Shown piece by piece: positions 1 to 26,133 of a stretch of 26,133 nucleotides of DNA (the first letter of the stretch is position 1; each line of letters begins with the position of its first letter). Made by a program: the position numbers and the translations under genes. The notes under the pieces were generated by a model. The model did not search any database, was not told the origin of the DNA, and saw only the letters and a list, made by a program, of their open reading frames with translations. The DNA is from Spongiibacteraceae bacterium (lineage in GTDB: Bacteria; Pseudomonadota; Gammaproteobacteria; Pseudomonadales; CAMLJR01), in NCBI GenBank assembly GCA_035455965.1, contig DATIED010000267.1:1-26133 (forward strand), given 5' to 3'.

Positions 1-149
1 AAATCGACGCCATCGAGCGCGTTGACCGTTTGTTCGCCCAGTTGAAATGTCTTGGCCAAATCGCGCAGCTCGATGACGATATCGTTCCGTGTCGCAGCGG
101 CGTCGAGCGGACGGAGCTCAGTAGCGCTTACCGACACATCGTCATTCAT
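1..149 (-). CDS. ABC transporter ATP-binding protein, MacB/LolD-like; N-terminal fragment running off the window edge
   Basis: Not in the ORF track. Manual translation from the ATG at 149 gives MNDDVSVSATELRPLDAAATRNDIVIELRDLAKTFQLGEQTVNALDGVD, the typical pre-Walker-A segment of MacB/LolD ATPases. It overlaps the upstream adaptor gene's stop by 8 bp (operon coupling). Confidence 0.8.
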   Translation of the reverse strand, partial: MNDDVSVSATELRPLDAAATRNDIVIELRDLAKTFQLGEQTVNALDGVD

Positions 150-1278
150 GTTTTATCTCGGCGCGCACGCCTTCTTTAATGCCTGGTTGATCCGGGCTGC
201 GCACCACCAATTCGCCCTCCTGCAGACCCGACCGCACTTCGGTAAACGTGAAATTGCCGATGCCCAACTGCAATTTATGCTTGTTGATGGTTTCTTTTTT
301 CGTATCGAGCACCCATACATTATCGGTATTGACCAACGCTTCGGTCGGCACTCTCAGCACGCGCTCGACATTTTTTAAAACAATCGTAACGTCGGCGCTG
401 TATCCGATCAGCAAAATGACATCCTGCGGCACTTCGTCGAAACGCACATCGACATCGACAGTGCGCGCCTGCTTTTCCAGATCGAGCACATAGGGCGCGA
501 TGCGCGTCAGCTTGCCGCTGAACTGGCGATCGCGAAATGCATCGAGCGTAATTTTGACCGGCATACCCAAGCGCAATGCCGCCGCGTCCACTTCGTCGAT
601 CGGCGCGGTGGCATACAAGCAAGAGGTATCGATCAGATCGACCGCCGGCGGTGTCGCCACGCCCGGCGGCGACGGTGTTACGTATTCGCCGAGCTCACCG
701 TTGATTTCGGCCACCACGCCGGCAAACGGCGCGCGCAATTGAAAGCGCTCCAACACCGCCTGTTGCGTCGCTAATTGCGCCTCTGCGGAAGCTATCTGCG
801 ATTGCGCCGCCGCACATGCGCCCTGCTGCGCCAATGCATTGCTCTGCGCATTATCGGCGGCATCGATCGAAACCAGCTTGCGCTCGGCCAGTGTTTGCAG
901 GCGCAGCGATTCGCGCTCGCTGCGCTGCGCCATGACGCAGACCTGCTGTTGCGAATGCTTGGCGGAGTTTAATGCTGCCTGTGCCTGTTGTACTTCGGCG
1001 TGATGATCGCGATCCCACAACTCCAGCAGTAATTGACCGGGCTCAACGCGATCGCCCTTCTGCACCAATAGTTTGTCCACCACGCCGCCCAGCGGCATCG
1101 ATAACTTGGAGCGTCGGCACGCCTTGATGGTGCCGGCGCGCGTATTCGATACTGTTTGCTCAACCGCACCAAACTCTGCTTTGGTCACCCATACCTGTAG
1201 CGGATCGGGGCGCATGCGCCAACCCAGTAAAATTATCGCCACCACCAGTAGAGCCACCACTATTGCAATTTTTTTCAA
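142..1278 (-). CDS. Efflux periplasmic adaptor (membrane fusion protein, MacA/HlyD family)
   Basis: N-terminal TM anchor (KKIAIVVALLVVAIILLGW), lipoyl half-motifs (GGVVDKLLVQKGDRVEPGQLLLEL; LRAPFAGVVAEINGELGE), a central coiled-coil hairpin and a beta-barrel part. Start moved from 1320 to TTG 1278 because AAGGAAG lies just upstream; the start is uncertain. Confidence 0.9.
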   Translation of the reverse strand: MKKIAIVVALLVVAIILLGWRMRPDPLQVWVTKAEFGAVEQTVSNTRAGTIKACRRSKLSMPLGGVVDKLLVQKGDRVEPGQLLLELWDRDHHAEVQQAQAALNSAKHSQQQVCVMAQRSERESLRLQTLAERKLVSIDAADNAQSNALAQQGACAAAQSQIASAEAQLATQQAVLERFQLRAPFAGVVAEINGELGEYVTPSPPGVATPPAVDLIDTSCLYATAPIDEVDAAALRLGMPVKITLDAFRDRQFSGKLTRIAPYVLDLEKQARTVDVDVRFDEVPQDVILLIGYSADVTIVLKNVERVLRVPTEALVNTDNVWVLDTKKETINKHKLQLGIGNFTFTEVRSGLQEGELVVRSPDQPGIKEGVRAEIKHE

Positions 1279-1400
1279 TGCAATGCTTCCTTTGCTGTAT
1301 CGAGTCGGCCGCATGCGCATTCGACGCAGAAAACAAAAATACTCGGCAAACGCCGCGCGCGAATTTACAATTTCTCACCATCGCGCAACTTTTTACCATC

Positions 1401-1433
1401 GCACTTACTTTTGCTATTGCACTTACTTTTGCT
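1401..1433. repeat. Tandem direct repeat GCACTTACTTTTGCT x2 (18-bp period)
   Basis: Exact 15-mer at 1401-1415 and 1419-1433, in the divergent intergenic region between the exporter and the LTD gene. Confidence 0.9.
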
Positions 1434-1542
1434 GTTACACAGTATCACCGCAGACGTAACCCAGCCGACTGTAATGTAGAACACCTTCAATCGCTCCGAC
1501 ACGCCCCCGGCACCGACCCATTATTCTCGATCGATGCGCTCC

Positions 1543-1587
1543 CTGTCACGCTCATGTCATCGCGACTTCACATTCCATCGACATACT
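1543..1587 (+). promoter_or_regulatory. Putative PhoB-dependent promoter (three Pho half-sites plus -10)
   Basis: CTGTCAC(1543-49)-4-ATGTCAT(1554-60)-4-ACTTCAC(1565-71)-10 bp-CATACT(1582-87). The 11-bp period and 10-bp spacing match the three promoters upstream of phoB, pstS and pstC. The spacers are GC-rich, which is atypical. Confidence 0.7.
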
Positions 1588-1622
1588 TTCACCAGTTTAT
1601 TGTCCATCTGGAGTATGGCCCT

Positions 1623-2324
1623 ATGAAAATTACGACCAGGAGCAAAAGTTTGGCGGCGGCCATCATCGCTGCCACTTTTTTCGGCCCGTTGCTCAGCAGC
1701 GCCGAAGCCGCCACCGCCAATGTACGCATCACGGAATGGATGTATAAAAACGAAGGCAGCCCCGGTGAATTTATCGAATTCACCAATCTCGGTTCGGTCG
1801 CCGTCGACTTGACCGGCTGGAGTTATGCCGACAGCTCGGCGAAGGCCGGCGATGTATCGCTATCCGCATTCGGTACCGTGGCGGCCGGCGAATCGGTGAT
1901 TTTGACCGAAGCCAGCGCCAGCGCGTTCCGCACCGCCTGGAATTTGTCCGCCAGCGTTAAAATCATCGGCGGCAACAGCAAGGATAATCTCGGCAACGGC
2001 GATGCGATCAATCTGTACGACAGCAGCAAAACACTGGTCGACTCGCTGGTATACGGCAGCTCGCCGTTGACCGACGGTAAGAGCGGACGCCCCGGCAGCG
2101 CAGCGGCGCTCGGCGGCCAGAATCCCGCGCAGTGGGCCCTGTCTTCGGTCGGCGATATCGAAGGTTCTTACGCATCGATCGGCGGCGATATCGGCAGCCC
2201 GGGCAAAACCTCCTTCGTCTCCGCGCCCTCCGCAGTGCCGCTACCGGCCGCGCTGCCAATGTTCTTAAGCGGCTTCGGTCTGCTGGGGCTGGGCGGCCTG
2301 CGTCGCAAAAACTCCGCTAAATAA
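1623..2324 (+). CDS. Secreted lamin-tail-domain (LTD) protein with VPLPA-CTERM (exosortase-target) anchor, 233 aa
   Basis: SD GGAG at 1610-13 and ATG at 1623. Signal peptide MKITTRSKSLAAAIIAATFFGPLLSSAEA. LTD signature VRITEWMY...GEFIEFTNLGSVAVDLTGWSY...ESVIL...LGNGDAINLYD. C-terminus VPLPAALPMFLSGFGLLGLGGLRRK (motif, TM segment, basic cluster). Confidence 0.88.
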   Translation: MKITTRSKSLAAAIIAATFFGPLLSSAEAATANVRITEWMYKNEGSPGEFIEFTNLGSVAVDLTGWSYADSSAKAGDVSLSAFGTVAAGESVILTEASASAFRTAWNLSASVKIIGGNSKDNLGNGDAINLYDSSKTLVDSLVYGSSPLTDGKSGRPGSAAALGGQNPAQWALSSVGDIEGSYASIGGDIGSPGKTSFVSAPSAVPLPAALPMFLSGFGLLGLGGLRRKNSAK

Positions 2325-2526
2325 GCGCACTGCACTCAATCGGTCTTACACAGCCGGTTGTACCAGTCGGTTGCAAACGAACCGACGCTGCCATCAGCCT
2401 TACCCCGCGACGGTTATACATCACCTGTCGCCGGGGCACTCTTATCCCACCCTCCACCGGCTTGCATAGCCTCGATCGTTGCGGAACAATGCCGCTCCGC
2501 TGCGATTACAATCGATAAGGAAAGCT

Positions 2527-5403
2527 ATGCGCCGCCGTCTATTTCCCGAGCCCAACTTATTTAACGCGCTGTTGCGCAGCTTGCTTTTAGCGGCGGCTTT
2601 TCTGCTTCATACCCCATCATTACACGCCGCCGACGAAATCCCTTACCAACAATTCGTACTCGCTAACGGCCTGCGGCTGATCGTGCACGAAGACCATAAA
2701 GCGCCATTGGTGGCGGTCGATTTGTGGTATCACGTCGGCTCGAAAAACGAAAAGCCAGGCCAAACCGGCTTTGCGCATTTGTTCGAGCATCTGATGTTCA
2801 ATGGCAGCCAAAATTTTAACGACGAATATTTCCGCCCGTTCGAAAAAGCCGGCGCCACCGATCAGAATGGCACCACCAGTAACGATCGCACGAACTATTT
2901 CGCTACCGTGCCGACGCCGGCGCTCGACATGGCGCTGTGGATGGAGTCGGATCGCATGGCAAATTTATTGCCTGCGCTGGATCAGGCGAAATTGGATGAA
3001 CAACGCGGCGTGGTGAAAAACGAAAAGCGCCAGGGCGATGATCGTCCATTCGGTAAGGTATGGGCTTTCATCGCCGCGCACACTTTCCCGGCCGGACATC
3101 CGTATGCCTGGGAGCCGATCGGCTCGATGGCCGATCTCGATGCGGCAACGCTCGACGACGTGCATGCCTGGTTTAAACAATACTACGGCCCCAATAATGC
3201 AGTGCTGGTCATCGCCGGCGATATCGATACGGCAGCGGTTAAAAAGCAGGTCGAACATTATTTCGGTTCGATTCCTCCAGGCCCGGCTCCACAGCAAATC
3301 GAAAGTTGGATCGCCAAACGCAGCGAAGAGAAGCGCGCGACGCTGCAGGATCGAGTGCCGAATGCGCGCGTTTATTTGATCTGGAATACGCCGCCGGCGC
3401 GCGACACAGTATCGAATCAACTCGATTTGCTCGCCGATCTGCTGGCCGGCGATGCCGACGGCTTTCTCACGCAAAAGCTGGTGCAGCAAAAAAAACTGGC
3501 CACCAATGTCAGCGCACTTAACTACGGCCGCGAAATCGCCGGGCAATTCTGGATCACTGCCGACGCCGCGCCGGGCGTCGATCCGCTCCTGCTCGAACAA
3601 CAATTGCGCGCGGCGCTACGCGAGTTTCTACAGCGCGATCCGCATGCTGCCGATTTAGCGCGGGCTAAAATTAATTATCGCGCAAACTTTTTGCGCCAAC
3701 TGGAAAAAGTCGGCGGCTTCAGCGGCAAAGCCGATGTATTAGCCAGCGGCGCAGTGTTCGCCAACGACGCGAGCTATTATCAGCGCGCGCTGCGCGACGT
3801 CGAAACCACCAGCGGCACGCAACTGCGCGATGTGGCGCGCCAGTGGCTCGATAGCGGCGTCTACGTACTGCAGGTAACACCGCAGGCCGAATTGAAAGCC
3901 AACGGCGAAGTCGTCGATCGCTCGCAAGTGCCCGCCCCCGGTGCCGCACCCGCGCCGAATCTACCGCCGGTGCAGCGCGCGCAACTCGATAACGGCATGC
4001 AATTAATACTGCTGCGCCGCCCCGAACTGCCGCTGGTAGAAATGGAGTGGCAATTGCCGATCGGCCGCAACGTCGATGGCTGGCAACACGCGGGCTTAAG
4101 CGATTTTGCGCTGCGCATGTTGCTGGAGAGCAATGCCGAACTCGACAGCGCGGCAATCGCGGCAAAAATTCATAGCCTGGGTGCCGAAATCGATACCTTC
4201 ACACGTATCGATAGTGCGGGCGTGCGCTTATCCGCCCTGAAAGACCATCTCGATGCCAGCACTGCTTTATTTGCGCGCTTAATTCGCCAGCCCGACTTTG
4301 CCGATGTGGCGATCAAGCGTTTGCAGGCGCAAACGCTGGCAACCATCAAACGCGAAGAGCAATCCGGCAACGGCCTGGCGCAACGAGTCCTGCCGCGCCT
4401 ACTGCTTGGCACCACCGATGCGGATAGCGGACCGCTGAGCAGCAATGGCCGCCGCAGCGTGATCGCCGCACTCGATCGCGAGCAACTGCAAAATTTTCAT
4501 CAACGCTGGTTTAATCCGCAACGAGCAACCTTGATTGCGGTGGGCGACTTAACCATGGAGCAGTTCAAGATACTGGCGGAGCAATATTTTTCAGAACGAC
4601 ATTTTGCGGAACAACATGCTACCGATGCGCATCAGGCCAGGGGCGAAAAAACAACGCGATGGCCCACTGCGACGACCGCGCTACCACCGGCACATAGCGT
4701 TACAGCGGTCGATATGTCAGCAGTGGCCGCAAAGCCAACGCTGTATTTTATCGATCTGCCCGGCAGTAGCCAGGCCAATATCAGCGCGGCAACCGTGTTG
4801 CCCGCTGCGAACACCATCGATATGACCGCCCTGAGCCTGGCTAACAATATATTCGGCGGTGGCTTTACCTCGCGCTTGAATTTAAATTTGCGCGAAGATA
4901 AACACTGGAGTTACGGCACCTATAGCAGCCTGCTCGAAAGCCGTGGCACCCAATTCTGGATAGCCGCCGGCAATGTGCAGATCGACAAAACCGGCGCAGC
5001 GTTGGCAGAAATGCGCAATGAATGGCAGCAATTCGCCGGCGCGACCAGCAGCGCCAAACCGGTAACGAGCGATGAGTTCGAAAAAGTTCGCGAACAACGC
5101 ATCCGTCAGCTGCCCGGCGCCTACGAAACCAACAAAGCGCTGCTGCAGGCATTCTCCAAAAATGTGCAGTTGCAGCGGCCGGATAATTATCTCGCAGACG
5201 AAAGCGCTCGCCTGCGTGCGCTTGATCTAACGCTGCTGCAACGCCAGGTCGCTGCACTGTCGCCCAGCCATGCGGTATGGCTGGCGGTCGGCGACAAGCA
5301 AAAAATGCTGCCGCAACTAATGTCTTCACAACTACAGCAACTCGGCTGGGGCGATATCGTCGAACTCGATGTGGAGGGAGTACCGCTCAAGCAGGGACAC
5401 TAA
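2527..5403 (+). CDS. M16 family (pitrilysin/insulinase-like) zinc metallopeptidase, exported, two-half fusion
   Basis: Inverted zincin motif HLFEH (AHLFEHLMFNGS), downstream EQRGVVKNE, and a second non-catalytic M16 half. SD AAGGA precedes ATG 2527. Signal peptide ends ...SLHA|ADE. Confidence 0.93.
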   Translation: MRRRLFPEPNLFNALLRSLLLAAAFLLHTPSLHAADEIPYQQFVLANGLRLIVHEDHKAPLVAVDLWYHVGSKNEKPGQTGFAHLFEHLMFNGSQNFNDEYFRPFEKAGATDQNGTTSNDRTNYFATVPTPALDMALWMESDRMANLLPALDQAKLDEQRGVVKNEKRQGDDRPFGKVWAFIAAHTFPAGHPYAWEPIGSMADLDAATLDDVHAWFKQYYGPNNAVLVIAGDIDTAAVKKQVEHYFGSIPPGPAPQQIESWIAKRSEEKRATLQDRVPNARVYLIWNTPPARDTVSNQLDLLADLLAGDADGFLTQKLVQQKKLATNVSALNYGREIAGQFWITADAAPGVDPLLLEQQLRAALREFLQRDPHAADLARAKINYRANFLRQLEKVGGFSGKADVLASGAVFANDASYYQRALRDVETTSGTQLRDVARQWLDSGVYVLQVTPQAELKANGEVVDRSQVPAPGAAPAPNLPPVQRAQLDNGMQLILLRRPELPLVEMEWQLPIGRNVDGWQHAGLSDFALRMLLESNAELDSAAIAAKIHSLGAEIDTFTRIDSAGVRLSALKDHLDASTALFARLIRQPDFADVAIKRLQAQTLATIKREEQSGNGLAQRVLPRLLLGTTDADSGPLSSNGRRSVIAALDREQLQNFHQRWFNPQRATLIAVGDLTMEQFKILAEQYFSERHFAEQHATDAHQARGEKTTRWPTATTALPPAHSVTAVDMSAVAAKPTLYFIDLPGSSQANISAATVLPAANTIDMTALSLANNIFGGGFTSRLNLNLREDKHWSYGTYSSLLESRGTQFWIAAGNVQIDKTGAALAEMRNEWQQFAGATSSAKPVTSDEFEKVREQRIRQLPGAYETNKALLQAFSKNVQLQRPDNYLADESARLRALDLTLLQRQVAALSPSHAVWLAVGDKQKMLPQLMSSQLQQLGWGDIVELDVEGVPLKQGH

Positions 5404-5563
5404 TACTCGCTGGCAAAGAGAGAGATTGAGCGCAGCGGCAATTGGTTAAAAAAATTTAACGCGCCGCCGCAGCGGCGCTCTCTACAATCAATCGACCATA
5501 GTTTGCGCAGTCCCACAGTTTGCGAACACCACTTTGCGTAATATCACCAGGGAGATTTTTATT

Positions 5564-5971
5564 ATGCCGACACATCAACAAATCGAACAGGCTATTCATA
5601 CCCATTTCGACGCCTGGAATAAACAGGACAAAGTGCGCTGGATGGCCAACTTTGCCGAGAACGCGGTATTGGAGGACCCAGTCGGCGGCCCCAAGAAGGT
5701 CGGTCGCGCGGCGGTAGAAAAAAGTTGGGACCATTCCTTCAAGGAGGGACACTTCTGGACCATCGAGCCAGTACTGATGCAGATCTGCACTGACCAGGCC
5801 GCGCTGCATGTACGCAGCAAAGGCACCATCGACGGCCGCGCCATTGAAATCGACGGCATCGAGATCTACACGATCGACGACAACGGTAAGGTGGCGTATA
5901 TCCGGACCTGGTTCAACCCACCTGAGGGACAGGCGCTCGATCCGTATTACATGCAGGTGGATGGGGATTAG
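5564..5971 (+). CDS. NTF2/SnoaL-like protein, steroid delta-isomerase (KSI)-like
   Basis: SD GGAG and ATG 5564. FAENAVLEDPVGG matches the KSI FADDATVEDPVG motif. C-terminal YTIDDNGKVAYIR is typical of NTF2 folds. Confidence 0.8.
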   Translation: MPTHQQIEQAIHTHFDAWNKQDKVRWMANFAENAVLEDPVGGPKKVGRAAVEKSWDHSFKEGHFWTIEPVLMQICTDQAALHVRSKGTIDGRAIEIDGIEIYTIDDNGKVAYIRTWFNPPEGQALDPYYMQVDGD

Positions 5972-6215
5972 TTGTTAGTTGAAAGAGTATTCGGTGGCAG
6001 CAAGCTTGACAGCCCGGCGACCGAATGCTCTTTTCAAAACACTGGAAGCAAGCGGGTTTATATCGCTTGCCCGCAGAGAGCGATGATATCGAAAGAAGCC
6101 AACGTGAAAGCGTCGCTGATATCGTCCCGTACAAAGAAGTTTTGAAAAGAGTATCGGTCGGCGGGCTTAGCGCCAGTTGTCGTCGCCCTTACTGAGAAAC
6201 TGACAACTAGCCCCA

Positions 6216-6938
6216 TCAATTTCCGTCGTGAATCCGCGCTTCCAGCTCGCTGAGGCCAACGTGTCGCACGTCCTGGCCCTTCACCATATATACGACATGC
6301 TCGGCGATATTCAACGCGTGATCGCCAATGCGCTCCAGCGAGCGCAAACCCCACATAATATTTAACACCGAAGAAATGCTGCGCGCATCCTCCATCATGT
6401 AGGTAACCAGCGTGCGCATGGCGGTAGCGTATTCCATATCCACCGCTTTATCTTCCTGCGCCACCCTCAATGCCTGCTCGACATCGAGACGTGCGAAGCA
6501 ATCGAGCGCATCGCGCATCATTGCGCAGACGTGCGTGCCGAGGTGACGGATCTCGACCACGCAGCGCGGCATTTCACCATGGTCGATCAAGCGAATGGCG
6601 TGCTCGGCAATTTTGGTGGCCTCGTCGCCCATGCGCTCGAGATCGTGCAGCGCGCGGGTAATCGCCAGCACCAGGCGCAAATCGCCGGCCGCGGGATGAC
6701 GACGTGCCAGAATCAACGCGCACTCTTCGTCGATCAACACTTCCATTTGGTTGATATGGGCGTCGCCCTTCAAGACGCGCTCGGCCAAACCGCCATCGGC
6801 ATTCATCACCGCATTGATCGCGTCGGCAACCTGGCGCTCGACCATGCCGCCCATTTCCAGCATCCGTGTTTTCACGTCGTCCAACTCAGCGTTGAACTGC
6901 TGCGAAATATGATGCGAGTGAATATCCTTGTCGACCAT
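6216..6938 (-). CDS. phoU: Phosphate signalling complex protein PhoU
   Basis: HISQQFNAELDD start, PAAGDLRLV, DLERMGD and SLERIGDHALNIAE repeats. GAGGT SD lies 8 nt before ATG 6938. Follows pstB. Confidence 0.97.
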   Translation of the reverse strand: MVDKDIHSHHISQQFNAELDDVKTRMLEMGGMVERQVADAINAVMNADGGLAERVLKGDAHINQMEVLIDEECALILARRHPAAGDLRLVLAITRALHDLERMGDEATKIAEHAIRLIDHGEMPRCVVEIRHLGTHVCAMMRDALDCFARLDVEQALRVAQEDKAVDMEYATAMRTLVTYMMEDARSISSVLNIMWGLRSLERIGDHALNIAEHVVYMVKGQDVRHVGLSELEARIHDGN

Positions 6939-6988
6939 AGCCACTTACCTCGTAATAAATCTCTTGCGGTGTCGATCCAAATCGGATT

Positions 6989-7828
6989 TTAACCGTAGCG
7001 CCCGGTGATGTAATCCTCGGTCTGGCGCTGCATTGGGTTAGTGAACAGGCGATCGGTGCTATCGAACTCGATCAGCTTGCCCATGTACATGAAGGCAGTA
7101 TAGTCAGAAACGCGCGCCGCCTGCTGCATGTTGTGCGTAACGATCACCAGGGTATATTTGGATTTTAATTCGTAAATCAATTCTTCGATTTTCAAAGTCG
7201 AAATCGGATCGAGCGCCGAAGCCGGTTCATCGAGCAATACGACTTCGGGCTCGACCGCGATGGTGCGCGCGATCACCAGGCGCTGCTGTTGACCGCCGGA
7301 CATGCCAAGCGCATTTTCGTGCAGGCGATCTTTCACCTCATCCCACAGCGCCGCCGAACGCAGCGAGCGCTCGACCACTTCATCGAGGATCCGCTTCTTG
7401 TTGATGCCTTGAATTCTCAGGCCGTAGGCAACATTTTCGTAAATCGTCTTCGGAAATGGATTCGGTTTTTGAAATACCATGCCGACCCGACGCCGCAAAC
7501 CGGCTACATCGACGCCTTTCTCGTAGATATTGGCGTTATCCAGCAGGATTTGACCTTCGATGCGAACATCGTCGACCAAATCGTTCATGCGATTAAAACA
7601 GCGCAGCAACGTCGACTTACCACAGCCGCTCGGGCCGATGAATGCCGTCACGCGCTTGCGCGGGATATTCATATCGACATCGAACAGCGCCTGCTTGGCG
7701 TTGTAGAAAAGCTTTAATTTTTGCACCGAGAGACACACTTCCTCGCTCTCGAGCGAACGCTGCGCCTGGCTGCGGCCGAGCTGGCTGATATCCATCGCAT
7801 GCGATTTTACGGTTGGCGCTTCCGACAT
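6989..7828 (-). CDS. pstB: Phosphate ABC transporter ATP-binding protein PstB
   Basis: Walker [18 protein letters not shown], signature MSGGQQQRL, Walker B VLLDEP, C-terminal [10 protein letters not shown]. Confidence 0.98.
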
Positions 7829-7842
7829 CGATCGTTACCTGT

Positions 7843-7972
7843 ATTAATAACCCGGCAATTTGACGGGTTAGTAATGGACGCAGTATGCGTCCCTGCGGCC
7901 CATGGCCGCGAATACAAAGTACATCAGGAAGATGTACTTTGTTACCGGGTTAATAATGGCCTGTTAACAGGC
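7843..7972. other. Multi-hairpin structured intergenic element between pstA and pstB
   Basis: Hairpins at 7843-7875 (11/12 bp), 7876-7892 (7 bp), 7895-7909 (6 bp) and 7914-7942 (perfect 12 bp), plus a 14-bp palindrome at 7959-7972. A 13/14 direct repeat lies at 7864-7877 and 7946-7959. Confidence 0.75.
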
Positions 7973-7973
7973 G

Positions 7974-9683
7974 CTACATTTCCAGCGAGCGGTATTTTTC
8001 CCGCAGATGATTGCGCAACGCCACCGCGCTGAAGTTCAGCAGCGCGATGATAATTACCAATAACAGCGCAGTCGCGTATACCAGCGGCCGCGCGGCTTCG
8101 ACGTTAGGGCTTTGAAAACCGACATCGAAAATATGAAAACCCAAATGCATGAATTTGCGATCGAGGTGCATGAACGGGAAGTTGCCATCGAGTGGCAGGG
8201 TCGGTGCCAGCTTAACCACGCCGACCAGCATCAGCGGTGCGACTTCGCCGGCGGCGCGCGCCACCGCCAGAATCAAACCGGTCATCATCGCCGGGCTCGC
8301 CATCGGCAATACCACGCGCCATAAAGTTTCTATTTTGGTGGCGCCGAGTGCGAGACTGCCCTCGCGCAGCGAGCGCGGAATACGCGCCAGCCCTTCCTCG
8401 GTTGCCACAATCACCACTGGCAGCGTCAGCAATGCCAAGGTAAGCGATGCCCACATCAAGCCCGGTGTGCCGAAGGTCGGCGCCGGCAACGCTTCCGGGA
8501 AAAATAATTTATCGATATTGCCGCCGATAAAATAGACGAAGAAGCCGAGCCCGAACATGCCATATACAATCGACGGTACGCCGGCCAGATTATTGACGGC
8601 GATGCGCACGATACGCGTAACCGCACCCTGCTTGGCATACTCGCGCAAATACACGGCAGCGATTACGCCGAACGGCGTGACGATGATCGACATAATCAAT
8701 ACCATCGCGACCGTGCCGAAAATGGCGGGGAAAATACCGCCTTCGGTGTTCGCTTCGCGCGGCTCATCGGTCAGGAACGTCCACAATTTAACGCAATAAA
8801 ACTGCATCTTGCCGAGCAGACTCATCGCATTCGGGCGATCGGCGCGCACTACTTTACTGAGTGGGATAGTTACGATATGACCGTCCGCCACTTCCGCGGT
8901 CAAGCTGTCGCGGTTGACCTGCTGATATAAATCCGCCAACTGTCCCTGCAGAGCTTTGTACTCGGCTTGCAAACTGGTGCGCTCGCTTTCGATCTGCTCC
9001 TGCATCGCGGCGACTTCGGCCGGCGTCATACGTGTTTTGTTCAGCTCCAATTTGCGTGCGCGCAAACGCAGTTGATCGATTCGATAATTGATACCGCCGA
9101 TCTGCTTTTTTTCCACCTGATAAATTTGCTCGTGCAGCGCATCGGAGCGCACCAAGCGATCCTGTAGTGCGCGCCAGGCACCGGACTCATCGCTGGCGCT
9201 GTCGGCGACTACGTTGTCTTGCTCTTTTACCTGGCGCAAAAAGCCATAGAAATTACCCCATTCGCGCCGCTCCAGCACCATTGCGGTGACTGGCAATTGC
9301 TCACTCTTCAGATAGGGTTGCAAAAACCAGCTGAAATCGTGTCCCAACACATCGCGGTTGCCGAGCTTGAATAAATCGCGACGCACGAAGGCTTGCTCGG
9401 TATCGAATTCGACACCAGAGCCGTGTAATTGCGCGATCGGCACCGACTCGCTTTCGACCAGTTCGCCGATAATCCGCACCGGTGCAGCGCCGGGCACTAC
9501 GTAATCCGCCTGCACGATGGCGCCCGGCCAAAAGTGGCCGAGGCCACGCACTGCCAACAGCCCTAGCAGCGCGATAACAGCCACCACGCTAAGCGTTACC
9601 GCAGCGGCGTTGAACCAAATAAACGGCTCGCCACTTTTAATCCAGGCGCGCGTGGAGAGCTTGTCCTGCTGTGCCAAAGCCAT
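7974..9683 (-). CDS. pstA: Phosphate ABC transporter permease PstA (long type with periplasmic coiled-coil domain)
   Basis: EANTEGGIFPAIFGT, NLAGVPSIVYG, EAA-loop LREGSLALGAT, ARAAGEVAPL. Confidence 0.96.
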   Translation of the reverse strand: MALAQQDKLSTRAWIKSGEPFIWFNAAAVTLSVVAVIALLGLLAVRGLGHFWPGAIVQADYVVPGAAPVRIIGELVESESVPIAQLHGSGVEFDTEQAFVRRDLFKLGNRDVLGHDFSWFLQPYLKSEQLPVTAMVLERREWGNFYGFLRQVKEQDNVVADSASDESGAWRALQDRLVRSDALHEQIYQVEKKQIGGINYRIDQLRLRARKLELNKTRMTPAEVAAMQEQIESERTSLQAEYKALQGQLADLYQQVNRDSLTAEVADGHIVTIPLSKVVRADRPNAMSLLGKMQFYCVKLWTFLTDEPREANTEGGIFPAIFGTVAMVLIMSIIVTPFGVIAAVYLREYAKQGAVTRIVRIAVNNLAGVPSIVYGMFGLGFFVYFIGGNIDKLFFPEALPAPTFGTPGLMWASLTLALLTLPVVIVATEEGLARIPRSLREGSLALGATKIETLWRVVLPMASPAMMTGLILAVARAAGEVAPLMLVGVVKLAPTLPLDGNFPFMHLDRKFMHLGFHIFDVGFQSPNVEAARPLVYATALLLVIIIALLNFSAVALRNHLREKYRSLEM

Positions 9684-9702
9684 CGAAATTCGATCTCAAC
9701 AA

Positions 9703-11982
9703 TTAAATGACGCTGTAGCGGTTACGCAAACGATTGCGAATAATTTCCGCCAATGTGTTCAACACGAAAGTGAACATGAAAAGTACGAATGCCGCCAGGA
9801 ATAACACCCGGTAATGCGTGCTGTCGACCGCCGTCTCGCCGATTTCGACGGCGATATTCGCCGACAGCGTGCGCATGCCTTGAAACAGATTGCCATCCAT
9901 CACCGCGGTATTACCGGCCGCCATCAACACGATCATCGTCTCGCCGACCGCGCGACCGAGACCGATCATCAGCGCAGAGAAAATACCCGGGCTCGCCGTC
10001 GGCAATACCACGCCGACCAGCGTTTGCCACGGTGTGGCGCCCAATGCCAGCGAGCCGTAACTCAAATGTTTCGGCACCGAGAAAATGGCATCCTCGGCGA
10101 TCGAGAAAATATTCGGAATCACCGCGAACCCCATCGCGATACCGACCACCAGCGCATTGCGCTGCGCGTAATCGACGCCCCACTCGCTGCGCATCCAACT
10201 GCGCATATCGCCGCCGAACCACGCCAGCTCGAACGGCGCGCTGAACGCGATACACAGATAGGCGGTGATAATGACCACCGGCACCAGAATGAGCGGTTGC
10301 CAGCCATCGGGGACCCACTTGCGCCACGCGATCGGCAGTTGATTCCACAGGAAGGCAAATAGCAGCACCGCGATCGGCATGAAGATCAGAATAAAGAATA
10401 TGCCCGGCAAATTATGCTCGACCACCGGCGCCAGCCACAGGCCCGCCAGGAAACCCAGAATGACCGTCGGCAGCGCCGCCATCAATTCGACTAACGGTTT
10501 TACTTTGCGGCGCAGGGTCGGCGCCATGAAATAGGCGGTGTACAATGCGCCGCAAATCGCCAATGGCGTAGCGACCAGCATCGCGTAAAACGCTGCTTTC
10601 AAAGTCCCGAATGCCAGCGGCATCAAGCTGTATTTGGGCTCGAAATCGGAGTTGGCCGAGGACGACTGCCATACGTAATCGGCCAGCGGATAATTTTCGT
10701 ACCAGACTTTATCCCACAACACCGACCAGGAAATCTCCGGATGGTTGTTGGTCACCGACCAGAAATGCAATTTATTGTCGCCGGTTTCATAAATCAACGC
10801 ATTGGCGCGCGGACTCATCGCCAATGCCGATACTGGTGCACCGGCTGGAGCCGATAATAAATGGCGTTGCGAGGTGGAGTAATAAATTTGCAATTGCTGT
10901 TTGGCGTCGACCGTAACAAAACCTTTGCGGCGATGTTCCATTGCCAACTGATTGACCGCGCTGCCATCGCCGAACGAACGAATGCGCGTCAACTGCGGCG
11001 AAGCATCCGGTTTGCGCACCAGGAACCACTGACTGAGTTCGCCGTGATTGCTGGCCACCATAATCGAAATGCCGCCGAGCAGGAATTTCGCATCGGTCAA
11101 TTCGCCGCTCGCAAACAAGCGCCCGCTATCGATGACATTGCCCGCCTTTAAATCGACGACGCGATAATTGCCATCGCCGGCTAATACGTAGAGCCATTTT
11201 TGATCGGGCGAGATCAGCAGCCGCGTCGGATTGATATCGACCTCGGGGACCGCCAAGGCCACTTCTTCGGTGACGCTTTCACCGCTTAAAAAGTCTTCGC
11301 GCTTTTCCCATTTGCGCGCCACCAAATGGCCACCACCACTGGCCGCCACCACCACCAGACCGTTGTCGCCGTTGCGCAGCGCGATCGCCTGCAAAGCTTC
11401 TCCGGCCTGCAGCACCAAGGGTTTGTCGCCAAACGGATAGGTCATACTCGGCGCAATCTGACGTCGGCCCTTGCCATCGTAGGTCGCGCTGTACTCGTGA
11501 TGCGTCAATACCACACTGCCGTCGCTCAAGCCCAGAGCCAATAATTGGCTCTGCTCGGAGTCGAGTGCAAAACTGGTGATTTGTGTAGCGGGGGGAATAG
11601 GCAGAACAAAGTTTTCAACCGGCTCGCCGCTGGCCGCGCGAAAAAAAGCCACGCGCCCCAGACGATCCAGGCGCAAGCCGATTTCAGCCTGCTCCTCCAG
11701 TGCGAGGTACAGCGGCGGCGCCGCGCCCTCGGGGCCAGCTACCAGGGCATAACTCGCCACCGGCTGCGCCGCAGCGGAGCGAAATAACGGCACGATTTCG
11801 TACAAGAGGTAAAAAAAGATCAGCAGAATGGCGACTAATACGCTCATGCCACCGGCACTGATAGCCACCGCGGCGGCGCGGTCCTTGAATTTGCGGATCC
11901 AATGCCGCCGGCCGCTGCCGAGCAGGCGGCTGGCCTCTGCAGCGCTCGCGGAGGGCGTTAAACTCATAGTAGGCTCGTTCAT
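9703..11982 (-). CDS. pstC: Phosphate ABC transporter permease PstC (long type with large periplasmic, probably beta-propeller, domain)
   Basis: PLAFGTLKAA, ELMAALPTVILG, GSLALGATPWQT, GRAVGETMIVLMAAGN. The start is ATG 11982 or ATG 11967. Confidence 0.95.
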   Translation of the reverse strand: MNEPTMSLTPSASAAEASRLLGSGRRHWIRKFKDRAAAVAISAGGMSVLVAILLIFFYLLYEIVPLFRSAAAQPVASYALVAGPEGAAPPLYLALEEQAEIGLRLDRLGRVAFFRAASGEPVENFVLPIPPATQITSFALDSEQSQLLALGLSDGSVVLTHHEYSATYDGKGRRQIAPSMTYPFGDKPLVLQAGEALQAIALRNGDNGLVVVAASGGGHLVARKWEKREDFLSGESVTEEVALAVPEVDINPTRLLISPDQKWLYVLAGDGNYRVVDLKAGNVIDSGRLFASGELTDAKFLLGGISIMVASNHGELSQWFLVRKPDASPQLTRIRSFGDGSAVNQLAMEHRRKGFVTVDAKQQLQIYYSTSQRHLLSAPAGAPVSALAMSPRANALIYETGDNKLHFWSVTNNHPEISWSVLWDKVWYENYPLADYVWQSSSANSDFEPKYSLMPLAFGTLKAAFYAMLVATPLAICGALYTAYFMAPTLRRKVKPLVELMAALPTVILGFLAGLWLAPVVEHNLPGIFFILIFMPIAVLLFAFLWNQLPIAWRKWVPDGWQPLILVPVVIITAYLCIAFSAPFELAWFGGDMRSWMRSEWGVDYAQRNALVVGIAMGFAVIPNIFSIAEDAIFSVPKHLSYGSLALGATPWQTLVGVVLPTASPGIFSALMIGLGRAVGETMIVLMAAGNTAVMDGNLFQGMRTLSANIAVEIGETAVDSTHYRVLFLAAFVLFMFTFVLNTLAEIIRNRLRNRYSVI

Positions 11983-11988
11983 CGGCGC

Positions 11989-12022
11989 ATTTTAGGCGCG
12001 CATTATGACAGTTATATGACAA
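11989..12022 (-). promoter_or_regulatory. Pho box promoter of pstCAB-phoU
   Basis: Minus strand TTGTCAT-ATAA-CTGTCAT-10 bp-TAAAAT, near identical to the canonical E. coli Pho box CTGTCATA(A/T)A(T/A)CTGTCA(C/T). Confidence 0.92.
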
Positions 12023-12306
12023 TAATTCGCAATGGCCGCCGTACCGGCCAAACAGTATGCAATGTTGTCGATCGAGTTAGGAATGTTCGGCTTTTTTGTT
12101 TGGTGAGCTCGCTTTTGAGCTGTGGATTTTAAAGGGTGTTCGCGCCATGTGTTGCGCGCAACTATTGGCGGTGCAGCAATCTGTAAACAGTTTGGGCGGC
12201 ATCAAAAACGGGGGCTATCGCCCAAGTACTGTATCGAGATCGATAAGGCAAATGTTTTTGCGAAATCCATATGTCCATTCTATAGCATCTTACCGCAACA
12301 GCGGCT

Positions 12307-12339
12307 CGCTACGCTGCGAGAGCACATAACAGCGTAGCG
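12307..12339. other. 10-bp stem hairpin downstream of the VPVPA-CTERM gene
   Basis: CGCTACGCTG (12307-16) pairs with CAGCGTAGCG (12330-39) around a 13-nt loop. No U-tract follows on either strand, so it is not called a terminator. Confidence 0.5.
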
Positions 12340-12431
12340 GTGCTAAAAAATCAAAGCTCAACCGATAAAAATCCGTCCACTCGTGCCGTTTTTACCTCCC
12401 TGGTATTCGATCGAGCGCTACAACGTTTGAT

Positions 12432-13211
12432 TTATGTGGCGGCGCGACGGCGGCGTGCCATGCCCGTCAAACCGATCAAGCCCGAACCGAACAACCAGGC
12501 TGCTGCAGGAACCGGCACTGCGGGTTGCGCAGCGGCAATTTGCCAGTTGATGGTGGTGGTATTCAGCGATAAACCCCCGCCACTGGTATCGGTACCGGCA
12601 AGCGTACCGGAGAATGCGCTTCTGTCTTCGGAGAAGACGAAGCTCAGCGCCAGACCCTCCCAGTTTTTGCTCGCGGTAGAGAACGAGGTACATACTTTGC
12701 CCAGGCTCGACGTCACACCATTCACGCAAGTGGCAGCAGCGGTTTCGGAATAGACGGATGCACCGCCGCCATTTACCGCACCGGGTAATTTGGTGAAGGT
12801 AAACGTGTTAGTGGCTTCGTCGTACGCACCGGTGCCGGAGAACGATTGAGTGACGCCCGTGTAGCTTTGGCGGCCGTCGAGCAGAATCGCGAGGGCCTGT
12901 GCAGTGGTTTGGGTTCTATAATCGCCGTATTGGATATTACCGGTGAAGGTAACCGCTGCCAGGTTTGTGAAGTCAAACGTCCAGCCGCTGGCTTTCACCA
13001 TCTGAATAGCCGGAGCGGTTTTGTTAGTGGCGGGACCGGAAGCCAAATCGACATACCATACGTTGGTAATCGCGCTAGCTGTGGCTGTATTTACCTTGAT
13101 GCTTGCCAGCGGATCGGCGGCGGTGCCCGAGGTGGCGGTACCGGTATAAGCTGCGAACGAGGGTGAAGCGATAATGCCTGATATTGCTGCGACTAAAGTT
13201 AATTTATTCAT
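12432..13211 (-). CDS. Secreted protein of unknown function with VPLPA-CTERM-type anchor (VPVPA), 259 aa
   Basis: SD AAGGTG and ATG 13211. Signal peptide MNKLTLVAAISGIIASPSFA. Thr/Ala/Gly/Ser-rich beta-type body. C-terminus VPVPAAAWLFGSGLIGLTGMARRRR. Confidence 0.9.
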   Translation of the reverse strand: MNKLTLVAAISGIIASPSFAAYTGTATSGTAADPLASIKVNTATASAITNVWYVDLASGPATNKTAPAIQMVKASGWTFDFTNLAAVTFTGNIQYGDYRTQTTAQALAILLDGRQSYTGVTQSFSGTGAYDEATNTFTFTKLPGAVNGGGASVYSETAAATCVNGVTSSLGKVCTSFSTASKNWEGLALSFVFSEDRSAFSGTLAGTDTSGGGLSLNTTTINWQIAAAQPAVPVPAAAWLFGSGLIGLTGMARRRRAAT

Positions 13212-13402
13212 TTTTATCACCTTTATTATCCGTAAATTATAGGGTTAAGCGACATTGGTTTTATTAGGGAGCAGTGTCACTCTGGTGATGAGCCGTTTTT
13301 ACAACAATCCGAGTGTTGGCTCGTTTATTTAAGTTATAGTTTTTAATGGATCTGTTTCAGTGGGCAATAGCCGAACTACATTGATGAGCCATTCCAACTG
13401 GC

Positions 13403-13432
13403 TTTTATATGCCTCATTTTATATGCCTCATT
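13403..13432. repeat. Tandem repeat TTTTATATGCCTCA x2 (14-bp period)
   Basis: Exact copies at 13403-13416 and 13417-13430 in an AT-rich divergent intergenic region. Confidence 0.9.
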
Positions 13433-13584
13433 GTTGCACTCAATTCGGCCACCATGATGTAGCTCGCTATTAATACCAAACTACGTTACATAGATCAAAG
13501 ATTGATCTGTTGCTTTGGAGCCAACCTGTCACCTATAAAGGTTATAAAAACAGGCACAAACACCCCTATCGAGACAAAATCGTC

Positions 13585-14373
13585 ATGAAAAAAATTTTGA
13601 TCATCGGTATCGGCGCCGGCAACCCCGAGCACGTCACGATACAAGCGGTGAATGCGCTCAATCAGGTCGATGTTTTTTTTATTATGAACAAGGGCATCGC
13701 CAAGGGAAAACTGGTCGACTTGCGCAAAGAGATTTGCAGCCGCTACATCGCCGGGCACAACTATCGGTTTGTCGAAGCGGCTAGTCCCGAACGCAACCGC
13801 GACAATCCGCACTACGAATGTAATATCGAGGAGCTCAATAAGGACAAACAACAAATTTTTGAACGCCTGATTGCGGAGGAGTTGGCCGACGGCGAATGCG
13901 GCGGTTTTCTGGTCTGGGGAGATCCCACACTGTACGACAGCACGATCCGCATTATTGCAGCCATCGTCCGCAGCGGTCGGCAGCGCCTCGAATTCGATGT
14001 CATTCCCGGCATCAGTAGTATTCAGGTGCTGGCAGCGAGCCATAAGGTGGCGTTAAATCGGATCGGCCAGCCCATCGAGATCACCACCGGCCGCAAACTC
14101 GCCGAAGCATTGCCGGGCAATTTTACTGGTACTTTCTCAAACGATGTCGATAGCGTCGTCGTTATGCTGGATGCCGAGAATACGTATAAAAAACTCCTCG
14201 ATCGCGATCTCGATATCTATTGGGGTGCGTATATCGGTACTCCCGATGAAGTTTTGATTGCCGGCAAACTGAGCGAGGTGGCTGACGAAATCGAGCGCGT
14301 GCGCAACGAGGCTCGCGAAACCAACGGCTGGATTATGGATACCTATTTATTACGCAAGAGCGATGCGACTTAA
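13585..14373 (+). CDS. cobF: Precorrin-6A synthase (deacetylating), tetrapyrrole methylase family
   Basis: MKKILIIGIGAGNPEHVTIQAV, FLVWGDPTLYDST, VIPGISSIQVLAA, ITTGR, YWGAYIGTPDE and C-terminal GWIMDTYLLR are all characteristic of CobF. Confidence 0.92.
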   Translation: MKKILIIGIGAGNPEHVTIQAVNALNQVDVFFIMNKGIAKGKLVDLRKEICSRYIAGHNYRFVEAASPERNRDNPHYECNIEELNKDKQQIFERLIAEELADGECGGFLVWGDPTLYDSTIRIIAAIVRSGRQRLEFDVIPGISSIQVLAASHKVALNRIGQPIEITTGRKLAEALPGNFTGTFSNDVDSVVVMLDAENTYKKLLDRDLDIYWGAYIGTPDEVLIAGKLSEVADEIERVRNEARETNGWIMDTYLLRKSDAT

Positions 14374-14392
14374 AATCCAATCTACAAACAAT

Positions 14393-15031
14393 CTACTCTT
14401 CGGGCGTGCGACCCGGAGATAAAACTCCCCAAATGGCCAACCGCAAATTCTCGCGCATTTTATTAATATTCTTGCGATCGAAGGTCGCATACGCGAGCTT
14501 GCTATCGATCAACCCCACACTTTCCGACATTAACAGATAGTGCCCGATGGTGCCGCCGACAATGGCAAATATGTGCGTCACCGGAACATTCCGAAATACT
14601 TTGGCAGCAATGCCCTCCTTGATCGCCGCACGCCATGACTCCACGCTCATCGAAGCAAGACTACGCGGATTGACCGTCTCGTTATCTTCCGACAGCAGAT
14701 TGTAAATCCCCATGCGGATTTGCGCCGGATTTTCGCAATATAAATCGACGGCTTGATCGATCAAATAATTCATATAGTCCGTGAGACTGGCAAAGTCACT
14801 GCGCTTTTTTTGCGAAACGCTTTCATCCGTTGCCTGAAAGTGCCGACTGAGCACCGCCCTATAAATCGAATATTTATCCGGGTAGTGATAAAGCAACGAA
14901 GGCCGCTTGATACCGACCTCGGCGGCTATATCGTCGAGCGTGGTCGCCGCATAACCTTTGCGCGCAAACAATTTTTCTGCCGTAAGCATTATGAGCTCTC
15001 GGGTTTCGTCACCCGTGCGGCGCTGCTTCAT
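14393..15031 (-). CDS. TetR/AcrR family transcriptional regulator
   Basis: N-terminal HTH: ILMLTAEKLF-like segment ELIMLTAEKLFARKGYAATTLDDIAAEVGIKRPSLLYHYPDK. Confidence 0.93.
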   Translation of the reverse strand: MKQRRTGDETRELIMLTAEKLFARKGYAATTLDDIAAEVGIKRPSLLYHYPDKYSIYRAVLSRHFQATDESVSQKKRSDFASLTDYMNYLIDQAVDLYCENPAQIRMGIYNLLSEDNETVNPRSLASMSVESWRAAIKEGIAAKVFRNVPVTHIFAIVGGTIGHYLLMSESVGLIDSKLAYATFDRKNINKMRENLRLAIWGVLSPGRTPEE

Positions 15032-15091
15032 AAGGTAGAACTCTTTTCAGTAAGACGAATAGTTATGTTTGTAGTATACGCGCACGCAGTA

Positions 15092-15120
15092 TTGACTTGC
15101 CGGGTCGGTCTTGCAATAAT
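15092..15120 (+). promoter_or_regulatory. Putative sigma70 promoter for the TonB-dependent receptor
   Basis: TTGACT (15092-97), 17 bp spacer, AATAAT (15115-20), immediately followed by the palindromic operator. Confidence 0.55.
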
Positions 15121-15148
15121 TTTACCTACCTACATGTCAGTAGGTAAA
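15121..15148. promoter_or_regulatory. Palindromic operator, probably for the adjacent TetR
   Basis: TTTACCTAC-CT-ACATGT-CA-GTAGGTAAA is a 28-bp palindrome with 12 of 14 symmetric pairs, lying between the divergent tetR and receptor genes. Confidence 0.7.
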
Positions 15149-15350
15149 GTTTCAGACAAGTCTCGAACGAAAGCCCAAGCCATCCAAGCGCAATCGATCA
15201 AAGAACAGCCAAAGCATAGTCAATGTCCCGCGGCAGCCAGGAGCTAATCGCCTCCATGCAGCGGGCAAATTGTATGGCCGGCGATTTACCCATTTGCATC
15301 GCCGCGATCGCGCCTGTCGAATTCAGAAAATTAAAAAGAGGAGAAACCTA

Positions 15351-17825
15351 ATGAAGTCATCAAGCCGCTATTTCGCGTTAAATCCTATCGCTCTCGCCAT
15401 CCTGACTCTGACGGCCAGCATGAACAGCGAAGCTGCCGAGGATAACCGCTCAACCTCGGTCGATGAAGTGATCGTCACCGCGCAAAAACACGAAGAATCG
15501 CTGCAACAAACGCCGATCGCAATCTCGGCGTTCTCCACCGTCGCTCTTGAGGAGCGCGGTATCGTTCAGACGCAAGATGTGGCGTTATTTACGCCCAACA
15601 TGACTGCGGCGGTACAACCCGCCTCGTCCGGCACGGCGAGTTATGCGATACGCGGCATTGCGCAAACCGAGCCGGTGATGACGGTCGACCCCGCGGTCGG
15701 TGTGTACATGAACGGTGTCTATATGGCGCGCAATAATGGTCTGGCCTTCGACGTGGTCGATGTCGAGCGCATCGAAGTACTGCGCGGACCACAAGGCACG
15801 TTGTATGGCCGCAACAGCATGAGCGGCGCCGTCAATATCGTCACCGCGCAGCCGAAGGGAACCTTCGCCTTCAAACAGCAATTGACCACCGGCAGCCGCG
15901 ATTTGTTTAAATCGCGCACCACTATCGACACCCCCGAAGTCGCGGGTATCAGCAGCAAAATTTCATATCTGTATACCAAACAAAACGGCTACGTAAACAA
16001 CGTTACGACCAACTCGCAGACCGGCGACCATGAAGATTTCGGCGCGAAAAAGGATCAAGGATTTAATCTGGCATTAAAATGGCAAGCCAGCGACGCGGTC
16101 ACTTTCGATTACAACTATGATCAGACTCGCAATCGCGACATGCCCGCCGCCTTCCAACTGACCAAGGTCACACCCGGTTTTGTACTCGGCAGCAATGCCA
16201 ATCGGGCAGGCGGTGCTTATCCGCTCGGCGTCAACAGCAACAACGGCGGTTTTGGCGATACGGTATTGCTCGGCACCTACGCATCGTTCGGCAATACACC
16301 GGCAGCCGGTCAGTGTTCGCTCGACCCCGGTTGCGTGAGCTTTGCGAATACACCCAATGCAGCATTCGGCGGCGCGACTGCGGCGCAAGCGTTACTCGGT
16401 CCGCTCGATGCGGCGTATGCCAATGGCGCGGCTAACGTCAAAGCGAATGTCCGAGTTAACTCGTTGTCGCTGCCGTATCAAGGCATCGAGTCTCTCGATA
16501 TTAAAGGTCACAGCCTGACGTCGACCTGGGACATCGACGAAGAATTACAAGTGAAGTCGATCACCGCGTATCGCAAACTGACCGACCAGCAATACACGGA
16601 TTTATCCGGCGGCGGCTCTGTCGACCTGACAGCAGTTGGCGGCGGCATTGTTTCCTTATTTGCGAACAACGGCCTGGATCAGTCGCAGAATCAATTTTCG
16701 CAGGAGTTGCAGATCGTCGGTGTGCAGGATCATATGGACTGGGTCGCCGGCGTCTATTTCTTTCGCGAACATGTAGAGTCGAGCACCGGTCAAACGGTTG
16801 CGCCTACCTACGGCGCTTTCGATTCCAGCAGTTATGAAGCGACCAACTACGCCAAGGCAATCTACGGACAAGCCACTTACACGCCCGCTTCGATAGATGC
16901 GTTGCATTTGACTCTGGGCTTGCGTAGCACCAGCGATAAACGCGAACTCTCGCTCGACGATTCGAGCGGCGCCACCGGCGACTTTTCGCACAGCTATCAC
17001 AATGCCAGCGGCGGTGCGACAGTCGCTTACGACCTCACGCCCGATATGAATACGTACGCAAAATACAGCCGCGGTTATACCTCGGGCGGATTCAACGCAC
17101 GCACTTCGGTGGCCAATCAGAAGCCGTTTAATCCCGAGTTTGTGAACGCCTACGAAGTCGGTTACAAGGCGCAACTGTTCGATCATCGCATGACCTTCAA
17201 CGCCGCTGGTTTCATCAACAAATTCACCGCGCTGCAACTCAGCCAATTCGTGCCGTCGAGCGCCGGTGCGGAAACCGTGGTCAGCAATGTCGGTAAAGCG
17301 ACGATGCAGGGCGTCGAAATCGAAATCACCGCCATTCCGGTCGAAGGTTTAACGCTCGATCTGAATTACGGCCTGATCGACATGCGTTACGATCAATATT
17401 TGTTTTCATCGCCAGCCACTAACTTCCAACCGGTCGATGTCAGCAATGCAGCGCACTTCCCCACCGCATCGAAGCAGAGCATCAGTCTGGGCATGCAGTA
17501 CGACTTCCTACCCTTCTCCTGGGGTAGCTTATCGGCCCGCCTCGACACGGTTTACAACTCCGGTTACAAACACGACACGCTCGATACCAGCTTCGACAAA
17601 TACACTGAATCGGGTGCATTCACACTGGTCAACGGCCGCTTATCGCTGTCGCAGATCGCCGTCGGCAGCGGTAACCTCGAGTTCTCAGCGTGGGGGAAAA
17701 ATCTGTTTGATAAAGAATACCGAACCTACGGTATCGGCTCGTTTGGCGCTCCGCTCGGTTTTGCCGGTGCGGTGTACAACGAACCGCGCAGCTTCGGCTT
17801 AGACGCAACTTACCGCTACGAATGA
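15351..17825 (+). CDS. TonB-dependent outer-membrane receptor, 824 aa
   Basis: SD GAGGAG and ATG 15351, signal peptide, TonB box DEVIVTAQK, plug motif DVERIEVLRGPQGTLYGRNSMSGAVNIVT, C-terminal WGKNLFDKEY...EPRSFGLDATYRY. Confidence 0.95.
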   Translation: MKSSSRYFALNPIALAILTLTASMNSEAAEDNRSTSVDEVIVTAQKHEESLQQTPIAISAFSTVALEERGIVQTQDVALFTPNMTAAVQPASSGTASYAIRGIAQTEPVMTVDPAVGVYMNGVYMARNNGLAFDVVDVERIEVLRGPQGTLYGRNSMSGAVNIVTAQPKGTFAFKQQLTTGSRDLFKSRTTIDTPEVAGISSKISYLYTKQNGYVNNVTTNSQTGDHEDFGAKKDQGFNLALKWQASDAVTFDYNYDQTRNRDMPAAFQLTKVTPGFVLGSNANRAGGAYPLGVNSNNGGFGDTVLLGTYASFGNTPAAGQCSLDPGCVSFANTPNAAFGGATAAQALLGPLDAAYANGAANVKANVRVNSLSLPYQGIESLDIKGHSLTSTWDIDEELQVKSITAYRKLTDQQYTDLSGGGSVDLTAVGGGIVSLFANNGLDQSQNQFSQELQIVGVQDHMDWVAGVYFFREHVESSTGQTVAPTYGAFDSSSYEATNYAKAIYGQATYTPASIDALHLTLGLRSTSDKRELSLDDSSGATGDFSHSYHNASGGATVAYDLTPDMNTYAKYSRGYTSGGFNARTSVANQKPFNPEFVNAYEVGYKAQLFDHRMTFNAAGFINKFTALQLSQFVPSSAGAETVVSNVGKATMQGVEIEITAIPVEGLTLDLNYGLIDMRYDQYLFSSPATNFQPVDVSNAAHFPTASKQSISLGMQYDFLPFSWGSLSARLDTVYNSGYKHDTLDTSFDKYTESGAFTLVNGRLSLSQIAVGSGNLEFSAWGKNLFDKEYRTYGIGSFGAPLGFAGAVYNEPRSFGLDATYRYE

Positions 17826-17845
17826 GTTAATGTCAGATCTCCTTT

Positions 17846-17867
17846 GGCGCCTTCGGGCGCCTTTTTT
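17846..17867 (+). terminator. Intrinsic terminator after the TonB-dependent receptor
   Basis: GGCGCC-TTCG-GGCGCC followed by TTTTTT, 21 nt after the stop. Confidence 0.85.
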
Positions 17868-17981
17868 ATTGCGCCGTCATTAACAAGATTTAAGCCCAGC
17901 CCGACGCTAATACGACTACGCTACGCAGCTGCAACTCATGCGCAGATTCAGTCTTTTAACTGCAATGGCGGGAGCAACTCA

Positions 17982-18272
17982 ATGACGCTTGTCGATATCG
18001 AATGTAAACACGAGGCCGGCCAGTTTAAACCGGTGATCAATCGCAATCGCTGCGAAGGTAAGGAAGATTGCATTACCGCTTGCCCGTACGATGTTTTCAC
18101 AATGGGCACGCTGCCACCCGAACAGCGCGCAGATCTGACACTGATAGGAAAAATCAAAGGCTTTGCGCATAAATGGCAGCAGGCTTTTGCCACCAATGCC
18201 GATGCGTGTCGCGCCTGCGGTTTCTGCGTCAGCGCGTGTCCGGAAAAAGCCATAACGCTGATCCGCGCCTGA
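17982..18272 (+). CDS. Dicluster ferredoxin-like protein (96 aa), one canonical and one degenerate cluster motif
   Basis: SD GGGAG and ATG 17982. Motifs CEGKEDCITACP (CxxKxxCxxxCP) and CRACGFCVSACP (canonical). Confidence 0.88.
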   Translation: MTLVDIECKHEAGQFKPVINRNRCEGKEDCITACPYDVFTMGTLPPEQRADLTLIGKIKGFAHKWQQAFATNADACRACGFCVSACPEKAITLIRA

Positions 18273-18333
18273 CGATTAGTAGGCCCCAGCAAACTAACCC
18301 CGGATAAACCAATACAAAAAAATAAGCGCCCAT

Positions 18334-18363
18334 AAAAAAGCCGCGACTGGTTACAGTCGCGGC
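18334..18363 (-). terminator. Intrinsic terminator after pstS
   Basis: Minus strand GCCGCGACTG-TAAC-CAGTCGCGGC-TTTTTT, a perfect 10-bp stem. Confidence 0.9.
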
Positions 18364-18414
18364 CCGCGCTAACACCTTCCAACACCTTGTTTTAGAAACA
18401 AGATGGTCTAGCGA

Positions 18415-19386
18415 TTACTCGAGCAGTTTCAACGAGCGCTCTACCACCGCTTTCGGCAACGGAATGAAACCGTCTTTAACTACGACTTCTTGACCGGTCT
18501 TGCTGAGCACCATTTTCAGGAACTCTTTTTCGAGCGGTTGCAGCGGCTTGTTCGGTGCCTTGTTTACATAGACGTACAAGTAGCGCGACAGCGGATATTT
18601 ACCCGACAACGCGTTCTCTGGAGTCGCCTCGATGAAATCGGTACCCGACTTGGCCAGCGGTACTGCGCGCACGCTGGCGGTCACATAACCCATACCCGAA
18701 TAACCGATCGCGTTGATCGTGGTCGAGACAGATTGCACCACCGACGCCGAACCAGGCTGCTCGTTCACCGTGCTCTTGAAGTCACCTTTACACAGCGCAT
18801 GCTCTTTGAAGTAACCGTAGGTACCCGACACCGAGTTGCGACCGAACAGTTGCAGATCGCGAGTCGCCCACGCACCGGTCAGACCGGCCTGGCTCCAGTT
18901 GTCGATACTGGCAGCGGCGCCGCAAGTATGGTTGCTGGAGAAAATCGCGTCGACCTGTTGCATGGTCAGGCCTTTGATGGGGTTATCCTTGTTGACGAAT
19001 ACCGCCAGCGCATCGATGGCGACTGGAATTGCAGTGGGTTTGTAACCGAATTTTTTCTCGAAAGCGCCGCTCTCTTCGTCCTTCATCGTACGACTCATCG
19101 GACCGATATTGGACGTACCCTCGGTTAACGCGGGCGGTGCAGTGGACGAGCCCGCTGCTTGAATCTGAATATTCACATTCGGATACAGACCTTTGTAAGC
19201 CTCGGCCCAAAAGGTCATCAGGTTGGCCAGCGTATCCGAGCCGACGCTCGATAAGTTGCCGGCTACGCCGCTGGCTTTGCTGTAAGTCGGTAAAGCGGAA
19301 TCCACTTCGGTAACGGCGTGCACCAGTGCTGCGGAAGTCATGGCCACGGCGAAGGCCGTACCACGCAAAGTCGCTTTGAGTTTCAT
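18415..19386 (-). CDS. pstS: Phosphate ABC transporter substrate-binding protein PstS
   Basis: [66 protein letters not shown] and a cleavable signal peptide. Confidence 0.97.
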
Positions 19387-19470
19387 TCGAATCTCCTGTT
19401 GTGTATCCGAGGTTGTATTAATTAAATTCGTATTGCCTGAATTCGTATCGATGACGTTTTTATCGATGTT

Positions 19471-19510
19471 GTTGAAACAGATATCGTTGGAACAGATATT
19501 GTTGAAACAG
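19471..19510. repeat. 15-bp tandem repeat (about 2.7 copies) in the pstS leader
   Basis: GTTGAAACAGATATC / GTTGGAACAGATATT / GTTGAAACAG. Confidence 0.88.
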
Positions 19511-19515
19511 TCGCT

Positions 19516-19549
19516 ACTGTAAAACCGAAATATGACAATTATGTGAACT
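19516..19549 (-). promoter_or_regulatory. Pho box promoter of pstS
   Basis: Minus strand AGTTCAC-ATAA-TTGTCAT-10 bp-TACAGT. Confidence 0.85.
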
Positions 19550-19610
19550 TACGAAAATTGTCATACGAACAACCGACAGAGCGTGTTCGAAACGTAACGA
19601 TAAACAGCGC

Positions 19611-20939
19611 TCAGTGCTGTGCCACCATCGGTTCGCGCACGATTTGGGTGGCGGGAAAGACGCAAGTAAAGGCGCTGCCAACGCCGGCTTGCGAGGTGAT
19701 AACCAGTTGTGCGTGATGGCGGATCAATACATGCTTGACGATCGCCAAACCCAACCCGGTACCGCCGGTGTCCATCGAGCGACTTTTTTCGACGCGGTAG
19801 AAGCGCTCAGTCAGGCGCGGGATATGCTCTGCATCGATGCCGACGCCATTGTCGCGCACCTCCATGCAAGCCTCGCCGTGATCGGCATACCAGCGAATCG
19901 CTATTTTGCCGCCCGTCTCGGTGTAGCGCACTGCGTTGAAAACAATATTGGCGAAAGCGCTGTGCAGCTCATCGCGCTGACCGATCACGGCGATGTCGTC
20001 ATCGCAATCGATGCTGATTTCGCGCGCCTCGCCGACCGAGGCCAGCGCCTCTTCGCGAATGATTTCGAGGATCGGCCGCACTGGCCAAGCCTGCTGATGG
20101 TCGGACTGTGGCAACGTCTCCAGGCGCGACAACAATAACAAATCGTTAATCAGCGTTTGCATGCGTCGCGATTGAACCAACATTTGATCGAGCGCGCGGC
20201 GCCAGCGCGAATTGCCATCGCCGCCCGGACCCATCGCAGCGGAATCCGCAAACGTTTCCAAATAACCGTTGATCACCGTCAACGGCGTGCGCAACTCGTG
20301 CGAAACGTTGGCGACGAAATCCTTTCGCATTTGTTCCAGGCGGTAGGTTTGCGTGACATCGCGCGCGAACAATAACCGGCTGCGCTTGCCGAAAAAAGTG
20401 ATATGAATTTGCAGCTGGACGGTATACTGCGCCGGCGAGGACAATTCCAGCGGCTGGCTGTATTCTTCCGATTCAAAATACTTGATGAAGGCCGGCGCAC
20501 GCACCAGATTGACGATTTGCTGGCCGCTATCCTCCGGATAACGTAAACCCAACAACGTTTGCGCGGCGCTATTGCTCCATTCGATATTATTTTCGGAATC
20601 GATAATCACGGCGCCGTATGGCAATGAAGTAAACGATTCGCGCAGATAACTGATCAGCGCACGCAAGCGCACGCGCTCGCGGCGATATTTCTGCTGCATG
20701 CGGTACAGGCCATCCATCACCTCGCCCCACATGCCGCTCGCCTCGGGCGGCTCGATCGACGAACGATGCGCCAACCACTGCTGCAATTTATGCAATTTAT
20801 AAATCGAGCGGGCGGCAAAGCCGCAGGCGGCGAGCGCCACTCCCCACGGCGTCAGATTCAACAACCAGCCAAGCAACAAGCCGGCGCTCAGCCACAATAA
20901 CAGCCGATAAAATTCCGATTTCCAATTATTCGTCAGCAT
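19611..20939 (-). CDS. phoR: Phosphate regulon sensor histidine kinase PhoR
   Basis: PAS-like region, H-box ANVSHELRTPLTVINGYLE, N-box NIVFNAVRYT, G-boxes DNGVGI and GGTGLGLAIVKH. Follows phoB. Confidence 0.96.
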   Translation of the reverse strand: MLTNNWKSEFYRLLLWLSAGLLLGWLLNLTPWGVALAACGFAARSIYKLHKLQQWLAHRSSIEPPEASGMWGEVMDGLYRMQQKYRRERVRLRALISYLRESFTSLPYGAVIIDSENNIEWSNSAAQTLLGLRYPEDSGQQIVNLVRAPAFIKYFESEEYSQPLELSSPAQYTVQLQIHITFFGKRSRLLFARDVTQTYRLEQMRKDFVANVSHELRTPLTVINGYLETFADSAAMGPGGDGNSRWRRALDQMLVQSRRMQTLINDLLLLSRLETLPQSDHQQAWPVRPILEIIREEALASVGEAREISIDCDDDIAVIGQRDELHSAFANIVFNAVRYTETGGKIAIRWYADHGEACMEVRDNGVGIDAEHIPRLTERFYRVEKSRSMDTGGTGLGLAIVKHVLIRHHAQLVITSQAGVGSAFTCVFPATQIVREPMVAQH

Positions 20940-21077
20940 TAAAAGCCCGGTTTAAACGATGCTGCGCATGGCTTGCTGGTACGCATCTTATTTAATATTC
21001 CGACTCGATGCGTATCGTAAGTTCAGGCCGCGCGATCATCGACGTTGCTGGCAACATCGAACATTCAATTGAAACAC

Positions 21078-21794
21078 TTAGCTGCTTAAAACGTCTGCGC
21101 CGGTGGTGGAGAATCGATAACCCATCCCCCGCACGGTCTGAATGAGACCACCGTAATCGGCGATATTCGTCTGCAGCGCTTTGCGCAAGCGGCGAATATG
21201 CACATCGACGGTGCGCTCTTCGACGTACACATTACCGCCCCATACGTGGTCGAGCAACTGTCCGCGCGAGTAGGCCCGCTCGCGATGGGTCATGAAAAAT
21301 TTGAGCAGCTTGAACTCGGTCGGCCCCATATCCACGGGCTGCTGGCGAATGAATACCCGGTGACTGGCCGGGTCGAGCACCAGGCCTTCGACATCGATGG
21401 CAGTATCGTCCTCCATCTCGCTGCCGCGCCGCAGCACCGCCTTGATACGTGCCATCAGCTCGCGCGGCGCAAAGGGCTTGGTGATGTAATCGTCGGCGCC
21501 GACATCGAGACCCTGGATTTTATTATCCAGCTCGCCCTTGGCGGTCAGCATAATCACCGGCACGCCCTTAGTCAGCTCTTCGCGCTTCAGGCGCCGCAGC
21601 AGCTCGACGCCGCTGGTGCCCGGCAACATCCAATCGAGCAACACCAGATCGGGCTTGTGATCGATAATTTGTGCATGCGCCTCCTGCGCGTTGGCGGCCT
21701 CCATGCATTCAAACTCGGATATCTCCAGCGCCACTCGAATCATTTCGCGGATGGCGGACTCATCGTCGACAATCAGTACACGTTTATTTTCCAT
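21078..21794 (-). CDS. phoB: Phosphate regulon response regulator PhoB
   Basis: Receiver domain ([25 protein letters not shown]) plus winged helix ([32 protein letters not shown]). Confidence 0.97.
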
Positions 21795-21836
21795 TAGCCT
21801 GCCCATCAATCAATAAAGCATTACAAATTGACGACC

Positions 21837-21870
21837 ATTAAAGACAACTCGTGTGAACTTAATATGACAA
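21837..21870 (-). promoter_or_regulatory. Pho box promoter of phoBR (autoregulation)
   Basis: Minus strand TTGTCAT-ATTA-AGTTCAC-10 bp-TTTAAT. Confidence 0.85.
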
Positions 21871-21899
21871 CGATCCTGACGCCTGCCTGACGATCCACG

Positions 21900-22760
21900 C
21901 TAATCGAATACCACCGTTTTATTGCCATGCACAATTACGCGGTCTTCCAGATGATTGCGCAGCGCCCGCGCCAGCACCGCGACCTCGACATTCTTGCCGA
22001 GACGCACCAAGTCCTCGACCGTTTGCCGGTGATTCACGCGGATTACATCCTGCTCGATGATCGGCCCCTGATCCAATTCGGCGGTCACGTAATGACTGGT
22101 CGCGCCGATCAGTTTCACGCCGCGATCGTAGGCGCGCTGGTAGGGATTGGCGCCGACAAAGGACGGCAAAAAACTGTGGTGGATATTAATGATGCGACCG
22201 GGATGCGAAGCGCACAGCGACGGCGGAATGATCTGCATATAGCGCGCTAATACCACCGTTTCGATATGCAGTTGCTCGATCAGATCGGTGACTTTGGCGA
22301 AGGCCTCGGCCTTCGCATCGGCCTCTTTCGGCACCGGTACATAGTGAAATGGAATCTCGTGCCACTCGACCATGCTGCGCAGATTTTCGTGGTTGGAAAT
22401 GACGCAGGGAATATCGCAGAACAATTCGCCCGAGTGCCAGCGGTGCAGTATGTCCGCCAGGCAGTGCGAGGCGTGACTGGCCAACAGCGCGACGCGCTGG
22501 CGCACGGTTGAGTCGCGCACCGACCAGATCATCTGATACTCATCGGCGATGCGGGAGAACGCCGCGTTGAATTCGCGCAGGCTGATTTTCAGCGAATCGG
22601 CGCGAATCTCATTGCGCATGAAGAACCAGCCACTATCGGGATCCGAGTGATAGTTGGCCTCGGTCAGCCAGCCGCCATACTCGGCCACGAACTGACTGAC
22701 GCGCGCCACGATACCGACGCGATCGGGGCAGGAAATCACTAAGCGGTAGGTATGTTCCAT
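21900..22760 (-). CDS. purU: Formyltetrahydrofolate deformylase
   Basis: N-terminal ACT domain (LVISCPDRVGIVA), VVLARYMQI, IINIHHSFLPSFVGANPY, GATSHYVT..LDQGPIIEQ. Confidence 0.96.
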   Translation of the reverse strand: MEHTYRLVISCPDRVGIVARVSQFVAEYGGWLTEANYHSDPDSGWFFMRNEIRADSLKISLREFNAAFSRIADEYQMIWSVRDSTVRQRVALLASHASHCLADILHRWHSGELFCDIPCVISNHENLRSMVEWHEIPFHYVPVPKEADAKAEAFAKVTDLIEQLHIETVVLARYMQIIPPSLCASHPGRIINIHHSFLPSFVGANPYQRAYDRGVKLIGATSHYVTAELDQGPIIEQDVIRVNHRQTVEDLVRLGKNVEVAVLARALRNHLEDRVIVHGNKTVVFD

Positions 22761-22876
22761 AACCAAATCAATAAGCTAACGAAGGATCGGGCACTATTGC
22801 ACATGGCAGTGACAGGCACAACCAGCCTTTACCAAATCGACGAAAACGCGCAGAAGAAATTGGCAGATGAGCTGGG

Positions 22877-22985
22877 AGCTGAGTTGCCGTAAGGTTTGCA
22901 GCGACCGCAGGCGGCATGGATGCCGCCTACGAGCTGCAAGGATGCACTTGTCGCGTGTCGTCGCAAACCTTACGGCGACTCAGCT
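22877..22985. repeat. 109-bp palindromic element (MITE/REPIN-like or small structured RNA)
   Basis: 23-bp arms (22877-99 and 22963-85; 22/23 complementary) enclose two internal hairpins centred on GCATGGATGC and GCAAGGATGC. Confidence 0.75.
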
Positions 22986-23059
22986 GCGCACGAACCAATT
23001 GCTCCACTACTACGTATTGAACGCAACAGCAGAACATCCCGGCGCTCGTCTGCTTGACG

Positions 23060-23065
23060 TATAAT
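23060..23065 (+). promoter_or_regulatory. Candidate -10 element for the radical SAM gene
   Basis: Perfect TATAAT 32 nt upstream of ATG 23098. No good -35 at 16-18 bp spacing. Confidence 0.4.
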
Positions 23066-23097
23066 GCCCGCCTTAATTTCGAGCGCCGCCATTCGCT

Positions 23098-25368
23098 ATG
23101 TCGCAGGTCAAGCCGCTGTCCTCCCACAGCACATTATTCAGTCACCGAAAATACTGGGCCGAATGTTTCGGTCCGGCGCCATTTCTGCCGATGTCGCGGC
23201 AAGAGATGGATCAACTCGGCTGGGACTCCTGCGATATCATCATCGTCACCGGCGACGCCTACGTCGATCATCCCAGCTTCGGCATGGCAGTGATCGGTCG
23301 CACGCTGGAGGCGCAAGGGTTCCGCGTCGGCATCATTGCCCAGCCCGACTGGCATTCGAAAGAAGCCTTCATGCAACTCGGCAAACCGAATTTATTTTTC
23401 GGCGTCGCCGCCGGCAATATGGATTCGATGATCAACCGCTACACCGCCGATCGCCGCCTGCGCCACGACGACGCCTACTCGCCCGACGATGTCGGCGGCA
23501 AACGCCCGGACCGCGCAGTCATCGTCTATTCGCAGCGCTGCCAGGAAGCCTATAGCGATGTACCGGTAATCGTCGGCTCGATCGAGGCCAGCCTGCGTCG
23601 CATCGCCCACTACGATTACTGGAGCGACAAAGTACGGCGCTCCATTCTGCTCGACAGCAAAGCGGATTTATTGTTGTACGGCAATGCCGAGCGCGCGATT
23701 ATCGAAGTCGCGCATCGCATCGCCAATGGCGAACCGGTCGAGCAGATTCGCGATGTACGCGGCACCGCGTTTGCACTCAATGAAATCCCCGTCGGCTGGA
23801 CCGTGATCGACTCGACTGATTTCGATCAGCCGGGCAAAGTGGATTACCACAAAAATCCGTACGCAATGGTCGAAGAAGCGAGCGTTTGCGCCACTAAAAA
23901 AGCCGAGCCCGCAACCGCCGAAGACCTGACTCAGGTCGTGCGTATTCTCGATCCGCTCAGCGCGCGCAAAGCAAAGCTCGATCCTGCGCGCACAGTTATT
24001 CGCCTGCCGAGTTATGAGCAGGTAAAAGACGATCCGGTTTATTACGCGCACACCGCGCGCGTGCTGCACCTGGAAACCAATCCCGGCAATGCCCGCGCAC
24101 TGGTGCAGCGCCACGGCGAGCGTGAAGTGTGGTTGAACCCGCCGCCGATTCCGCTCGAAACCGAAGAGATGGATGCGGTATTCGAATTGCCGTATCAGCG
24201 CGTGCCGCATCCCGCATACGGCGACGCTAAAATTCCCGCCTACGACATGATTCGTTTCTCGGTGAACATCATGCGCGGCTGTTTCGGCGGCTGCACTTTC
24301 TGTTCGATCACCGAGCACGAAGGCCGCATCATTCAAAGCCGCTCGCAGGAATCGATCGTGCGCGAAGTCGAAATGATTCGCGACAAAACGCCGGGCTTCA
24401 CCGGCGCGATCTCCGATCTCGGCGGTCCCACCGCCAATATGTGGCGACTCAACTGTAAAAGTAAAACTATCGAAGAAAATTGCCGGCGCTTATCCTGCGT
24501 TTATCCCGGCATCTGCAAAAATCTCGATACCGATCAAACACCATTGATTGCACTGTATCGCGCGGTGCGTGCACTGCCCGGCATCAAGCGCGTGTTGATC
24601 GCCTCGGGATTGCGCTACGACCTCGCGGTCGAAACGCCGGAATACGTTCGCGAACTGGTAACGCATCACGTCGGCGGCTATTTAAAAATAGCGCCCGAGC
24701 ATACCGAGGGCAGCCCGCTTTCGAAAATGATGAAACCGGGCATCGGCACCTACGATAAATTCAAAGCGATGTTCGACAAGTTTTCGAAGCAGGCGGGCAA
24801 GGAGCAATTTCTGATTCCGTACTTCATCGCAGCGCATCCCGGCACCAGCGACGAAGATATGATGAACCTGGCGCTGTGGCTAAAACACAACGGCTTCCGC
24901 GCCGATCAGGTACAAACCTTCTACCCGTCGCCGATGGCGAACGCCACCGCGATGTATTATTCGGGTAAAGACCCGCTGCACAAAGTCGATCGCAATAGCG
25001 AAGCCGTTTTTTCCGCAAAAGGTTTAAAACAACGGCGTCTACACAAAGCATTCCTGCGTTATCACGATCCGGAAAACTGGCCGCTGCTGCGCGAGACGTT
25101 ACAAAAGATGGGCCGCTCCGATCTAATCGGCTACGGCAAAAAACAATTGATTCCGACGCGGCAGCCGGCCAACTGGCAGTCGACGAAACCGCAATCGACC
25201 AAAACGTTCTCGCCCAAAAACGCAACGGACCGAACTCCAGCGAAACCGCCAGCCAAAATCAAACCGGGCCGCATACTGACGCAACATACCGGCCTGCCGC
25301 CACGCGGCGATGCAAAACCTCGCGGCAAATCAACCACCACACCGAAAAGACCTGCCAAGCGGCGTTAA
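23098..25368 (+). CDS. ygiQ: YgiQ/UPF0313 family radical SAM protein
   Basis: [35 protein letters not shown]-terminus, CxxxCxxC motif [36 protein letters not shown] and a K/P-rich tail. Confidence 0.93.
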
Positions 25369-25420
25369 AAATAATAATGCGGGTACAGCGCAAGACTTGA
25401 CACCCTCGGTTACTGTTACT

Positions 25421-26133
25421 TCACAGCCCTCCGCCCCAACGGTGCTGCCAGGCCAATCCGAATAGATCGAACTCGTTACCGGTGCGTGCGGCCACGCCAT
25501 TGCTCGCATACAGTTTCACGGAGTTTTGGCGATCGATCGGTATTGCGAGTGTGAGGCCGCCGCGCCAGTTTTGTTGCAGATCGCGTTTGTCGAGGCCGTC
25601 GATGGTGGTGCTGCCGCCTTCGAAATAGGTCGCGTCGAGCGAGACCCACCAGCCGTTGCGAAAGTTGTAGATCAGGTGGCCCTGCGTTGAATAAATCGGA
25701 GCCTGTTCGCGCCGTTTGCCACCGTAGAAATCGTCATTGTCGGTATAGAACGTCGCGCCAGTGGCGAGCTCCAGCGTCCAGCGTTCGCGTGTTTTCGATA
25801 CGCCGAGTTCAGGGCGAAGCGACCAACGGTTTGAGCCGATATTGATCAGTCGTGTATCGGCATATTGGCCGAGTGGCAAACCGATCTGCAGGCTGCCGCC
25901 TACAATCAGGTCTTGCCGGTAATTAGCGAACTGTTTCAGATCCAACACGGGAGCACCGATAAAATTCACCGACAACCGGATTTTCGGGTCGGCGAAGCCA
26001 GTGACATTGCGTTCGAGCGGCGCACCGTTGAATTTCGCGCTACCGGAGAGATCCGTATACGGCGCAATCAGGTCGATCTTGGCCGATTGGCCGCCGAGTG
26101 CGAACACATGAGCGAGCCCGAGCACTGTGTTAT
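25421..26133 (-). CDS. Outer-membrane beta-barrel 'transporter', Phenol_MetA_deg-like family; 5' end lies beyond the window
   Basis: GFADPKIRLSVNFIGAP, PLGQYADTRLINIGSNRWSLRPELGVS, C-terminal WQHRWGGGL. The frame stays open to the window edge, so the listed GTG at 26125 is probably internal. Confidence 0.78.
   Translation of the reverse strand, partial: NTVLGLAHVFALGGQSAKIDLIAPYTDLSGSAKFNGAPLERNVTGFADPKIRLSVNFIGAPVLDLKQFANYRQDLIVGGSLQIGLPLGQYADTRLINIGSNRWSLRPELGVSKTRERWTLELATGATFYTDNDDFYGGKRREQAPIYSTQGHLIYNFRNGWWVSLDATYFEGGSTTIDGLDKRDLQQNWRGGLTLAIPIDRQNSVKLYASNGVAARTGNEFDLFGLAWQHRWGGGL

Follow-up and report, generated by a model that had tools for sequence, protein, structure and literature searches.

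A Pho-box-like promoter directly before a free-standing lamin-tail-domain gene in a Spongiibacteraceae bacterium

Lamin-tail domains (LTDs) are frequently found in bacteria on secreted phosphoesterases and nucleases, where no function has been established for them. In the 26,133-nucleotide stretch of DNA analyzed here (referred to as the window), an LTD occurs on a protein of its own, and the gene lies directly behind a site that resembles the promoters of the pst and phoB genes. A sequence-only reading had proposed that the protein is anchored at the cell surface, is controlled by PhoB, and could serve as a binding protein or as a scaffold for a scavenging enzyme. The features of the locus are listed in Table 1.

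Table 1. Positions of the putative promoter, the LTD gene, and the flanking efflux gene in the window
Feature	Position	Strand	Basis or remark
Divergent efflux adaptor gene (MFP/HlyD-MacA type), syntenic anchor	142..1320	-	Pfam, NCBIfam
Distal Pho-box repeat 1, CTGTCAC	1543-1549	+	Aligns with TTGTCAC (L006) and CTGTAAC (L007)
Pho-box repeat 2, ATGTCAT	1554-1560	+	GTCATC invariant in window, L005, L006, and L007 (alignment A1)
Proximal Pho-box repeat 3, ACTTCAC	1565-1571	+	TTCACA invariant in 4/4 orthologous promoters
-10 hexamer, CATACT	1582-1587	+	Exactly 10 bp 3' of repeat 3
Shine-Dalgarno sequence, GGAG	1610-1613	+	9 nt before ATG (1623); invariant in alignment A1
LTD/PEP-CTERM-type protein gene (P0001), 233 aa	1623..2324 (including stop)	+	Translation, Pfam
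Signal peptide, residues 1-29, ending AEA	1623..1709	+	Judged by eye
Lamin-tail Ig-like beta-sandwich domain	1704..2207	+	PF00932; AlphaFold model
C-terminal sorting signal, residues 204-228 (VPLPA motif, hydrophobic helix, RRK)	2232..2306	+	Sequence; sub-cut-off profiles

The putative promoter and its rank in the genome

Pho boxes of Escherichia coli, such as those of pstS, phoA, and ugpB, consist of 7-bp direct repeats in an 11-bp phase, located 10 bp upstream of the -10 hexamer, and PhoB-activated promoters are typically without a -35 hexamer. Direct reading of the sequence at positions 1543 to 1571 bore out the three half-sites that had been described, with an exact 11-bp period, and these were followed by 10 bp (ATTCCATCGA) and CATACT. 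The 4-bp spacers were GCTC between repeats 1 and 2 and CGCG between repeats 2 and 3, and a -35 hexamer was absent. Transcription would be expected to start near position 1594. All three reference boxes with which the site had been compared were located on the same contig, upstream of pstC (TTGTCAT ATAA CTGTCAT, 10 bp, TAAAAT), pstS (AGTTCAC ATAA TTGTCAT, 10 bp, TACAGT), and phoB (TTGTCAT ATTA AGTTCAC, 10 bp, TTTAAT), and their geometry was identical to that of the site at 1543 to 1587, including the 10-bp spacing to the -10 hexamer. The resemblance claimed for the third half-site also held, as ACTTCAC is one mismatch from AGTTCAC, the variant present in the pstS and phoB boxes. Furthermore, repeats 2 and 3 together mirrored the phoB box of the same genome (TTGTCAT-N4-AGTTCAC).

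The site shares with E. coli-type PhoB promoters (pstS, phoA, and ugpB) the direct TGTCA-type repeats in 11-bp phase, the lack of a -35 hexamer, and the 10-bp distance from the proximal repeat to the -10 hexamer, and with pstS and ugpB the presence of more than two repeats. It differs from them in its proximal repeat, which is a TTCAC variant, and in its spacers, which are G+C-rich rather than A/T-rich. The spacers (GCTC and CGCG) also departed from those of the three reference boxes (ATAA, ATAA, and ATTA), and spacers that were not A/T-rich were likewise found in the orthologous promoters described below (CGCG, CGTT, and CAAG). No Pho box was seen before the second exosortase substrate of the window (12432 to 13220).

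The genome scan that had been suggested favored the site on its half-sites alone, for which it ranked 4th among approximately 7 million genome positions, higher than the phoB and pstS boxes. The rank was 84 when spacers were scored and 719 with a position-specific 18-mer matrix, which was overfitted, having been built from three sites (the pstC, pstS, and phoB boxes). The weakness that had been flagged in the GC-rich spacers was thus confirmed. A search of the 3.5-Mb assembly (both strands) with the strict pattern TGTCAY-N5-TGTCAY gave three matches (the pstC box, the 1543-to-1571 site, and one match within csrA), not far above the approximately 1.2 occurrences expected from a rough base-composition estimate, so the genome count alone is no more than suggestive. 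A relaxed two-repeat pattern had six matches, four of them intergenic in the window and two in coding sequence (csrA and metG), and the three-repeat pattern had a single occurrence in the assembly. What carries the argument, rather than the genome count, is where the site lies and how it is oriented, together with its distance to the -10 hexamer and its conservation in relatives.

Other high-scoring sites were found outside the window locus. Those at C264, C697, and C9 were rejected as Pho promoters because they were copies of a repeated element, and those at C126 and C666 were rejected because they lay inside csrA and metG; the Pho-box-like site at C276 was without a -10 hexamer. A further high-scoring site, at C706, read TCGTCAT GACA TTTTCAT, 10 bp, TACAGT.

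The LTD protein and its sorting signal

The predicted signal peptide had a basic N terminus, a hydrophobic core, and an AxA site, with low pLDDT in this region. PF00932 (LTD) matched residues 28 to 145 (E = 2.8e-19; 69.9 bits against a cut-off of 34.3), and the confident part of the AlphaFold model reached approximately residue 195 (mean pLDDT, 82.9). The top Foldseek matches in the PDB were the Ig-folds of lamin B1 and lamin A/C, with weak E values (0.02 to 0.1); the match to 3jt0 had a TM-score by target of 0.67 and a probability of 1.0. A search of the PDB by sequence, with a profile of 40 homologues, returned no match. As modeled, the protein is a lamin-type Ig beta-sandwich without a catalytic domain, in agreement with the earlier statement that none was visible.

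The protein is not an isolated oddity. For the 233-aa protein, 741 homologues of similar length were found, usually encoded beside or fused to a beta-propeller, phosphoesterase-like PEP-CTERM gene, and the protein is a member of a large family of approximately 220-aa LTD plus PEP-CTERM proteins. The ORF is intact, and all 51 columns that were conserved at a level of at least 90% in 39 homologues were retained.

The C-terminal sequence (VPLPAALPMFLSGFGLLGLGGLRRK) resembles a sorting signal. It scored below the cut-offs of both PF07589 (19.6 versus 20.7 bits) and TIGR03370 (VPLPA-CTERM; 19.0 versus 25.35 bits), and many homologues of the LTD protein passed the PF07589 cut-off. Because both curated cut-offs were missed, although the motif, the helix, and the basic cluster are visible and homologues pass, the tail is labeled PEP-CTERM type and not a certified member. 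Of the architecture proposed from the sequence, the signal peptide, the single LTD, and the VPLPA anchor were all visible, the last of these at a sub-cut-off level. The floc_PepA profile matched the tail alone (19.5 to 26 bits; cut-off, 80). A search for the exosortase gene was rewarded at C138, which encodes XrtD (TIGR04152, VPLPA-CTERM specific; 589.8 bits; cut-off, 400), and a second, XrtA-like exosortase is encoded at C245 of the same genome.

PEP-CTERM genes of the PepA type are under the control of PrsK/PrsR and sigma-54 and have a connection to floc formation. The LTD protein resembles the PepA-type PEP-CTERM substrates of Zoogloea and Aquincola flocs (PMC1569441, PMC9850573) in being small and putatively secreted, in its PEP-CTERM-class tail, and in a host genome that carries exosortases (here, XrtD and the XrtA-like enzyme), and it differs from them in its LTD and its Pho-box-like promoter. 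In PMC9850573, the PEP-CTERM gene is described as RpoN dependent.

Syntenic relatives and a two-gene cassette

The efflux adaptor (MFP) gene was 74 to 75% identical to the divergent gene at the same position in loci L005, L006, and L007, and the LTD proteins of L005, L006, and L007/L008 were 66 to 69% identical to that of the window; these loci are orthologous to the window locus. The intergenic regions of the window, L005, L006, and L007 (alignment A1) were approximately 48% identical overall, with the invariant columns clustered in GTCATC, TTCACA, xAxACT, and GGAG and scattered elsewhere. The -10 hexamer of the relatives was GACACT, at the same distance as in the window (xAxACT being invariant), and the exact 10-bp spacing from repeat to -10 hexamer was also present in L006 and L007.

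In these syntenic relatives, the promoter precedes a gene for a PF13449 phytase-like protein of 455 to 458 aa that carries a PEP-CTERM tail. In L005 to L007, 31 to 54 bp separate this PF13449 gene from the LTD gene downstream of it. The PF13449 gene is absent between the promoter and the LTD gene in the window. The box had been read as the LTD gene's own promoter, and it does stand directly before that gene here, but in the closest relatives it precedes the phytase-like gene and the LTD gene comes second. The stand-alone LTD gene is most likely the result of loss of the phytase-like gene. Deletion end points were not found when positions 1588 to 1700 were aligned locally to the starts of the phytase-like and LTD genes of L005 to L007, for which the scores were equally weak (14 to 21). 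A root-metagenome contig from an unrelated run, 95% identical to the window, reaches from the box into the LTD coding sequence, so the arrangement of box and LTD gene is not an artifact of a single assembly. Contigs matching the locus came from DNA runs, and no RNA run was found for positions 1300 to 2700.

The expected conservation of the box upstream of orthologues was found, but not everywhere. The footprint was present in L005 to L007 and in a fraction of the cassette promoters surveyed below, but not in the same-genus genome G004, whose homologue was 59% identical, stood in a different context, and was without a convincing box. A homologue was present in 3 of 12 other genomes of the genus.

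A wider survey covered 80 loci from other genomes that carry the LTD gene. A PEP-CTERM gene lay directly upstream of the LTD gene in 31 of these, ending 15 to 103 bp (mostly 15 to 71 bp) before it. Nine upstream partners were typed, and all belonged to PF13449, PF06977, or PF22494, except one with a PEP-CTERM match alone. The LTD subtype was also found fused to each of these three families in single polypeptides, as in P0345 (PF06977, LTD, and PEP-CTERM). Two repeats (score of at least 9 of 12) followed by exactly 10 bp and nAnnnT were found in 16 of 61 cassette promoters, compared to 1 of 264 control regions taken from before other genes of these loci, 1 of 61 reverse complements, and 0.1 in shuffles. 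By the authors' count, the 16 matches span approximately 12 lineages, including Methylobacter, Methylobacillus, Paucibacter/Roseateles, Halothiobacillaceae, Ampullimonas, and Rubrivivax. Five other genomes had an LTD-only locus with a Pho box and a PF13449 gene elsewhere in the genome. No PF13449, PF06977, or PF22494 gene was found in the 91%-complete, 721-contig assembly of the window's genome; the partner gene is probably lost or unassembled, and any function that depended on a partner would lack a visible one in this assembly. Complex prediction with 40-row alignments for the L006 phytase-like protein (residues 27 to 425) and its LTD neighbor (residues 22 to 190) gave a score of 0.00 (mark, 0.32), which counts neither for nor against binding of the two proteins.

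A search of the openly available literature found no description of the cassette and, as the sequence-only reading had supposed, no PhoB-controlled LTD/exosortase module. LTD-bearing secreted phosphoesterases/nucleases include Vibrio Xds as well as Shewanella ExeM. The latter consists of an LTD, an OB-fold, an EEP nuclease, and a C-terminal sorting signal; its LTD is noncatalytic, and LTD deletion lowers the activity in vitro (PMC6085458). ExeM and the window protein are alike in being exported, with the LTD toward the N terminus, an anchor at the C terminus, and a likely tie to extracellular phosphoester use. However, the window LTD stands alone as a polypeptide that has a signal peptide and an exosortase-type anchor of its own, and the partner enzyme seen in relatives belongs to the beta-propellers rather than the EEP nucleases; the NF033680 (ExeM) profile scored 14 bits over the window LTD. 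The family of the cassette's first gene in the closest relatives, PF13449 (esterase-like activity of phytase), includes NSP_RS03145 of Nodularia spumigena, an "atypical alkaline phosphatase" that is strongly induced by P limitation (PMC9846622). NSP_RS03145 differs in being cyanobacterial and, as far as checked, in having no PEP-CTERM anchor.

Candidate explanations and their implications

The gene probably encodes the Pho-regulated, noncatalytic surface partner of a two-gene cassette, the first gene of which would have been lost from this locus. Since the same promoter in relatives appears to drive a phytase-like gene and then the LTD gene, the LTD protein is probably the noncatalytic half of a P-scavenging cassette, with which the proposed role as a scaffold for a scavenging enzyme agrees. 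PhoB control, as proposed from the sequence, continues to be the best reading of the site, given the matching pst/phoB geometry, the conserved orthologous footprint, and the recurrence in other lineages. PhoB~P would occupy the repeats in 11-bp phase, which take the place of a -35 hexamer, and would recruit RNA polymerase to the -10 hexamer, with production of the LTD protein predicted under phosphate starvation. The product, with its single lamin-tail Ig-like domain, would be Sec exported, and through its PEP-CTERM-class (VPLPA-like) signal an exosortase would attach it to the cell surface or the exopolysaccharide layer. There, the LTD may act as a binding or tethering module for a substrate (phytate or extracellular DNA), an enzyme, or the matrix. 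The first cassette gene would encode a PEP-CTERM-anchored, phosphoesterase-like beta-propeller, phytase-like in the closest relatives, and its loss would leave the promoter directly before the LTD gene.

An alternative that accepts a real Pho promoter takes the LTD gene as an evolutionary relic, left over after deletion of the phytase-like gene, transcribed, useless, and in the course of being lost. The missing partner gene at the locus and the lack of any beta-propeller partner family found in the assembly are consistent with such a relic, as are the patchy distribution in the genus (3 of 12 other genomes) and the five other LTD-only, Pho-boxed genomes that carry a PF13449 gene elsewhere, which suggest that the LTD protein normally needs a partner of this type. 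The relic reading is nonetheless unlikely, considering the intact ORF, signal peptide, and sorting signal and the retention of 51 of 51 strongly conserved positions. The 95%-identical variant with the same arrangement in an unrelated sample indicates that the arrangement has persisted through some divergence, and the partner may simply be unassembled, since the assembly is 91% complete and highly fragmented.

PhoB control itself would be in question if the site were a chance match or were bound by another OmpR-family regulator of 11-bp-phased repeats, with no phosphate control. Conservation of the footprint in three orthologous promoters whose surrounding DNA has largely diverged makes this quite improbable, as do the copy of the genome's own phoB box arrangement in repeats 2 and 3, the exact 10-bp spacing to the -10 hexamer shared with all three references, the recurrence of motif and geometry in approximately 12 lineages versus 1 of 264 control promoters, and the link of the cassette partner family to P scavenging. 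These observations have to be set against the G+C-rich spacers, which are unlike those of the three bona fide boxes, the rank of 84 or 719 when spacers are scored, and the three strict-pattern matches where roughly 1.2 were expected. The site might also serve the divergent efflux operon, with repeat 1 on the minus strand as the sigma-70 -35 hexamer of the MFP gene. GTGACA (1549 to 1544) and AATAAT (1525 to 1520) match the consensus at 10 of 12 positions on the minus strand, and the MFP gene is divergent in 4/4 syntenic loci, but this accounts for one of the three repeats, and the conserved repeats 2 and 3, plus-strand -10 hexamer, and Shine-Dalgarno sequence point to the plus-strand gene. Lack of conservation in L006, in which the matching -10 hexamer is absent, led to rejection of the minus-strand reading as the main explanation; this reading has very little probability in that role, and it is compatible with the Pho reading rather than exclusive of it.

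By sequence comparison, a consistent genomic context connects the free-standing LTD with phosphate starvation and with three surface beta-propeller families. More tentatively, and with considerable doubt, the cassette could represent a widespread Pho-regulon module of Beta- and Gammaproteobacteria, in which a free-standing, exosortase-anchored LTD is the dedicated partner of three beta-propeller phosphoesterase-like families and captures polymeric or mineral-bound P (phytate complexes or extracellular DNA) at the surface. If true, this would be the first defined role for bacterial LTDs, and the LTD of the window, if kept and expressed alone, would imply a binding function independent of the partner. 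Control by PhoB would be a new type of regulation for exosortase substrates, the other regulatory case seen for PEP-CTERM genes being RpoN dependent (PMC9850573). The cassette is carried by cultured strains, including Methylobacillus glycogenes (JCM 2850), Methylobacter psychrophilus (Z-0021), Ampullimonas aquatilis (LMG 28208), and Roseateles/Paucibacter (among them Roseateles cavernae), so direct testing is possible. For phosphorus cycling in soil and freshwater, it may offer access to organic or mineral-bound P by a route that has been overlooked.

Candidate Pho box and its rank in the genome

The window is the longest contig of a fragmented soil metagenome assembly (3.5 Mb, 721 contigs, 55% G+C, 91% complete). 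The candidate PhoB site (Pho box) lies in the 302-bp gap between the lamin-tail-domain (LTD) gene, which has GGAG 9 nt 5' of its ATG, and a divergent efflux-adaptor (MFP) gene. Direct reading of the sequence confirmed the repeats, their period, and the 10-bp gap to CATACT as first described, and reading of the pstC, pstS, and phoB promoters bore out the claim that all share this layout of two repeats, 10 bp, and a -10 hexamer. Repeats 2 and 3 (TGTCAT-N4-nnTTCAC) have the arrangement of the phoB box of the window. A sigma-70-like match on the minus strand overlaps repeat 1 and is not kept in L006, an orthologous metagenome locus. The same gap holds four tandem 18-nt units (CAATTTCTCACCATCGCG, CAACTTTTTACCATCGCA, CTTACTTTTGCTATTGCA, and CTTACTTTTGCTGTTACA), not present in the aligned regions of orthologous loci L005 to L007, which could serve the efflux operon as a regulator array or represent a rearrangement scar.

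Features of the window discussed in the text
Feature	Position	Strand
MFP efflux-adaptor gene	142-1320	-
Tandem 18-nt units	1368-1439	
Candidate box: CTGTCAC (1543) GCTC ATGTCAT (1554) CGCG ACTTCAC (1565)	1543-1571	+
-10 hexamer CATACT, 10 bp after the box	1582-1587	+
LTD gene (233-aa ORF)	1623-2324	+
M16 (pitrilysin-like) peptidase gene (974 aa), between LTD gene and phoU	2479-5403	+
pstC-pstA-pstB-phoU	11982-6216	-
Secreted protein gene (262 aa), directly upstream of pstC promoter	12432-13220	-
pstS	19386-18415	-
phoB-phoR	21809-19611	-

A strict two-repeat pattern matched 3 times on both strands of the genome (chance expectation, ~1.2, a rough value from base composition). A relaxed pattern gave 6 matches, 4 of which were intergenic sites of the window and 2 of which lay inside csrA and metG. 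With a half-site matrix pooled from six reference half-sites (pstC, pstS, and phoB boxes), spacers ignored, the candidate box ranked 4th of ~7 million positions, ahead of the phoB and pstS boxes. The matrix scan proposed by the sequence-only reading thus ranks the site high on half-sites alone, and the weakness it had flagged in the G+C-rich spacers is real: the rank fell to 84th once the A/T-rich spacers of the reference boxes were scored and to 719th with a position-specific 18-mer matrix. The spacer penalty is overfitted, because the matrix was built from three sites. High half-site scores on contigs C264 (~4739, minus strand), C697 (~118, minus strand), and C9 (~5755, plus strand) were rejected as Pho promoters and belong to a repeated element (~200 bp by eye, common to at least 3 contigs) with a conserved core, ATTTCAyyG...TCATCCGTGGTT, and imperfectly complementary ends (tattttctgggcagg ... 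ccctgaaaata). On contig C706 (~2130, minus strand), TCGTCAT GACA TTTTCAT +10 bp+ TACAGT has the correct geometry ~190 bp 5' of a 370-aa ORF and may mark a further Pho regulon member.

Orthologous promoters and the missing first gene

The closest LTD homologues (P0002, P0003, and P0007; 66 to 69% identity) are encoded by metagenome contigs L005, L006, and L007/L008, where an MFP gene 74 to 75% identical to that of the window is likewise divergent upstream. In these loci, the product of the gene next to the gap has 455 to 458 aa, contains a phytase-like domain (PF13449, E 1e-56), and ends in a PEP-CTERM tail (an exosortase sorting signal) of its own; the LTD gene follows 31 to 54 bp 3'. Upstream of the phytase-like gene, L006 carries TTGTCAC AGAT GTGTCAT CGCG GTTTCAC +10 bp+ GACACT, L007 carries CTGTAAC ACGC CTGTCAT CGTT TTTTCAC +10 bp+ GACACT, and L005 keeps repeats 2 and 3. 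Intergenic DNA averaged 48% identity in the four-way alignment, with invariant columns concentrated at GTCATC, TTCACA, xAxACT, and GGAG and scattered ones elsewhere. The conservation upstream of orthologues sought after the first reading was therefore found, as a phylogenetic footprint of the putative box and -10.

The comparison shows that the predicted box ancestrally served a two-gene operon as its promoter. The first gene is absent from the window locus, and we infer that a deletion of ~1.4 kb removed it. In an unrelated root-metagenome run, a 284-nt contig matches 1545 to 1828 at 95% identity; because it bridges box and LTD coding sequence, the arrangement is not peculiar to one assembly. 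Its 4 promoter differences all fall outside the repeats and -10, which weakly supports the putative box. Downstream of the LTD gene, the orthologous loci carry Cupin_8, acetyltransferase, and PHB-depolymerase genes; since synteny ends there, a rearrangement breakpoint lies directly after the LTD gene.

LTD protein and the wider cassette family

Pfam assigned one LTD (residues 28 to 145, E 2.8e-19) to the protein, and in its AlphaFold model (mean pLDDT 82.9, from a 40-row alignment) a C-terminal helix comes after a beta-sandwich. The best PDB matches were the lamin B1 and A/C Ig-folds, with no catalytic fold among the matches, in agreement with the earlier view that no catalytic domain is visible; no solved sequence relative was found in the PDB. 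The proposed VPLPA-CTERM anchor held in part: the tail, with VPLPA, a hydrophobic helix, and RRK, resembles PEP-CTERM signals and scores slightly below both curated cut-offs. The exosortase gene to be located was identified as that of the VPLPA-CTERM-specific XrtD (589.8 bits); the genome encodes an XrtA-like exosortase as well. The secreted 262-aa protein scores above the cut-off of VPLPA-CTERM model TIGR03370 (33.8 to 37.9 bits) and has no Pfam domain; its gene has a TATAAT-type promoter and no Pho box was seen ahead of it.

The LTD/PEP-CTERM protein has 741 homologues of similar length (E up to 1e-3). Among 80 surveyed loci from species-representative genomes, 31 have a PEP-CTERM gene ending 15 to 103 bp (mostly 15 to 71 bp) 5' of the LTD gene. 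Pfam-typed partners belong to PF13449 (a Methylobacter, a Rhodocyclaceae MAG, and Ampullimonas, there downstream of the LTD gene), PF06977 (SdiA-regulated/YjiK; Methyloversatilis, Hydrogenophaga, and Thauera), and PF22494 (choice-of-anchor I; a Methylobacillus and a betaproteobacterium), and one further partner has a PEP-CTERM match alone. Fusions of this LTD subtype with each family occur among the longer homologues, as do fusions with EEP, metallophosphoesterase, and DUF3616 domains. Adjacency and fusion each point to functional coupling. A further small PEP-CTERM gene lies 3' of the LTD gene in one Methyloversatilis locus (L019, 6760-7482) and one Methylobacillus locus (L039, 6997-7509), so in some lineages three exosortase substrates may make up the cassette.

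The survey for boxes (two repeats scoring >=9/12, exactly 10 bp, nAnnnT) covered the 250 bp ahead of whichever gene comes first in the cassette at 61 loci. Besides the window, these were loci whose LTD gene is of PEP-CTERM type; loci from actinobacteria and cyanobacteria, and a few that were ambiguous, had been set aside. Matches occurred in 16/61 forward regions, compared with 1/61 reverse complements, a mean of 0.1 per 61 shuffled regions, and 1/264 upstream regions of other genes at these loci; the 16 fall in about 12 lineages by our count, related genomes not being independent. Examples include Methylobacillus (CTCACAT GAGC CTGTCAT +10+ TAGAAT, kept in two species), Paucibacter/Roseateles (CTGTCGC GGGC CTGTCAT +10+ TAACTT, with the LTD gene alone), and Methylobacter psychrophilus (ATGTCAT TAAA ATGACAT). 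PF13449 genes were present elsewhere in 5/5 genomes checked with an LTD-only boxed locus. A box-like site was also found in a Chthoniobacterales locus (L058).

A proposed phosphate-starvation surface cassette

LTDs are well known on secreted phosphoesterases. The literature searched described neither the cassette itself nor an LTD/PEP-CTERM protein under PhoB control. Phosphate limitation induces PF13449 proteins in Nodularia (PMC9846622), and deletion of the LTD of ExeM lowered nuclease activity in vitro, the domain being dispensable in vivo and its role called unresolved (PMC6085458).

Several observations count against a PhoB-controlled cassette: the same-genus homologue in genome G004, where genomic context differs, has no convincing box; only 3/12 other same-genus genomes have an LTD homologue; and no PF13449, PF06977, or PF22494 gene was found in the 91%-complete assembly. 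The LTD gene could be a pure relic, which is improbable given an ORF that retains all 51 strongly conserved family positions and is thus without decay. On balance of the sequence comparisons, it is reasonably probable that a PhoB-activated promoter drives the LTD gene, whose product would be exported, be anchored via an exosortase, and form the accessory part of a surface cassette for phosphate starvation; at the window locus, loss of the enzyme gene would have left it orphaned. In such a cassette, the LTD protein may bind substrate or tether an enzyme or matrix.
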